Assembly: GCA_038887515.1 (NCBI GenBank)
Contig: JAWAKK010000001.1
Span: 512,001 to 576,000, forward strand
Source: Candidatus Nezhaarchaeales archaeon
GTDB lineage: Archaea > Thermoproteota > Methanomethylicia > Nezhaarchaeales > WYZ-LMO8
DNA length: 64,000 nt
Direction of reading: 5' to 3'
The translations under genes and the position numbers were made by a program. Under the pieces are notes generated by a model. That model did not search any database. It worked only from the letters and a program-made list of their open reading frames with translations, and was not told the DNA's origin. Of this stretch, positions 1 to 64,000 are shown one piece after another. Each line of letters starts with the position of its first letter. The first letter of the stretch is position 1.

Positions 1-233
1 TTGTTTAAAAAATTATCGATACCGTAGTGCTTGTAATGGAATAAAAAGCCAACACTAAGGCTGTTCTTTATGTACTCCGCTACCTACTATATTTCTACAA
101 TTCAACGTCATGTCTTAAGCGCTTTCAATCCTTTAAAATTGAAGTTGAAATCGTAGGTTCAATGCGAATAAGCATATCATTGCGATTCTTGAGCTTCGAA
201 TATTAATTAAGGTATTACCATAGAGCTACACGC

Positions 234-584
234 GTGAAGGAAAACTATAACAGGTATCACTTAGGGCTTCTCAACGAATATCGTAAAGATATGGTTCCGG
301 TTTACTTAGATATAGCCCGTAGTATAAGAGGAGCAGTTGAAGAGCTGGTAAAAATTAAAGATTTAGTGACTAGCAAACGCAATAGTGGCAATATGCTTAT
401 AAAGATGGGAATAGCCTGCCTGGCTTTCCCGGAACCGATAGTATCAAACATTGTTGGAGGATCGTTAGTAGCCCTTGGATACTGCATTAAGAGGGCGAAG
501 AAGGGCTGTTACCTCGAAGGCGCTTTTGAAGCACTTAGAGAATTAAGACGTTTCCTAACAATCGATGTCCAGCAACTAGCTTAA
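234..584 (+). CDS. hypothetical protein with a hydrophobic hairpin
   Basis: 116-aa ORF with hydrophobic segment LIKMGIACLAFPEPIVSNIVGGSLVALG; no family recognised. Confidence 0.55.
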   Translation: MKENYNRYHLGLLNEYRKDMVPVYLDIARSIRGAVEELVKIKDLVTSKRNSGNMLIKMGIACLAFPEPIVSNIVGGSLVALGYCIKRAKKGCYLEGAFEALRELRRFLTIDVQQLA

Positions 585-684
585 GTACGCCACGAAAATG
601 TGAAAGAAGCAGTTATTAGTTGTTTATGGTGAAAACTTCTTGTACAAGTGAGCCTACCATTATAGTTTAGAGGGGCCCTACAAA

Positions 685-1665
685 ATGGCTGAGTCTTATG
701 AAGTATCGTCGAGAGAGATCGGAATATTGCGGGTTCTAAGTGAGTCGCCGGACCCCCTATCATCGCCTCTAATCAGACGAGAGCTTGAGAAGAGAGGGCT
801 TTTCCTAAGCGATAGGACTATAAGATATCATCTCAAGTCCCTTGAGCTAAAGGGACTAGTTATGAGGCACGAGAAGGGTGGGAAGGTTATAACTGAAAAG
901 GGCTTAGACGTTTTAAGCAGTGCTCTAGTGTCTCAAAGGGTAGGTTTCGTCGCGACGCGCTTCCTATCTATGGCTTACTCAGTTACATACGAACCGGATA
1001 GCAATACCGGAAAAGTAGTTGCAAACGTTTTAATTATGGACAAAAACTTTGGAGATAAAGCGCTGGAGATAATGAGAAGGCTCAAAGAGGCTGGCCTACT
1101 AACAGCCCCTTATGTAAGGATAGTGAATGAAGGTGAAGAATATCAAGGTATTTACGTTTCAAATGGGAGGATAGCGCTCTTAACGGTTTGTGACTTAACG
1201 ATCGACGGAATCCTGATACGCTCAGGTATCCCAGTATTCTTTAAGTATGGTGGACTAGTCCAGATCGTGAACAAAAGGCCTTTACGTTTCATAGAGCTTA
1301 TATCGTATGAAGGGACGACCATACCGCCACTTGAACTTCTAATACGTAGCGGATTAACGTCCGTTACCAAGGTATTGAAGACCGGAACTGGAGCTTTACC
1401 AGTGGCCTTGAGAGAGATAATAGCTGAGGCGAGGGACAAGACCCTCCAAGTGCTTTCGAAGCTAGCGGCTAAAGGGTGGAGTGGCATACTTTCAATATCG
1501 GCGCCTGACGAGCCAATTTTAGGTGTCCCAGTTTCGATGGGCAGATTCGGTTTATGCATGGTAGGGGGTTTAACTCTAGGAGCAGCTCTATTAGAAGAAG
1601 GGGTGAAGGTAGAAGTATTCAGTCCTCACTGCTTAACTCCACTAGAAAATATGAAAGAAGTATAA
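685..1665 (+). CDS. nrpR: NrpR-family nitrogen regulator (wHTH + single NRD/DUF128 domain)
   Basis: N-terminal wHTH (LSDRTIRYHLKSLE..GL), NRD motifs TVCDLTIDGILIRSGIP, RFIELISYEGTT, GGL; convergent with glutamate synthase gene. Confidence 0.85.
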   Translation: MAESYEVSSREIGILRVLSESPDPLSSPLIRRELEKRGLFLSDRTIRYHLKSLELKGLVMRHEKGGKVITEKGLDVLSSALVSQRVGFVATRFLSMAYSVTYEPDSNTGKVVANVLIMDKNFGDKALEIMRRLKEAGLLTAPYVRIVNEGEEYQGIYVSNGRIALLTVCDLTIDGILIRSGIPVFFKYGGLVQIVNKRPLRFIELISYEGTTIPPLELLIRSGLTSVTKVLKTGTGALPVALREIIAEARDKTLQVLSKLAAKGWSGILSISAPDEPILGVPVSMGRFGLCMVGGLTLGAALLEEGVKVEVFSPHCLTPLENMKEV

Positions 1666-1686
1666 AGAAGTATGAGGAGTTGCTAT

Positions 1687-3291
1687 TTAAGAAAGAAGGA
1701 ACTCAAGTATATAATCTTCTTCTTCTGGTAGAGGTATCCCCGTTACTTTAGCGGCTCTTTCGCTTAAAGCTATAAGGTCGCTCCTATCGATTAAGTTTAG
1801 CTTCCACTTCCTAGCTCCTGCCATCAACTGTTGTAAACCTACCTTTATCTTGTCTATGTAGGTGTAGAGACCTACAGCCCCCCAGGGTACCTCTTTAAGT
1901 TTCTCGCCAAGCCTAGCCTTGAGCTCTGGAAGCGTTATGAAGAACTTCTCAGGGCTATCGCCGAACAACTCTTGGAAGTGCCTCGGCAACTTACCATTCT
2001 CAGCAAGTTCTGCGAAGTATGAAGCCTTCATTATTGCTGTTAGCGGGGCCCTACCCATTAATATGGCCTTCACGTAAGGGACGCCTCCAAAGTTGCTCAT
2101 AGCTATGGCCTTGAACATCTGGGTCTCGTCGACGAAGCCACCAGCCATAACAATGTCGGGGATATACCTTCCCTTCTTCCTCAATGTCTCGGCGCACTTA
2201 AGGACTTGAGCTTCTAGGTATACCGTTGGCGTTCCCTGCTCGTTCATCATTGGCACAGGGCTCATTCCCGTACCACCTTCACATCCATCGAATACGATGT
2301 AATCCACCTTTGCTTCGGATGCAACCTTCATAGCAAAAGCTACTGCTTCAACGCTATAAGCACCAGTCTTTATGCCTATCTTCTTAGCTCCTTGCTCCCT
2401 CAATTTCATTATATCTTCTATAACATCTACTTCTCTGGGCATTCCGACCCTGCTATGCCTCTCAAACGTCTTGAAGATTCCCTGTCTAAATGCTTCCTTG
2501 ACGTTAGGGTCTTCGGGGTCGGGAATAACTATGTAGCCTCTCTTCTTCAGTTCAATAGCCCTTTCAAGGCTACTTATCCTGACCTCTCCCCCTATCGCTT
2601 TGGCTCCTTGACCCCACTTCCTCTCGATCACGTTCACTTCAAGCTTTGAAATAGCGTAGACGTCAACTCCAAGCCGCTGATCCTCAACGTTCGTCTGCAC
2701 AGCTACATCTCCGTATCTGCCATCCCAGAACTTCCTGAAAGCATCAACCCTCCTTTTAAGTTCAGGTGAGCTGACTACCTTGCCGCCCTCAAACATAGCT
2801 TGAGGATCCATTCCACAAATGTTTTCACCTATTATAACCATAATCCCCGAAAGAGCACCACCTATTGCTATGCTGTCCCAATGAACTCTAGCTACTTCAG
2901 TTGAACCATAAGCACCTATTACTAGCGGTACCTTGAGTGGAATACCGCCTACACTCGACTCAACGTCAACGTTAGGGAAAATGGCTACATCTGGGTCAGG
3001 CTCTATACCTTTAGCACCCAAGAGCCTGGCTTTTATGTTGAAATGAGACCAATCCAAGCCGTAATCTTTTACTGAAGATGCTGTACTCTTACCGAACATG
3101 TTTGGATCGGGGTAAAGCGCTTCGCGGCCCCTAAAAGCTGAGAGAGATACTTGGCATATGAATGGACATTCCCTAATGCATATAGGACATAAACCACTTG
3201 TTGGGCTCACGTCCTCAACTCTAGTAGCAGTATCTGTTGTAGACATCGAATTGAGGTAAGCGGAGTTCCTAAGAGGTGGCCGGCGAGGCAA
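1687..3291 (-). CDS. gltB: FMN-binding glutamate synthase family protein (stand-alone archaeal type)
   Basis: ERKWGQGAKAIGGE, DGCEGGTGMSP, AGG and MGRA motifs; N-terminal Cys cluster CPICIRECPFIC; SD GGTGGTGA upstream. Confidence 0.85.
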   Translation of the reverse strand: MPRRPPLRNSAYLNSMSTTDTATRVEDVSPTSGLCPICIRECPFICQVSLSAFRGREALYPDPNMFGKSTASSVKDYGLDWSHFNIKARLLGAKGIEPDPDVAIFPNVDVESSVGGIPLKVPLVIGAYGSTEVARVHWDSIAIGGALSGIMVIIGENICGMDPQAMFEGGKVVSSPELKRRVDAFRKFWDGRYGDVAVQTNVEDQRLGVDVYAISKLEVNVIERKWGQGAKAIGGEVRISSLERAIELKKRGYIVIPDPEDPNVKEAFRQGIFKTFERHSRVGMPREVDVIEDIMKLREQGAKKIGIKTGAYSVEAVAFAMKVASEAKVDYIVFDGCEGGTGMSPVPMMNEQGTPTVYLEAQVLKCAETLRKKGRYIPDIVMAGGFVDETQMFKAIAMSNFGGVPYVKAILMGRAPLTAIMKASYFAELAENGKLPRHFQELFGDSPEKFFITLPELKARLGEKLKEVPWGAVGLYTYIDKIKVGLQQLMAGARKWKLNLIDRSDLIALSERAAKVTGIPLPEEEDYILEFLLS

Positions 3292-3305
3292 ACATTCACC
3301 ACCTG

Positions 3306-3318
3306 GCTAACGGTTAGC
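3306..3318. promoter_or_regulatory. perfect inverted repeat GCTAAC-G-GTTAGC between TATA-like box and start of gltB; candidate operator
   Basis: 6-bp inverted repeat seen directly; minus-strand TTTATATT at about 3328-3335. Confidence 0.35.
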
Positions 3319-3366
3319 ATTTGCCAAAATATAAATTTTTCGATTTTCTATCCTTAAATTAGGAGG

Positions 3367-4218
3367 CTAATGTGTAGCCTCATCTTTGCTTTCTTTCACT
3401 TCTTTATCTGATGGTTCAACGTGTATTGATACGTCTATTCCATCCTTTCTAAGCTCTTTCTCTACGACGTCAATTACGTTATGGGCTTCTTCAAGTGGCT
3501 TGCTAGAGGACAACCTTACGACCATATCTCCTTGATATACGTTTTCGAGAACCTTCCTGACCCTAAGTCTATGGACTTCTAAACCGTACTTATCTGCGTT
3601 TTCAAGGATCTTATCTATGACTCCTTTTGGGGCTACGTCGCTTATCGCTACTACAATCTCTTTAAAGCTATTTGCAAGCTCGATGAATAAGTAAAGGCTT
3701 AAAGCTATCGCCCCCACGTAATCTATGATGTAGCTTATTGCTACCCCACCTATGGATGAAGCTATGGATGTCGAGCTTTCTATAAGTTCTATAGTTGTAA
3801 AGCGAGCGTAGCTGATTGTAAGAGAGCGCGACCTAGCCACATATACTGCCAGTCCATAAGGAATTGTGGCGAGCACGGCAAAGATGGGAGCTTCGTAGCC
3901 GACCTTGTAGTCCCTTCCAAATGAAGCTATTAAGTCTAGGACTATTACGCCAGCAACAAATGAGTACATCATGAGCATTGATATTGGTCCTCCAAAAGTT
4001 AACCTATGATGGCCGTAGTGGTGGTCACTATCAGGAGGCTCCATACTGGCTTTAAAGAACTTCAAAACTAATATTATAGCCAAACTGTTGGCTATCGAAG
4101 TCAAGGCATCGACAAAAACCGACTTAGATCCGCCCACTATTCCTCCGCATATTTTCAACGCTCCTCCAATGAGGCTAAGGGTTACCAATATTGCTAAAGA
4201 CCTTTTAACGTTGTCCAC
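3367..4218 (-). CDS. cation diffusion facilitator (CDF) family transporter
   Basis: multiple TM helices, PPDSDHHYGH motif, C-terminal dimerisation domain (EEAHNV..IHVEP). Confidence 0.85.
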   Translation of the reverse strand: MDNVKRSLAILVTLSLIGGALKICGGIVGGSKSVFVDALTSIANSLAIILVLKFFKASMEPPDSDHHYGHHRLTFGGPISMLMMYSFVAGVIVLDLIASFGRDYKVGYEAPIFAVLATIPYGLAVYVARSRSLTISYARFTTIELIESSTSIASSIGGVAISYIIDYVGAIALSLYLFIELANSFKEIVVAISDVAPKGVIDKILENADKYGLEVHRLRVRKVLENVYQGDMVVRLSSSKPLEEAHNVIDVVEKELRKDGIDVSIHVEPSDKEVKESKDEATH

Positions 4219-4461
4219 GTTTCTCTATTGAGGAGTCAGGGCAGCGAGATTTAAGTTTATAATAAGATTTCTATAACCTAATTTCGTGGTAAATTAAAGC
4301 CTTCAAAATATGGGAGACAGAATTTTCTAGAGGGTAAATGACAGAGGGTATTGCTTATTTACCGGCTTCGCAGAAACATTTTCCATCGTAGGTTCATCAT
4401 GAATTCGAAGTAACTATTTTTTATTCCAGTCTCCTTAATATTTACTAAGGTTAGTGAATTA

Positions 4462-5907
4462 GTGAGGTATATGAACAGCGAAAATAGTGAGAGAAGTCCA
4501 AGTGGGATACTAGGCTTAGACGAAATTATTGGAGGAGGCTTTCCTAGAGGTAGCTTAATAATGCTTGTGGGAGAACCGGGAACCGGGAAAACAACATTTT
4601 CTGCACAATTCTTATATCGTGGGGCGGTAGACTGCGGCGAAAAAGGTATCTACGTAAGCTTCGCTGAAGATAAAAAAAGCTTTCTTAAGAACATGTTATA
4701 CTTAGGCTTTAACTTTGAGGAACTAGAGAAGAGAGGCCTGTTTATTTTTAGGGAGTACTTAACTGTGAGGGAAACAGGGCTACCTGAAACCATAGACTCT
4801 ATACTCAGAGACGTGAGTACGTTTGAAGCCCGTAGGCTGGTGATAGATTCCTTTACTGCCTTAGCTCAAGCTTTTATGGAGCCCCACGAAGTCAGAGTAC
4901 TTCTTCACTCTCTATTGAGTAAGTTCATCAAGTTCCGAGGATGTACTTCAATAATAATAATCGAGAAGCCTTATGGAAAGAAAATGTTGGGTCTGGGGAT
5001 AGAGGAGTTCGTAGCAGACTGCATATTCCTTCTTAAAATATCCCGGTACTGCGGAAGAGGCGCTCGTGAACTAAAAATACTTAAAACAAAAGGTTCTCCA
5101 ACGTTCGAACGACACCTGTTCTTTACGCTTAAAGATGGCTTCAGAGTCTTACAGCCCTTTAAATTTAAGCACGTAGAGAAGCCGTGTAGGTTTAAACCGA
5201 GACCCGATACGGAGTTATGCTTCTCAACAGGATCGCGGGACCTCGACGAAATGCTTGGCGGAGGATACCCCAGAGGTTCTATAGTACTTGTAGATGTGGA
5301 TCCACGCGTAACAGCAGAATACCATTTGATAGTCACCCCAATCATATGGAACTTCATAGCTCAAGGAAGGGGTGTAATCATTACTCCCTCGCCCGGAGTA
5401 GACCATAACCTAGTAAGGAGGAGGATTGAAGGAGGAGGATTCACCAGAGATGAGATAAACAGGTTGCTTAGAGTATGTATTAAGAGATATCCCGAGTTCG
5501 AGCTAGAACAGTACATATACCTTCTCGAAGGTGAAGACCCTGAAAGAGACCTTTCAAATTGCTTCATGCTTGAAAGAGAATTAGCAAAGTTGACAGGTCA
5601 ACCAGTGTTGCGTTTAATCGGCGTCGACACACTTATGGACATATATGACCCTGAGAAAATACCATCAATATTTAGAGCCTTAGCCACATGGACAAAAAGT
5701 ACTAGTAGCTTGGGCATCGCAATACTAAAGCCGGGGACTCCAAGGTTACGGAAATTTGTCAGTGCAATAGCGGATTTACACTTGAAGGTGACAAGGAGAC
5801 ATGGAACGGTGCTGGTTTACGGTATAAAGCCTAGGACGAAGCTCCACGCCCTCGAAATGGATGTATCTGAAGGGTGTCCTATGCCAAGGCTGACCCCGAT
5901 AATATAA
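4462..5907 (+). CDS. KaiC/RAD55-superfamily double-domain ATPase (active N-domain, degenerate GvpD-like C-domain)
   Basis: GEPGTGKT Walker A, RLVIDS Walker B, EEFVAD; second repeat STGSRDLDEMLGGGYPRGS lacks Walker A. Confidence 0.85.
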   Translation: MRYMNSENSERSPSGILGLDEIIGGGFPRGSLIMLVGEPGTGKTTFSAQFLYRGAVDCGEKGIYVSFAEDKKSFLKNMLYLGFNFEELEKRGLFIFREYLTVRETGLPETIDSILRDVSTFEARRLVIDSFTALAQAFMEPHEVRVLLHSLLSKFIKFRGCTSIIIIEKPYGKKMLGLGIEEFVADCIFLLKISRYCGRGARELKILKTKGSPTFERHLFFTLKDGFRVLQPFKFKHVEKPCRFKPRPDTELCFSTGSRDLDEMLGGGYPRGSIVLVDVDPRVTAEYHLIVTPIIWNFIAQGRGVIITPSPGVDHNLVRRRIEGGGFTRDEINRLLRVCIKRYPEFELEQYIYLLEGEDPERDLSNCFMLERELAKLTGQPVLRLIGVDTLMDIYDPEKIPSIFRALATWTKSTSSLGIAILKPGTPRLRKFVSAIADLHLKVTRRHGTVLVYGIKPRTKLHALEMDVSEGCPMPRLTPII

Positions 5908-5945
5908 ACGGAGTGAAGCTTAAGAGTCGGGAAGCTTGAAGCACA

Positions 5946-6395
5946 CTAACACGTAGTGTAATCCCTTTTAACTCCAATCCAGTAGGACCCCTTATCCGTG
6001 TGCTCCTTCTTCCATATAGGAGCTTCGGCCTTTAATCTCTCTATGGCCTCTCGCAGAGCCTTGAAACCCTCTTCCCTATGCTCAGATGCTACGACTATAT
6101 AGACTGAGTCCTCTCCAACGGATAACGACCCTATGAAGTGGTGTATCTTAACGTCCACCACTCCTGGTATCTTCTTTAAGTCTTCAGCTATCTCCTCTAA
6201 CTTTGAGTTAACGGCTTCTACGTACGCTTCGTATTCGAGCTTAGAAACCTTGGATCCGTCTTCGGCAATCCCTCTGACAACACCGGTAAACGTCAGGATA
6301 CACCCTATCCTATAAGCTTGAGGGCCCTTCTTGACTTCATCTATGAGCTCTTGAAGAGACAAAGAGCCTTTGGGGTGAACCCCCACACTACGCAA
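5946..6395 (-). CDS. moaE: molybdopterin synthase catalytic subunit MoaE
   Basis: FTGVVR, LEYEAY, HREEGF, LKAEAPIWKKE motifs. Confidence 0.93.
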   Translation of the reverse strand: MRSVGVHPKGSLSLQELIDEVKKGPQAYRIGCILTFTGVVRGIAEDGSKVSKLEYEAYVEAVNSKLEEIAEDLKKIPGVVDVKIHHFIGSLSVGEDSVYIVVASEHREEGFKALREAIERLKAEAPIWKKEHTDKGSYWIGVKRDYTTC

Positions 6396-6406
6396 GAAAG
6401 GGCCCC

Positions 6407-6745
6407 CTACGCAAGGTTTATTGTTATTTTAGAGGAAGATATCGTCACCTCAACCTCATCCCCTACATCTGGCTTTGGCTCTAGCTTCTCCCACTCCTCT
6501 TCAGATAACCATACGATCATTCTGGGAACCGTCACTTTACCTCCTCTAGCGAATGGTAGTGATTGAAGTATCTGATTGACTATTGGCATTACGTCCTTCA
6601 CTAAGTCTGAAGAATCTCCCCTCGACATAACGACGGGGGGCGGGGTTTCTTTCTCTTCTGCGAGTTCGATCTTTATCCCCCTACCTCCGAGGGGGTCGTT
6701 ATACATGGACTTGCTCAATACTATAGCCTTAAATTTTATCTCCAT
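6407..6745 (-). CDS. rkd-1: arcadin-1 homolog
   Basis: End-to-end resemblance to Pyrobaculum arcadin-1 as recalled: SK..YNDP.G...KI...EEKE.P, VMPIVNQILQSLPF..GKVTVPR..WLSEEE, DVGDEVEV. Confidence 0.8.
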   Translation of the reverse strand: MEIKFKAIVLSKSMYNDPLGGRGIKIELAEEKETPPPVVMSRGDSSDLVKDVMPIVNQILQSLPFARGGKVTVPRMIVWLSEEEWEKLEPKPDVGDEVEVTISSSKITINLA

Positions 6746-6803
6746 TTGTTACACCAAGTCAAATTCGGTTGCTAGGGATATTAACCTTGTGTGGTGTTAA
6801 TGC

Positions 6804-7790
6804 TTGAACATGAAGGTTGAAGAAAAGGCTCTTGAAGTCATGATTAAAGGACAGCTTGCAGCGCTACTTGAAGTATCTGCGTATCCCAAGCCTGGCAATG
6901 TCCATCGGCTTAGGGACAGATGGGGTAAAAAGTTTGAACACTTTGTTGCGGGTTCTGTGGCGATGGGACCCGCCATAAAGGAAGCTTTCGTAAAAGGCTA
7001 TAAGGCATGGCTCCGAGGAGACTTGAGCTCTATAAGGCTTGGGAAGCTAATTGAGAAGGCAATTAAGCTTCAGCTACATGCTCATAGTGTTGGAAATACT
7101 CATCTAGGAATAATCATGTTGTTCGTCCCCATAGCCTCTTCAACTCCTATCTGGATGGTAGAAGGCAATGAAGTACGAGAACTAGGAGAGCTAACGCTAA
7201 GAGTCCTTATGTCTACGACTCCAGCGGATACTAATGCTCTGCTGAGGGGTATTAGACTTTTAAGGCCCAGCGGTCTAGGCAGGCCGCCTAAGGGGTTGCC
7301 AGATGCTTTAAAAAAGCAGAAAAGCGACTTAACTCTATATGAAGTCCTAAAAGCTTCATCAAAGTGGGACGGCGTAGCCGAAGAACTTGTAAGTGGCTTA
7401 AGAAGTTGCCTAGAGATCGGATTGCCATTTCTAATTAAGACTTTCGAAGAGACTAAGAGTTTAAATGTTGCGATAGTTCACTGCTTCCTAAAGCTCCTAT
7501 CCCATAAGCCCGATACGCTCATAGCTAGAAACGTAGGGCTGGTTAAGGCTCCTCACGCTTCCATAGATAAAGCAATCAAGCTGGGAATGGAAGAAGCTAA
7601 GAGGGTCTCGAAGAGGGCTAAGGAGGCACTTGAAGCTGGAGGACTTACAACGAACGAAGGGAGAAAGCTCGTAGAAGAGTTAGATAAGGAGCTTGAATTT
7701 AAGGGGCCTACTCACAATCCTGGTACATCAGCTGACTTAACGGCTACAACAATATTCCTAGCTTTGCTGTCGGGGGCTAAGCTCCTATGA
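6804..7790 (+). CDS. citG: CitG-like triphosphoribosyl-dephospho-CoA synthase family protein (archaeal type)
   Basis: LLEVSAYPKPGNVHR, NTHLGI, PDTLIAR, NPGTSADL motifs. Confidence 0.88.
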   Translation: MNMKVEEKALEVMIKGQLAALLEVSAYPKPGNVHRLRDRWGKKFEHFVAGSVAMGPAIKEAFVKGYKAWLRGDLSSIRLGKLIEKAIKLQLHAHSVGNTHLGIIMLFVPIASSTPIWMVEGNEVRELGELTLRVLMSTTPADTNALLRGIRLLRPSGLGRPPKGLPDALKKQKSDLTLYEVLKASSKWDGVAEELVSGLRSCLEIGLPFLIKTFEETKSLNVAIVHCFLKLLSHKPDTLIARNVGLVKAPHASIDKAIKLGMEEAKRVSKRAKEALEAGGLTTNEGRKLVEELDKELEFKGPTHNPGTSADLTATTIFLALLSGAKLL

Positions 7791-7799
7791 ATCTTAAGG

Positions 7800-8648
7800 C
7801 TACTCCGCTAGTATCTTTACTATTAATGGAAATATGTATTCTGCTACATCCCTTCTAGAGCCACCGCCAGTAATCACTATGTACCTGCCTTGGCAGGCTT
7901 CTTCGGCTATTGATTTTACTAGCTTAGCTAGCTCTAAGTAGAAGTTTGGAGTTAGCCCTCGGCTTCCGTAATCTCCTTCGCAAGTGTCATGACCGAAGAA
8001 GTGTATTATGGCATAAGGTTTAAACTCTATCGCTCGAGACCTAAAATGCTTTTCAACTAAACCTAAATACTCTTCGTCGCTAACGCTGGACCCTACTTCT
8101 ACGTCTATTTTTGTTCCATGGTTCTCTACAGTGTTTTTATTGCAGAAGCACACGTGAAGGACGTCTAGATCGCCTCTGAACATGGCTCTATCTCCATCAC
8201 CATGATGGCTGTCAGTATCGAGTATGGCGAACCTCCGAACGCCGAACTTCTCTCTAGCGTTAGCTATCATTGGACCAGTACAAGAAACGTAGGTTCCGCC
8301 CCAAGCATAGGAAGGTCCGGCATGATGCCCTGCAGCCACGTTAAACACGAGCGCGTTAACTATTTCTCCACGACAGATCCTTTCTAATGCTTCGACACAG
8401 CCACCAACAGAGTACAGGGCTCCTTCAGAGTACCACGCGGATAGCAAATCCATAACTACTCTCGGTGTATGAACCTTGTAAAGCAGCTTTTCATCGACCG
8501 GCTTAGGATCGTAAAGTTCAACGTTAGGGTTATTCAAGACCTCAACCATCACTTCGGGGAAATTCTTGAATTTATCACCTATAACTGGCCACTCCTTACC
8601 CTTTAGGGCCGAGCTAAAGAAAACACCAGTCCTAGGCATATGGCTCAT
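7800..8648 (-). CDS. histone deacetylase/acetoin utilization family protein
   Basis: GHHAG, DTDSHHGDG, GHD..EGD metal-binding motifs. Confidence 0.88.
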   Translation of the reverse strand: MSHMPRTGVFFSSALKGKEWPVIGDKFKNFPEVMVEVLNNPNVELYDPKPVDEKLLYKVHTPRVVMDLLSAWYSEGALYSVGGCVEALERICRGEIVNALVFNVAAGHHAGPSYAWGGTYVSCTGPMIANAREKFGVRRFAILDTDSHHGDGDRAMFRGDLDVLHVCFCNKNTVENHGTKIDVEVGSSVSDEEYLGLVEKHFRSRAIEFKPYAIIHFFGHDTCEGDYGSRGLTPNFYLELAKLVKSIAEEACQGRYIVITGGGSRRDVAEYIFPLIVKILAE

Positions 8649-8710
8649 CCCACTAGGTAAAGCAATGAGCTATCAAGAACCTATTTATACCGTCTTGGGT
8701 GCTAATTAGG

Positions 8711-9556
8711 TTATACCCGATTATATACCTTCTTTAATAGGAGAGCGTCGCCCTCTATATTTGGAGATTCGCTTATTATTACCCCTTCGACGGAATAGTC
8801 TTTAAGCGCCTTAACGAGCTCCACGTACTTGAAATCCGAGACTTCGAGGTCTAAGTGCTTTATCTCCCCTTTATCTCCATACTCTATACCTGAAAAGTGC
8901 ATGTGCATACTCTTTAAGGACTCTCTACCAAGTTCCTTCTCTAAGTAATTGAGTATTTCAATAAATTCTGCATAGCTATTGTACCTTCCCTTACCTCTTG
9001 CATGTATATGAGCGAAGTCTATGCATGGTAAGACGTTCTCGATTTCTTGGCTTAGTTTAACTACTTCTTCTAAACTTCCAAATTCTGCTAGGCCTCCAGA
9101 AGTTTCAGGTCGAATCCATACGTTTACTCCTTCATCAATTAAAGTACTAACTATTACCTTAAGTGCTTCCCTGACCTTGCTATAAACTATATCTGACGAA
9201 TCCTTACCATAGTACGCTGGGTGGAAGACTATGGACCACCCGCCCGCTTTATGTGTAACTCTTGCAGTCTCTAGTATCCTATCTATGCTCGCCTTAACCT
9301 TGGAGTGATCTGGAGAATTCAAGTTTATATAGTATGGGGCGTGAGCGGTTAGGACCACTTTAGCTGCTTCGCTTATGCTTCTAACTTTATAAGCGAGTTC
9401 GTCGCTCATCTTAACTCCTCTTACGAATTCAAGCTCCATTGCGTCGAGCTCGAGCTCCTTAACCCTCAAGATCCCGTTAATGCTCGTAGCAGGCTTGGGA
9501 GTACTTAAGGGTATGCCGGCAGTTCCGAAGAGTAGCCCATTAATTATCTTTCTCAA
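8711..9556 (-). CDS. nfo: endonuclease IV / AP endonuclease family 2 (TIM barrel)
   Basis: FGTAGIP, HAPYYINLNS, FHPAY, PCIDFAH, HFSGIEYG..GE..H, ISESP; start placed at TTG 9556 (ORF track extends to 9580 through a G12 run). Confidence 0.88.
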   Translation of the reverse strand: MRKIINGLLFGTAGIPLSTPKPATSINGILRVKELELDAMELEFVRGVKMSDELAYKVRSISEAAKVVLTAHAPYYINLNSPDHSKVKASIDRILETARVTHKAGGWSIVFHPAYYGKDSSDIVYSKVREALKVIVSTLIDEGVNVWIRPETSGGLAEFGSLEEVVKLSQEIENVLPCIDFAHIHARGKGRYNSYAEFIEILNYLEKELGRESLKSMHMHFSGIEYGDKGEIKHLDLEVSDFKYVELVKALKDYSVEGVIISESPNIEGDALLLKKVYNRV

Positions 9557-9566
9557 AATTTTATGG

Positions 9567-9578
9567 CCCCCCCCCCCC
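9567..9578. repeat. C12 homopolymer (G12 on coding strand) just upstream of endonuclease IV start
   Basis: 12 consecutive C counted directly. Confidence 0.9.
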
Positions 9579-9643
9579 ACTAAATGTCTTATGTAGGTAG
9601 AGACTTTAATTCTTGTCTTGGCATATTAAAGCACGCTGGCTTC

Positions 9644-10645
9644 CTAGACCTTGCTGTATGGGCAGACCTTTATACAAGTGGTACATATCGACGAGTTTTC
9701 GCACCAAAATAGGTAACATTTTTCAACGTCTACATACCATTTGAGCGCTCCAGGATTATTGGATTTACATTTGATCTCGTAGCTGGGCTCGTCATCCATC
9801 GATATCGCATCGGCTTCGCATTCCCTAGCACACTTCTTACACTTCTTGCAGAATTCTCTTACACCGAATTCTATAGGCCTATCGGACTCTAGAGGCATGT
9901 CAGTAAATACCTTGCATAGCTGAACCCTCGGACCGTACTCAGGTGTTACCAGTAAGCCGTTCCTACCTAGTTCTCCAAGACCTGCGTCTATTGCTAGAGG
10001 TATGTTTAAAGCTATGTCGTTTATTGACGGTATTGCCTTGAAGCCTAAGTTTTGAATAAACTTACTTAGGGTCGCGACGAGACAAGTCATCTTAGAGAAG
10101 CCTATACCAGTCGCGGCGGCCGATAATGCTGAAGGTGAAAGCTTAACTAGTTCAGGGATCATCTCGACAGCCATAACAACGACGTATTCATAATCGCCTG
10201 GAAGCTCAACGTCAGCGTAGAGCCAGTCTCTATTAAGCTTGCATACGCCTACAAGCGATGCTCCAAATATCTTAGCGGCCTTTTTAACGTAGGACGTAAG
10301 TGCTCTACTATCTTTCATTTCCTTGATTACGCGATCCTTTACTTCGTCCCACAGGACCCTTGTGGCTTCGGGCGACGGTTCATAATTTATCTCTCGCCCT
10401 CCTTTAAGGGCTTTAAAGAGGTACATTGAGGCGTCGAAAAGTGAAAAATCCAACGCTCCATAACCCGACCTTCCTTGAGCCATAACGTCAAGCATCCTTT
10501 CATTATATTTCCTCCCATAACCTTGCCACGAAGTATCCCATGCGACCCTCCTTGAAACCGTGTTCTTGCTATCAAAGCGACGCAGCTTGTTTTTATCGAC
10601 TACGTATGGCGGTTTATCGACGTCCCTAACTAGGGTAGGAACCAT
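9644..10645 (-). CDS. reductive dehalogenase-like cobalamin/2x[4Fe-4S] protein, no Tat signal
   Basis: VKKAAKIFGASLVG, PLAIDAGLGELGRNGLLVTPEYGPRV, VFTDMPL, CKKCKKCAREC and C-x10-CTTCIKVCP. Confidence 0.8.
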   Translation of the reverse strand: MVPTLVRDVDKPPYVVDKNKLRRFDSKNTVSRRVAWDTSWQGYGRKYNERMLDVMAQGRSGYGALDFSLFDASMYLFKALKGGREINYEPSPEATRVLWDEVKDRVIKEMKDSRALTSYVKKAAKIFGASLVGVCKLNRDWLYADVELPGDYEYVVVMAVEMIPELVKLSPSALSAAATGIGFSKMTCLVATLSKFIQNLGFKAIPSINDIALNIPLAIDAGLGELGRNGLLVTPEYGPRVQLCKVFTDMPLESDRPIEFGVREFCKKCKKCARECEADAISMDDEPSYEIKCKSNNPGALKWYVDVEKCYLFWCENSSICTTCIKVCPYSKV

Positions 10646-10684
10646 GGCATAGACTTTATAGATCCTCCCTTATTTAAGGAGTAG

Positions 10685-11992
10685 GTGCACATTCTATATT
10701 GCGCGAAAGCGTTAAACTGCACAAGGATATATGCTGTAAAGGCGACGTATTTGAGAGAAGCCCCACTAAGCATTGATGATAAGGATGCTCAAATCAACTT
10801 CAATAAGCGAAGATATCTCTTCATCCTTCTGCTTACGACTAGCTTCCTTTACTTCTCATTTATAGCTAGGTTCGGCTATGGCGTCCTCGTGCCAAGGTTA
10901 ATAGACGATTTAGGGTTTAGTAGAGCTGAGGCAGGCTCGATATTCTCGATTTATATGATCGTGTACTCGATATTCTCCGTCATTACCGGAAGGGTCTTTG
11001 ACAGGCTGGGTATTAGAGTTGTAACTGTTCTAAGCTTTATTTACGGATTCGGCATGGTGCTTGCAAGCTTTTCTACGAGTTTCCTAACATTAGCCGTAGC
11101 GTTTGCGATAGCGGGGCTAGGAGCCTCATCATCTTGGACTCCGATGGTAGCCCTAGTGTCTTCGAACCTTCCGAAGTCTTGGAGGGGTAGGAGCATAGGG
11201 TTGTTAGAGGTTGGAATAAGAATTTCGCATGGTACCGCTGGGCTCTTAATCCCTACAATAGCCCTCACAGTCGGTTGGAGAACTACATGGTGGATCCTTG
11301 CTTTACCCCTCTTCGTTTATGGGCTGGTCTTCTACAAGGTTTCAAGTAAAAATCTGTTACAAAAAAATGCGAATAGGAGCGAGAACCTCGTCAGCTATAG
11401 AGCTCTACTTGCATCAAAGAAATTCTGGCCCATAGGACTCTCTTATTCGTTCATGTCGTTTGCGAGCTACATAATATTGACCTTTCTCGTAGACTTCTTG
11501 GAGCGTGAAGTCAGGATGTCCTACATAGAGGCCTCTACGATGTCCAGCATAATGGGTTTTATCGGCATAGCCGGGGCCCTTATACTCACATGGGCTTCAG
11601 ATAGGGTGGGAAGGATAACGATTTTAGTATCAGGCAACGCCATTGCAGCAGTAAGTGCATTCATGATGTCATCCTTGCCGAGCAATACAAGCCCATCGAG
11701 CTCCACAATAATAATTATAATAATTATTTATGGGATTTTCTTTGGAGCTTTATGGCCTACATACGCTGCGTGCGCCGGAGACGTTTTCCCAAGCTCTGTT
11801 GGAACCGTTCTTGGCCTCTGGACCTTGATGATGGGTTTAAGCGCCCTAGCAGCGCCAATAATTGGTGGCTTTGTGGCTGACGCAACTGGAAGCTACATTA
11901 AGGCTTTACAGTTAAGCGTAATGGCTTACGTTATCGCAATGGCTTTAGTAACCACTTTAACCCTGAAAAGAGATAGAGTTAAGATTCTCTAA
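10685..11992 (+). CDS. MFS transporter
   Basis: about 12 TM helices, motif A (GRVFDRLGIR; WASDRVGR); true start probably further downstream. Confidence 0.9.
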   Translation: MHILYCAKALNCTRIYAVKATYLREAPLSIDDKDAQINFNKRRYLFILLLTTSFLYFSFIARFGYGVLVPRLIDDLGFSRAEAGSIFSIYMIVYSIFSVITGRVFDRLGIRVVTVLSFIYGFGMVLASFSTSFLTLAVAFAIAGLGASSSWTPMVALVSSNLPKSWRGRSIGLLEVGIRISHGTAGLLIPTIALTVGWRTTWWILALPLFVYGLVFYKVSSKNLLQKNANRSENLVSYRALLASKKFWPIGLSYSFMSFASYIILTFLVDFLEREVRMSYIEASTMSSIMGFIGIAGALILTWASDRVGRITILVSGNAIAAVSAFMMSSLPSNTSPSSSTIIIIIIIYGIFFGALWPTYAACAGDVFPSSVGTVLGLWTLMMGLSALAAPIIGGFVADATGSYIKALQLSVMAYVIAMALVTTLTLKRDRVKIL

Positions 11993-12012
11993 AAGGGACG
12001 TGCCCGCCCGCA

Positions 12013-12432
12013 TCACGCAACAGGCTCGTTCATCCTGTATACAAGGCCTTGACATACAGCAACCAAAGAGCCTTTAGAGTTCTTAACTACAATTCTGTAG
12101 AGAGCCGTAGTGTCTCCAAGGCTTTCTTCGAAGGCTTCCGCTATTATTGTTTCACCCGCCTTGACAGGCCTTCGATAGCTTACATTTAAGTTAAGGGCGA
12201 GAGCCTTCTTATTGCGCGAATTGCTTGCCGCTGCAAATGTTACATCAGCTAGCGATGCTATTAAGCCTCCGTGGGCTACTCCGTGAAAGTTCACCATATC
12301 GTCCCTAACAATTAATGAAGCCTTCGCGTAACCTTCTCTAAGCTCAAGAACTTCTATTCCTAGCAAGTTTGCATAAGGGTCTCGCCTGACTTTTTCACGT
12401 ATCTTCTCAAGCAGCTCTTCCCGCTCGCTCAA
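12013..12432 (-). CDS. paaI: PaaI-family hotdog-fold acyl-CoA thioesterase
   Basis: DPYANLLGI, NFHGVAHGGLIASLAD, FAAASNS. Confidence 0.88.
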   Translation of the reverse strand: MSEREELLEKIREKVRRDPYANLLGIEVLELREGYAKASLIVRDDMVNFHGVAHGGLIASLADVTFAAASNSRNKKALALNLNVSYRRPVKAGETIIAEAFEESLGDTTALYRIVVKNSKGSLVAVCQGLVYRMNEPVA

Positions 12433-12825
12433 GATTTAGGCACCAACGTAATTCAACTATGCTCTTATTTACGTAATTTCTACGTTAAAAAGTCAACTGC
12501 GTTAAGCTTGACAACATAACGATGCTCTGTTCGTGGACTTTTACGTGCTGGATATTAAGTCAAAGAAAGCTATGTGAGCGAGCTACTCATCAACCGGTAA
12601 AGAGGTACACTAAGAGACGTTAAAGCTTTAGAGCAATTCCATGAAAACCGTCTGTATCGACTGGAAACCTTGGTGCTAATATTAACTTAGCCAGCAACCT
12701 TAATTCCGAGACGTGGAGCCCAAGTCGCTCGGTTACACGCCCATAAGCTCTGGCAACTTGAGTATCCTCCACTTTTGCTTGAAGCTATTTTAAGTAGTCT
12801 TAGCCCGACACATTTGTCCTTAGAA

Positions 12826-13218
12826 TTAAGTAGTCGTAGAGAGTTTCAAGGCCTTTTCTTCTAATTTCTCTACGTATCTCTTCTTGAAGCCTATGTATAT
12901 TCCTCCTACCTTGCCCCCAACCCAAGCATATGATTCCTCGCCTACGTTGAAGAGACCTTTAAGTACGGGGCTCTTTACAACCAAGTGCCACGACTTACCA
13001 TCAACTACAAACCCTATTTCAGTCCCCAAAATCTTTAAGAACCTACCGGTGTTAGGCCTCAGTAATTCGTTCATCCTTGGATGCTCTATGTCTAAATGAG
13101 TGACGCGCGCAAGAGAGTGACCTTTGAGGTGTATGTACACGTCCACATCATCTAAGGGCTCGCCATTGAGATACACATGAGCCTCTATTTTCAATTTACC
13201 TTCAGCAGGACCCGTCAA
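12826..13218 (-). CDS. conserved archaeal hypothetical protein
   Basis: 130-aa ORF with protein-like motifs (ARVTHLDIE, WVGGK.GGIYIGF); family not assigned. Confidence 0.65.
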   Translation of the reverse strand: MTGPAEGKLKIEAHVYLNGEPLDDVDVYIHLKGHSLARVTHLDIEHPRMNELLRPNTGRFLKILGTEIGFVVDGKSWHLVVKSPVLKGLFNVGEESYAWVGGKVGGIYIGFKKRYVEKLEEKALKLSTTT

Positions 13219-13411
13219 AGCGCTCTACACAACCTAGCAGTCTTGTAGATATGAAGTTTACTTAAAACGTATAATTAATCCTCGAAGCTTAAAGGTAGCT
13301 AAAGGGCTTTAAGCTGTAGAATTATTTTTAAGTACATGAATTCCACGAGCAATTGCATGCGCTTTTATACCTCCTCTTCCATATCATCTTAAGGCCGTTT
13401 AGGAGTTGTAG

Positions 13412-14173
13412 TTGATGAGCAAGAGGATAATAATTCAGCTCCCCATACATCCAATGTTCCTCGCGCTATTCCTTTTACTGGGTCTAATGCCTCTTTTATG
13501 GTTTTACTTAATACCAAGAGCCTTGGCCCAAGCGTTCCAACCTCTAGGTCTTAACCCGCTTTTAGGCTACATAGTCGCCTTATTGATGGTGTTCTTATCC
13601 ATAGTCTTTAGCGCGGTGAACATAGCCATAACCGAAGTTCCTAGGCAAGTTGTTGTGCCTGAAATAGATTACGTATGGTTCTTCGGTCTCCCTTACCCGA
13701 TTCCAAGACTTCGTCTCGTGGTCTCCAAGACTATAGTCGCCGTTAATGTCGGTGGCGCTCTTGTTCCTCTAACGCTATCCACGCTGATGTTAGCTTTATT
13801 TTCCATAAACGTAAAAGCCGTACCAGCAACATTAGCAACAGCATGTACAGTAGCGGTGGTAGCAACAGTATCTCATATAGCATCTAGAGTTATCCCAGGA
13901 GTTGGCATCGTAGTTCCAGCTTTAGTACCGCCCCTCGCCGCCTCCTTACCGACAATCCTCCTTTCCCACATATTAGAAGTGGTAGACCTTGGCCCTGCCA
14001 TAGCTTACATAGGGGCTGTTATCGGAACGCTCATAGGTGCAGATGTTGTAAATCTCGTTAAGCACTTCCATAAACTCCAGTCCCCACTGGTCAGCATTGG
14101 TGGTGCTGGTACATTTGACGGCATATACCTGAGCGGCATAGTGGCTTTGCTACTAACGTTTCTATTTACTTAG
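13412..14173 (+). CDS. DUF1614-family membrane protein
   Basis: AVNVGGALVP, GTLIGAD..NL, SIGGAGTFDGI. Confidence 0.88.
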   Translation: MMSKRIIIQLPIHPMFLALFLLLGLMPLLWFYLIPRALAQAFQPLGLNPLLGYIVALLMVFLSIVFSAVNIAITEVPRQVVVPEIDYVWFFGLPYPIPRLRLVVSKTIVAVNVGGALVPLTLSTLMLALFSINVKAVPATLATACTVAVVATVSHIASRVIPGVGIVVPALVPPLAASLPTILLSHILEVVDLGPAIAYIGAVIGTLIGADVVNLVKHFHKLQSPLVSIGGAGTFDGIYLSGIVALLLTFLFT

Positions 14174-15610
14174 CTCAAGGTACTCCTCTCGTTTTACGTC
14201 AACCTCGCCTTGCATCAGCTTAAAGTTTATGCAACCAGGATCCGGGCCAGTTATGCAGTTAGTGTATGCATAAGCCCTAGCTCTACAGCCACCGCATACA
14301 TACTTGTACTGGCATTTCCCACAAGGCTCCTCGAATGATTCCCTATTCCTCAGCCTTAGGAGTATGGAGGATTTATTCCATAAATCCTCGAATCGCTCGC
14401 TCTTCAGGTTACCGACCTTGATGGGCATGAAAACGCAAGGCACTACATCTCCATTAGGCTCTATAGCCGAGTATATCCTGCCAGCACCGCAACCACCTAT
14501 GAACTCAGCCAATGCTAGAATCCCTGGATCGGCAGCTAGTGAAAAGTGGGTTGGCGCAACTACGCACCCAGAACTCTCCTGTAGTGAGACTCTTGCAAGC
14601 TGAGGAGCTGTCGATACCACCTCAAGCTTCCTACTCCTAGCAAGCTTGTATATAGTCTTGAGGGCCTCCTCCCTCTCTTCGGGTGTTAGATCCCAATCTG
14701 TAATGTCGACGCCCCTACCAGTAGGAATGAAATTAAAGAATATTACCCTATTTACTCCAAGATCCTCGCAGAAGTCTACCATATCCTCTACTTCATGGTG
14801 GTTCATCTTCGTTAGGGTCATGGCAACGCCGGTTGTAAGTCCTTCCTCTATACAGCTCTTTATACCCCTAACAGCCTTCTCCCATGCACCCGGGACCCCT
14901 CTAAAGTTATCGTGTCTCCTCGAATTTACAGAATCCAAGCTTACCTCGACATACTTAACACCCAACTCCTTCAGTTTACCAGCAAGCTCTCTCGTGATCA
15001 TGGTCCCATTAGTCGCTACGGAAACGTACATCCCCCTAGAAGCCGCCTCATGAGCCACAACGGGAAAATCTGGATGAATTAGAGGTTCGCCACCCGAAAA
15101 AGCTATTGCAGCTACGTCCGCTTCGTCGAGTTGATTTACAACCCCCATCTTCTCGCTCAACGTAAGTTCATCAGGTGAAGGCCTATCAGCCCTCTGATAG
15201 CAGTGCTTGCACTTCAAGTTGCACATGTTCGTAAAGTTCCATACTATTAAGAACGGGGCTGGTAACTTTTGGGGGACAGTAATACCATACTTAGCTATAC
15301 CCTTAAGGACGAGGGTCAGCCCCCTCCTTACTGAGGGATCCTTGGCGTAGTTTCTAAATACTTCGAAGTCGACATGCATCATCCTAGTCATGATCGATAT
15401 CAAAGACTTTAATGCCCATCCTTCAACCTTACATAAACTAAGTGGTATGCTAGCTTCGCCGACTACGTAATTTAAGGCATGCTCGAGCTTGCTTCTATGC
15501 CCATGAGGACACGGCGACACCATACGGTTTATGACAAAGCGAGAAAGCCTATTTCCAAGGACAAGCCTGATAGCGCTTATTAAGTTCTTGATGCTCAAAG
15601 CAATCGCCAT
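14162..15610 (-). CDS. radical SAM/SPASM protein with N-terminal extension
   Basis: CNLKCKHC, FSGGEP, SPASM CGAG...C...CGKC...CGGCRARA...DPGC. Confidence 0.9.
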   Translation of the reverse strand: MAIALSIKNLISAIRLVLGNRLSRFVINRMVSPCPHGHRSKLEHALNYVVGEASIPLSLCKVEGWALKSLISIMTRMMHVDFEVFRNYAKDPSVRRGLTLVLKGIAKYGITVPQKLPAPFLIVWNFTNMCNLKCKHCYQRADRPSPDELTLSEKMGVVNQLDEADVAAIAFSGGEPLIHPDFPVVAHEAASRGMYVSVATNGTMITRELAGKLKELGVKYVEVSLDSVNSRRHDNFRGVPGAWEKAVRGIKSCIEEGLTTGVAMTLTKMNHHEVEDMVDFCEDLGVNRVIFFNFIPTGRGVDITDWDLTPEEREEALKTIYKLARSRKLEVVSTAPQLARVSLQESSGCVVAPTHFSLAADPGILALAEFIGGCGAGRIYSAIEPNGDVVPCVFMPIKVGNLKSERFEDLWNKSSILLRLRNRESFEEPCGKCQYKYVCGGCRARAYAYTNCITGPDPGCINFKLMQGEVDVKREEYLELSK

Positions 15611-15722
15611 TAAAAAAGTTCAAGATCAAGCTAAAAATTTTGCTCTATTGTTCGCTCAGCTACGAATTGTCGCCGGAGATAAGTCGACCAACTGAAGTCG
15701 AATAAAATCTATGAAATATTAG

Positions 15723-16757
15723 CTACAGAACTTTAGATATGTCAACAATATCGTTAAGAAGGGCGTAGCCAGTGGCTCTGCCTCCAGCTCCAGGTCCTAT
15801 CACGGTTACTTCACCCAGCGAGTCTGTCTCAATTTTCAAGGCATTGAGGACTCCAGAGACTCCAGCCAACACGTCCGTTACTGGTATACGTGTTGGAGAG
15901 ACCTTTGCCACAACTTTACCGTTTTCTTTCTTTACTTCAGCTAAGAGTTTGATCTTGAAGCCCTCTCTCAGCGAGTCGAATACCTCCCTGCACGATATGC
16001 TTCTTATGTCCTCCCTTTCTACGTCTCTCAACTTTAGGTCGCCATCCATCAATACGTTGGCTAGTATTACGGATTTAATCGCTGCATCCCATCCATCGAC
16101 GTCCAATGTCGGATCGGCTTCCGCATAGCCGAGCTCTTGAGCCCTACGCAGAGCATCTTCGTAGCTCAGCCCTTTCTCCATCTCAGTCAGTATGAAGTTT
16201 GTGGTTCCATTCAATATGCCTACTACTCTATTCACATCAGCAGCCGCTAGGCACGACCACCTTAAGTTAAAGGTTGGTGTACCGCTTAGAACAGTCCCTT
16301 CAAACTTTAACTGAACCCCTTTCAGCTTAGCCAAGGTAGCCAGCTCCTTGTAGGCTAGAGCTATAGGGCCCTTGTTCGTTGTAGCTACGTGCTTCCCCAA
16401 ACTAAGGGCTTCCCTTATGTGGGTTATACCCGGTTCTCCTGTATTAATGTTAGTCCAAGTTACTTCGACTACTACGTTAGAAGGCGTCTCCCTGATAGCC
16501 TCGAGACTCGTAAGGCCTCTCTTAGCCGGTAAGTCGTATTCGTTTAAGGTTCTTCCACCATTAACGAGCTTTAACGCCTTTGAAATGTCTATTCCGTCCT
16601 CATTTACTATGGAGCCCCACTTCAGGTCGCATATGCCTACGGTTTTAACTTCAACGTCAAACTTCGACTTAAGTACTTCTCTCTTCTCTACGAGAAGTTC
16701 GGCAAGACCCCTTCCGACAACTCCAAAGCCCAAAAAAAGTATGTTTAACCTCTTCAT
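15723..16757 (-). CDS. hom: homoserine dehydrogenase
   Basis: GFGVVG, TNKGP, GILNGTTNFIL, GYAEADPT.DV.G.D, GPGAG. Confidence 0.95.
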   Translation of the reverse strand: MKRLNILFLGFGVVGRGLAELLVEKREVLKSKFDVEVKTVGICDLKWGSIVNEDGIDISKALKLVNGGRTLNEYDLPAKRGLTSLEAIRETPSNVVVEVTWTNINTGEPGITHIREALSLGKHVATTNKGPIALAYKELATLAKLKGVQLKFEGTVLSGTPTFNLRWSCLAAADVNRVVGILNGTTNFILTEMEKGLSYEDALRRAQELGYAEADPTLDVDGWDAAIKSVILANVLMDGDLKLRDVEREDIRSISCREVFDSLREGFKIKLLAEVKKENGKVVAKVSPTRIPVTDVLAGVSGVLNALKIETDSLGEVTVIGPGAGGRATGYALLNDIVDISKVL

Positions 16758-16894
16758 ATACTAGACACCTGAAGTTCTAAGTTGCTTACTTCCTAGGTAG
16801 ATTTCTTTCATCTTATTATAAGGTTTCTAGAGGTAGGAATGCTATAGCAACGTTTTTCTCGTTTATTAGCTAAAACCTATGTAGGTGCCATTAG

Positions 16895-17683
16895 TTGGTG
16901 GTTGTAAGTTCCAAGCTCATCTACACTAAAGTAAACGAGAGCCCTAGAGTTGCTAAGTTTTTTAAGCTTCTAGAATGTGACGTTGAAGTACAATCCTTAC
17001 TTAAGATGGCTAACATCATGGCAGTCACGAGGCTCTTTTACAACGACCACGGGTTAACGCACTCAAGAGTGGTATCTGGGTCAGCGTTAGAGGTCCTCGA
17101 CCTCTTGGTTAGGGGAGGTATTCAACCAACCATAGTAAGGGATGGTGAGGGAGATTTGGAGGACTCTAAGGTAGTCGTACTGGGCGGGGCTTACCTTCAT
17201 GACGTAGGTAACGCAGTCCATAGGGAGATGCACCATGTACATGGGACTTACGTGGCCGATAAAGTCTTAAGAAGGCTTCTATCGAAGCTCTACGCTACCG
17301 ATAAGCATAAAGCGATCTCCATAAGGCAGGAAATCCTTCACGCTATATTCTCCCACGATGAAGAAGTCGCCCCACTCACTATTGAAGCGGGGGTAGTCAA
17401 GGTTGCGGATGGAACCGATATGGCAGAAGGCAGGGCTAGGATACCCTATAAGCTTGGCAAGAGCGATATACATGGCTTCTCGGCCCTAGCGATCAAGAGG
17501 GTCGAGATAGATAAAGGCGAAGAGAGGCCTATCAAAATTATCGTGGACATGGAAAACGAGGCAGGAATATTCCAGATAGAGCAAGTGCTCGGTACTAAGA
17601 TTAAGAGTTCAGGTATAGCTCACTTAGTCGAAGTTCACGCATTAAGAAGAGGGGAATCACTAAAAGTTTGGAAGGCCACTTAA
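16895..17683 (+). CDS. HD-domain metal-dependent phosphohydrolase
   Basis: NDHGLTH, YLHDVGN, HD, ADGTDM..GRAR. Confidence 0.88.
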   Translation: MVVVSSKLIYTKVNESPRVAKFFKLLECDVEVQSLLKMANIMAVTRLFYNDHGLTHSRVVSGSALEVLDLLVRGGIQPTIVRDGEGDLEDSKVVVLGGAYLHDVGNAVHREMHHVHGTYVADKVLRRLLSKLYATDKHKAISIRQEILHAIFSHDEEVAPLTIEAGVVKVADGTDMAEGRARIPYKLGKSDIHGFSALAIKRVEIDKGEERPIKIIVDMENEAGIFQIEQVLGTKIKSSGIAHLVEVHALRRGESLKVWKAT

Positions 17684-17713
17684 CATCGCGTGTCAGTATA
17701 GACCCTTAATAGA

Positions 17714-17780
17714 GGGGTCGGATGTCCCGGCCTAAACATCATCCTCTCGGCAAGGGGGACCAGGTTGATCGTCATCCCCC
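17714..17780 (-). ncRNA. C/D box sRNA (2'-O-methylation guide) candidate
   Basis: Minus strand: GGGGG-ATGACGA(C)-18 nt-CCGA(D')-GAGG-ATGATGT(C')-14 nt-CCGA(D)-CCCC; terminal G/C stem; intergenic. Confidence 0.65.
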
Positions 17781-18156
17781 AAGATTCTCTACGTAAACCC
17801 AGCAAGATAACCCTTTCCCTTCAAAATCTAGAAGCCCATATTAGGTTCTGGCTTAAGCGGCCAATGTTAAGCTATACTTGATGTAGTGGATAGCTGAAGC
17901 CGCTACATCGACAACTTGGTTAGTTCAAGTAAAGAAGCTCAAAAGTATACCATCAAATGCTGTTTAAGCCTATGGACTGGGGAATATTCTTCGCCGAGAT
18001 TTCTTACGACCAGTTAAGCGCCTTTAAACTTCATTTTATACTTACTTTATTCACATAGCGACTAATTAAGACTTTCAAGTAGAGACTTCAGGAAATTGAA
18101 AATATTTTTAAGCGGAAACCTAGATGTAGTAGCTATACGTCTCCTTGGAGTGATGA

Positions 18157-18456
18157 ATGATGCCAAAGATTGAAGACATAATAAACGAATTGGAATCTAA
18201 GGGGTTATCGACCTTAGAGGAGCTTAAGGAGGCCTACGCAAAAACGTATGCCCTTAAAACTATTGCTTTAACCGGAAAGACCCATCAAATATCTATGCCG
18301 GACGAAATGTTCTCGATGCTTAAAGACCTAACGAAGAAGCTTAAAAAGCTAGGTGTTAAGGGTAAGATTAACGTCAACGACCTAACGATGTTATTGGTGC
18401 TCATGGGTTATTCTAGGATAAGCAAGATCCTTAAAACAACTGAGGAGAGAGCGTAG
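18157..18456 (+). CDS. small basic hypothetical protein, possible ribbon-helix-helix
   Basis: SD GGAGTGA; THQISMPDEMFSMLKDL resembles an RHH strand-helix. Confidence 0.6.
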   Translation: MMPKIEDIINELESKGLSTLEELKEAYAKTYALKTIALTGKTHQISMPDEMFSMLKDLTKKLKKLGVKGKINVNDLTMLLVLMGYSRISKILKTTEERA

Positions 18457-18458
18457 AA

Positions 18459-19040
18459 TTAAAGGTCTAACATTAAGCTCCTACTGCAGAGTCCATATAC
18501 GATTGCCTTGCTACCACGCATTTCAACTTTAAGCTTCTTCTTAGAAGGCCTTGAAGGCAACTTCCTTATTTCCTCGGCTATTAGTTTTATGGATATTTTT
18601 CTAGAGTATAGGAACCACAACCTCTTAAACCGCCCGAGCTTCTTCCTTGACTTTACGAGTTCGCGAAGGATGCTTACTTCATCCGTACATGCATAGCCCA
18701 TCTCTACTAACTTAAGGACCTCTCGAGAGACGTATGTCTTCCATCCCTTGTACTTTAAGGACTTGTCGTATTTGGATGCATAGGAGTAATATCTGTTGAC
18801 GAAGTCCCATATCTCGTAAAGAGACGCTCCTTGAACGAATTCGTCCGCTACAGCTCTAAAGACCATTTTATTGACGCGCTTTGGCGGTTTGTAAACCTTG
18901 ACGTCTATGCTCAATATGAAGCTATCATGTCCTTCATTTACGTAATTTCTTACTATAGCTCTCAGCTTCTCGAAGACTTCGTTTGGCTTATCGCAGAGCT
19001 TGAGGGTCTCGATGAGGTCGAGCTTGCGTTCGCTATGCAT
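18459..19040 (-). CDS. basic hypothetical protein
   Basis: 193-aa K/R-rich ORF overlapping the stop of the aminotransferase gene. Confidence 0.6.
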   Translation of the reverse strand: MHSERKLDLIETLKLCDKPNEVFEKLRAIVRNYVNEGHDSFILSIDVKVYKPPKRVNKMVFRAVADEFVQGASLYEIWDFVNRYYSYASKYDKSLKYKGWKTYVSREVLKLVEMGYACTDEVSILRELVKSRKKLGRFKRLWFLYSRKISIKLIAEEIRKLPSRPSKKKLKVEMRGSKAIVYGLCSRSLMLDL

Positions 19041-20163
19041 ATATTTTAACCGCCTCTCTAACGGCTTCTGCAGCCCTCTGAACGTCGCCCTCGCTCATTC
19101 CGTGGTGCACCGGTAAAGATAAGAGCTTTCTGGAAAGTTCTTCGGTGACCGGTAAGAGTCCCTCCTTCGTATTAAGGAGTCTCCTATATAGCGGCATTAA
19201 GTGCACTGGCGTCTTGTAGTAGACCATTGCTCCTATACCCTTACGATTTAAGTGCTCCTTAACTTTATCCCTAAGCGTAGCATTCCTAAACTTAACCGTG
19301 TACAGGTACCAATTGTGCTTGTAGCCTTCAGGCTCGAAGGGTAACTCAACTTCGTTTAGGGGCTCAAGTAGCTCGGTCATTATCTTCGCATTCCTTCTCC
19401 TAACTTCAAGGAATTTAGGTAACTTCTTTAATTGTACCCTACCTATTGCTGCCTCTATTTCCGGCATCCTAAAGTTTCCCCCGAGCCTAGTCGAAACAAG
19501 TTCGTCTCCCACCCACTCTTGTCCGTGAGTCCTTATAGACCTTAAGGTCCTAGCAAGTTCAACATCGTTTGTAGTTATCATACCTCCCTCGCCGGTCGTC
19601 ATTACCTTGCTAGGGTAAAAGCTAAAGCAACCTGACGTACCAAATGAGCCTGCACGTTTACCTCTAATCTCGGAACCATGAGCTTGAGCTGCGTCCTCCA
19701 CTACCGGAATCCCGTACTTTTCGGCTATTGAGAGTATGGAGTCCATGTTCGCCATTAAGCCGTAGAGATGGACCGGTATTAGTGCCTTAGTCCTACTGCT
19801 TATCCTTCTTTCCACATCAAGAGGATCCATGGTGTAAGTCTTCGAATCTACGTCAACGAAGACAGGTCTAGCGCCCAGTAAGAGGACTACGTTTGCCGTC
19901 GCTACAAACGTTAATGATGGTAGAATGACTTCGTCGCCTGGTCCTACCCCTAAAGCCATGAGGGAAATGTAGAGGGCCGCCGTACCGGAGTTCACAGCCA
20001 CCGCGTTTTTGGTGCCTATGTAAGATGCGAATTCTTCTTCGAATAGCCTTACGTTATGACCCCCCTCAGGCGAGGAGTGTGTTAAAGCTCCTTGGCTTAG
20101 CAGCTTCGCGACTTCAGCTACCTCCTCTTCGCCTAGGACTGGTTTGTTTATTGGTATATTCAT
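19033..20163 (-). CDS. DegT/DnrJ/EryC1/StrS PLP-dependent aminotransferase
   Basis: NSGTAAL, PVHLYG, EDAAQAHG, SFYPSKVMTTGEGG. Confidence 0.93.
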   Translation of the reverse strand: MNIPINKPVLGEEEVAEVAKLLSQGALTHSSPEGGHNVRLFEEEFASYIGTKNAVAVNSGTAALYISLMALGVGPGDEVILPSLTFVATANVVLLLGARPVFVDVDSKTYTMDPLDVERRISSRTKALIPVHLYGLMANMDSILSIAEKYGIPVVEDAAQAHGSEIRGKRAGSFGTSGCFSFYPSKVMTTGEGGMITTNDVELARTLRSIRTHGQEWVGDELVSTRLGGNFRMPEIEAAIGRVQLKKLPKFLEVRRRNAKIMTELLEPLNEVELPFEPEGYKHNWYLYTVKFRNATLRDKVKEHLNRKGIGAMVYYKTPVHLMPLYRRLLNTKEGLLPVTEELSRKLLSLPVHHGMSEGDVQRAAEAVREAVKIYA

Positions 20164-20255
20164 TTTAGCGCGCCCTCAAAGCTTCCTCTCTCCTACGGCT
20201 CTAAAAACTTAAACCTTAATTGAACTATGCGTGATAATTAGTTGGAGGAAGGACA

Positions 20256-21500
20256 ATGAATAATAGAGTGTCCGTGGTAGCTGTTGGTTCTCCAGTTCAT
20301 CCACTACAACAACGAACGAAAGCCTTTCACATGCTTTTAAAATCTATTGAAGACCGTGGCTTAGACGTTGAAGTCGTAGCTGAACCTATATCTTCAATGG
20401 AAGAAGTTTGGTCCATTAGACATAAGATACTTAGCTTAGACAAGCCTCTAGTCATACTACACCTTACGGGCGGAACCTCTAAGCTAGCAGTCGAAGTAGC
20501 GAAGTGGTGTAATACTCCTATTACGCTCGTTACTCACGGTGAAGGCAATTCACTACCCTCAGGCCTAGAGACGCTTGTTAGGCTTAAGCGTCTGGGGCTT
20601 AGCGCCAAAATTGAGTTCCTCGAGCCTAGTAGTGGAACACTCAAAATCAAGGAGTTGGAAAGCGTCTTCGTAGGCTGCATGACTATTATAGGTGAAGTTT
20701 CTCCGAGGACATTCGATATTACTTGCCCAGCTACTTTAGCTCATAGACTTAAGGTTAAGATCATGCATTTAGCGGAGGAGGAGCTCGAAAAATATCTTGA
20801 AAGGCATGTGCGGGACGCTGAGCTTTCTCATAGTTTTCTCTCTGAGTTTAGGGGTGAAGTAAGGGTACCAGTACAAGAGCTTCAATTGAGCTTAGCTTTA
20901 AAGGAGGCTATCAAGGAGGCTGTCGAGAAAATGAAGTGCAACGTATTTACTGTTGACTGCTTCGAAATCCTTAAGAGGATTAGCGTAACTCCTTGCTTGG
21001 CCATATCTTTACTATCTGAAGAAGGTTTCTTAGGAATCTGCGAAGCTGATGTACAAGCAGCGGCATGCATGATTGCAATTAGAGAACTAGTTCACCCATT
21101 CATGGGCAACATAGTTGCGGTAAACGACGAATCGGTGACGCTAGCTCACTGTACTGCTGCTACGGTGTTAGCTTCAAACATTAGCAAGGTTAAACTGAAA
21201 AGCCACTTTGAGACCGACAGGAGCGTGGCTGTTGATGTTCCATTAAGGTTAGGCGAGGCTGTAATGATTAGTTGCGACCCTCAGCTCAGAGATGCGTACG
21301 TAGTTGAGTGCTACATTGATAGAAGTCAGCTCGAAAAAGAGAGTATGTGTAGAACTCAAGTATTGCTTAGACTTAAGTCTAAGCAATCAAAGGTCTTGGC
21401 TGAATGGCCTGGCGGTCACGCAGTCTTAGCAGTCCAAGTCGGTCTAACAGAAGTTAAAAACGCCCTATTGAAAAGAGGATTTACCGTCAAGGAACTTTAA
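20256..21500 (+). CDS. L-fucose/L-arabinose isomerase-like protein
   Basis: TVDCF, PCLA, CEAD, LAHCT, SHFET, CRTQ, GGH. Confidence 0.75.
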   Translation: MNNRVSVVAVGSPVHPLQQRTKAFHMLLKSIEDRGLDVEVVAEPISSMEEVWSIRHKILSLDKPLVILHLTGGTSKLAVEVAKWCNTPITLVTHGEGNSLPSGLETLVRLKRLGLSAKIEFLEPSSGTLKIKELESVFVGCMTIIGEVSPRTFDITCPATLAHRLKVKIMHLAEEELEKYLERHVRDAELSHSFLSEFRGEVRVPVQELQLSLALKEAIKEAVEKMKCNVFTVDCFEILKRISVTPCLAISLLSEEGFLGICEADVQAAACMIAIRELVHPFMGNIVAVNDESVTLAHCTAATVLASNISKVKLKSHFETDRSVAVDVPLRLGEAVMISCDPQLRDAYVVECYIDRSQLEKESMCRTQVLLRLKSKQSKVLAEWPGGHAVLAVQVGLTEVKNALLKRGFTVKEL

Positions 21501-21612
21501 CTCCTTAAACTGGTGAGGAACGTTTGCTTAAGAGTTAACCTTAAAATCTATGGAACCGAATCTTAGACGGTCGTTTAATGTTTATAAACCGAGACATAGC
21601 AACGTATATAGC

Positions 21613-21945
21613 ATGGCCACGTTGAACACGGGTCTAATAATAGCGGGCGCCTACGCCGACAAGGCTAGAAGGGTCCTAATGGCTCAAGTAAAGGGTCAAG
21701 TAAACCCGCAAGAGGCTGTAAGGGCTTCGGCTGAGCTAAACAAGGTACTATATGAAGTCATAGTCAACGGGATTAAGGCCGATAAAGGCGATGTAGTCAG
21801 GGTAGTCATAGACTACGAGCTCAATAATAACCAGATAAAGTGGAACTTTGAAACTTTAAGGATAGAGTTCTTTAAGAGAGTTCCCGATGAAGAAGTAAAA
21901 AGGAAGATTTGCGAGGCCTTAACTAAGGTCATGGGTGCACGGTAA
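21613..21945 (+). CDS. ThermoDBP-related (DUF2258) single-stranded nucleic-acid-binding protein
   Basis: LNTGLIIAGAYADKARR, AELN..LY, KGDVVRV, W..ETLRIE; start at ATG 21613 downstream of a TTTATAAA box. Confidence 0.8.
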   Translation: MATLNTGLIIAGAYADKARRVLMAQVKGQVNPQEAVRASAELNKVLYEVIVNGIKADKGDVVRVVIDYELNNNQIKWNFETLRIEFFKRVPDEEVKRKICEALTKVMGAR

Positions 21946-22071
21946 TTTAGCTTAAACTTAGAAAGCGACGACACTCCACCTTATATTTTTAAATTTTACG
22001 TAATCCTCTTCATGAAAGAAAGACAATAAAAGTGAATAAAAAAAGAATTCTAGTACCGATGTTTCTTTCTT

Positions 22072-22362
22072 CTACTTCTTCCTCTCTACCGTTATCTCTA
22101 TCGTGGAGACGTTTCTAGCTTGCTCGCCTTCGCCGACCTTCTCGGTACCTATTTTGACGTCCGTTATCTCTACCTGGTTTACTAGGAACCTGGTCTTCAC
22201 GATCTCGGCTGCATCGACGGCTTTCGATATAGCCCTCCCTCTAGCCTTTATTATTACTTTGTCCGCCCCCTGGTTGAACTGAATTACCGTTGCAAGGACG
22301 TAGTTCATGGTTGGTTTGTTTCCAACTAAAACAACATTCTCTCCTGTTTTTGGTTTGCTCAT
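22072..22362 (-). CDS. albA: DNA/RNA-binding protein Alba
   Basis: [30 protein letters not shown]; SD GGAGGT before ATG 22362. Confidence 0.96.
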
Positions 22363-22446
22363 GTCTTGTAACCTCCGCCTCGATGGTTTGTCGTAGTCTG
22401 ACACTTCTGTATCCGGTTAGTTTTAAACTCTTCGCTTAAACCTGGT

Positions 22447-23205
22447 TTATCGGAATAAGTCCTCCTGAGGAGGCATTATTAACTCTCTTACCGTTGCATT
22501 GTCGCTCTTCTCAAACTTCAATCCTCTTACGATAGCGGCTGGTACTCCTTCATTGGCCTGACCCATCACCAGCTCCGCTGCAGAAGCTATTTCATCCGCG
22601 ATAGCTGTTATCTTAGACTTAAGGACGTAACCGAAGAGGTCGCTCTCTCCTCTCCTATCTCTTAGAGGCCTTATTCCGGCTACACCTATTGCCACGTTTA
22701 TCTGACCCCTCCTAAAGGGTCTTCCATGCGTGTCGCTAATTATGACTGCTACGTCAACGCCCTTCAGTTTCTTAATGGTTTCTCTTATCTTAGCTGCTTC
22801 TTCATCTGGATCTGGCGGTAGAGTTACCGCGCTAAGCCCTCCATCGACATTAGAGACGTCGACGCCGGCGTTAGCGCACACGAAACCGTGTTTGGTCTCG
22901 CAAATAATGAGGTTACTTCCTAGCTTAACTATTTTGTTGGTTTCTCGGAGTATTACTTCAACGAGTTCTGGCGGTTTCCCTAAGGCTCTCGATAACGCTA
23001 TGGCTTTATCCGACGGCTGTACTTCACTTAGCCTATATATTAGACCCCTTGCCTTGGAAACTACTTTCTGAGAAATCACGAGGACATCGTTATCTATAAG
23101 CGGCGTCCCCTGTTTCTCAGCTGCCTCACATATGAGGATAGCTATGTCATCTCCAGGCTTTACCGGTACGGGGATGCCCCCTATTGGTATTATCTTTATC
23201 TCCAT
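22447..23205 (-). CDS. cofE: coenzyme F420-0:L-glutamate ligase
   Basis: SQKVVSKA.G, CANAGVD.SN, DTHGRPFRRGQ, ADEIASAAELVMGQ. Confidence 0.93.
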   Translation of the reverse strand: MEIKIIPIGGIPVPVKPGDDIAILICEAAEKQGTPLIDNDVLVISQKVVSKARGLIYRLSEVQPSDKAIALSRALGKPPELVEVILRETNKIVKLGSNLIICETKHGFVCANAGVDVSNVDGGLSAVTLPPDPDEEAAKIRETIKKLKGVDVAVIISDTHGRPFRRGQINVAIGVAGIRPLRDRRGESDLFGYVLKSKITAIADEIASAAELVMGQANEGVPAAIVRGLKFEKSDNATVRELIMPPQEDLFR

Positions 23206-23208
23206 GGT

Positions 23209-23607
23209 TTAACACGTAATTTCTTCATCGACCATGCTTTTAAGCCTTGCATAAAGTTTTGAATGCAGGCTTCCACAATAGCTGATATATAAGTTAAAGC
23301 ACTTAGCTTTAGCGGATGCCGTTAATATCTCGCATATCCTAAGATAAGCCTTCAAGCTGGCGAATTTGCTTGCAACAGACAATCTGGAGGCGTGAGAATA
23401 AAGATCTAGAATGACGTTGCTATCCCTAGAGATTTCTAGAGGTAGTGATACTACTTGCTCAAATTGCTTAAAAAGGTCTAAAACCTCTATCAGCTGGAAT
23501 GTCTCCAAAGGTTTATCGGACACTACGATCTTCGCAACGCCCGACACCTTCAATGACTTTAAGAGAGGTCTATTGCCATCGCCAACAACTAGGTAGGTCC
23601 TCCCCAT
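23209..23607 (-). CDS. small hypothetical protein, possibly a degenerate RecA/RAD55-fold
   Basis: SD GAGGTG before ATG 23607; TYLVVGDG (Walker-A-like position, no GKT), NVILD (Walker-B-like), C-terminal LKSMVDEEI. Confidence 0.55.
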   Translation of the reverse strand: MGRTYLVVGDGNRPLLKSLKVSGVAKIVVSDKPLETFQLIEVLDLFKQFEQVVSLPLEISRDSNVILDLYSHASRLSVASKFASLKAYLRICEILTASAKAKCFNLYISYCGSLHSKLYARLKSMVDEEITC

Positions 23608-23620
23608 ACATACACCTCGG

Positions 23621-23950
23621 TTAAAAGAACAAATGATAGAAAAGGCATGCACCTATATGGCTACAGGTATGTCTCCTAGACTTAAAGTACGGCTTGTAGG
23701 GTTGATTGCATGTACATATAAGCGACCCTCTACCCTCGTCGTACTTAACTACGTATAGATGCTCAGCGTCACCAAGCTTCTTCCTCCCCCTAACTATCCA
23801 CGTGTTTTTACGGCACTCGTAGACGTCGTACACCCTCGCAATACTTCTTTTAACCCACGACTTACCCTTTGCCTCAGTTAATTCAAGAAGCTTCTCTACG
23901 ATGCCGCAATCTAATGTTTTTGGGCTGGCATCAGGCTCTCTACGCCACAT
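23621..23950 (-). CDS. SWIM zinc-finger protein
   Basis: C-x-C-x14-C-x-H (CTCNQPYKPYFKSRRHTCSH) preceded by W.VRG...Y.V strands; overlaps radA-paralog stop. Confidence 0.82.
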   Translation of the reverse strand: MWRREPDASPKTLDCGIVEKLLELTEAKGKSWVKRSIARVYDVYECRKNTWIVRGRKKLGDAEHLYVVKYDEGRGSLICTCNQPYKPYFKSRRHTCSHIGACLFYHLFF

Positions 23951-24905
23951 CTTCAACCCCCCTCTCGGTTATCATATAACTTGCCGACGCACCATAGGGT
24001 AGCGTTGGGCTGTCAAGGACGGTCATCGTACCCTTTAGAAAGCCTCTTTCACTCTTGGTGCTTAAAAAGAACCTATGCGTTGTGGCGTGAGCAAGAGTTG
24101 TGCCTCCTATGGGTTTCAGCCTCTCATTGATATTTACGAAAGCCACTGGCACCTCCATTACCGGCGTCGTAACGACCACTATAACTTCGTATAGCCTGGC
24201 GATCCTTATAAGCCAGTCAAGTACGTAACCCAACCTGCTCTGCCTCAAGGCTAAAGACTCCCTTCCAGAGTATTCAGTTCTAAACCTTGACATTAGAGAG
24301 TCGACGATAACGAGCTTTATGCCCCCCTCTATTGTCCTCACGAGATCCGAGGTTACTACCTGAAGTAGGTGATCCGTATTTATGACGTCTATGACGTAGA
24401 TGTTGTTCAACGCGTGTTCGGGGTCAAGACCGAACCTCTCAGCTATAGACCTGACCCTGCTGGGGTCGAACGTCCCCTCAGTGTCCATGAAGTAGCATTT
24501 ACCTCCAATACCTCCCTTATTGGTCGATAGCTGAACTGTAATTGAGAGTTGCAGGCAAAGTTGGGTTTTTCCTGTTCCAGGCTGCCCGCATAACTCGTAG
24601 ATAGCCTTAGGCCTTAAGCCACCGTTAAGGAGGAGGTCTATGCTCTTGACTCCGATAGTCAAATGCGGTAGAGGTCTTTGAACTGAGTAGTCAGAAGCCT
24701 TAACAGCCTTTAAAGGCATGAAGATGCTCCTAGCGTGTGCAAGCGCCCTCCTTAGAGTCCTCTCATCGGCGTCAACTAAGCCTAATAGTTCATCGATATT
24801 AAACAACGATAGATGTTTGGCCGAGCATACACCAATACTTCGAAGCTTCTCTGCGGTCTTAGGTCCTATGCCCTCTAGATCCTCGAGCTTAACCTCTCCA
24901 CTCAA
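23940..24905 (-). CDS. divergent full-length RadA/Rad51 paralog
   Basis: N-terminal HhH (LEGIGPKTAEKL), GQPGTGKTQ, DTEGTF, VIVDS, FRTEYSGR.SL..RQ; TNQV replaced by TTPV. Confidence 0.88.
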   Translation of the reverse strand: MSGEVKLEDLEGIGPKTAEKLRSIGVCSAKHLSLFNIDELLGLVDADERTLRRALAHARSIFMPLKAVKASDYSVQRPLPHLTIGVKSIDLLLNGGLRPKAIYELCGQPGTGKTQLCLQLSITVQLSTNKGGIGGKCYFMDTEGTFDPSRVRSIAERFGLDPEHALNNIYVIDVINTDHLLQVVTSDLVRTIEGGIKLVIVDSLMSRFRTEYSGRESLALRQSRLGYVLDWLIRIARLYEVIVVVTTPVMEVPVAFVNINERLKPIGGTTLAHATTHRFFLSTKSERGFLKGTMTVLDSPTLPYGASASYMITERGVEDVA

Positions 24906-25105
24906 TTAGAGACACCTCTAAGATCACCTATTAGCAAGTTAATGGCTGTAAGAGCTCTAAGGGCAAGGGCTAGGCGTCGATCGACTTCTTCGATACTAAT
25001 TTCTGATATCATTGCTTGACAAGCTTCTAAGATTGCTTGGAACTCCAGCAGACTGTACTCTTCGATGAAGAGTACCCTTTCTTCTTTGGCCCTCTTAGCC
25101 CTCAA
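24902..25105 (-). CDS. small helical hypothetical protein
   Basis: 67-aa ORF overlapping the radA-paralog start by 4 bp. Confidence 0.5.
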   Translation of the reverse strand: MRAKRAKEERVLFIEEYSLLEFQAILEACQAMISEISIEEVDRRLALALRALTAINLLIGDLRGVSN

Positions 25106-25227
25106 CTTTAACTCTCTCTTTACCCTCTAGCCACTACAGGATTTGTACATCGTTAACAAAATCGTATAGAGGCCTTTACATGAGGCCCCTGCGATCCAAG
25201 TTAGAGAACACCCTTTCCTTTTCCTTT

Positions 25228-26511
25228 CTATTCTCGTATCAACCAGCCCTCCAATGCTTCAAGCTCCTCTAAAGCATTAAGGCCACGAACCGTAATTTTG
25301 AGCCAGTACTTACCGTCGGCTCCCACGACTTCGTTTGCAAGTCCATGGATTAATAGTGCGTTTACGAGCTTTGAAGCTTCCATCGATGATACGTCGAGCC
25401 TATGTATCGCATATGATATTACTGAATCCCTTGTTGACGCTCCATCTCTCAAGAAGTTCAAGACCTCGTACGCCATCTTAGCTTTATTGCCCAGCTTTGC
25501 TTGAAGCATTGATTTAGGGACCTCGACAGGGACCTTAAGTTCTTCAATCGCACTTATCTTTGCCGTCTCCTCAAGAGGAACCTCAACCACTCCACTTGAA
25601 TAAGCGAGACTATACGCGAACCTCTCTTTACTGTTGAGGAGCCTGAGATATCTTCGACCAACAACTGCACTAACATATCTTACATCTTCTGGTGTAATGG
25701 GTGAGCCCATGATTGCCATGCGGGCTCCCGCTCTCAATTCCAGCGGTATAGATGATGTGCCGTTCGCGCATGCGATAACTATCGAGGACTCGGCCCTCAT
25801 CTTGTTAAGAAGGTCTATAAGGTTCTTCCAAGCAGAGCCTATGAACTCTTTAAGTATGTCGACGTCGCATAAAGTCACGACCCCCTTAAAACCGCTTTTT
25901 AGTAAATGCATCAATATGGCCATGGATATAAGCGAAGCATAACTTGGCGGTAGCTCGTACATCGATATCAGCGCTTGAATATTCGTAAGCTCAAAATGGC
26001 TACTACATGCCGCTCCAAGCCTACCCCTCCCCATAGCCTCCACTATCTCTATGAGTTCAACGGCATCTCGATTCGTTAGTTCGTTTGATTCTAACTCCAG
26101 CGCGGATGTAATGTCTTCAATTGTCGGATCCTTTCCGGTCAGATACGTTCTAGTAAGCGCTCTTCTAAGAGACGAGGTTTGCGCGTTATTCAAGTTAAAG
26201 GCTCCCTTGAAGGCATCAGCAACGAAGTGTGCGTAGACTAGCTTGTCTCCGACTGGCTTAAATGGATTGAATGAGGCGTTTAGACCAAGACTTACATGCT
26301 TAAGCCATCTAGGACCCTCAGCTATGTAGGGCGATATTACCACCAAATTTGCTGAGTCCGCCAACTGTCCCAGCAAGTGGTATGTAGCGTTTAAGCTCCA
26401 CGCACCGCTGATTACTAGTGGGTGTGCGCTAAACAAGTTGACCCTTAAAGTACTCGTCAGCGCCTCCGCGTCATCCTCAATTATAAATCCAACATCAACC
26501 TCAAAGCTCAT
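25228..26511 (-). CDS. HerA/VirB4(CedB)-like ATPase with degenerate Walker motifs and C-terminal wHTH
   Basis: FNPF...AF.L..AQ..L..AL..Y....PTIEDI helical insert and later segments follow the HerA/VirB4 layout; Walker A position reads HPLVISGAWSLNAT; wHTH-like end (YWLKITVRG). Confidence 0.65.
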   Translation of the reverse strand: MSFEVDVGFIIEDDAEALTSTLRVNLFSAHPLVISGAWSLNATYHLLGQLADSANLVVISPYIAEGPRWLKHVSLGLNASFNPFKPVGDKLVYAHFVADAFKGAFNLNNAQTSSLRRALTRTYLTGKDPTIEDITSALELESNELTNRDAVELIEIVEAMGRGRLGAACSSHFELTNIQALISMYELPPSYASLISMAILMHLLKSGFKGVVTLCDVDILKEFIGSAWKNLIDLLNKMRAESSIVIACANGTSSIPLELRAGARMAIMGSPITPEDVRYVSAVVGRRYLRLLNSKERFAYSLAYSSGVVEVPLEETAKISAIEELKVPVEVPKSMLQAKLGNKAKMAYEVLNFLRDGASTRDSVISYAIHRLDVSSMEASKLVNALLIHGLANEVVGADGKYWLKITVRGLNALEELEALEGWLIRE

Positions 26512-27134
26512 GCCACAACCCCCTTGACGGCTCTAATAAGCTCGTCGAACTCCAGAACACAGATCTCGGACCTCGGCAACCTGGCCTTAACGGCTCCCAT
26601 GGTCGTCGTAAGGCCCTTAACGACTTCATCTACTACTTCCTTTGCAGTCTCCAAGAACTCCTTATCGAGTGGCTTGCGTACTTTAATCATAATTATAAAG
26701 CATGCATCCCCCGACGTTTTCTTAGAAACTATCAAGTTGCTTTCAAAGCCGGTCTTCGCCGCTACATCTATTGCACCTAGAAGCTCTACAACTCGGCCTC
26801 CCCCCAAGGACCTTACTTCCAAGCACCCTAAGCCTAGAGCTTCAGCACCATTTCTCACTACGACTGCTGGTCCTATGCCTTCAACTTCATATACTTGAAT
26901 ATCGCTTATTGTCGACGCCTTACATGCACGCTCTTTTCTCTTCGACCTCGGCCACTTGAGTCTCTTAACGAGTTTGTATAGGTACTTTCCAACTTTGTAG
27001 ATGATGTACGCCCCTATGGGTATCAGAAGCCAAGGAAAGAAGACGGATAACAACAATACTAGCAATAGTAATGTTGTCCTTAGGCTTATTATCCCTTTCC
27101 TAGAGGTTGAGGGTCTATTAACAGGTTCTATCAT
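26508..27134 (-). CDS. membrane-anchored hypothetical protein
   Basis: hydrophobic hairpin LLLLVLLLSVFFPWLLIPIGAYIIY followed by K/R patch; ATGA overlap with downstream gene. Confidence 0.7.
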   Translation of the reverse strand: MIEPVNRPSTSRKGIISLRTTLLLLVLLLSVFFPWLLIPIGAYIIYKVGKYLYKLVKRLKWPRSKRKERACKASTISDIQVYEVEGIGPAVVVRNGAEALGLGCLEVRSLGGGRVVELLGAIDVAAKTGFESNLIVSKKTSGDACFIIMIKVRKPLDKEFLETAKEVVDEVVKGLTTTMGAVKARLPRSEICVLEFDELIRAVKGVVA

Positions 27135-27222
27135 CGTCCCATCGCTTTTAAGTCAAGCTAAAGCACCCAATAAACAGTCGGACCATCAAAATGCGCTCGA
27201 GACATCTTAAAACAACATTGTA

Positions 27223-27236
27223 GGAGTGCGCACTCC
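27223..27236. promoter_or_regulatory. 14-bp perfect palindrome GGAGTGCGCACTCC in a divergent promoter region
   Basis: seen directly between udg and the membrane/HerA-like/radA-paralog cluster. Confidence 0.4.
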
Positions 27237-27289
27237 CTACCGGCTACACGGGCTTAATCAATCATTGTAAAGCTTAAAGGTGCCTTTCT

Positions 27290-27940
27290 ATGCTGAATTC
27301 TATGATTACTGTGAATAGCGAAAGGGCTAGACTACTTGAAGAAATAGCAAAAGAGATCGCTAATTGTAGGAAGTGTAGGCTGTGGTCTTCGAGGACTAAG
27401 CCTGTTCCAGGTCGAGGAAACATAAATGCAGACGTCATACTTATTGGGGAGGCGCCGGGGTACAACGAAGACCTAGAGGGAGAACCTTTCGTTGGAGCTG
27501 CAGGTAAGCTTTTAGACCAACTCTTAGACATAGCCCGTCTTAAACGGAAGGAAGTTTTCATAACTAATGTATTAAAATGTAGGCCGCCGAATAATAGGGA
27601 TCCATTACCAGACGAGATTGAGGCATGCGGTCAATACCTCGATAGGCAGGTAGCGGCCATAAGGCCCAAAATTGTCGTGTGTCTCGGTAGACATTCAACA
27701 AGCTACGTACTACTTAAAGGCGGTATAAAGGTTCACTTTGGAGGAAGTGCTGTAAGCATATCGGCTGTCAGAGGTCAACTATTTAAACTGAGCTTTGAAG
27801 GGCTTAACCTTCTAGTAATACCTACTTATCACCCGGCTGCGGGGCTATATAACCCTAAATTGAAGAAAGAATTGCTTAGTGACTTCGACTTTATAGGGAG
27901 GATCGTAGAGAAAGTTCGTGAAGGCTTGTTAACCATTTAG
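27290..27940 (+). CDS. udg: family 4 uracil-DNA glycosylase ([4Fe-4S])
   Basis: CRKCRL, GEAPG..ED..G.PFVG.AG, KCRPP.NR.P, TYHPAA. Confidence 0.95.
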   Translation: MLNSMITVNSERARLLEEIAKEIANCRKCRLWSSRTKPVPGRGNINADVILIGEAPGYNEDLEGEPFVGAAGKLLDQLLDIARLKRKEVFITNVLKCRPPNNRDPLPDEIEACGQYLDRQVAAIRPKIVVCLGRHSTSYVLLKGGIKVHFGGSAVSISAVRGQLFKLSFEGLNLLVIPTYHPAAGLYNPKLKKELLSDFDFIGRIVEKVREGLLTI

Positions 27941-27978
27941 AGCTAAGCTATTTAATTAAGTTAGGCGATAGAAGGTTT

Positions 27979-28037
27979 CGGGATGATGATGAAGGGATGA
28001 GGGGCTTTCTAGTGCTCGAAATCCGCGGGACTGACCG
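27979..28037 (+). ncRNA. C/D-box-like RNA or K-turn leader
   Basis: CGG-G-ATGATGA(C)...41 nt...CTGA(D)-CCG; internal C'/D' not canonical; ends 3 nt before ATG 28041. Confidence 0.45.
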
Positions 28038-28040
28038 CTT

Positions 28041-28766
28041 ATGATAAGGGGTTTGTTTATAGCCGGTGGAGGCTTTTTTGGATCCAAGGCTTTACGCGAA
28101 GCTTCAAACTATGCCTCAATAGTAGTTGTCGACGTCGATAAGGATTGTCTTGCAAGTAAAGACGTTGAGCTCGTAGTCTCGTTAGAGGGGCTAAGCAAAG
28201 AGCACTTTAAGAGCTTAAAGTCTATTCTAGTAGTCGGAGATTCGTCAAGTGTTTTAAGTAAGGCACTTCTCCTAGGCTTTAAGCCATCACTGGTAATCCC
28301 AGCAATTCCAAGACACTTTGCTGCGGATTTCCTAAAGCATGAACTTGAGGCTTAGGGCTTCAAAGTAATGCCCTCTCCCGACGTTATGAGGGCAAGCTTG
28401 AAATCTTTCCCTAAAGATTTGGTGGTGAATCTAAGCTTTAAGGACTCGGTATTCACGTGTAGCTACATGTCATCATGGTCTAAATGTTTGATCCCTTGCA
28501 CCCAGCCTGATACTTGTCCCGTCACAGGCGTATCGAAGCCTAGGCCAATGATCAAGGTTGTTGAAGAAGTCGTACGTTTCGCGGATCTCGCTTTAACATT
28601 GGAGAGCAAAAGGATTGGGGATTTCAGTGGAGGCTTTGAGTTTGACGTTATATGGGATTTCATAAACAAAGTTAAGATTAAAGCTACTAGGAGCGACGTC
28701 ATCGTTTACATAGCAACTGCATGCAGGTGCCACGGCGTGGCAAACTTCTTTAAAGTCGTCAAATAA
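28041..28766 (+). pseudogene. Rossmann-fold, Cys-rich protein interrupted by a single in-frame TAG (28353-28355)
   Basis: ORFs 28041-28355 and 28368-28766 share one frame (ELEA*GFKVMPSP); GGGFFG Rossmann motif, IPAIPRH, C..PC.QP..CP.TG, TACRCHG. Confidence 0.7.
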
Positions 28767-28932
28767 GGTCCGCCTTGATTGTGTAACTCCTTTATCGGCT
28801 TTCTCATGGTAAGCCTTTAATTTAGGATCCGCTTAAGTATTGTGAGCCTTTTAAGTACGTAGACTTTCATTTTACAGTTATCCCTTAATTTAGGGAGTAC
28901 TTCGAGGAAAAATAATTCTAAGTAACAGAGAG

Positions 28933-29721
28933 TTAAATTGATGTAACGAAAAAGCAGGAGGCATCCCCCTTAGCTACGCATTTTAATTCATGAAAATACA
29001 TCGTCTTGTTAAAGTATCGCGAAGCAAAACCACTCAGGATCCCTCTCAACCACTGGCTAAAGCACTTATTTAGACCCTTAACCAAACTGCATTCTATGCT
29101 ATCTAGAAGTTCTACTTCAATTGACGAGTCTTCAAATCTCACATCTATGTTCCTAGCAAATCCACAAGAAAATAGGTAAGCGGTTAAGGCTTCCCACAGC
29201 TCCCTCCCCTTAAGCCTCCTTTGGGCATAGTCCTCGAAGATCGCGGACCCCATTTCGAAACCCTCGTGAAATAAGAATGCTTCGCCCCCGCTTCCAAACT
29301 TGTCTCTGATCTTAATTAGCCAGGCCTTAAGTGTTGTAGCCCTAATTATAATTGCCCTCTCACCTGCAAATATCAGTGGAAAGTGGCATTGATCGTATGT
29401 AAGCCCCTTGAGCGTAGGCCTTATTATCTTGACCTCCACTAAGTTCTTTATAGCTCTCTCTATTGCCTCTTTGACCTCCTCTGGCGATACAGTAGCTCTG
29501 CTAAAATCATAGAAGACTATAAAGGGCGCGTAGGAACCTGGCTCAGCTGGGCCTGAATTCATTATGTGAAGAACCGTCAGGTTATATTTAGCTGCAACCT
29601 CCAGTATGGTAGACATTATACCCGGTCTCACGATATGCTTAATGAAGAAGCCGTAAACACCTTCCTTCAAAATAAGCCTACCTAGATGTAGTGGAATGCA
29701 TTCGCACTCATCTTGATACAA
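28933..29721 (-). CDS. ACT-like + V4R domain protein
   Basis: RPGIM..I ACT-like start; FPLIFAGERAII, GFEMG, DSIEC, RGILSG, ELKCVAKGDASC. Confidence 0.8.
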   Translation of the reverse strand: MYQDECECIPLHLGRLILKEGVYGFFIKHIVRPGIMSTILEVAAKYNLTVLHIMNSGPAEPGSYAPFIVFYDFSRATVSPEEVKEAIERAIKNLVEVKIIRPTLKGLTYDQCHFPLIFAGERAIIIRATTLKAWLIKIRDKFGSGGEAFLFHEGFEMGSAIFEDYAQRRLKGRELWEALTAYLFSCGFARNIDVRFEDSSIEVELLDSIECSLVKGLNKCFSQWLRGILSGFASRYFNKTMYFHELKCVAKGDASCFFVTSI

Positions 29722-29886
29722 TAATTGTACACCCCTTCTACCGGGTTCTAAGAAGCGTGATAGTCGGAGGTGTGTCTATAGTATTTATTGTCTTCTTTGA
29801 ACTTAAAAGCATTATCTTTAAGAGCTCGCCCTTTGCCAAGCAATCTTAATTAAAATCCTCCCACTACATGATATTAGGTCATTGAG

Positions 29887-30427
29887 TTGAACGAAGAAAA
29901 GGAAGGAACAAAGATTGAAGATATGGCGGGCGACTTTAGCGTATTAAGTAATCCAACAAGACTCAAGCTTTTGATTAATATTCACGAAAAAGGGCCTTGC
30001 ACTTTAAGAGAGCTCATAGAAAACGCTCAGCGTGACGAAAGTACGATTAAGAGGCATTTAAAAGAGCTTATAGACCGTGGCTTCATAGCAAGGTCCTGTG
30101 ACAAGAAGCCTAAGTACTACATAACTAATAAAGGTATTTTAGCCATAACGTTTTTAAGAGTTAAGGTCGAGCCAACAATCGTGCAAGACCTAGCGAAGCA
30201 CGATGAAGTCAAAGTTAAGGTTCGCAGTGGAAGACCTTTCTCCAACTTTTCTTATGCCATTAAAAAAAGCAGGCTTTAAGAGAATTGCATTATACTCAGT
30301 GTCCATTACTTGTATATTTTTAGGTTTATTAGGGCTTGTAGTTTCAAGTGTCGAGCTCCTCTATAGGATTTTATGGTTACTGCTTTGGCTTATCATAGCC
30401 TACGTCTTTAAGTCTCTCGCTTCTTAA
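29887..30427 (+). pseudogene. ArsR-like wHTH regulator with two C-terminal TM helices, split by a frameshift at A7 (30262-30268)
   Basis: LSNPTRLKLL...STIKRHLKEL..G...YYIT.KG; deleting one A gives YAIKK-AGFKRIAL continuing into the TM ORF 30203-30427. Confidence 0.65.
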
Positions 30428-30430
30428 AGT

Positions 30431-31606
30431 CTAGCTCATCTCTTGAACTGCTTTCTCGATCCTCTCCAGCCCAAGCTCTATATTGGGTATGGAAGTGGCA
30501 TAACAGAACCTTAAGTATCCCTCACCACTAGGTCCAAAAGCCGAACCAGGAATAGTCGCTACGGCTGCTTTTTCTAGTATAAGCTCTGCAAGCTCTGTTG
30601 ACTTTACTCCTAGTTCCTTTACGTTAGCGAATACGTAGAAGGCTCCTTTGGGCATTTTAGCCTTAAACCCTGTTATTCTATTTATCCTCTCAACCATGAA
30701 ACGCCTGCGCTTATCATACTCTTTAACCATTTCATCGATGAACTTATTTACCTCAGGGTTCTTAAGGCCTTCTAGCACTGCCATCTGAGAAGGGCTTGGA
30801 GCGTTGACTATCGTATACTGTTGCAACTTCAACATTTCATTCACTAACCTTTTACTTGCAGCTACGTAGCCTATCCTCCAACCGCACATAGCGAAGGTCT
30901 TTGAAAACGAGTTAACAGTTATGGCCAACTCTTCCATGCCTGGTATTGAAGCTATACTGTAGTGTTTAGCTCCGTCGTATACCAGTTTTTCATATACTTC
31001 ATCCGATATAACGTATATCCCGTTATCCATAGCTATTTCGGCTATCCCTCTGATATCCCTTAGCTCCAATACGGAACCCGTGGGGTTATGAGGCGTATTT
31101 AAGAAGATGCACTTTGTCTTCGAGGTAATTAGTTCATTTACTTTCTCCGGAATCATTCTAAAATCTTCTTCCTCGTCAAGGGGGACTCTAACAGGCTTGC
31201 CGCCAGCCATGATTACCACGGCTTCGTATATTACGAAGCCGGGATCGGGGATCAAAACTTCGTCTCCAGGTTCGACTAACGCTAAAGTTGACAATAGGAG
31301 CCCCATTGAAGCCCCAGCAGTAACCATAACGTTTTCGGCTTTAGCGTCGACGTTGTTTTCAACTCTAAGCTTCTCGGCTATAGCCTCTCTGAGCTCAAAA
31401 AAGCCGGCGTTAGGTGTATAATGCGTATAGCCGAGGTCTATAGCCCTCTTACCAGCCTCCTTAATACATGGAGGCGTTTCAAAATCTGGTTCCCCTATTC
31501 CAAAATTTATTACGCCCGACATTTTTTGGGCTAGGTCGAAAAGTCTCCTAATGCCCGAAGGAGTTATGATTCTCGTCCTGAAGCTTAGCTCTTTAGGCTT
31601 CTTCAA
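30431..31606 (-). CDS. class I/II PLP-dependent (aspartate-type) aminotransferase
   Basis: GEPDF, NTPHNPTG, SDEVY, SFSKTFAMCGWRIG. Confidence 0.93.
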   Translation of the reverse strand: MKKPKELSFRTRIITPSGIRRLFDLAQKMSGVINFGIGEPDFETPPCIKEAGKRAIDLGYTHYTPNAGFFELREAIAEKLRVENNVDAKAENVMVTAGASMGLLLSTLALVEPGDEVLIPDPGFVIYEAVVIMAGGKPVRVPLDEEEDFRMIPEKVNELITSKTKCIFLNTPHNPTGSVLELRDIRGIAEIAMDNGIYVISDEVYEKLVYDGAKHYSIASIPGMEELAITVNSFSKTFAMCGWRIGYVAASKRLVNEMLKLQQYTIVNAPSPSQMAVLEGLKNPEVNKFIDEMVKEYDKRRRFMVERINRITGFKAKMPKGAFYVFANVKELGVKSTELAELILEKAAVATIPGSAFGPSGEGYLRFCYATSIPNIELGLERIEKAVQEMS

Positions 31607-31687
31607 GTCTAACCCCCTTCACGCGAAGTCTCTCAACAACAAGGGTTGTAGCTAGTTAAATCTATCTCAATTCGTTATAGTTGAAGT

Positions 31688-32737
31688 TTAGGTTATTGGC
31701 TTTAGGTAGTCTTGACCTCGCGCTTCAGGTGAACCTATTAGAAGCCTATAATGATCGAGCTTCCCTCTCCAGTAGACTAGCTCCACTTTGCCTCGAGCTT
31801 CGAACTTCTCACCTTCCTCTACTATACCCATATAGAGCCCCTCGTAGCTACATAGCTCCGTCAAACCTTCGACGATAGGTCCGTTTAAGACCTCCACATC
31901 TCCTACGAGCCACTTTGAAGGCATGAATATGGATTCTGAAGAATCCAGCACAACCCCTCTAATAGTGGCTAAGCCTACCGGCTTATACGTAAACTCGCCG
32001 AAGACCTCTTTTACCTCGCTCTCCTTCTTTACCGGATGAATTGAGAAGTCTTTCCCCTTGAAAAACCCCCTATTCCACTTTCTCGTGCACACTACTTCTG
32101 CGTCCCTCTTAGAAAGATAAAATAACCTCTGTCTTCTCTCTAAAAGCTCTTTAAACCTCTCCTTAGGTAGCCTCTCTATTCCCCCTCTAGGCTCCTCGTA
32201 GAGCCTAACGAGGGTCTCTCTTACCTTCATGGCGTTATCCCTTCCATAGACTACAAGGTCTATATCTGAAAAGGGTTGGTGTATACCTATTAGTAGGGAA
32301 CCTGTTACTCCTAAGTCACTGACGGATATACTTGCTTCATCAGCTATCTTCTGTGCCAGGTCCACCGCCATAGCCTCCAACTGGTCTCTAGGTTCTTTAA
32401 TCATTTCTTGCAGTCTACTTTCAGGCCGATAGTGTCTGAAAACATTACTTAAAGGTACGGCAGACATCTCTACTCCAAGCTCTTCAAAGAAGGTAACGTA
32501 GTGAGGGTAACGTAGCTTTAAGTAACTTATTGTGTCGAGGAGCATGGGCACCGTGTAGTATGGCAAGGCTCTCTTGAACTTCTTGTCCCTACCCCACTTG
32601 CCATCCGGGCTTGGGACGTACTTCAAATAAGCTACGACGTGGCTCGTCGGGTGAACATTGCTGACGACCGTAAAAAATAGTCCTTCAACGGTCTCGATAT
32701 AGTCCCTATCTCTAAAGGAGCGCATCGTGAGTCCCAC
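31688..32737 (-). CDS. predicted archaeal nucleotidyltransferase (COG1665-like)
   Basis: GVTGS.L.G....SDIDLVVYG; RDRD..ET.EG..F. Confidence 0.8.
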   Translation of the reverse strand: MGLTMRSFRDRDYIETVEGLFFTVVSNVHPTSHVVAYLKYVPSPDGKWGRDKKFKRALPYYTVPMLLDTISYLKLRYPHYVTFFEELGVEMSAVPLSNVFRHYRPESRLQEMIKEPRDQLEAMAVDLAQKIADEASISVSDLGVTGSLLIGIHQPFSDIDLVVYGRDNAMKVRETLVRLYEEPRGGIERLPKERFKELLERRQRLFYLSKRDAEVVCTRKWNRGFFKGKDFSIHPVKKESEVKEVFGEFTYKPVGLATIRGVVLDSSESIFMPSKWLVGDVEVLNGPIVEGLTELCSYEGLYMGIVEEGEKFEARGKVELVYWRGKLDHYRLLIGSPEARGQDYLKPIT

Positions 32738-32887
32738 TAGCTACTCGAAGTTTAAGGTAATAAGCTTACGTCTACAAATATTAGACTTACGTCAAGGTCT
32801 CTATCTTCTCAATATTATTGGCTCAACGATCTAGTTGAATAGCAAGCTTTTCAAGCTAAACGTCGACTCTCTTTCTGAGGAGTTTGC

Positions 32888-33670
32888 ATGGCATTGAGAG
32901 AGCTCTTAAAGAGAGTTGCCGAAGGCGTCGTAAGCATCGAGTACGCTGAACAGCAATTAAAATTGTTGGCGCTCGAAGAGATTGCTGGAGTCTTAAAGCT
33001 AGACGTTGGAAGGGAGCTTCGCAAAAGCATTCCAGAAATAGTATTTGGAGAATATAAGAGCTCAGACCAGCTAGAACTCGCTATACGAGGGCTTTTAGAG
33101 ACTCGAGGGAGGGCGATAGTCTCTAGGTTAAGGGGCGACCAGCTTGAGGTCGTAAAGAAGTTTGAGGAAGGGTATATCGTTGCCTTGAGCGCATCGCGTA
33201 GACTCGCTATTATAAAGCAAAGAGGATACGAGACTTTAAAGATTGGAGGGAAAGTTGGAATAGTTACAGCTGGTACAGCCGACATACCTATAGCCGATGA
33301 GGTGAAGCTGATAGTTGAAGAGCTCGGCTGCAATACTATCACTATCTACGATGTGGGGATAGCAGGTCTCCATAGGACCGTCGACGCTGCCAAGAAGCTC
33401 CTGGAAGAAGACGTTGACGTTGTAGTTGCGGTTGCAGGCATGGAAGGTGCAATGCCATCGGTCTTAGCTTCAACGTTGGACGTTCCGGTAATAGGTCTTC
33501 CAACTTCAACAGGCTATGGCATAGGCGGTGGAGGGGTCGCTGCTCTTCTATCCATGCTTCAATCGTGTTCCCCAGGTCTCTTAGTAGTAAACATCGATAA
33601 CAGCGTAGGAGCCGCCGTTGCAGCAGCCCTAATAGTTAGTAGGGTTGCTAAGTTTAGGAGGGATAAGTGA
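32888..33670 (+). CDS. larB: nickel-pincer cofactor biosynthesis protein LarB
   Basis: PEIVFGE.K, TAGTAD, DVGIAGLHR, AGMEGAMPS, PTSTGYG, VVNIDN. Confidence 0.92.
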   Translation: MALRELLKRVAEGVVSIEYAEQQLKLLALEEIAGVLKLDVGRELRKSIPEIVFGEYKSSDQLELAIRGLLETRGRAIVSRLRGDQLEVVKKFEEGYIVALSASRRLAIIKQRGYETLKIGGKVGIVTAGTADIPIADEVKLIVEELGCNTITIYDVGIAGLHRTVDAAKKLLEEDVDVVVAVAGMEGAMPSVLASTLDVPVIGLPTSTGYGIGGGGVAALLSMLQSCSPGLLVVNIDNSVGAAVAAALIVSRVAKFRRDK

Positions 33671-34912
33671 TTGAACTTGTTGATAATAGATTCGAGGTTG
33701 GCGGGAGTATCGGGCGACATGATGCTAGCAGCCCTAGTCGACTTAACAGGAGAAGTGGATTGTCTTCACCGGTTGACTTCAATTATTGAAAGGACTGTTG
33801 AGTACTGCGAAGAGGTTGAACTCAAGGTTTACGACGTCTATAGGAAGGGGGTCAAAGCGAAGAAAGTCGAGCTTAAAGCTAAAGAGAACCTTGGAGGTGT
33901 TACTCCTAGCAAGTTCAAGTGTAATGTCGACAGAGTCTTAGAGGTAGTAGATATATCAGACAAAGCTAAGAACTTTGTTAAAAAGGTTGTAGAGGAAATC
34001 TGCGAGGCTGAGGCGAGAATACACGACGAAGGGCACGAAATGTTTGAGGTAGCTTCGGTTGACACGATTTTCGATGTTGTAGGGGTGGCATCATTACTGG
34101 ACAGGTCGAGGCTCTTTGACTCTGAAATATACGCGACCCCGCCAGCTCTAGGTTCAGGGGTCGTCGAGACTAGCCACGGTCTCCTCTCCGTTCCAACGCC
34201 AATTACGTTAGAGATCTTACGTAAGCATTGCTTTCCCTACTCTAATGTTCCTATAAACTATGAACTTACAACGCCAACTGGTGCAGCCTTGCTCGTCAAC
34301 TTAGCTAAAAGGGTCGTCGATTTTTATCCACCGGCAAAGGTTAAGGGTGTAGGCTATGGAGCTGGATCCAAGGATCTAACGCTGATACCTAACGTACTTA
34401 GAGTTGTCTCGGGAGAAGGGAGCTTAAATTTAGAATCTGTAGAAAGGATCGTGGTTATCGAGACGACAGTTGATGATGTGACTGGAGAAATTGTAGGTAA
34501 CGTTATCGAGAAGCTTCTTGGACTTGGAGCGCTCGACGTCGTAGTCCTTCAAGGCATAGGAAAGAAGGGAAGGCCAGTACACCTTGTTAAGGTATTAGCT
34601 AGGCTTGAGAACTACGCTGAAATAGCTGAAGCATTAATCAACGAGCTCGGGACGTTAGGTGTTAGAGTTTTCGAAACCCCCAGAATTAAGGTCGAAAGAA
34701 TCCAGAAACTAGTTGAGATCGAAGTCCTAGGAAAGAAGTTTGAAGTGACGGTTAAGGAATCCAAGATGCCGAACGGCAAACTCGTAAGAGTCAAGCCAGA
34801 GTATGAAGATCTTAATAGGATATCAAGGGAACTTGGGATACCGCTAAGGAAAGTGCTCGAGATAGTCCAAAAAAACTTTGGAAGTACGAAGGAGAACATT
34901 TCACTTAGTTGA
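33671..34912 (+). CDS. larC: nickel insertion protein LarC
   Basis: GVSGDMMLAAL, EAEARIH, HG.L.VP.P, ELTTPTGAA, ETTVDD.TGE, KKGRP, KPEYED. Confidence 0.92.
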   Translation: MNLLIIDSRLAGVSGDMMLAALVDLTGEVDCLHRLTSIIERTVEYCEEVELKVYDVYRKGVKAKKVELKAKENLGGVTPSKFKCNVDRVLEVVDISDKAKNFVKKVVEEICEAEARIHDEGHEMFEVASVDTIFDVVGVASLLDRSRLFDSEIYATPPALGSGVVETSHGLLSVPTPITLEILRKHCFPYSNVPINYELTTPTGAALLVNLAKRVVDFYPPAKVKGVGYGAGSKDLTLIPNVLRVVSGEGSLNLESVERIVVIETTVDDVTGEIVGNVIEKLLGLGALDVVVLQGIGKKGRPVHLVKVLARLENYAEIAEALINELGTLGVRVFETPRIKVERIQKLVEIEVLGKKFEVTVKESKMPNGKLVRVKPEYEDLNRISRELGIPLRKVLEIVQKNFGSTKENISLS

Positions 34913-34948
34913 TAGCATTTGTACTTCCTACAACGTCTAAGCGGTACT

Positions 34949-35371
34949 TTAGAGTTCCACTATGCATGTTGCTTGCTCTCCATTATATCCAATCAATGTT
35001 ACGACATGGATGCCGTTTAACCCCTTTGGAAGGACTAAACTTAGGGGCTTTACGCTCTTAGGCGCTATAACTGCTAACCTTGGTTCAAGTACCTCTAGGA
35101 ACGTCGCCTCTCCGCCATAAGGTTTATCTATGTAAGCGTCTACGATAATGGTCTCTTTCTCGCCGAGGTTTCTGATATACACAGTCAGTACGTCGTCTCT
35201 TAACATGTAAGCTTCGATCCTTAGGGACGTAGTTGATGTACTGTTTAGGCTTGAGGCGTTCATCTTTATTGGTGTAATGTATAAAGTGATCCCAAGTGAG
35301 CACAGTGCCATCACTAGGGTTAATGATGTGAGTACTTGCGATACTCCAAGAGCTTTCCCTGTCATTACCAA
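34949..35371 (-). CDS. type IV pilin/archaellum-accessory-like protein
   Basis: class III-like signal (KALG/VSQV + hydrophobic helix); LRIEA...VYIRNLG...I.DAYI beta domain. Confidence 0.65.
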   Translation of the reverse strand: MVMTGKALGVSQVLTSLTLVMALCSLGITLYITPIKMNASSLNSTSTTSLRIEAYMLRDDVLTVYIRNLGEKETIIVDAYIDKPYGGEATFLEVLEPRLAVIAPKSVKPLSLVLPKGLNGIHVVTLIGYNGEQATCIVEL

Positions 35372-35428
35372 TTACTTCTGGCCAATAATATAAAACCTAT
35401 TAGGTTGTAGGCGCCCCTTAGACTCCAT

Positions 35429-36085
35429 CTATCCTAGATCCATTATCCTATCTACTGCTGGCGGAATCTTTTTAGTAATAGTGAGTGGAGCACCTAAATG
35501 TGGTATTATTTCGATGGTAAAGGTTTCGTATGCATTTAAGAGGGCGTCGTAGCCTATTGCCTTGAGGTTCAAGATTACCATGAATATTTCGCCTTCTTCC
35601 AACATTGCATCTTCGTCGCCTTTAACTACAGAAACTAAACACCACGATGAAGTTCCACTCTTAAAACATTCTTCCGCTAGGTTTAGGTCGCTCCAAAACG
35701 ATTGCCCCCCTATACCGTAGGCGTCTGCGACGTGAATTCTACCATTGTAGTAGGTTATCGTCAGCTTGCTCTCATTGAAGTCTACGGAGCTACCTCCGGT
35801 AATTAACTTTACATAAAATCGAACGGCAACAACCATTTGAATCTGGGGATCGCCATGGGCTATTACGTGCCCCGTAGTGACCATAACTGTAGTGACTTGA
35901 GCTAAACTCGAAGACGCCGCTTGACTTGCCTCTTGAGCGAGCTCTGAGCTCGTGTTAAACAGTGTAAACGCTAGAACCGAGGCTGCTACCAGCATAGCAG
36001 TTACAACGTTAGCTAGCTCTACGCTCGTAAGGCCTCTTCTCGATCTTCTAAGCCCTTTCTTATAGTTAGAATTTCCAAAATTCAT
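35429..36085 (-). CDS. archaellin paralog (orphan)
   Basis: RRSRRG/LTSVE class III signal peptide; colinear with arlB at 56267 (HVIA.GDP, NGR.HV.D.Y, LE.GE.F, F..EI.P..GA.LTIT..IP). Confidence 0.85.
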   Translation of the reverse strand: MNFGNSNYKKGLRRSRRGLTSVELANVVTAMLVAASVLAFTLFNTSSELAQEASQAASSSLAQVTTVMVTTGHVIAHGDPQIQMVVAVRFYVKLITGGSSVDFNESKLTITYYNGRIHVADAYGIGGQSFWSDLNLAEECFKSGTSSWCLVSVVKGDEDAMLEEGEIFMVILNLKAIGYDALLNAYETFTIEIIPHLGAPLTITKKIPPAVDRIMDLG

Positions 36086-36171
36086 CTTCTGTATTCGCCT
36101 TCAACGGTGGCCTATTTATAATATATTAAGTTTGGCGCCTAGATAATTTCTTCGCGAGGATTTAGGTAACC

Positions 36172-37530
36172 CTAGTCCTTAGGTTCAACTAAGAGCCTCG
36201 GACCCTCTTTACCGACTATTTTTACTTTAGAGCCCTTAGAGACCTTCTTCAAAGCCTTCGCCACCCAGAGCTCTCCCTGAAATCTTACAAAGCCTTCGCC
36301 GCCCTCCTCTATGTCATCTAAGGCTTCAGCGGTCTCACCAACCATAGCCCCTACGCTTGGTCTCTTCCTCCTAACATTGATGACCTTGTAGGCCATGAAA
36401 GCTGCGAAAGCTGTCAAGGGAGCAGTTATTGCGACTATGACTAATACGAACGCTCCTACCCACTCTGGGCTTACCGCCCATCGAGTTGGTTCAAGAGTTA
36501 TCATTAGTAGCCCCCCTAGTGCAATGGATATTATGCCTGAGATGCCGAAGATGCCGAAACCGGGCGTCAATGCTTCGACCAATAAAAGGATTAGACCTAA
36601 AGCTACAAGGGCTAGAGACCCCAAGCTTAAAGGTGTGGCTCCCAATCCTATTATGCCGAGGACCGTCATTATTGCACCTATTATAGCTGACGGGTAAACT
36701 GCTGAGACCAGCCCAAATATGAGGGCCAGCATGCCGACGGTCATGAGGGTATAGGCTATCTGCGGATCAGATATCGCATTCAATAATGCGACCCTTAGAG
36801 ATGGGGGATATTCAATTATTTCTGCATCGCCCGTTTCTAGAGTTATTAACCCGGCTATTGTATCAACTCTCATACCGTGCACTGAATTTAAGAGGTCTTT
36901 TAAGCCGTCCACTGGTGGAATGTTAGTTATACCGAGCTCGTACGCCTCGTCAGCTCCAATGTTTAGGTTCTCGGTTATGAACTTGACCGCGACGTCTACG
37001 TTCCTGCCCCGCTCCTTGGCTTTCTCCTTCATCATCGCTATTAGGGCATTGATCTGTTTTGTGTTGTTAATTGGTTGACCCATAAAGTCTACTGGCTGGC
37101 ATGACCCTATGACAGTATAGGGCGCCATAGCTGCTACGTGGGAGCCAACAAGTATGTAAGTTCCAGCCGACCAAGCTTTAGCACCCCTAGGGTATACGTA
37201 AGCTATGATGGGTATCGTAGATAGCTCGATTTGATCTAGTATCCTAATGGTAGAGTCAAGAAGGCCTCCAGGGGTGTTTAGGAGCAAAACTATTGCTGAC
37301 GCTCTTGCTTTGAGCGCAGCCTTAATGCCCTCTTCAATGTATACCGCGGTTGCTGGGGTGATTGTCCCTTCAATCCTCAGAACGTAAACAACTGAATCAT
37401 GTCGATCTAATGCTGTGGAGGAGGGAACCGAAAACATAGTTACTATTAGAAGTATTGAAAAAAGTAAGAGAATGTTTACGTCCCTAACCCTCGTAACCTG
37501 CTCACCTTTTTTCCTTCTCTTTTCCTCCAA
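36172..37530 (-). CDS. nfeD: NfeD membrane-bound ClpP-class serine protease
   Basis: LNTPGG, AWSAG, MAP...IG..QP, TM block, C-terminal OB fold (GELW.A). Confidence 0.92.
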   Translation of the reverse strand: MEEKRRKKGEQVTRVRDVNILLLFSILLIVTMFSVPSSTALDRHDSVVYVLRIEGTITPATAVYIEEGIKAALKARASAIVLLLNTPGGLLDSTIRILDQIELSTIPIIAYVYPRGAKAWSAGTYILVGSHVAAMAPYTVIGSCQPVDFMGQPINNTKQINALIAMMKEKAKERGRNVDVAVKFITENLNIGADEAYELGITNIPPVDGLKDLLNSVHGMRVDTIAGLITLETGDAEIIEYPPSLRVALLNAISDPQIAYTLMTVGMLALIFGLVSAVYPSAIIGAIMTVLGIIGLGATPLSLGSLALVALGLILLLVEALTPGFGIFGISGIISIALGGLLMITLEPTRWAVSPEWVGAFVLVIVAITAPLTAFAAFMAYKVINVRRKRPSVGAMVGETAEALDDIEEGGEGFVRFQGELWVAKALKKVSKGSKVKIVGKEGPRLLVEPKD

Positions 37531-38323
37531 CGCTTGACGCTAAGCCTATTACTGTACCCATTTCGCCTAACGCTTGAGGAGCAACTATGATCAAGTTCTT
37601 CTCTCTAGCTATGTCGAGGAGCGTTTGAAGCTCCCTAAGCCTAAGGGCTACGGGTTGCTCTTGATATGCCCTAGCAGCCTCAGCCATTATCTTAGAAGCT
37701 TGTAGCTCGCCTTCAGCAACTATGATTCTAGACCGCCTCTCTCTTTCAGCTTCTGCTTGCTTAGCCATGGCCCTCAACATGCTCTCGGGGAGACTTACAT
37801 CCTTTATCGAGACAGCCGTGACCTTTATGCCCCACGGGTCAGTAAGTATGTCTAATGTTTGTGTTAACTTCCTGTTCAACTCTTCCCTCTTGGTTAGCAG
37901 TTCGTCGAGCTCTGATTGTCCAAGTATGTCTCTTAAAACCGTTTGTCCAAGAAGGCTTGTCGCGTAAATGTAGTTTTCAACTGCCGTTACTGCTTTTACC
38001 GGGTCAATTACCCGATAGTATATGACCGCGTCGACGTCGACTGTAACGTTGTCTTTTGTAACTATCCTCTGTTTAGGGACGTCAATTGTCACAACCCTTA
38101 GGTCTACTTTTACGAACCTATCGACTATCGGTATTCTAAAGAAGAGACCTGGCCCCTTGGCTCCAAGAAGCCTTCCAAGCCTAAATATAACTGCCCTCTC
38201 GTATTCGTAGACCATCTTTATTGACGATGCCAAGATTATGAGCACTACGATTACTAGGAAGAACGTAGCTATAGCCTGTGCAGGGGTCAACAACAGTGCT
38301 TGTTTGATGGGTTCGATAAACAT
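37502..38323 (-). CDS. stomatin/slipin (SPFH) family protein
   Basis: YERAVIFRLGR, TKDNV, DPWGIKV, AKQAEAERERR, ALRLRELQTL; paired with nfeD. Confidence 0.95.
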   Translation of the reverse strand: MFIEPIKQALLLTPAQAIATFFLVIVVLIILASSIKMVYEYERAVIFRLGRLLGAKGPGLFFRIPIVDRFVKVDLRVVTIDVPKQRIVTKDNVTVDVDAVIYYRVIDPVKAVTAVENYIYATSLLGQTVLRDILGQSELDELLTKREELNRKLTQTLDILTDPWGIKVTAVSIKDVSLPESMLRAMAKQAEAERERRSRIIVAEGELQASKIMAEAARAYQEQPVALRLRELQTLLDIAREKNLIIVAPQALGEMGTVIGLASSVGGKEKEKR

Positions 38324-38467
38324 GGACTTTACACCATGCGTTAAATTCGAGGCACTTTAAAAGGTAGTATCCTTGCTTAGGTAAAAAAATGTTTGTCTCG
38401 TAGAGTCGAAGAAGTGAGGGGATTTTAGGATTAGGCGCTTTACTTTGAACCTAAACTTACACGTCAC

Positions 38468-39319
38468 TTAGGAGACGGCATGATGGCTATTTAGATTTGC
38501 CCAACCGTTCCGCTTAAGCCTGTTAAGTATATCTTCATGAAGTTCCATAGTGCAAGTAGCTATTAGAGTTGACCTAGATTTGGGATCCAATTTACAACTC
38601 AACTTCTTTCCATTAGAGTCGGTCACTATACCTCCTGCCTCTTGAAGTATGAAAGTAGATGCAGCAAAGTCTGGAACCCTTAGAAAGCCCCTCAAATCAA
38701 TAAAAGCATCCGAAGCCCCTGAAGCTATTAAGCATAGTTCAAGCGCATCAGAGCCTATGAGCCTTACGTGCCTCGCCTTTTCGATGATTTCTGCGATTCT
38801 CAATACGTAGCCGGCTATCTGCCCCCTAACGTTTAATTCAAAGGCAATGAAGGCCTCTTCCACTCTACGTACATTGCGGGGCTTTACTTTCGAGTCGTTT
38901 AGATAGGCTCCAACGTTTCTTTCAGCATAATATATGTCGCCGGTCACCAGATTAATGACCCCCGCGGCGACTATATCGTCCAAAAATTCTCCTTCAGCTA
39001 TAGCTACTGCTGAGCTACATGCTGGGTAGCCCCTTAATGCGTTGGAGCTACCGTCCAATGGGTCGAGTATTACTGAATATTTTCCTCTCCCATACTCTTT
39101 AATTCCACTTTCCTCGCTAACTAAAGTGAAACGTCCTAGATCCTTGCTTAAAGATTCTACTACGGCCTTTTCGATCTCGAAATCGAGTACTCTCATTACG
39201 TCGCCGCCAGCTCCTATGCCTAGCTCTCTAGAAGCCTCGTTGGAGCCCTTCAGCTCCATGAAGCGAGCCTTAGCAGAGTTTAAGGCGTTTACTATCGTAC
39301 GTCTAAGCAATATTCGCAC
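38468..39319 (-). CDS. suhB: inositol monophosphatase / FBPase family
   Basis: GAGGD, SEESG, DPLDGS.N, R.IGS.ALE, D.AA. Confidence 0.88.
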   Translation of the reverse strand: MRILLRRTIVNALNSAKARFMELKGSNEASRELGIGAGGDVMRVLDFEIEKAVVESLSKDLGRFTLVSEESGIKEYGRGKYSVILDPLDGSSNALRGYPACSSAVAIAEGEFLDDIVAAGVINLVTGDIYYAERNVGAYLNDSKVKPRNVRRVEEAFIAFELNVRGQIAGYVLRIAEIIEKARHVRLIGSDALELCLIASGASDAFIDLRGFLRVPDFAASTFILQEAGGIVTDSNGKKLSCKLDPKSRSTLIATCTMELHEDILNRLKRNGWANLNSHHAVS

Positions 39320-39398
39320 CAGTGATTAAGGATTTGATACTACGCTAAAAACCTTTTCTTGAAAGGGTTAAATGAGGTTTTGAGGGGTAGGGCCCGCG

Positions 39399-40958
39399 TT
39401 AAACGACAAATTGCTGTTCAAGTTTTTCCACGATGTTATTAGCTATTTTCTTAAATTCTTCGAGGTTAGCCGACAGCTCTTCTATGGCGGCAGTTTGCTC
39501 CTCTAGTGCTGCGCTAGTCTCTTCACTTGCGGCTGCACTTTCTTCAGCAGTTGCAGCCATCTTCTCCATGTCTTGACTTAGCTCCTCCACCTTCTTTAAG
39601 CCACTATCTATGTTAGCGGCTATGTCGCTTATCATGTCTTCAACTTTTCTAGCTGCTACGACTATATTATTTACGTTCTTGAGCGCGTTTCCAATGACCT
39701 CCTTGCCCTCATTTATTGTCGAATGTACAAAGTCAAAAGCTGACGCTATCTTATTGACGACTTCTTGAATTCCTTCTATGACTTCTCCTATCTTCTCGGT
39801 GGACTTCTTAGTTTCATCAGCCAACTTTCTGACCTCATCCGCCACGACAGCAAACCCTCTGCCATGCTCGCCGGCGCGAGCAGCTTCAATGGCAGCATTT
39901 AGAGCTAGTAGGTGAGTTTGTTCAGCTATGTCCTTTATGGTTTCCGTGACCTTTCCTATGGCCTTTGCGGACCCTATAAGGCTCTTAACTAGATCGGTCA
40001 TCTTGTTCACGGATTCAGCTATATTGCCTAAGAAGCTAAGAGCCTTACCAGACTCATCTGAGATCTTGTTGACGAGTCCTACAACGTCACGAGTATAGAC
40101 AGATATATCCTTAGCCTTGGAGTCTATAATGTTAAAGAAACCTGCCAACTCCTTACCCTTCTTAGCCGACTCTGAAACTATTTTAGCAAGGCTCTCGCTT
40201 CCCTGAGCGACTTGCTGAGCAGCCGACGAAACCTGCTGCATGCCGGAATTTATTTGTGAAATCGCGTTGACAGAGTCTTCTACGAAGGTTAGTATTCTCT
40301 TAGCTTCCTCCTTTATGTTGGCTATAGTCCTCGAGAATAAATCCATCAGTATATTGAAGTTATCCATTATCTTGCCCATGTCATCGTCCTTCTCTTTAGA
40401 TAGGCGGATCCTCAGATCTCCCTGCGAAGCTTTCCGTGTAGCTTCACTAACGCGTTCAGCATTCCTCGACAAGTAATCTAGAAGTTCCTTAAGCTGTCTC
40501 TCCCTCTCCTTTAGAGGGGTTATGTCAACTATTACTTGGATTCCACCTATTATCCTTCCACTCTTGTCTCTAACTGGTACGGCAGAGGCGAGTGCAGGTA
40601 TGGTTCTGCCATCTTTTAATATGACGGCAATTTCTTTATTAATTACTGGTGAACCTGTTTCAAGAGCTACATCGACTTGAGTTTTTTCAATAAACCCCCT
40701 CAGCTCGAGTCCGTCCAATAGAAGCTTACCCTTGACCTCGTCAGGAGATTTAAGTCTAGTTCCAGCAAATAGTTCGCTTATGAATACCACCTTTCGATGT
40801 CTATCTACTAGGACGGCGTACGCTGGCATTTGTTTAAAAGCTAAATCCACGAGCTCGTAAAGTTCGTCAGGAGTCATGCCACAATAGAGTTTTTGACTAC
40901 TAGCTTCTTTTCCACGCTCCCGATCGTTAACTTGAATTAAATCACTCACGATATCCAA
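39399..40958 (-). CDS. soluble methyl-accepting chemotaxis protein (PAS-HAMP-MA)
   Basis: [37 protein letters not shown]; PAS/PAC (PVRD..G.IIGG....DIT); no TM segment. Confidence 0.93.
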
Positions 40959-41018
40959 GCGTTACCACCTTAAGCTATTAAGGTAAAACTGAGAAGACAA
41001 GAGAAAATATCTAGTTAT

Positions 41019-41870
41019 TTAAGGCGACTGCTGAGATTCAAGAGGCGTAACGGCCTTTTTTCTGTATATTTTGGCTATAGGGTCAACAAGCTTAAACAAG
41101 CCGTAGAAGTCATCGCTTAGACCCTCAGTAAGCCCTAGAACCAAGTAACCCCCCATAGAAATTGAGTTTGCCAAGGCCCTTATAATCTTCTTTTTAACAT
41201 CGTCAGATAAATATATTAAAACATTCCTACAAAAGACGACGTCAAACCCTTTAGGATACAGACAGGATCTTAAGTCGAGCTTTACAAACCTCACATGCTC
41301 TTTAATAAAGTTCTTGATCCTAAACTTTCCGCCTGCTAGAGGGTCGAAGTACTCGACAAGTATGTTTCTTGGTATATTCATGAGTTCTTTTTCGTCGTAG
41401 ATGCCGTCCCTCGCCCTCGTAAGGGCATCATCGTCTAAGTCTATACCAGTTATCGAGTAAGTTACTTTAAACCCCCTACTCCTAGCTATATCCTCTATTG
41501 TTATTGCGATACTGTACGGCTCTTCTCCACAAGAGCAACCTGCACTTAAAGTCCTTAGTATCCCTTTAAGTCTTACCTTAGTTTCTATTAGAGGCTCAAA
41601 CACGAGTCTCCGGAGCCTAGGCCATACTTGAGGGTCTCGGAAGAACGCAGAAACGTTAATCATCAGTGATTCGAGGAGCTCTTTAAGCTCATCAGGCTTC
41701 TCTTCCAGCATCCTAACATAAGAGAAAACATCACTGCATTGAGTTGCAAGCATTCGGGAGTGCAATCTCCTCTTTATGAAGCTATCCTTATATGTTGATA
41801 CGTCTACGTTGAACCTCTTCTTTAACACTACTTTAAGGTAGTCTACTTCAGAAAATGCCCCAAGGTTCAT
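41019..41870 (-). CDS. cheR: chemotaxis methyltransferase CheR
   Basis: INVS.FFRD, SAGCSCGEEPYS, FCRNVLIY. Confidence 0.95.
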   Translation of the reverse strand: MNLGAFSEVDYLKVVLKKRFNVDVSTYKDSFIKRRLHSRMLATQCSDVFSYVRMLEEKPDELKELLESLMINVSAFFRDPQVWPRLRRLVFEPLIETKVRLKGILRTLSAGCSCGEEPYSIAITIEDIARSRGFKVTYSITGIDLDDDALTRARDGIYDEKELMNIPRNILVEYFDPLAGGKFRIKNFIKEHVRFVKLDLRSCLYPKGFDVVFCRNVLIYLSDDVKKKIIRALANSISMGGYLVLGLTEGLSDDFYGLFKLVDPIAKIYRKKAVTPLESQQSP

Positions 41871-42985
41871 AGATTGTGGCTCCTCGCGAACTCAAGTATT
41901 TTAAGGCCGATCATCTTTGGTGGGAGTATTGAATCAGCTAGCCCGGCTGATATAACTGACTGTGGCATTCCTTCTACGACGCAGGTCTCAGGATCTTGAG
42001 CTATGACGCGACCTCCGGCTCTCTTAACAGCCCTCGCCCCTTCGCAACCATCCTTTCCCATACCTGTTAATATCGCCACTATCATTAACCCGTCAAAGTT
42101 GCTAGTTAAGCTGATCAAAGTGACGTCAGCCGAGGGTCTTACGAAGTTTACTTTAGGACCTCTGTTAAGCCTTATCTTAAGTATTCCTGAGGGCGCCCTT
42201 TCAACTACCATGTGATGGCCCCCTGGCGCTACATAAGCACGGCCCCCCATTATCGTCTCCCCATCTTCTGCCTCCTTGACGTCGTAGAGGGACCTTGCGT
42301 TAAGTTTAGCAGCAAGCTTCCTAGTGAATAGTGGTGGCATGTGTTGGATTATTAGAATAGCAAGCGTAGGGTTTAAAGGCATATTTGCAAGGACCTCAAT
42401 CAATGTAGAGGGGCCTCCCGTACTGGTGACTATAGTTGCAATTGTCTGAGGATACAACTTTGGCGACTTTTTCTTCGATAAAAGGAATTCTTGAGAGGGC
42501 TTCGGCTTTCCAAGCTTTCTAGCTATATTAATGTTTGCCGCGACCTTGACCTTACTTATAAGCTCTTGCTTAACGTCGCATATGTTTAAAGATATGGATC
42601 CTCCAGGCTTAGCCAATACGTCGACTGCGCCGTATTCCAAAGCCGTTAGCGCCAGCTCGGGATCATCCTTCGTTAAGGCGCTGAATACGATTATCGGTGT
42701 TGGGCTAGCCTCCATGATCTCTTTTATAGCATCTAGCCCGTTCATAACTGGCATCTGGATATCCATTATGACGACGTTGGGTCTCAGCTTTGAAGTCAAT
42801 TCAACGGCTTCTCTACCATTCTTTGCTTGAGCTATGACTTCGATCTCCGGGTCTTCTTGAAGAATTTCTGACAACAGTCTACGCATTAGAGCTGAGTCAT
42901 CAGTTACCAGTACCTTTATCTTCTTCGACGGACTCTCTAAGCTAGGAGATGCACTTCGCATTTCATACAACGGAATCCCCTTCAA
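41867..42985 (-). CDS. cheB: chemotaxis methylesterase CheB (REC + esterase)
   Basis: DDS..MR, MDIQMP, STGGP, QHMP, RPSAD, LTGMGKDG. Confidence 0.96.
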   Translation of the reverse strand: MKGIPLYEMRSASPSLESPSKKIKVLVTDDSALMRRLLSEILQEDPEIEVIAQAKNGREAVELTSKLRPNVVIMDIQMPVMNGLDAIKEIMEASPTPIIVFSALTKDDPELALTALEYGAVDVLAKPGGSISLNICDVKQELISKVKVAANINIARKLGKPKPSQEFLLSKKKSPKLYPQTIATIVTSTGGPSTLIEVLANMPLNPTLAILIIQHMPPLFTRKLAAKLNARSLYDVKEAEDGETIMGGRAYVAPGGHHMVVERAPSGILKIRLNRGPKVNFVRPSADVTLISLTSNFDGLMIVAILTGMGKDGCEGARAVKRAGGRVIAQDPETCVVEGMPQSVISAGLADSILPPKMIGLKILEFARSHNL

Positions 42986-43512
42986 GCTTTAATGGACATA
43001 ACCGTGCGGGGTTCAGTTTGATGTAAGGTACCTGAAGTAACTTTACTTAACAGGTTCCTTATGTCTAATAGCATTACGAGGTCCTCACCGGACTTTATGA
43101 TGCTGTCAACGACCGGGTGTTCACCGGACATTACGTATGATGGGAGCGGAGCTATGCTGTCCTTATCGATTTGCATAACCCCTATCACTTGGTCTACGAG
43201 TAGGCCAAAACTTTCTTCATCAAGCTCTGCTATAATTATCCTAGCTTGCTGGGGGTCCCTCGATTTATCATCTCTATTGTTCTCCGAAAAGTTCGTGGAG
43301 GAGGTATCTCCCTTCAGTAGCTTCTTTAGATTTATAACTGGCAATATCTGTCCTCTTAAATTTATGACCCCCTCAAAGTATGGAGGGGCATTAGGGATCT
43401 TTGTATAGCTTTTGGCCTTGATTATCTCCCTAACGTTCTGAACCGAGATTCCGTACTGCTCGTTACCTAACTTAAATGTCACTACCCTAACTTCGCTCTT
43501 TCCTTTCATCAA
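42982..43512 (-). CDS. cheW: chemotaxis adaptor CheW
   Basis: VREII, IPNAP.Y.EGVINLRGQILPVI, GLLVD.V. Confidence 0.95.
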   Translation of the reverse strand: MMKGKSEVRVVTFKLGNEQYGISVQNVREIIKAKSYTKIPNAPPYFEGVINLRGQILPVINLKKLLKGDTSSTNFSENNRDDKSRDPQQARIIIAELDEESFGLLVDQVIGVMQIDKDSIAPLPSYVMSGEHPVVDSIIKSGEDLVMLLDIRNLLSKVTSGTLHQTEPRTVMSIKA

Positions 43513-43609
43513 CGACCCCCCGCAGGGTCCCTTAATTCATCGAAGGAGGCATGGGCTTTAAAAAGAGAGAGGAGAGGCGCCTACAGGACGTCTTAAGAAT
43601 AAATGCGTT

Positions 43610-44296
43610 CTACTTCGTGTACTTAACGTATATGATAGCATCTGAGACCACATACATAACTCTTCTACCGCAAACCCCTCCGACATCCTTTGCTACCACA
43701 GGTATTTCCATCTCTCTTAATAACTCTTCAACAACTTCGATATTACGTCTACCGATGTCGATGCCCTTAAGACCTAAGCCAGGCACGTGGGCACCTCCTA
43801 TCAATGCTGAGACCATATTCGCTTTGATGCCCCCCCCCCCCCCTTCTCTTCATCTCGTCGATTAGATATGGAATTGCTGTTGACGCGAACTTACATGCTC
43901 GACTTTCGAACGCTTCGTGCCCCCTCGACTTCTGTGTGGGGAGTAGTACGTGGACGAGACCCCCATTTTAAGCTTAAAGTCGTGGATTACTATTGCCACA
44001 CAAGATCCTACGAGTGTTGATAGGACTTCTTGGCTCGTCGACGAAATGCAGCACTCTCCAACCCCTACATTAACTACTTTACCTTTCAACAATAGCGATG
44101 CCGAAGACCTTATTGTCAAGATTCTAAGCTGAGAAGAACGATCAAGCGCTGAGATCGCCTCCCTAGCTTCGATAATCGGTCTCGTAAGACCTAATTTCTT
44201 TAAATTCTCTAGACTCTTGAAGTTGAACTTCAACCTTCTTTGTAGTAATCTCTCCCTATTACCGGTACTATTTGGAGGACACCGTTCCTTCTTCAT
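43610..44296 (-). pseudogene. cheD: cheD with two homopolymer frameshifts (G5 at 43960-43964; G14 at 43830-43843)
   Basis: VGVGE, LVGSCVAI; adding one G restores MGGLVHVLLP...KFASTAIPYLIDEMKRRG; removing one G from G14 joins IKANMVSALIGGA...IGRRN...DVGG..GR. Confidence 0.85.
43830..43843. repeat. C14 homopolymer (G14 in cheD coding strand)
   Basis: 14 consecutive C counted directly. Confidence 0.9.
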
Positions 44297-44330
44297 GCTT
44301 AAAACACCGAGAGGGTTTTAGTAGAAACGT

Positions 44331-46235
44331 TCACTGCAACGTGAAGGGATCAACTATGAAGCTTACGCTCCCGTCGCCAAGTATCGTTGCGCCAGATAGA
44401 CCCTTAATTCCTCTTAGCATTCTAGGTAGCTGTTTTATAACTATCTCTTCTTCTCCTATAACCGAAGAGGCCAGGAGGGCTATCATTTGGCCAGATGACC
44501 TTCGTATGACCACAAGAGAGCAATTATCAGATCTTTGGTCTAAGATGTCCCCAGTGTTCAAAGCCATCGACATATCCAGTATAGGGACTACCTCCCCTCT
44601 ATACAATATTACTTTCCTGCCGTTCACTGTCTTAATCGCATTCTTTGGTACTCTGAGCACGGCCTCTATGTCAGGTATAGGTATAGCGTAAATTCTACTT
44701 CCAACAGTTGCAAGCATGGTTTTCATAGTTGCCATGGATGTTGGCAAGCGAAGCGATACTGTAGTACCCTTTCCAACTTGCGACGTTATGCTTAGATGTC
44801 CGCCAAGGGCTTCAATCTTGTTTTTTACGGTATTCATCCCCATACCTCTCCCCGACATTAATGTTGTTGAGCCTTTAGTTGAGAAGCCCGGAAGGCATAT
44901 TAGCATTAAGGCCTCTTCGTCGCTAAGCTTACTTGCTACTTCTTGACTTATGAAGCCTTTCTCAACGGCTACGCGCTTAACGTACCCTGGGTCTATGCCT
45001 CTACCATCATCTTCAACTTGAATAACTATGTAGCTGGACTCTTTTTTGGCTGTTATCTTTATCGTGCCGATAGGCGGCTTACCCATAGCAGTCCTTTCTT
45101 CGCTTTTTTCTATACCGTGGTCGATGGCGTTCCTAATCAAATGGATAAGTGGATCCACAATCTCTTCAAGTATCTTCTTGTCGACAGCTATCTCCCCACC
45201 TGTAATTATGAAGTCAACCTCTTTCCCAAGTTCTTTCGCTGTATCCCTTATGATCCTAGGGAACATGTTAAATATCTGCCTTAATGGAACTAACCTCATG
45301 TTCATCACTTCATTTTGCATGTCGGATATAAGTCTCTCAAGTGTCGAGATCAGTTCCTTCAATTCGTCGTTGTCCATTTTACTTATGATATTGTTTAACC
45401 TCGACTTAATGAGGACTATTTCGCCTATTAGGTTGAAGAGCGCATCGAGATTCTTTATATTGACCTTTACTTCTTCGAGCTTCCTCTCTTCCCCCGCTCT
45501 TGATAGAGTTATGGTAGCTACCGTCGACTGGGCTTGGCTTTCTTCAACGAAAGAGACGAGCTCGTCTATTTGCGACGTTCTTTCTAAGAGACTTATTGAA
45601 CCCAATAAAGAGACATCCGTTTTTGGCGTGGTATTTGATATAGCTAGCTCGACCTTAACTACATCAGGTATTTGTTTTATAGACTCCTCGAGTTTGTGCA
45701 CATCTTTAGTTAATACCTCAGCTTCGACCAGGTTGCCATATTCGCCTCGCGCCAGAGCATCGCTTGGAGGCTGAGTTCTTACTACGTCTCCGCACTCCGC
45801 CAAGGTCCTTAATAGCATGAATGCTCTGAGAGGCTTTAGGGGCTCCATAGTTTCCAGGAATACCTTTAGATTAACGTCCTTCAGATCGCTCTCGATGTTT
45901 ATAGGCTTCTCGTCAATTTTATTTGTAATTCCCTCTAGTAGAGTGTTGATTTTATCTAAGCATTTGAAGAGCGTATCGATAACGTCGCTCGTCGCTCTCC
46001 TTCTACCATCTCGGACTTCAATTAATAGGTTTTCAGCCTCATGAGCTATCTCAGATATTTCATTCAAACCCATCATTCCAGCGGAGCCTTTAATGGAGTG
46101 CATTAGTCGAAGAGCCTCCACTATCGCGTTCACGTCGCCCGGTTTCTTCTCTATGTGCACGAGAAGGTTGTTGAGGGCCTGAATGTTCTCTTTAGCCTCG
46201 CTTATAAAGAGGTCCCTATACTTTAGTACATCCAT
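44331..46235 (-). CDS. cheA: chemotaxis histidine kinase CheA
   Basis: Hpt HSIKG, P2-like domain, HLIRNAIDHGIE, DDGRG, GFST...SGRGMG, C-terminal CheW domain. Confidence 0.97.
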   Translation of the reverse strand: MDVLKYRDLFISEAKENIQALNNLLVHIEKKPGDVNAIVEALRLMHSIKGSAGMMGLNEISEIAHEAENLLIEVRDGRRRATSDVIDTLFKCLDKINTLLEGITNKIDEKPINIESDLKDVNLKVFLETMEPLKPLRAFMLLRTLAECGDVVRTQPPSDALARGEYGNLVEAEVLTKDVHKLEESIKQIPDVVKVELAISNTTPKTDVSLLGSISLLERTSQIDELVSFVEESQAQSTVATITLSRAGEERKLEEVKVNIKNLDALFNLIGEIVLIKSRLNNIISKMDNDELKELISTLERLISDMQNEVMNMRLVPLRQIFNMFPRIIRDTAKELGKEVDFIITGGEIAVDKKILEEIVDPLIHLIRNAIDHGIEKSEERTAMGKPPIGTIKITAKKESSYIVIQVEDDGRGIDPGYVKRVAVEKGFISQEVASKLSDEEALMLICLPGFSTKGSTTLMSGRGMGMNTVKNKIEALGGHLSITSQVGKGTTVSLRLPTSMATMKTMLATVGSRIYAIPIPDIEAVLRVPKNAIKTVNGRKVILYRGEVVPILDMSMALNTGDILDQRSDNCSLVVIRRSSGQMIALLASSVIGEEEIVIKQLPRMLRGIKGLSGATILGDGSVSFIVDPFTLQ

Positions 46236-46245
46236 AATACCACCC

Positions 46246-47040
46246 TCAGTCCACAGGAGGTATCGCTGGCTGGCTTTGGGGGGTCGTTAGCGACAATACG
46301 TGCTTTGCTATCTTAAGCATCTTCGAAGAATAGGGATGTTGAGGGTGATACAAACAAAAAACCCCCTTGCTTCTATGAGATAAGACCTCATCGTAGAACG
46401 GAAGAATACCTATCACTGGGGCATCTATTATTTTAGATACTTCGTTCGCTAATTCAGGGGCGTTAGCCAAATTTGGCGGAACCATATTGAGGATAACATA
46501 GCAGACCTTACCGAACTTCCTCATTACCTGCATAGTCACGTAGGTTCCAACGATGTCTTGCTTGTCCATTCTCATAAGAAGTAGCGATAGGTCGCTTGAA
46601 AGTACGGCTAACAAAGTGTCTTCATTTAGTCCCGGATGCGTATCGAAGATCACGTAGTCAACGTCGAACTCTCTACCAAGGGCTAGCGCTATATGCTTGA
46701 AGAAGCTTTCGTGATAGCCGTCCTTCATGATTCTAACTATGTCTTCCGGCTTCATGCTCGATCCTAAAAAATAAAGTTTACCCCTAGGCAACCTGAGGTG
46801 GTTGGTTAAATCGAGTACGACATCCTTTAATTGCGCTTTGCCGTAGAGGTAGTCGTTAAGAGTGTTCTTTAGTATCTGTTGGGAGACTGCGTATATGACG
46901 TGTAGGCCGGGTGAAGTTATGTCTAAGTCTATGGTAGCAACCTTCTTACCTAAAGCTGCAAGTAACACTGACAAGTTTGCGGTCGTCGTGCTCTTTCCAG
47001 TTCCACCGCGGTAAGAATGAATCGCTATTGAAACTACCAA
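46246..47040 (-). CDS. MinD/ParA-family ATPase in the che operon
   Basis: deviant Walker A HSYRGGTGKS, DLDITSPG, DTHPG. Confidence 0.88.
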   Translation of the reverse strand: MVVSIAIHSYRGGTGKSTTTANLSVLLAALGKKVATIDLDITSPGLHVIYAVSQQILKNTLNDYLYGKAQLKDVVLDLTNHLRLPRGKLYFLGSSMKPEDIVRIMKDGYHESFFKHIALALGREFDVDYVIFDTHPGLNEDTLLAVLSSDLSLLLMRMDKQDIVGTYVTMQVMRKFGKVCYVILNMVPPNLANAPELANEVSKIIDAPVIGILPFYDEVLSHRSKGVFCLYHPQHPYSSKMLKIAKHVLSLTTPQSQPAIPPVD

Positions 47041-47246
47041 GGTTTGACGACACCTCGCTCACTTAACGCCTTCTCTATCTTTTTTAGCCGCTCTTCGAGT
47101 TGTTCAAGCCTACATACTATGTCCTCAAGTTTCTTCTCGAATCCTTGGATTGCGTCATCGACCCTATTAACATCGGTCTGCATTTCAAGTAGAGCTGACC
47201 GTAATCTACTTCTAAGGTTCCCGGGCGTCGTTTTGCCTGAATCCAT
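47034..47246 (-). CDS. small coiled-coil protein
   Basis: heptad pattern (LEDIVCRLEQLEERLKKIEKAL); overlaps the MinD/ParA start. Confidence 0.65.
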   Translation of the reverse strand: MDSGKTTPGNLRSRLRSALLEMQTDVNRVDDAIQGFEKKLEDIVCRLEQLEERLKKIEKALSERGVVKPW

Positions 47247-47457
47247 GCAAAGCCCCGATTAACATGCAATCGCTATGATGCTTAACTCTAAGCCTAGAAA
47301 GCGACCCCTAGACCCAATTAATGCCTTAACTTCTAGGCGCTAAATACTGTTGAAAGCAACATTAAGATAACTGGGGTAGAAACCTTGAAACCTAATGTCG
47401 GTCATAAGTCGCCCGATTAACGATGTAATATAGCTTAGGCAACCAAGTTATGTTCGA

Positions 47458-48261
47458 GTGGTAATGTTGGGAAGGGACCACAACTACAAGGTCGGTAGCT
47501 TTAAAAATTATCAGTCGCCCGACTTCCCCCTATTTAAGGTCGACGGCGAGAAATGCTTCGTCAAGTTTAAATGTAGGCTTCAATCCGATGCTAAGGCTAT
47601 AAATGACTTCATTAACGCAATGATAAATGGTAGCCCGGAAGGGCAGCTTTTAGTAGCATATGAAGGCAATGAAGTTCAATTATACGGTATTATTGTATTA
47701 AAAGAAGAAGTGAAGAATGTCGAAGAACTACTTCAAAAGTGCAACTTCAATGATACCGGCATAGTAGTAGAATGTATAAGTAGTGCCGCATACCTCGGCG
47801 ACGACTTTCCGTTGACTGTTGATGGTCATAGGGTAGTGGTTTTCTTAAGGGAGTTTGTTCAAGAACTCACAGACCACTTCGTAAATTATTTAGGCTCCGG
47901 AGGGGCTGCTCTATTATGGCACTTAGGAAAGAAGTGGGGAGAGCGCATGGTAGCCAAAGCGTATCAAAAAATAACGATCCCTTCAGTGGAAGAGCGCTTA
48001 AGAATCCTCTTCGATACATTGAGAGCAATGGGGTGGGGGACTTTTAACCTCAAGGATATTGAAACCATAAGCCGTAAGGGTACTATTGTAGTTGAAAATT
48101 CGTGCGAACAAAAAGGTAACGGTTGTCACCTAATGAGGGGGTTGTTAGCTGGAATACTCTCAGAAGTATTTGGAGAGAATGTTAATGTGAGGGAAGTGAG
48201 CCACAACAATCACGGTAAATGCAACTTTGTTTTTTTTTATGGTAGCGATAGCGTACGGTAA
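47458..48261 (+). CDS. V4R-domain protein
   Basis: FPLTVDGHRVV, LWHLGKKWG, MGWG, ENSCE...CHLMRGLLAG, C.F. Confidence 0.8.
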   Translation: MVMLGRDHNYKVGSFKNYQSPDFPLFKVDGEKCFVKFKCRLQSDAKAINDFINAMINGSPEGQLLVAYEGNEVQLYGIIVLKEEVKNVEELLQKCNFNDTGIVVECISSAAYLGDDFPLTVDGHRVVVFLREFVQELTDHFVNYLGSGGAALLWHLGKKWGERMVAKAYQKITIPSVEERLRILFDTLRAMGWGTFNLKDIETISRKGTIVVENSCEQKGNGCHLMRGLLAGILSEVFGENVNVREVSHNNHGKCNFVFFYGSDSVR

Positions 48262-48377
48262 AAACACTAGGATAATGCCGCAGCAGTACAGAAAGATGCT
48301 TGAAATTGGCTGAGAGCGATGCACATATTTGTTAGTAATTTTCCTCTAAAAATATTGTTTAAAAAATGTGAAGAACG

Positions 48378-48962
48378 TTGATCATCATTAAGAAACAACT
48401 AATAGGCAGCTCCGGGATAGTTCATGAAGTCGATGTAGTTGAGATTAACGGTAAGGAATACATCTTTGCAGATCTAAATGAAAGATTTGAAAGTATTCTA
48501 TCGAAGCTCCTCATAGCAATTGATGCTAGGAAACCTATCTATTTACTGACCGATAAACCTATACCGCTAGAATTAAGGAGTCTCTTGCACAACGTTGAAG
48601 TCAAAATAGGTGCCAGAGGAAAAGTAAAGGCAGTACGAGAAGTACTAGCCGAGATAAGTAGCAAAGTGGCGACAGCAAAGTGGTATTTGAAGGCTAAGGG
48701 GTTGCAAAAGGATCTTACCCGAAGGGCTATGCTTTTACTCTCTGATTTTTACGAGGCTCAATTAATGGATGAAGAGATTGTGGAGGTTTTATCAAGTCTA
48801 CTAGAGGATGTGCCCGAAATGCCGAACGCTCAGTTCCTATGTGAACTCATAAGAAGGTATGGGTGCCCTAGGTGTGGGAGCAGGAACATAGAGCTTAAGG
48901 GTATGCCGGCTATGGAACCCTATAAATGCAGATGTTTAAATTGTGGTTTTACGGTCGAGTAA
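48378..48962 (+). CDS. hypothetical protein with C-terminal zinc ribbon
   Basis: CPRCGS...CLNCG; N-terminal G.SG..H..D segment. Confidence 0.7.
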   Translation: MIIIKKQLIGSSGIVHEVDVVEINGKEYIFADLNERFESILSKLLIAIDARKPIYLLTDKPIPLELRSLLHNVEVKIGARGKVKAVREVLAEISSKVATAKWYLKAKGLQKDLTRRAMLLLSDFYEAQLMDEEIVEVLSSLLEDVPEMPNAQFLCELIRRYGCPRCGSRNIELKGMPAMEPYKCRCLNCGFTVE

Positions 48963-48971
48963 CTTAAATGC

Positions 48972-50108
48972 TCAAGATTCCGAACCTTTAGCTTCTTTAG
49001 CCTTTATGTCGAAGCTCTCAAGCTTCTCTTTAAGCCTTTTGAGGTTAGACGCTAAATCCTTAAAGATGAATGCTAAGTTATTGGAGCCAGCCGTCGCTTC
49101 AGGAACCGATGGACCTAGTAAGCTTACGAGTTCGTTAACGTCTTCATGCGTGGTTTGAGGCACATTGACTTCTTCTAGTGTTTGTTCTTTATGCTTCTCT
49201 TCTTTGATCTCAATGATATCAATGAGGTCCTCTTTAAGCGCAGTACTTACCCTCGGCTCAGGCTGCTTCGGTTGAGAGGTAGGTTCTTCGACTGACGGAG
49301 GTATGGAGGGGCCAGCTATTTTGCTTCTACCAGCCTCTAATGACTCTAAGTTTTTTTCTCCAATTCTTTTAGGTTCCTCCAACTTATTCTCCCTATGTTT
49401 TGATCTTTCGCTTTCATGCGTTACTTCAATTTCTACGTCTTTTCCTTCCACATCTTTCAAAGATATCTTCGATATGGGAAGGTTCTTTGCATTAACTGGA
49501 GACCATTTATCATTTCTTTCACTCACTTGCTTCTTCGACTCGCCTATCTCATCGACTTCGGTTTGCGCATGCTCCTGAGAACCTCTAAGCTCTTCCACTT
49601 TTTCAGGCTCATTATGGGTTGTAGGGGTACTATATTCTTTTTGTAACTGTTGCGATTGACCTTGTAGCTCGTCGGTCTTTAAGGGTTGTCCTGCCTCGAC
49701 ATCTAGCTTTTTAGTCTCCATTGCCTCGGATGGTCCTTGGGAGCTCTCGGTAGTCGTACTTGGTTGAGCCTTGCTTTGGAGAGATCTTGGTTGTTCCGCA
49801 ATTTGGCTGACTTCCACTGAAGGTTGCTCCTTCACCTCAAGGACGTGAGGAGCCCTCTTTCCAAAGATGTGCTTTGATTTCCGTCGCAAATCTCTCCCAC
49901 CGAATCCTAAAGTCCCGACTTTAATTGATCGCCGTTGAGCTACCTTCGGCGCGTAAAGTCCCACTCTAGCGAACTTTAGGAGCATGTAGATGGCGCTGAA
50001 TGATACGATTATCATAGTGGCTACGAGCACTAACGGTAAAAGTAGCATTGCCACTTCATTTAAGCTACGAATTATAGATATCGGATCCATAAGGTATCCC
50101 CTACCCAC
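48972..50108 (-). CDS. single-pass membrane protein with long Q/E/S/P-rich linker and C-terminal coiled coil (last gene of archaellum operon)
   Basis: N-terminal TM, low-complexity middle, FKDLASNLKRLKEKLE; overlaps arlJ stop. Confidence 0.7.
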   Translation of the reverse strand: MGRGYLMDPISIIRSLNEVAMLLLPLVLVATMIIVSFSAIYMLLKFARVGLYAPKVAQRRSIKVGTLGFGGRDLRRKSKHIFGKRAPHVLEVKEQPSVEVSQIAEQPRSLQSKAQPSTTTESSQGPSEAMETKKLDVEAGQPLKTDELQGQSQQLQKEYSTPTTHNEPEKVEELRGSQEHAQTEVDEIGESKKQVSERNDKWSPVNAKNLPISKISLKDVEGKDVEIEVTHESERSKHRENKLEEPKRIGEKNLESLEAGRSKIAGPSIPPSVEEPTSQPKQPEPRVSTALKEDLIDIIEIKEEKHKEQTLEEVNVPQTTHEDVNELVSLLGPSVPEATAGSNNLAFIFKDLASNLKRLKEKLESFDIKAKEAKGSES

Positions 50109-51621
50109 CTCCCATCATTACGTTTTGAAGGCCAACACTCTTGAGGAGACCGCCAACAAAGGTATGTACAGCAAATAAGGTAGCCCATCCGGAAGCTAGA
50201 AATAACCCAACATAAAATGTGAAGGCGAATGGAGATTGACCGTTAACGAAGTACAACATCATCGCATTGGCTATACTTATAGCTGATAATGCGACGACGA
50301 AAATGCCATGTAAGTTCGTTCCTCCAGCTATAATTAAGGGCATTGGAAGGTTCATTCTACCGAACTGGCTAATGACCTCCGAGAAGCTATTCATTATCAC
50401 AAGAACTAATCCCACTATTGCGTATAACGTCGGCTGGAGAGGCAACATTATGCCCTTTAGGAAGGCCGATATCTCCTCTATCCTCCTCCTCCCATCAAGG
50501 AGAGTTATGGCAGAGTTCGAAACTAACGAACCTACTTTGCTTATTGGCGCTCCCAGCTTCATCGACTCAATAAATATTGTTGTATGGCTAACAATGATGT
50601 CACTACAAGTCTCCTTCTGAAACAGCTTCCAACATAGAGTCTCGTCTACATCTACATCCAGCCTTGCCTTCATTCTCTTTATTACGTTGTTGAGGGGGCC
50701 GAAATCTACTTTTATGATGTCATCGATGACTCTCTTCATTGATGTGCCAAGAGTCGAAAGCCCGGCGGCAATCATCGAAATAAATTCTGGGAAGCGCTTA
50801 TCGTAGTTCTTTATCCTAGTGAGCCATCTATTGCCGAGCCATCCTACTAGGGCAGCGAGACCGCTTACAGCTACTACGATCAAAGTTGTAGTTGTAATAT
50901 CTAGGAGACCGATGGCGTTTAGGCCTATAGATGAAAGGCTAATGATTAATGAAAACATCCCTATACCTCTCGAAAGAGCCATCAGGGACTTGAGTCTCTC
51001 AAGTCTATAGTCACATGAGACTACCCGGTCTTGTGGAGAGAGCGAGTAAAAAATGTACGCCATAATGAACTGGATACCCACGATTGCCGCTATTGTACTC
51101 AAAATCATTTGTTGCGATAAGCCCCATATCATGGAAGCGAATACCATTACTGCCATTACTAGAACGGACGAAGATAGCATGGCTGAGTGCGCCTCCGATA
51201 GTCGATGTAAAGCAACCATAACTCTATCGAACCTGCTCTTGAAGGTTGATATGAAGGCGTTGTATTCTCTCGTAAAGAAGTCCTCAGCTTCTTCACCTAC
51301 TTTTATTGACTGAGAGAGCCTCAATATGAAGTCTTTAAAGAAGGAAGCTGGAACTTTTTTCGCGATAAGCTCGTAAGCTCTGTTCTGCTCGAAGCCCATG
51401 TTGATTAACGCTATTATTCTCTTGAACACCTTAGTTGCATAACCATAATTGCCTTTAATTAGCGAGCGTACCATTTCTAGGCTGGAGATCTTGGCTGTTG
51501 AGCATGCAAGGAAGTGCAACAATACCTTCGGCATCGAGTACCATATAGCTTTGTTCAGCCGAATGCCCCCAAAAGTGTTTTTAATTGAACCGTATTGAAG
51601 TAGTGTCCTTGAAGGGCTCAA
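50101..51621 (-). CDS. arlJ: archaellum platform protein ArlJ/FlaJ
   Basis: polytopic membrane protein with two T2SSF-like repeats (FFKDFILRL...GE; DFGPL...IKR); follows arlI. Confidence 0.88.
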   Translation of the reverse strand: MSPSRTLLQYGSIKNTFGGIRLNKAIWYSMPKVLLHFLACSTAKISSLEMVRSLIKGNYGYATKVFKRIIALINMGFEQNRAYELIAKKVPASFFKDFILRLSQSIKVGEEAEDFFTREYNAFISTFKSRFDRVMVALHRLSEAHSAMLSSSVLVMAVMVFASMIWGLSQQMILSTIAAIVGIQFIMAYIFYSLSPQDRVVSCDYRLERLKSLMALSRGIGMFSLIISLSSIGLNAIGLLDITTTTLIVVAVSGLAALVGWLGNRWLTRIKNYDKRFPEFISMIAAGLSTLGTSMKRVIDDIIKVDFGPLNNVIKRMKARLDVDVDETLCWKLFQKETCSDIIVSHTTIFIESMKLGAPISKVGSLVSNSAITLLDGRRRIEEISAFLKGIMLPLQPTLYAIVGLVLVIMNSFSEVISQFGRMNLPMPLIIAGGTNLHGIFVVALSAISIANAMMLYFVNGQSPFAFTFYVGLFLASGWATLFAVHTFVGGLLKSVGLQNVMMGGG

Positions 51622-51624
51622 GAC

Positions 51625-53436
51625 CTAGACCTCCCTTATCAATTTATCTATAACCTTGAACGAAGACTTCCCGTAGGCTATGTTCGCTAGTATCGGTGAT
51701 GCGTATATCTTCGATATTACCCTGTAGACGTCCCAATAGTCGAAGATGCCCTCTTCTACCATTTTCTGAAGTATGTAGGTTCTTGCCTCGAGCTCACCAT
51801 ATATTTTCCTTGCATCCTTCGCGGAGAGACCTCTCGTCGGAGCTATCTTGTATTCAAGAAGATAACTGTTACCAACACCCCTAAACGAGTGAGTATCTGT
51901 CGCTGGATCCCAAGAGAATATTTCAATAAAGTTGTAAGTCTTCTCGACAGGATCTATCCCTACGATCTCACATATCGATGTTACCCTTCTTTCCCTCTGA
52001 CCAGTTCTTGGGCTCTCTACAGCATTCTGAAAAACCACCGCGTTAAGATTATCTATGTAGGCTGGAGGTATGTTTATCGGGTCGCCCGTTATCCTCTGAA
52101 TTAGCTTCTGCATATCGGCTGCGTGAAAAGTTGCCATGACTGGATGGCCCGTCTGCATAGCTTGAAAAGCTACGTTGCCTTCTCTCCCCCTTATCTCGCC
52201 CACTATTATGTAGTTGGGTCTTTGCCTTAGAGCTGCCTTCAAAAGATCGTAGAGTTCTATAGATGACGACTCGCTTTCACCCTTCCTTGTAACTTCACTA
52301 ATCCAATTTGGATGAGGAACAACAACTTCGGGTGTATCCTCGATGGTTATTACTTTCGCCGTAGGCTTAATGAAGACCGCGAGGGCGTTGAGCGTAGTAG
52401 TCTTGCCTGAAGCAGTTTCTCCACAGACGAAGATGCTCATGCCGGCTTCAAGCAACATCCAAAGATATGCAGCCATCTGTGCGGTCATCGTTCCATACTT
52501 TATGAGCTGGGTTATGCTTAGTGGCGTTGAAGAAAACTTCCTTATAGTAAAGTTGCTACCCCTCCTGCTAACATCGACCCCATATACGACGTTTATTCTA
52601 GATCCATCGGGGAGAGAAGCGTCAACTATAGGTCTTCGAGGACTTACAGGTCTACCTATCCTTTCACACAACCTAACAATGAAGCTATTTAGGTTCTCCT
52701 GGCTTCTAAACTCGATTGTCGCTTTTAAGGATCTGAACACCTTGTGCTCCACGAATATTGGACCTAGGCCATCGCATGATATATCTTCGATGTATGGATC
52801 CTTCAAGAAGGGCTCCAAAATACCTAAACCTACCTTCTCGCGAATGAACTCGTACCTTACGTACTCATAGGCATATGAGCCTAGAGAAATTGCGTTCTTC
52901 CTGTACAAGACGGCGTTTTTAGGTGCACCTTCATCCTTCTTCACGACTTCATCGAATATCGCCATTAAGGCTTCCTGTCTTGCGGTCTCTATTTTTTCAG
53001 CGTAATTATCGTCTATCCTTAGGGCTATGAGTTCTTCAACTTTAAAAATTAGCTCTCGAACCTCCTCAGGCAACCTCGGTTCTATGGGCTGGTAAGTACC
53101 ATAAGCCTCTTGCTGGGTCTTGTAAACGTGGACAAAGATGCCGTTACCTATAGGGTAAATGTAGTTGTACTTCTTCGTCCTACCCATTTCTCTAGTCAAC
53201 TTCTCAGAGTACATCGGAACTCCAAGTAGGTTCTGGGAATCTAGGAAATCGTGTAGGTGCTTGTGTAGGTGAGGGTGCTTCTCAACGACCTTAGCGAACG
53301 AGGGCTCAAGTTGGCTTAACAGTTGGCATGGGGCCTTCTCGGAAAACACCTCTAAAGGTATCTCTGCCGGAAGCTTCTTTTCTTTCCCTTCATCTTTAGC
53401 GTTTTCATTCGACCTTGGCTTTTTTAGCTTTAGCAA
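51625..53436 (-). CDS. arlI: archaellum motor ATPase ArlI/FlaI
   Basis: DPYIEDISCDG, GETASGKTT, IEDTPE, RQRPNYIIVGEIRG.EG, MQTGH, TFHA. Confidence 0.96.
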   Translation of the reverse strand: MLKLKKPRSNENAKDEGKEKKLPAEIPLEVFSEKAPCQLLSQLEPSFAKVVEKHPHLHKHLHDFLDSQNLLGVPMYSEKLTREMGRTKKYNYIYPIGNGIFVHVYKTQQEAYGTYQPIEPRLPEEVRELIFKVEELIALRIDDNYAEKIETARQEALMAIFDEVVKKDEGAPKNAVLYRKNAISLGSYAYEYVRYEFIREKVGLGILEPFLKDPYIEDISCDGLGPIFVEHKVFRSLKATIEFRSQENLNSFIVRLCERIGRPVSPRRPIVDASLPDGSRINVVYGVDVSRRGSNFTIRKFSSTPLSITQLIKYGTMTAQMAAYLWMLLEAGMSIFVCGETASGKTTTLNALAVFIKPTAKVITIEDTPEVVVPHPNWISEVTRKGESESSSIELYDLLKAALRQRPNYIIVGEIRGREGNVAFQAMQTGHPVMATFHAADMQKLIQRITGDPINIPPAYIDNLNAVVFQNAVESPRTGQRERRVTSICEIVGIDPVEKTYNFIEIFSWDPATDTHSFRGVGNSYLLEYKIAPTRGLSAKDARKIYGELEARTYILQKMVEEGIFDYWDVYRVISKIYASPILANIAYGKSSFKVIDKLIREV

Positions 53437-53448
53437 GACGATAGCACC

Positions 53449-54159
53449 TCAAGCCTTGATGGCCGAGAATGGCAGTAGCCTAATCCCAAAGTTAGGCTCA
53501 ACCTTAAAGAAAGCCATGTTGTCGATGGCTTTCTTAGCCCCTCTAAGCTTCTTTACTTCAAGACCCCTTATGATCTCCTTACTTGGCGTCGTCTTGACCG
53601 AGAAGACTATGTGCCCATCGCATATCGACCTAATCCTTATCAAGAGGTCATTATTGAATGCAAATGGATGAAGAGTTACTACGACGACTCTCCCTCTATT
53701 GTCAACGTAATTTCTAAGCTCCGATAAGAAGCTCAACAAGTCTTCCTCCATTGCGTGAGTCGCTATGTAGGTCAAAGAATCTATTACGATTACATCAGCG
53801 CCACCCTTCTTCTTTATGAAATTAAGTACAACAAGTAGGTAATTCTTGGCTACAGCCTTATCCCAACTGATCCCCTTAACATGAAGGTGAGTTACCTTCA
53901 AGAGGCCCTTCACAAAGTAGGACTTTACAGTTAAGGCTAGGCTCTCCATCTGCTCTATTAAAGCCTTTACAGTACTCTCTGTGGTAATGTATCTAACACT
54001 ATAACCTGCACTAAGGGCCCCCCATGTCAAGTGCTGTACGAACACGCTCTTTCCAGTATCGTTTTCGCCTTCGATGAGGTTCATTGAGGGGATCGGTATC
54101 CCGCCCATTATTCTATCTAGCTCAGCATTGCGTAACGATATTACTTTCTCTTTCTCCAC
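53449..54159 (-). CDS. arlH: archaellum KaiC-like ATPase ArlH/FlaH
   Basis: GGIP, IEGENDTGKS, IDSLT, TLHP, F.VEP..G. Confidence 0.93.
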   Translation of the reverse strand: MEKEKVISLRNAELDRIMGGIPIPSMNLIEGENDTGKSVFVQHLTWGALSAGYSVRYITTESTVKALIEQMESLALTVKSYFVKGLLKVTHLHVKGISWDKAVAKNYLLVVLNFIKKKGGADVIVIDSLTYIATHAMEEDLLSFLSELRNYVDNRGRVVVVTLHPFAFNNDLLIRIRSICDGHIVFSVKTTPSKEIIRGLEVKKLRGAKKAIDNMAFFKVEPNFGIRLLPFSAIKA

Positions 54160-54169
54160 GACTCTTAAA

Positions 54170-54769
54170 CTAGAGCTCGGCGGTAGTAACTACTCCGTCG
54201 GGAAGCGCCAGCACGACGCCCAAACCAACATTGGCGCTTATCGTATCACCAATTCTAACTTCTATCTCTAGAGTTTCGCCCGGATCCCATAATCCAGAAG
54301 CCGATTCTACATGTATTGGATTGAGGATATCCCCTTCTCTATTGCTAACAAAAACTCTAGACAGTCTCCAGCTATTGGGCGACAGCAAGTCGCTATAGTT
54401 AAGCCTAACAGCTTTCTTCAGAAGGCCGTCACGGTATAGCAGTATCAGGTCGGACTTTAAGAAGTCTCTTACTCTAAGGGAGCCTTCGCCAACGTTCGTG
54501 ACGTTAAGCTTTACCAAGGTTAAGTTTTCTGAAGTATATATCAATACGTTGTCTATCCGTGGTTTTGGTCTAGGCGCAGCTAACCCCTCTATCGAGGACC
54601 ATTTCCACTCGTATGCTTGCATGCTGGTTATAACCACGCCTACTAGGAAACCGAGGGAAGAAGAGATTATCAGTATTATTATCGAGGCTGATACTAAGCC
54701 CCCGAAACCACTCACAGAAAACCCATCCTTGTTAAGGTTAAATGGAAAAGTAATACTCGTCGCTGACAC
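54170..54769 (-). CDS. arlF: archaellum stator ArlF/FlaF
   Basis: GF-start hydrophobic helix, N.G motif, LWDPGETL; true start may be the GTG of VSGFGG. Confidence 0.75.
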   Translation of the reverse strand: MSATSITFPFNLNKDGFSVSGFGGLVSASIIILIISSSLGFLVGVVITSMQAYEWKWSSIEGLAAPRPKPRIDNVLIYTSENLTLVKLNVTNVGEGSLRVRDFLKSDLILLYRDGLLKKAVRLNYSDLLSPNSWRLSRVFVSNREGDILNPIHVESASGLWDPGETLEIEVRIGDTISANVGLGVVLALPDGVVTTAEL

Positions 54770-55223
54770 CGTTGTACAATATTAGCTTAGCATAGTAATC
54801 ACCTAGAGGCAGGGGCTCCCCCCATACTACGAGTATTTCTATCGTCTCCGAGGGGTCCCAAACACCGTCACTGTCAAAGTCGCTTACCAAGTAAAACCCC
54901 CATAGAGGAGGATTCGATGCATTGTAATTTACAAGGTAGCATTCAGCGACCGGACCAAATATCAAGGTCGATTTAGTCAAAATGTTGCTATGTATAGCCC
55001 TCTGACCTATGTTCTTTACCCAAAGCTTAGCTGTAGTAGAAGAGGTATTGGTTGCATATATTATCTTTATGTTCGTAACCATCTTGTCTTTTTCAGAATC
55101 TATAGTTGCCCTGTAGATGTCGTAAAATGACGAAATATTAGAATAGAAGGCGGCTGCTAGGAAGGCGGCTATACTAGCTACCACTACAGTTAGCATGATC
55201 TCGGTAAACATCGTGTGGGGCAC
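54738..55223 (-). CDS. arlG: archaellum stator ArlG/FlaG
   Basis: N-terminal TM, IKIIYA, WVKNIG, WDP.ET, YNG. Confidence 0.8.
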   Translation of the reverse strand: MPHTMFTEIMLTVVVASIAAFLAAAFYSNISSFYDIYRATIDSEKDKMVTNIKIIYATNTSSTTAKLWVKNIGQRAIHSNILTKSTLIFGPVAECYLVNYNASNPPLWGFYLVSDFDSDGVWDPSETIEILVVWGEPLPLGDYYAKLILYNGVSDEYYFSI

Positions 55224-55227
55224 TGGC

Positions 55228-56220
55228 TTACCCCTCTTTTTGCATCCTAGATTTTAGCTTCGACGTTAAATCAAGCAAGAATAAACATTTCTTAGTTAAA
55301 GTATAGAGCGAATAAAGTTCTAATACGTCGGAGCTATCGCGCAGGTGCTTTAATACGACAAAGGAGAGTAAGCAGCTCTCTACGTCGTCAAATAGGCTTG
55401 ACGCGGATCCTCCATTATGATCATGAGATAAGCGAAGTATCATTGATACGAGCTCTTTATCGACGAGACCTAAATCTATCAAATTGCCGAGAGCCTTGAT
55501 AAGCCTCTCCTTGCCTAGCAAATTTATTAGACAATAAGAACCTAGGAGCTGGGGAAGGGAAAAGCTTCGCGCGCCCTTCTTAACGTTAACACTAAGATTA
55601 AAGCCCCTATTTTCCAACCCGTCTTGAAGGCCCTCGTCGGAGGCCTTCTGCGCGTGAGGATCTACCTTATTCAAAGAGTTTCTTAGAGCATTTAACTTCT
55701 CATCCAGTTCCTTCATCAACTCACCGACTATTTCCTCCTTCATCTTCTCTACGTTAAGAAGTTGCGGCACCTTATCTTGAAGGGCCTTAATGAAGTCTTG
55801 ACTATTTAGTAGTTCGACTAGTTGCTTCACGTCTTGGGCTGCCTCGCCTAGGGTCTTCTTAAGCTCTTCGTCGAGTATCTCCTTGACCTTTGAAGTCACG
55901 AGCTCCTTAACCTTCCCCTCAACTACAGTCTTTATTAATGCCGAAACCTTTCGATCCATGAAATCTCCAAGTTTGGCCTCAGTTATCTGTTCAGCCATGC
56001 TGAGCATGACTTCGTCTATTCCGAGTCCCTTAAGGTAATTCATGGGGTTCTCGAGCTCTGAGAGGACTGTTCTAACGTCCGTTAGCACTTGATTAGCGTC
56101 GTTAACCATGTTGTTAAGTGCTTGTTCAAGTGATGCAACTTTACCCTCGAGCTTGAAGACCTTTGTCTGGATATCCTCTTCCTCTTCTTGTACCAACTCT
56201 TCAGCTTCCTTAACGCTCAT
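55228..56220 (-). CDS. soluble coiled-coil archaellum accessory protein, ArlC/D/E-like
   Basis: no TM; N-terminal coiled coil ending SELENPMN (ArlC-like NP motif); C-terminal LINLLGKERLIKAL..LIDLGLV resembles the ArlD/E domain. Confidence 0.6.
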   Translation of the reverse strand: MSVKEAEELVQEEEEDIQTKVFKLEGKVASLEQALNNMVNDANQVLTDVRTVLSELENPMNYLKGLGIDEVMLSMAEQITEAKLGDFMDRKVSALIKTVVEGKVKELVTSKVKEILDEELKKTLGEAAQDVKQLVELLNSQDFIKALQDKVPQLLNVEKMKEEIVGELMKELDEKLNALRNSLNKVDPHAQKASDEGLQDGLENRGFNLSVNVKKGARSFSLPQLLGSYCLINLLGKERLIKALGNLIDLGLVDKELVSMILRLSHDHNGGSASSLFDDVESCLLSFVVLKHLRDSSDVLELYSLYTLTKKCLFLLDLTSKLKSRMQKEG

Positions 56221-56266
56221 AGATCATCACCGGGCACTTAAAATAAAAGAAGAGGGGGTAACGATT

Positions 56267-56920
56267 TTAGTGTAGATCTATTATCGTAGTCACGGACGCA
56301 GGTATGGTCCTCGTTATCGTTAGCGTAGCACCGATCTGAGGCTTTATCTCTACGGTGAAGCTGTCATACGGGTTGAGTATAGCATTCTCGTTTATGTTGT
56401 CCAGACGCAATAACAGTGCAAAGGTCTCGCCGGGCTCCAGTAGGTAATTGTCGTTGCCCTGAATTACAACGACCATGCACTTAACTTTCTGGTCCGAGTA
56501 GTTCCCGTTTTGGAAAGCTCCTTCGGCTTCAGAGGCCCTTGAAGCACTCCAGAAGCTAATGTCTGAGGCTTCGTATACATCGGGGACGTGCATCCTACCG
56601 TTCTGGTAGGATATAACCATCTTCTCTGGGTTAAAGTCGACTGGAGCCTGACCGGGCGCTAAGTTCAAGTATACTCTTATACCCCATACCTCTTCGCTGT
56701 TTGGATCACCATAAGCAATTACATGGCCTTGTATCTGTAGGGCTGATGATGCTTGTTGTAGGCCGGTTGTTACAACGCTTTGGGATTGCTGCGTCGTCAC
56801 CATACCTAAGTTCAGCACAGCGAAGGCAAACACTGATGCCACTATTACGAAGGATATCAGTATAATCGCTGTCTCGATGCCCGTCAGACCTTTCCTAGCT
56901 AGCCTCCTTGCCCTTATCAT
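56267..56920 (-). CDS. arlB: archaellin ArlB/FlaB
   Basis: RKG/LTGIETAIILISFVIVASVFAFAVL class III signal; LLEPGE, F.VEIKPQIGA. Confidence 0.96.
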   Translation of the reverse strand: MIRARRLARKGLTGIETAIILISFVIVASVFAFAVLNLGMVTTQQSQSVVTTGLQQASSALQIQGHVIAYGDPNSEEVWGIRVYLNLAPGQAPVDFNPEKMVISYQNGRMHVPDVYEASDISFWSASRASEAEGAFQNGNYSDQKVKCMVVVIQGNDNYLLEPGETFALLLRLDNINENAILNPYDSFTVEIKPQIGATLTITRTIPASVTTIIDLH

Positions 56921-57312
56921 GCCCGATCCGAGGTTTCTTGGCGAATCCAAGAGATTTGAGGGTGCCTTTGTTAGGCGACTGAGGGGCGATATTCCGAGGA
57001 ATAAGGAGAACCAAGAAGAGACGCGAAAGTATTTAGTTTACATTCCATTTGGAGTTGAAAGATCGCCCAACCTTCCATGCTTAAGTAGCTAAGATCGGAG
57101 CCGTAAAGTGTCATTCAAGTGGACAAACCTTCTAATGCAATAGACAAGTAATCAAGTTGGTAAACAAGGTCGCTTAAGAGTCCTTAAAGCATTAGTACCC
57201 AAAGAGTAGGGAGATTTATCTAGAAACGAAAACGTGATGGCGCGTGGATGCGAACCTCGAATTTAGGGGGTTGTTGAAGATTTATATAAAAAGATTTTTG
57301 ATGTGGTCTAGT

Positions 57313-58194
57313 CTAGAAGCTCTTCTTAAGCCGGCTCAACACTACTAATATCCCTAGCACATTGAAGAAGATTAGTGACGCTATTAGAGCAATAGGTGAT
57401 ATAAATGCAGCTATAGCTGTGACCGAAACTCCCAAGTACATTATTAAGGACAGGGTCTGCCAAAGCTCTTTTGGATGACGCGCTTTAGTTAAGGCGGAAA
57501 GTAATCTATAGAGTCTCGAAGACCTTAGCTTCGCATATTGTGGAGACCTAAGGAAGAGCCTTGAACCCTCCTCCGTAAGCGCATACATTGTTTTTGATCG
57601 TCTACAACCTAAGTTCAGTCTTTGTAGAAAGGAAGAGAGCCTCGTTGGGACTACATACTTCTTGAATAGGCGTGGGCTAGCTTCGCCAGCAAAGACGTCT
57701 AAATACGCTTGCAGTCGCTGGGGACTTAGGTTTACGATCTCTGCAAGCCTTTGCACATCGACCTTTCCTCCAGCGAGACCCATCGCCACCAGGCAGTCGA
57801 AGACGTAGTAAGACATGGTCATGTTCTTGACAGTGCTTTCAAGACCTTCAAACTTGTAGAGCTCTTGCCTCTGTAATGTAATGCTCTTAAGCCCCGTAGC
57901 TTCAAGGAGAGCGGTTAAACATTTTTCGCCGAAAGGCGAGAGCCTGTAAAGCCTTTCCCCCTCGACTTCAACTTCCTCTACGACGTCTTTAATCTTCAAT
58001 TTCCTCAAAGCGTCCGTAACCGCCTTCCTGCGTTGTCCCATCAACCTAGCCATGTCGTGGGCCGTCAGTTCCCCACGAGACGAAAGCAGAAACATTATCT
58101 CTAGCTGAATGTTAGAGCGAGATAAATCAACAACTTTATCTATAGTTTTTAACCTAGAAAGGCGCTCCATGAGACTTTGAATTTCAACAGACAT
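57313..58194 (-). CDS. arnR: ArnR-like membrane-bound archaellum transcription regulator
   Basis: N-terminal wHTH (S.IQLEI..LL...RRKAVTDALRKL..K), second wHTH-like region, two C-terminal TM helices; immediately upstream of arlB. Confidence 0.75.
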   Translation of the reverse strand: MSVEIQSLMERLSRLKTIDKVVDLSRSNIQLEIMFLLSSRGELTAHDMARLMGQRRKAVTDALRKLKIKDVVEEVEVEGERLYRLSPFGEKCLTALLEATGLKSITLQRQELYKFEGLESTVKNMTMSYYVFDCLVAMGLAGGKVDVQRLAEIVNLSPQRLQAYLDVFAGEASPRLFKKYVVPTRLSSFLQRLNLGCRRSKTMYALTEEGSRLFLRSPQYAKLRSSRLYRLLSALTKARHPKELWQTLSLIMYLGVSVTAIAAFISPIALIASLIFFNVLGILVVLSRLKKSF

Positions 58195-58433
58195 AAAACT
58201 ACACCTTTAACGTGCAAGGCGTTGCTTAGCATCTTAAATTTTTGAGTAATACAAAATAAAAAGCTTCCCACCGAAGTTGACGACAGGTAGTCGTTCCTTA
58301 CATTAACCCTATAAACAGTGTAGTTCGCTGATGATTCGAGTTAAGCTAACAAAGGATTTTAATGTCTGCAAAGAATTTTACGGCCTCACTATAGGAACCA
58401 ATGGGTCGTCATGAGGTTAAATGTTGAGGACGC

Positions 58434-59183
58434 GTGAAAAGGCTTAAAGTTTATCATTACACAAATCTTTTACTGTTACCGGGTGCAATGGTGAGCTCAA
58501 TGATTGAATTAGTTGAAAGCTATACGCATGGGCTAGACGAAGCTCTTGGCGGAGGTCTCCCTAGACCGGGGCTGACCCTAATAGTTGGTCATCCTGGCAC
58601 TGGAAAAACAACGCTTTCAGCGCAAATACTTTCGAATAGGGCTTTGAAAAATGGCGAAAAGGGAGTTTACTTTTCAGTTGTCGAGCCCGTTAAGTTGCTG
58701 ACGGCCCAGCTTTCACGGCTCGACATTGGGTTTAAAGATGCTGTGGATAGGGGGCTCATAACCGTAAGGGAAGCAATAGCTATTAGCGGTAGGGACGTTA
58801 TCGAAGTCGTAAGTAATCAAATAAACGATCTCGTGTACATGGGTTATAGGAACTTGGTGGTCGACAGCATTAGTGCATTATTGACATTTACAGCAACGGA
58901 GCATGCCCGAACACTAGTATCTCTACTGTCAAAGTACGCCGTGGAGAGCAATGCCATGGTTATAGCTATAGACGAGTTACCGCTCTTCTCTCAATCTAAG
59001 CCGATCTCCGGTTTCGAAGAATTTGTAGCTGACGTAGTCATAAGGCTGGGCCTCGTGGAGAGGGGTAATAGGTTATTAAACGTGATGAGCATCGTTAAAA
59101 ATAGGTTCGCAGAACATAGCAAGGTGATGTATGAGGTGGCTGTTACCCGAAGAGGGTTCGAGGTTATTGGAGTAATGAGATAG
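58434..59183 (+). CDS. single-domain KaiC/RAD55-family ATPase
   Basis: GHPGTGKT, LVVDS, EEFVADVV, KNR. Confidence 0.88.
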   Translation: MKRLKVYHYTNLLLLPGAMVSSMIELVESYTHGLDEALGGGLPRPGLTLIVGHPGTGKTTLSAQILSNRALKNGEKGVYFSVVEPVKLLTAQLSRLDIGFKDAVDRGLITVREAIAISGRDVIEVVSNQINDLVYMGYRNLVVDSISALLTFTATEHARTLVSLLSKYAVESNAMVIAIDELPLFSQSKPISGFEEFVADVVIRLGLVERGNRLLNVMSIVKNRFAEHSKVMYEVAVTRRGFEVIGVMR

Positions 59184-59197
59184 CTATGGGATACTAG

Positions 59198-60484
59198 ATG
59201 CTACGCAGATCCTTGACCTTCGGCCTCATATTGGTCTGGATGTCTTCAACTGCAACATCTATAGCGATGCCAGCGTTTCTTGGTTATACCACATTAGCTA
59301 TCAGAATAGATGTACTGTACCTATTATCCGGGTTCCTCTACTTAACTTTAAATGCACTTATTGTAGTATTTTCAACACTATTTCTCCGAAGGTTTGAATT
59401 CAGGTATGCCGAGTGGTATATAATTCCATTAGGTTTCACCCTTACACTTTACGGCTCCTCTCTTTACGTGGTTTTCTGCTTTTTGAGATACGTCCACGTC
59501 GAACTATTTATGTGGTTGTCTTTCGCCATTGGAATATCCTTAGCCTCTATGGGTATGTACGCGTTTGCCCGCATAGTTTACGAAAGGAGACCTATAAGAG
59601 CAAGTTTGTTAAGGAAAACATTCATCGTAACTACTATAATTTTAATCCTAGTAACTTCATATTCTACGGTAACCTTAGCTTTAAGGGTGCACATTCATAC
59701 TATGAACCTCAATTCATTCAGCGTAGCTGTACATCTCGTTAACTTCTTAGTGTCCGTGGGATTCTTCACCATATTATCCTTGCCTAAAGTGCATACTCCA
59801 CTTCTTTCAAAGTCCCTTGATCTCTTTGCTTGCGGAATAGTTTCTTTCGGGCTCTTCGGCTTAACGGATGTTTCGTATATGCTGTCGATGGATGTAGGGT
59901 CGAAAATCTTAAGCCAAGCCCTTGGGGTGATTGCACCATCAATGGTGCTTGCAAGTATAATCCTGACCTTAAGGGTTGAAACGGAGATTTTAGACGTCTG
60001 TAGCTTTAGTAGCTCGCGAGGCGTACTGCTTGAGCTGAATCCGACCGGCAATTGGCTTGAAGAAGTAGTTAATAGCATAAAGAGAGAGCGTGAAGATAGG
60101 CTCCTCGTCCTAATAACAAGACCAGCATCGATTCTAGCCTCCTATACGAAGAGCGACGTGATAGCGTTAACTGATTCCTCTTTTACGTATCCTCAGAGCG
60201 CTGGTGCCAGCATTTATAGAGTCTCGCCCGAAGCCACGTATATAGTTAACTTCGTCGATAAGATCAAGAGGGAAGTTAAAAAGCCCGTATGCTTAGTCTT
60301 CGATAACCTCACGGACGTGATAGTGACGTTGGGTGTCAAGGAAGGCTACAAGGTTGCACGTGATGTACTTGGCGTCCTAGATTCCCAGGACGTCGCAATC
60401 TTCATAGTATTCCCTAAGGCTCACAGCGAGAGCGAGATAACGCTAATAAGAACTTTATTTGCTCAGAGAATTGAAGTTACTTAG
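59198..60484 (+). CDS. multi-TM sensor fused to a DUF835-like inactive KaiC domain
   Basis: 7-8 TM helices followed by LVLITRP...VFDNLTD...F..AH. Confidence 0.7.
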   Translation: MLRRSLTFGLILVWMSSTATSIAMPAFLGYTTLAIRIDVLYLLSGFLYLTLNALIVVFSTLFLRRFEFRYAEWYIIPLGFTLTLYGSSLYVVFCFLRYVHVELFMWLSFAIGISLASMGMYAFARIVYERRPIRASLLRKTFIVTTIILILVTSYSTVTLALRVHIHTMNLNSFSVAVHLVNFLVSVGFFTILSLPKVHTPLLSKSLDLFACGIVSFGLFGLTDVSYMLSMDVGSKILSQALGVIAPSMVLASIILTLRVETEILDVCSFSSSRGVLLELNPTGNWLEEVVNSIKREREDRLLVLITRPASILASYTKSDVIALTDSSFTYPQSAGASIYRVSPEATYIVNFVDKIKREVKKPVCLVFDNLTDVIVTLGVKEGYKVARDVLGVLDSQDVAIFIVFPKAHSESEITLIRTLFAQRIEVT

Positions 60485-60508
60485 CCTAAAGAATTATGCG
60501 TAAGGGGT

Positions 60509-60958
60509 TTGATGGAATTGTCCAGCAGCAATGTTGGATGCATATTCTGCAAGATCGTTGCAGGTGCTGAGAAGGCAGTAAAGGTCTACGAAGATAATGT
60601 ATGCATGGCAATCATGGATATAGCACCTGTCAATAAGGGCCACTTGTTAGTCATACCCAAGAAACATTACGGTACCGTGCTTGAAATGCCCTTCGATGAG
60701 GTAGCTCACGTCTTTGGCGTAGCATGTCTCATAGCTAAAGCCGCTAAGAAGGCTCTCGGGGCTGAAGGAATAAACATTCTTCAAAACAACGGTAGAGCCG
60801 CTTGGCAGCATGTATTCCACGTCCACGTGCACGTAATACCTAGATGGTCAGGCGACCTTCTGAACTTATACTGGCCTGCGAGACTAAGTAGCTTCAGCGA
60901 ACTTGAAGATGTAGCGATAAGTATTAGAAGAGAGCTAGATACCATAGAGGTTAAATAA
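60509..60958 (+). CDS. HIT family hydrolase
   Basis: CIFCKI, GHLLVIPKKH, HVHVHVIPR. Confidence 0.95.
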   Translation: MMELSSSNVGCIFCKIVAGAEKAVKVYEDNVCMAIMDIAPVNKGHLLVIPKKHYGTVLEMPFDEVAHVFGVACLIAKAAKKALGAEGINILQNNGRAAWQHVFHVHVHVIPRWSGDLLNLYWPARLSSFSELEDVAISIRRELDTIEVK

Positions 60959-61016
60959 AAGAGTAATACATTAGTTTTAACCTTAAATATCTAAGCAGTC
61001 CCAAATTGTTTACAGT

Positions 61017-61874
61017 CTATAATTCCTGCTTTAGAACCACATAGTTTCTCCTAGAGACCTTTTTGACTTCTACGATCCCCTTACTCTTCAAGGAGCTTAT
61101 CGCTCTAGACAGCGTGCTTTTAGGTAGTGAAAGTTCCCTTACAATTTCGTCTTGGAAGGCTGTGCCTCCACGACCTTTAAGGTAACTTACGATGGCTGCT
61201 TCGACCCCCGACAAGGTCTTCTTACGCCTCTTCAGAAACGCTATGGCTGAAACAAAGACTATTAAGACCACTACGCCTATCGGTACTAGATTCCATAGAT
61301 TCCATGACGGTATCTCGGCGATGCTTGGGGGCTTTGAGGGTATCGAAGCCGGAATGATGTACTCAACTTGGATAGACCCTCTACTGAAGGATAGAGTCAT
61401 TTTGCCATCTTGAACCCTTAGGGTTTTTGGTGCAACATTCAGATTAACTACTTCAGCTTCTTCCGGTAGAGTTAACTCGAAGTCATATGGTGAGGAAATG
61501 CTTATACTCCATATTCCACCAGCCATAGAGCATAGGCTGTAAGTTACGTACTCCACATTGACTTGCTGTGAGCCTAAGGGGTATATGCGTATAGTACTGG
61601 GACTTATGTTGTATGGTAGAGGGATGTAGTTTTCGTCGTAAACTATGACTTGATCGACTTCGGGAGCTCCTATGAGTTCTAGGCACGCCTTCTCGCTTTT
61701 AACATCGCTTAACCTCATGGTTACGTGGGCTGCACCGTTGGGGTAGACATCTATACGTACTATAGGTTCCGCTTGAGTCGCCTGAGAAGAACATAAATCT
61801 ACAGTTGAAGAGCATAACGCGAATACCGCTAAGAACACAATTATACATTTAACATGTTTAATATTATCCTTCAA
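61017..61874 (-). CDS. membrane-anchored regulator: signal peptide, extracellular domain, TM, C-terminal wHTH
   Basis: TM followed by KRRKK and Q.EIVREL.LPKSTLSRAI..L..KG.VE. Confidence 0.8.
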   Translation of the reverse strand: MKDNIKHVKCIIVFLAVFALCSSTVDLCSSQATQAEPIVRIDVYPNGAAHVTMRLSDVKSEKACLELIGAPEVDQVIVYDENYIPLPYNISPSTIRIYPLGSQQVNVEYVTYSLCSMAGGIWSISISSPYDFELTLPEEAEVVNLNVAPKTLRVQDGKMTLSFSRGSIQVEYIIPASIPSKPPSIAEIPSWNLWNLVPIGVVVLIVFVSAIAFLKRRKKTLSGVEAAIVSYLKGRGGTAFQDEIVRELSLPKSTLSRAISSLKSKGIVEVKKVSRRNYVVLKQEL

Positions 61875-61986
61875 GTCGTCATCACCTATTTCAAGCTCCC
61901 TGTTAAAAGTTAACGTTCACCAATACGTACTTTAGTTTTTATAGGCTTAACCTTATATTCACTTTCCGTAACAAAAATGAGGAAGA

Positions 61987-62463
61987 TTATGGTTCTTCCT
62001 CTTCTTTAAATTCAGGTTCCTCTTCTTCTGGTGTTTTGTAGAGTTCTGCTTTGTTGAGAGCAACTTCATTCATTATTTCACTCGATACTAGAATCGGCGC
62101 CTTAGCTATGAAAGCTAAGGCAACTATGTCGCCAGTTCTCCCCTCGATCTCCTTTAGACCTTCATTCGTCTCTAAGGTTATCTTGGTCAAGAACCTTGAT
62201 TCCTCCATGCCTTCAATAACTGCCTTCTTGACTTTCACGTTTAATTGGTTTAGAATGTCCATTATGAAGCCGTGAGCCGTTTGTATGGCCTCACCGTTGA
62301 GCATATACCTGACGCTCATAGCTTGCGCTCCATCCATAACCAATAGTAGAACCCTTTCTCGAGAATCTTCGAGAAAAGCTACCGGAAGAGGTCCTTGAGG
62401 TGTCGAGGTCATTGCTATCCCAGTTACCTTTACCTCTACCAAGTGCTCATCAATATCTTTCAT
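61987..62463 (-). CDS. bifunctional nuclease (DUF151) family protein
   Basis: P.AFLED...R.L, AH......L, D.VALA....API.V; some family motifs diverged. Confidence 0.75.
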   Translation of the reverse strand: MKDIDEHLVEVKVTGIAMTSTPQGPLPVAFLEDSRERVLLLVMDGAQAMSVRYMLNGEAIQTAHGFIMDILNQLNVKVKKAVIEGMEESRFLTKITLETNEGLKEIEGRTGDIVALAFIAKAPILVSSEIMNEVALNKAELYKTPEEEEPEFKEEEEP

Positions 62464-62526
62464 TAGCTCTCTTAGGGAGAGCTCGTTACCCTACTACTTA
62501 AATTTATCTCAGCATGTTGGTTCAAG

Positions 62527-62585
62527 CAGCCTCAGAAGCGCTCGGTTTCTCTCATCAATCGAGAAAGCCGGTGGTCATCATCGAC
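62527..62585 (-). ncRNA. C/D box sRNA
   Basis: Minus strand: ATGATGA(C)-CCACCGGCTTTC-TCGA(D')-TTGATGA(C')-GAGAAACCGAGCGCTT-CTGA(D); intergenic. Confidence 0.75.
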
Positions 62586-62676
62586 AGCGACCTCGACAAG
62601 CTATCTGTTACGTCTTAAAAAGCGACGATATTACTTTTATTCTTTACATCAAAGTTGTGGAAGTTCGTTATTCACT

Positions 62677-63438
62677 TTAAGTCGAGGTTCTCTGCCTAAG
62701 TGTCTCCCTAACAATCATGACGATTGACGCTAATACGTCCCCTAAGTTGGCGTTAACTACTACGTCTGCTACCTCGTCTAATGGTGTTGGCCCTGAATTC
62801 ATTATCACTAGCTTCGCTCCTCTAAGTTTCGCAACTACGGGTAGATAAGTAGCTGGGTAAGTTCGCAACGATGTACCTACAACCAATATTAGGTCGCAAT
62901 TCTTACACTCGTAAAGGGCCTTCTTTAACGTTCCTTGCGGTACCTGGTCGTTGAATAGCACCACCTTTGTCTTAAGAAGGTTGCCGCAGTCTCTGCACCT
63001 TGGAGGGAAGGTTCCCCCCTCGATGTCTATTATAACTTCCTCTATGGGAACAACTTTACCACAGTTCGTGCATAAAGCCTCCCTCACGTTACCATATAGC
63101 TCGATAACGTTTCTAGACCCAGCTTTAAGATGGAGACCATCGACACTTTGAGTTATTATGGATTTAAGCTTGCCCAGACGTTCAAGCTCGGCCAAGGCGT
63201 AGTGAGCTCTAGTTGGCTGGGCATTTAGAGCCACCCTTATTACCTCAAGCTGAAAGCGCCAGAAAGCGCTTGGATCCTTCTTAAGGGAATCGGGACCTAC
63301 TAGTCTCCATAATCCTTGAGAGGGCTCGAAGTGAGGATATTTGTTCTCACTCGATATACAGTCACCGGTCAATGCTACGACTTTTCTTGAGTCCAATATA
63401 ACTTTTGCAACGTCTTGAATGTATTCTGCTAGCGTCAA
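62677..63438 (-). CDS. Sir2/CobB-family protein with degenerate catalytic motifs
   Basis: sirtuin layout (TQ.VDGLH, CTNC/CRDC Zn ribbon, VGTSL..YPA) but GAG->GDC, N->S, catalytic H->Y. Confidence 0.88.
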   Translation of the reverse strand: MTLAEYIQDVAKVILDSRKVVALTGDCISSENKYPHFEPSQGLWRLVGPDSLKKDPSAFWRFQLEVIRVALNAQPTRAHYALAELERLGKLKSIITQSVDGLHLKAGSRNVIELYGNVREALCTNCGKVVPIEEVIIDIEGGTFPPRCRDCGNLLKTKVVLFNDQVPQGTLKKALYECKNCDLILVVGTSLRTYPATYLPVVAKLRGAKLVIMNSGPTPLDEVADVVVNANLGDVLASIVMIVRETLRQRTST

Positions 63439-63507
63439 ACCAGTTTCTCCTCAATAACTGAGCCCTGAGAAGCTTTAACTTATCTCCTCTGCACTATTCA
63501 CGAAGTT

Positions 63508-63915
63508 GTGGAGCCAGTAGTCTACGTCGATTGTAGAGTTGATGGAAAGCTATGCGGTAAGTGCTGTTATAACACTATGATGCCCCTAACTAAGAGAGAT
63601 ATTGAGAGGATTAAAGGCCTAGGCTTTAGGGAAGAGTACTTTGTTGATAGGCGCCGCCGCATCCCAAGGCTTAAAAACATAGAGGGGCACTGCGTCTTCC
63701 TCGATACTAGCACAAATACCTGCATCATCTACCCTGATAGACCTGAAGGTTGCCGCTTATACCCGTTAGTTTACGATGAAGAAAGCGACGCAGTCTTAGT
63801 AGATCCCTTATGCCCAAGGTCCCACTTAATACCACAAAGACGCATAAGGGAACTCAGTAGCGCTCTCCTAAGCTTAATAGACGTGCTGATCAGGGAAAAT
63901 ATGAGCAAAGCGTAG
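63508..63915 (+). CDS. YkgJ family cysteine-cluster protein
   Basis: C..CGKCC, CVFLD....C.IYPDRPEGCRLYP, CP. Confidence 0.88.
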   Translation: MEPVVYVDCRVDGKLCGKCCYNTMMPLTKRDIERIKGLGFREEYFVDRRRRIPRLKNIEGHCVFLDTSTNTCIIYPDRPEGCRLYPLVYDEESDAVLVDPLCPRSHLIPQRRIRELSSALLSLIDVLIRENMSKA

Positions 63916-64000
63916 GTTACCAGACGTTCTCAGGATTACGGTATTGATCTCTAAACCTCAAAGACGTTTGAAGCTAATTTCAGCCGTTAACGATACAAAA

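Follow-up and report, generated by a model that had tools for sequence, protein, structure and literature searches.

Complexes of Rad51 paralogs, especially the Shu complex, hold a central place in the error-free tolerance of damage and in cancer biology; how they work is still debated, and they are usually taken to have originated within eukaryotes. In canonical RadA and Rad51, a phenylalanine inserted into the next subunit brings about polymerisation. Besides RadA, some archaea carry extra RecA-family proteins—RadB in Euryarchaeota and aRadC/Ral in Sulfolobales—which consist of the core only and are thought to modulate recombination. The Shu complex is described as Shu2-Shu1-Psy3-Csm2 in yeast and as SWS1-SWSAP1, with SPIDR, in humans (PMC6316741, PMC5727457). 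Its SWIM subunit, Shu2 or SWS1, bears the pattern CXC...Xn...CXHXXA (PMC6316741), and orthologues of Shu2 are stated to be conserved ‘from archaea to humans’ (PMC5727457). Our search of the literature on archaeal SWIM, Shu2 or SWS1 proteins associated with RadA or Rad51 paralogs found no description of the operon reported here; an earlier mention of a Shu2-like protein in archaea is possible. The statement on conservation from archaea to humans may rest in part on work by Godin et al. in 2015.

Here, we describe a six-gene operon on the minus strand of the window (the whole 64,000-nucleotide stretch of DNA that was analysed) from a hot-spring archaeon belonging to the order Nezhaarchaeales, class Methanomethylicia, within the Thermoproteota. 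The unit encodes a membrane protein, a HerA-like protein that has no P-loop, a protein of ~112 aa, a RadA paralog, a SWIM protein and a protein of 132 aa. A first-pass annotation had reported a cluster of four genes here; its open reading frames are present on the minus strand as described, but the unit comprises six genes and the 67-aa frame is not a separate one. Gene content, gene order, motifs, a dedicated paralog clade and the presence of separate radA genes, together with folds predicted by modelling, point to a conserved module of Thermoproteota with an accessory part in recombination. The role that best accounts for it is that of a Shu-like recombination mediator, a reading that we hold with about even confidence. 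The features are as follows.

26508..27134, minus strand: p208, operon gene 1, 208 aa, a soluble domain preceded by a single hydrophobic (membrane) segment at the N terminus (ORF list)
25228..26511, minus strand: p427, a 427-aa protein with a predicted HerA/FtsK (DUF87)-like fold, no Walker A and a C-terminal winged-helix-like tail (Atlas model)
24902..25252, minus strand: small gene encoding ~112 aa in relatives, broken here (translation and DNA alignment with relatives)
24902-25105, minus strand: 67-aa ORF, the C-terminal remnant of the ~112-aa gene (ORF list)
23940..24905, minus strand: RadA paralog, full-length (HhH N-domain and RecA core), 321 aa (Pfam/NCBIfam profiles, motifs, tree)
23621..23956, minus strand: stand-alone SWIM zinc-finger protein, 111 aa (motif from sequence and AF2 model)
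23209..23607, minus strand: 132-aa protein with a predicted RecA/RadB-like fold (alignment and predicted models)
27290-27940, plus strand: family-4 uracil-DNA glycosylase (UDG; Pfam/NCBIfam profiles)

According to the ORF coordinates, the ends of neighbouring operon genes overlap or abut, and the first 17 nt of the SWIM gene are also the last 17 nt of the RadA paralog gene. The divergently transcribed UDG reported by the first-pass annotation was found, as a family-4 enzyme; because the unit gains two conserved upstream genes (25228-26511 and 26508-27134), the UDG is divergent from a six-gene operon.

The RadA paralog matches PF08423 with 207.7 bits and HHH_5 with 25.3 bits (cut-off 27; E 2.2e-5) and falls below the cut-offs of both RadA equivalogs (NF003301, 257.7 vs 259 bits; TIGR02236, 240.9 vs 361.15 bits). 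Profiles and a motif alignment confirmed that it retains the HhH N-domain and both Walker motifs (Walker A, GQPGTGKTQ; Walker B, LVIVDS), and the catalytic Glu lies in MDTEGTF. The alignment also bore out the earlier observations that the polymerisation Phe is absent, an Ala occupying its position, and that TNQV and GGH have become TTPV and GGT. The Phe is found in 16 of 16 canonical RadA sequences vs none of the 22 members of the SWIM-linked clade, which have A, V, I, T, S or P there, while the GK[TS] of Walker A, the Glu of DTE (DAE in locus L019) and the Asp of Walker B are kept in all 22. The combination of TTPV and GGT is confined to three clade members, all from Nezhaarchaeales (the window and loci L018 and L019), and the remaining 19 have GG[HNM] together with TNQV or something close to it (TNHV, TNEV, TNQI, TDQV). 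From the loss of the inserted Phe, as read from the sequences, we infer that the paralog would be unable to polymerise as RadA and Rad51 do; members with Val or Ile in its place might still self-associate.

In a 41-row tree, the paralogs adjacent to SWIM genes form a single clade (all nine flagged rows fall in a 15-row clade with support of 99/98), and the RadA paralog appears as a lineage-specific offshoot within Thermoproteota RadA. A separate canonical radA was sought elsewhere in the genome (94% complete) and was present in two copies, scoring 336 and 309 bits vs 208 bits for the operon paralog; both have the Phe, TNQV and GG[NH]. Short RecA-family paralogs of 247 aa and 233 aa also occur in this genome. 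The operon paralog resembles RadB and aRadC/Ral in being an extra RecA-family protein beside RadA, but differs from them in keeping the HhH domain, in forming its own clade and in its link to a SWIM gene and to a gene for a degenerate RecA-like protein.

In the SWIM protein, the CxC-x14-CxH motif of the first-pass annotation reads C81-x-C83-x14-C98-x-H100-x-x-A103. Across the family alignment, the Cys and His residues are invariant (11 of 11), and the final position is Ala in nine sequences and Ser in two. The AF2 model (pLDDT 81.8) found its best solved match in the SWIM region of ZSWIM8 (Z 6.9, rmsd 4.6, 90 residues; VIA-align), the sole chain at Z ≥ 5 among 48,161; Shu2 (6dex_B) ranked fourth among these chains, with Z 3.1, 84 aligned residues and 18% identity. 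Motif and model together bear out a SWIM fold with the CxCxnCxH ligands. Sequence profiles detect this family poorly: PF04434 (SWIM) gave no Pfam match to the operon protein, reached E ≤ 1 in two of 11 family members (best 0.16) and scored 18.5 and 16.9 bits, under its cut-off of 19.6, for the relatives from loci L060 and L061. Nothing in the PDB matched the model at E ≤ 0.001 with Foldseek, and no PDB sequence matched the family profile at E ≤ 10. As a single-sequence query for related loci, the protein recovered no relative; a five-row alignment recovered four loci. In comparison with ZSWIM8 and generic SWIM domains (PF04434), the zinc-ligand pattern and the predicted fold are alike, whereas the operon protein is a stand-alone protein of 111 aa with a sub-cut-off Pfam score.

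The last gene lies in a raw ORF of 147 aa (23209-23652), but its real start is the ATG at 23607, which gives 132 aa, as in five of five close relatives and in database entries. The protein was reported to lack GKT, and indeed G-D-G-N-R-P stands at the place of the P-loop, with no GK[ST]; a Walker-B-like VILDLY is present. It is fast-evolving, and by sequence its family does not extend beyond the order Nezhaarchaeales. Its best AF2 model (pLDDT 69.9, against ≤52.2 for the remaining four) matched yeast-type Shu1 (6dex_A) most closely, with Z 8.3, rmsd 3.6 and 106 aligned residues, Shu1 being the sole chain at Z ≥ 8 among 48,161 and being followed by Psy3-Csm2 (Z 7.0) and DMC1 (6.9); a structural Z of 7–8 is a typical top score for models without a true match, many unrelated Rossmann-like folds lie at Z 6–7 and the RecA family supplies 10 of the best 50 matches. 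An Atlas model (pLDDT 0.59) gave TM scores of 0.76–0.81 to DUF835, Rad51-like, FlaH-like, KaiC-like and RadB clusters.

Searches from the sequence of this protein led nowhere outside its own family. The protein had no match in Pfam or NCBIfam, the profile had a single match among PDB sequences (E 6.2) and recovered just its own two clusters from 1.84 billion representative proteins, and hhalign gave a probability of 0.3% against the RadA paralog alignment and of 0.9% and 0.8% against the downstream genes of other lineages. BLASTP of the family against the protein from locus L066 gave E 0.017–0.058. By Foldseek, the model matched nothing in the PDB at E ≤ 0.001, the best hit being RAD51 (TMq 0.56). 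The genes that other lineages have at this position are related to the RadA core (hhalign 95.8%, E 8.1e-9, 158 columns); the one in locus L063 has an intact Walker A, GEAGAGKTT, and weak matches to KaiC, RecA and AAA_25. The RecA fold expected for the 132-aa protein is thus predicted by two modest-confidence models and suggested by gene position, with no sequence link found, and we describe it as a predicted RecA/RadB-like fold with a degenerate P-loop.

The three upstream genes belong to the same conserved unit. The 67-aa ORF was considered as a gene of its own and rejected, since relatives’ ORFs and a DNA alignment identify it as the C-terminal part of the conserved ~112-aa gene. Two changes break that gene here: the GTG start of relatives is CTG (25246-25244), and their TGG codon is an in-frame TAG (25129-25127). 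An HMM of the small-gene family found 13 ORFs at this position; no Pfam family matches it. Over the 6 kb that include the break, a DNA contig from run X1 has the identical sequence, though this run is possibly the source sample. About 3% of the reads of two metatranscriptome runs from the same study yielded none on 22000-28000, which has no bearing on expression.

Neither Pfam nor NCBIfam holds a family for p208, which is homologous to the same-position gene in locus L021 (BLASTP E 5e-05) and whose HMM found 11 ORFs at the position. For p427 there was no Pfam match, and its ESM Atlas model gave TM scores of 0.66–0.76 (by query) to DUF87/HerA clusters; GK[ST] is absent from 13 of 13 aligned orthologues and the protein is homologous to an L021 gene (E 1e-14). 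In its predicted fold, and in having a membrane-anchored partner encoded alongside, p427 resembles the HerA/FtsK/VirB4 ATPases, among them CedB and CedD, HerA/VirB4-type proteins described as required for DNA import in Sulfolobales (PMC11868833). It differs from these ATPases in lacking Walker A and in its extra winged-helix-like tail, and is likened to CedB/CedD by type only.

Adjacency of paralog and SWIM genes, the synteny that had been proposed as a check, held at all 11 loci of one comparison and at 18 of the 23 loci of another, covering several Thermoproteota families and orders, with the conserved order small gene, RadA paralog, SWIM gene, small downstream gene. The full order of p208, p427, small gene, RadA and SWIM occurs at 10 of 24 places, window included. 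Two loci of Thermoproteaceae type (L060 and L062) have the SWIM-RadA pair with neither p427 nor p208 nearby, five of 23 loci have SWIM homologues with no RadA gene within the 10–13.5 kb examined and, in family f5, the module occurs without a detectable SWIM gene (0 of 32 genomes; locus of genome G016). A link between the cluster and abasic sites, drawn earlier from the neighbouring UDG, did not survive this comparison: the three Nezhaarchaeales loci with enough flank (window, L018 and L019) share the adjacency of UDG and cofE, vs none of 21 other loci, and because the UDG adjoins the operon at just 3 of 24 places, outside this order not at all, we reject it as a conserved association.

Set beside the Shu complex, the operon likewise pairs a SWIM protein (CxC...CxHxxA) with a RecA-family paralog and, if the models of the 132-aa protein hold, with a second, small RecA-fold partner that would have no working nucleotide site. 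A separate canonical recombinase is present here too, encoded by two radA genes, and the top solved matches to the 132-aa model are Shu1 and Psy3-Csm2. The differences are that one operon partner is a RadA of full length that keeps the HhH domain and is apparently ATP-competent, that the SWIM model is nearer to ZSWIM8 (Z 6.9) than to Shu2 (Z 3.1) and that the membrane protein, the dead HerA-like protein and the ~112-aa protein have no Shu counterpart. The paralog branches from within Thermoproteota RadA and so is no orthologue of Csm2, Psy3 or SWSAP1. The proposal of an archaeal counterpart related to Shu by common descent is accordingly unsupported, on the grounds of the paralog’s origin and of the closeness of the SWIM protein to ZSWIM8. 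Improbable, in our view, is a true homology of the SWIM protein with Shu2/SWS1, and of its dead RecA-fold neighbour with Shu1/SWSAP1-type subunits, by which archaea would have had a mediator complex of SWIM and RecA-paralog subunits before there were eukaryotes; were this so, the Thermoproteota operon would be the prokaryotic form, including a membrane- or DNA-tethering part that eukaryotes have lost.

As analogy, the Shu-like reading is in part supported: contrary outcomes were sought for radA, for synteny and for the 132-aa fold, and none arose. Under this mediator reading, the core would consist of three co-translated proteins: an ATP-binding RadA paralog without the Phe, the SWIM protein and a RecA-fold protein with a dead site. 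These would form a hetero-oligomer in which the SWIM protein may bridge RecA-fold subunits, much as Shu2/SWS1 does. Rather than forming a strand-exchange filament itself, the complex would help the two canonical RadA recombinases, whose filaments it might nucleate, cap or stabilise on damaged DNA or at stalled replication, and the products of the three upstream genes in the same unit would probably anchor it to DNA or membrane or bring it there. Against such a role count the broken small gene in this genome, the f5 modules without SWIM and the SWIM loci without RadA, and the Shu analogy leaves the membrane and HerA-like parts unexplained.

On a reading that overlaps with the mediator role, the operon would encode a membrane-associated DNA-handling machine; p208 and p427 would dock DNA, such as DNA that is taken up or exchanged, by analogy with CedB/CedD, and the paralog would be the working recombinase for that DNA, with the SWIM and small RecA-like proteins as cofactors, so that its part is catalytic. 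We regard this as a credible but unlikely alternative. The two upstream genes are conserved with the core, among 401 Thermoproteota genomes 23 have a full-length match to p427 (E ≤ 1e-90), 22 of these having a SWIM gene as well, the fold predicted for p427 is HerA/DUF87/TraG-like, and HerA/VirB4-type CedD and CedB are reported as needed for DNA import (PMC11868833). The paralog, too, keeps its HhH domain, Walker motifs and catalytic Glu and, outside Nezhaarchaeales, elements of the TN[QHE]V and GG[HN] types. Yet the Gln and His elements have been lost in Nezhaarchaeales, the Phe is missing throughout the clade, L060 and L062 have the SWIM-RadA pair with neither upstream gene close by, and p427, with no Walker A in any of its 13 orthologues, cannot be a motor.

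Multiple SWIM copies in some Thermoproteota genomes (nine matches in G234, six in G057 and four each in G203 and G267), with stop codons in some of the G234 copies, and, in G203, a pair of nearly identical RadA paralogs (end branches 0.064 and 0.066) would suit a SWIM-RadA pair that is mobile-element cargo or an anti-virus defence module rather than a chromosomal repair factor, and HerA-like proteins do occur in defence systems. We nevertheless consider this very unlikely, given that Nezhaarchaeales carry a single copy of the operon, flanked alike by housekeeping genes (cofE and UDG) in the window, L018 and L019, that its GC content is uniform with the rest of the window and that the paralog tree follows host lineage in its grouping within the class. 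PADLOC, moreover, returned no match for five of the six operon proteins and weak, P-loop-level matches only for the RadA paralog. Slighter still is the chance that the genes are unrelated neighbours, the paralog being no more than a redundant RadA, the third in the genome, with the small proteins unconnected to it. The lack of detectable sequence relatives of the 132-aa protein outside its order would fit such an arrangement, but gene order is conserved over several families and orders, reading frames overlap and a dedicated paralog clade has lost the Phe in all its members.

If the mediator reading is right, this thermophile set—a RadA without the polymerisation motif, a SWIM protein and a dead RecA-fold protein—is likely to be stable and easily purified, and would offer a simple system for studying what a SWIM adaptor does to a recombinase filament together with RecA-fold subunits that do not polymerise. 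The operon also makes the question of analogy or ancestry with Shu a testable one, and it flags ~30 protein clusters that are currently annotated just as ‘hypothetical’.

The window spans positions 512001–576000 of contig C1 in a genome of 1.29 Mb (94% complete). Six of its minus-strand ORFs, overlapping or abutting one another, form the unit considered here, which has the same GC content (0.45–0.47) as the remainder of the window. The ORFs and their flanking genes are as follows.

22447–23205: cofE, next after the 132-aa gene
23209–23652 (−): ORF of 147 aa; the real start at 23607 gives a 132-aa protein
23621–23956 (−): SWIM protein, 111 aa
23940–24905 (−): RadA-like protein, 321 aa
24902–25105 (−): 67-aa ORF
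25228–26511 (−): p427, a 427-aa protein
26508–27134 (−): p208, a 208-aa protein
27290–27940 (+): family-4 uracil-DNA glycosylase, divergent from p208, the first gene of the run

The first-pass annotation had described a four-gene operon beginning at the 67-aa ORF; its members are present, but the operon is larger, with p427 and p208 as two further upstream genes conserved with the core. Nor does the 67-aa ORF hold up as a gene: relatives carry at this position a small gene of 107–161 aa (its HMM matches 13 ORFs there), against which the window shows a GTG start turned to CTG, an in-frame TAG in place of TGG and a 6-nt insertion, so that the ORF is the remnant of a broken gene. A contig from sequencing run X1, which may be the source sample, is identical across 22000–28000.

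The full order p208–p427–small gene–RadA–SWIM was found in 10 of 24 places (23 loci and the window) and in part in four more (L021, L054, L055 and L059). The SWIM protein occurs in 22/40 relatives, and its profile matched 75/401 Thermoproteota genomes (the window's own included), 67/334 of those of high quality and 32/161 genera. The predicted synteny of RadA paralog and SWIM gene was borne out, with a RadA-family gene adjoining SWIM in 11/11, 31/33 and 18/23 loci in three sets; the second includes several duplicated places, two loci at an edge with the first 35 residues only and two weak partial matches. No RadA gene was found within the 10–13.5 kb fetched around the SWIM homologues of L056, L061, L064, L065 and L067. 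Full-length p427 matches (E ≤ 1e−90) were obtained in 23/401 genomes, 22 of them SWIM-positive and the other only 69% complete. Profile searches found no SWIM match in the 32 genomes of family f5, and one of these (G016) keeps in a row a p427-like gene, the small gene, a RadA of the same clade and a 168-aa downstream gene; from these sequences, SWIM therefore appears dispensable in one lineage.

Two Pfam families match the RadA-like protein, Rad51 at 207.7 bits and HHH_5 at 25.3 bits (E 2.2e−5), and it falls under both curated RadA cut-offs (NF003301, 257.7 vs 259; TIGR02236, 240.9 vs 361.15). Four further Rad51-family matches were identified in the genome: two core-only paralogs (247 and 233 aa) and two full-length radA genes (336 and 309 bits) that keep the Phe polymerisation motif, TNQV and GG[NH]. 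The paralog is therefore not the only radA, as had been anticipated. In an IQ-TREE phylogeny (LG+G4) with 41 RadA-family rows drawn from 11 genomes (a 123-aa fragment and a 207-aa downstream protein from G188 were left out), all nine rows flagged as SWIM-adjacent fell inside one 15-row clade (support 99/98), nested within canonical Thermoproteota RadA. Among its six unflagged rows, four (G355_L101, G197_L110, G203_L104 and G203_L112) lie by coordinates 1.7–2.4 kb from further SWIM copies, G203_L107 has no listed SWIM match close by, and G016_L102 comes from a genome that yielded no SWIM gene.

The missing polymerisation Phe proved to be a property of the whole clade. In a 42-row alignment this position is Phe in all 16 canonical RadA proteins and in none of 22 clade members (15 assigned by the tree, seven by SWIM adjacency), which carry Ala, Val, Ile, Thr, Ser or Pro. 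All 22 retain the Walker B Asp, a Walker A of GK[TS] form and the DTE Glu, the motif reading DAE in L019. The changes of TNQV to TTPV and GGH to GGT, by contrast, which the first-pass annotation had placed alongside the Phe loss, are confined to three members (the window, L018 and L019) and are a feature of the order, not of the clade. In RadA/Rad51 structures, the Gln of TNQV and the His of GGH couple ATP to loop L2 and the adjacent subunit; their loss in the paralog would fit a non-filament role.

The two canonical radA genes (C1:387217–387936, L001; C4:16188–16907, L002) fall in separate clades, the L002 type occurring in all five class genomes sampled and the L001 type in some only. About 1.4 kb from the second lies a gene for a 233-aa KaiC/RadB-like protein whose Walker A, GEPGSGKTT, is intact (C4:18271–18855; L005 1393–2094, minus strand). 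Further full-length RadA paralogs make up a fourth clade (L083 in G010, 310 aa; L086 in G014, 306 aa). Here too the polymerisation Phe is absent and GGH is altered, and no SWIM gene adjoins these paralogs.

Pfam did not call the 111-aa SWIM protein, and all 29 of its family's database clusters are labelled 'hypothetical' and carry no Pfam domain. Its ligands nevertheless read C81-x-C83-x14-C98-x-H100-x-x-A103, and across 11 orthologues the Cys and His residues are invariant and the final position is Ala (9/11) or Ser (2/11). PF04434 was matched at E ≤ 1 in 2/11 family members, and longer relatives scored 18.5 and 16.9 bits, short of the 19.6-bit cut-off. The best solved match to its AF2 model (pLDDT 81.8) among 48,161 chains was ZSWIM8 residues 108–210 (Z 6.9, rmsd 4.6, 90 aligned), the sole chain at Z ≥ 5; Shu2, from the Shu1:Shu2 complex, came fourth (Z 3.1, rmsd 4.4, 84 aligned, 18% identity). 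Because of the ligand pattern, the sub-threshold PF04434 matches and the modelled likeness to ZSWIM8, we regard the protein as a genuine SWIM module, and neither sequence nor structure comparisons single out Shu2/SWS1 as its closer kin among SWIM proteins.

The 132-aa family is limited to Nezhaarchaeales (25 clusters in one database search; two representative clusters among 1.84 billion proteins), with no family, PDB-sequence or profile link found. Its AF2 model is an alpha/beta sandwich of modest confidence (pLDDT 69.9; four other models, 37–52), for which Foldseek gave no match at E ≤ 0.001. An exhaustive VIA-align search ranked Shu1 first (6dex_A, Z 8.3, rmsd 3.6, 106/130 aligned; the sole chain at Z ≥ 8), followed by Psy3–Csm2 (3vu9_B, rank 2, Z 7.0), DMC1 (rank 3, Z 6.9), 5xyn_C (rank 9, Z 6.7) and RadB (rank 12, Z 6.6), although best Z scores of 7–8 are common in models that have no true match. 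BCDX2, XRCC3–RAD51C, Rad51, RecA and another paralog complex were also matched; RecA-family chains made up 10 of the best 50 rows, and many Rossmann-like folds scored Z 6–7. The ESM Atlas model (pLDDT 0.59) reached TM 0.76–0.81 by query to DUF835, Rad51, DUF7090/DUF7504 (FlaH-/KaiC-like) and RadB clusters. Genes at the same position in other lineages derive from the RadA core: an alignment of six of their proteins matched the paralog alignment (95.8% probability, E 8.1e−9) over 158 columns, from Walker A to past Walker B. One (L063) keeps GEAGAGKTT and has weak AAA_25, KaiC and RecA matches, and others have a progressively decayed P-loop. Given the two models and these same-position genes, the RecA-like fold expected of the 132-aa protein is likely though not proven.

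Two loci in family f19 genomes (L060 6891–7872; L062 5828–6809) encode a 192-aa SWIM protein with an extra beta-rich C-terminal part. Next in order come a conserved 137-aa protein and, ~1 kb further along, a RadA paralog of the clade; p427 and p208 were not found nearby. At L059 (6705–7502, G131) SWIM is fused to a ~150-aa C-terminal domain (265 aa in total) that replaces the separate downstream gene.

The operon fits a dedicated accessory recombination module serving the canonical RadA encoded elsewhere. An ATP-binding but non-polymerising paralog would act beside canonical RadA, with the SWIM protein as a putative adaptor and the 132-aa protein as a candidate dead RecA-fold subunit. The p427 fold is of HerA/DUF87 type (TM up to 0.76 by query), with Walker A absent in 13/13 orthologues and a conserved winged-helix-like C-terminal tail; p208 has a hydrophobic N-terminal segment, and both are homologous to same-position genes of one Methanomethylicia locus (E 1e−14 and 5e−05). 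This suggests that p208 and the dead HerA-like p427 would tether the module to DNA or the membrane. A rival reading would connect the pair with a Ced-like system (PMC11868833). A link to mobile elements has a small chance in other orders, where some genomes hold multiple copies of SWIM, part of them interrupted by stop codons, as well as RadA paralogs in near-identical copies. PADLOC gave nothing of note. SWIM-family matches number nine in G234 (stop codons in some), six in G057 and four each in G203 and G267, which hints at spread by duplication or mobile elements in these lineages.

Against the Shu complex, as portrayed in passages of PMC6316741 and PMC5727457, the accessory module is alike in composition (a SWIM protein, RecA-type paralogs, the small one by predicted fold, and a separate canonical recombinase) but differs in the membrane protein p208 and dead HerA-like p427, which lack a Shu counterpart. 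As an analogy between parts, the proposal of an archaeal Shu counterpart may hold. Common descent is not supported, since the paralog branched off within Thermoproteota RadA and the SWIM protein shows no special affinity to Shu2. Our literature search found no account of this operon; earlier mention of archaeal Shu2-like proteins is possible, and one sentence of PMC5727457 states that Shu2 has orthologs 'from archaea to humans'. The suggested tie to abasic sites through the divergent uracil-DNA glycosylase is without comparative support, since this gene and cofE flank the operon in just three of the 24 places: the window, L018 and L019.

Elsewhere in the window, a 414-aa ORF (20256–21500, +) matched no family above threshold, its sole match being a faint AraA_central; it is adjoined by genes for a ThermoDBP-related protein (21550–21945) and Alba (22072–22404).
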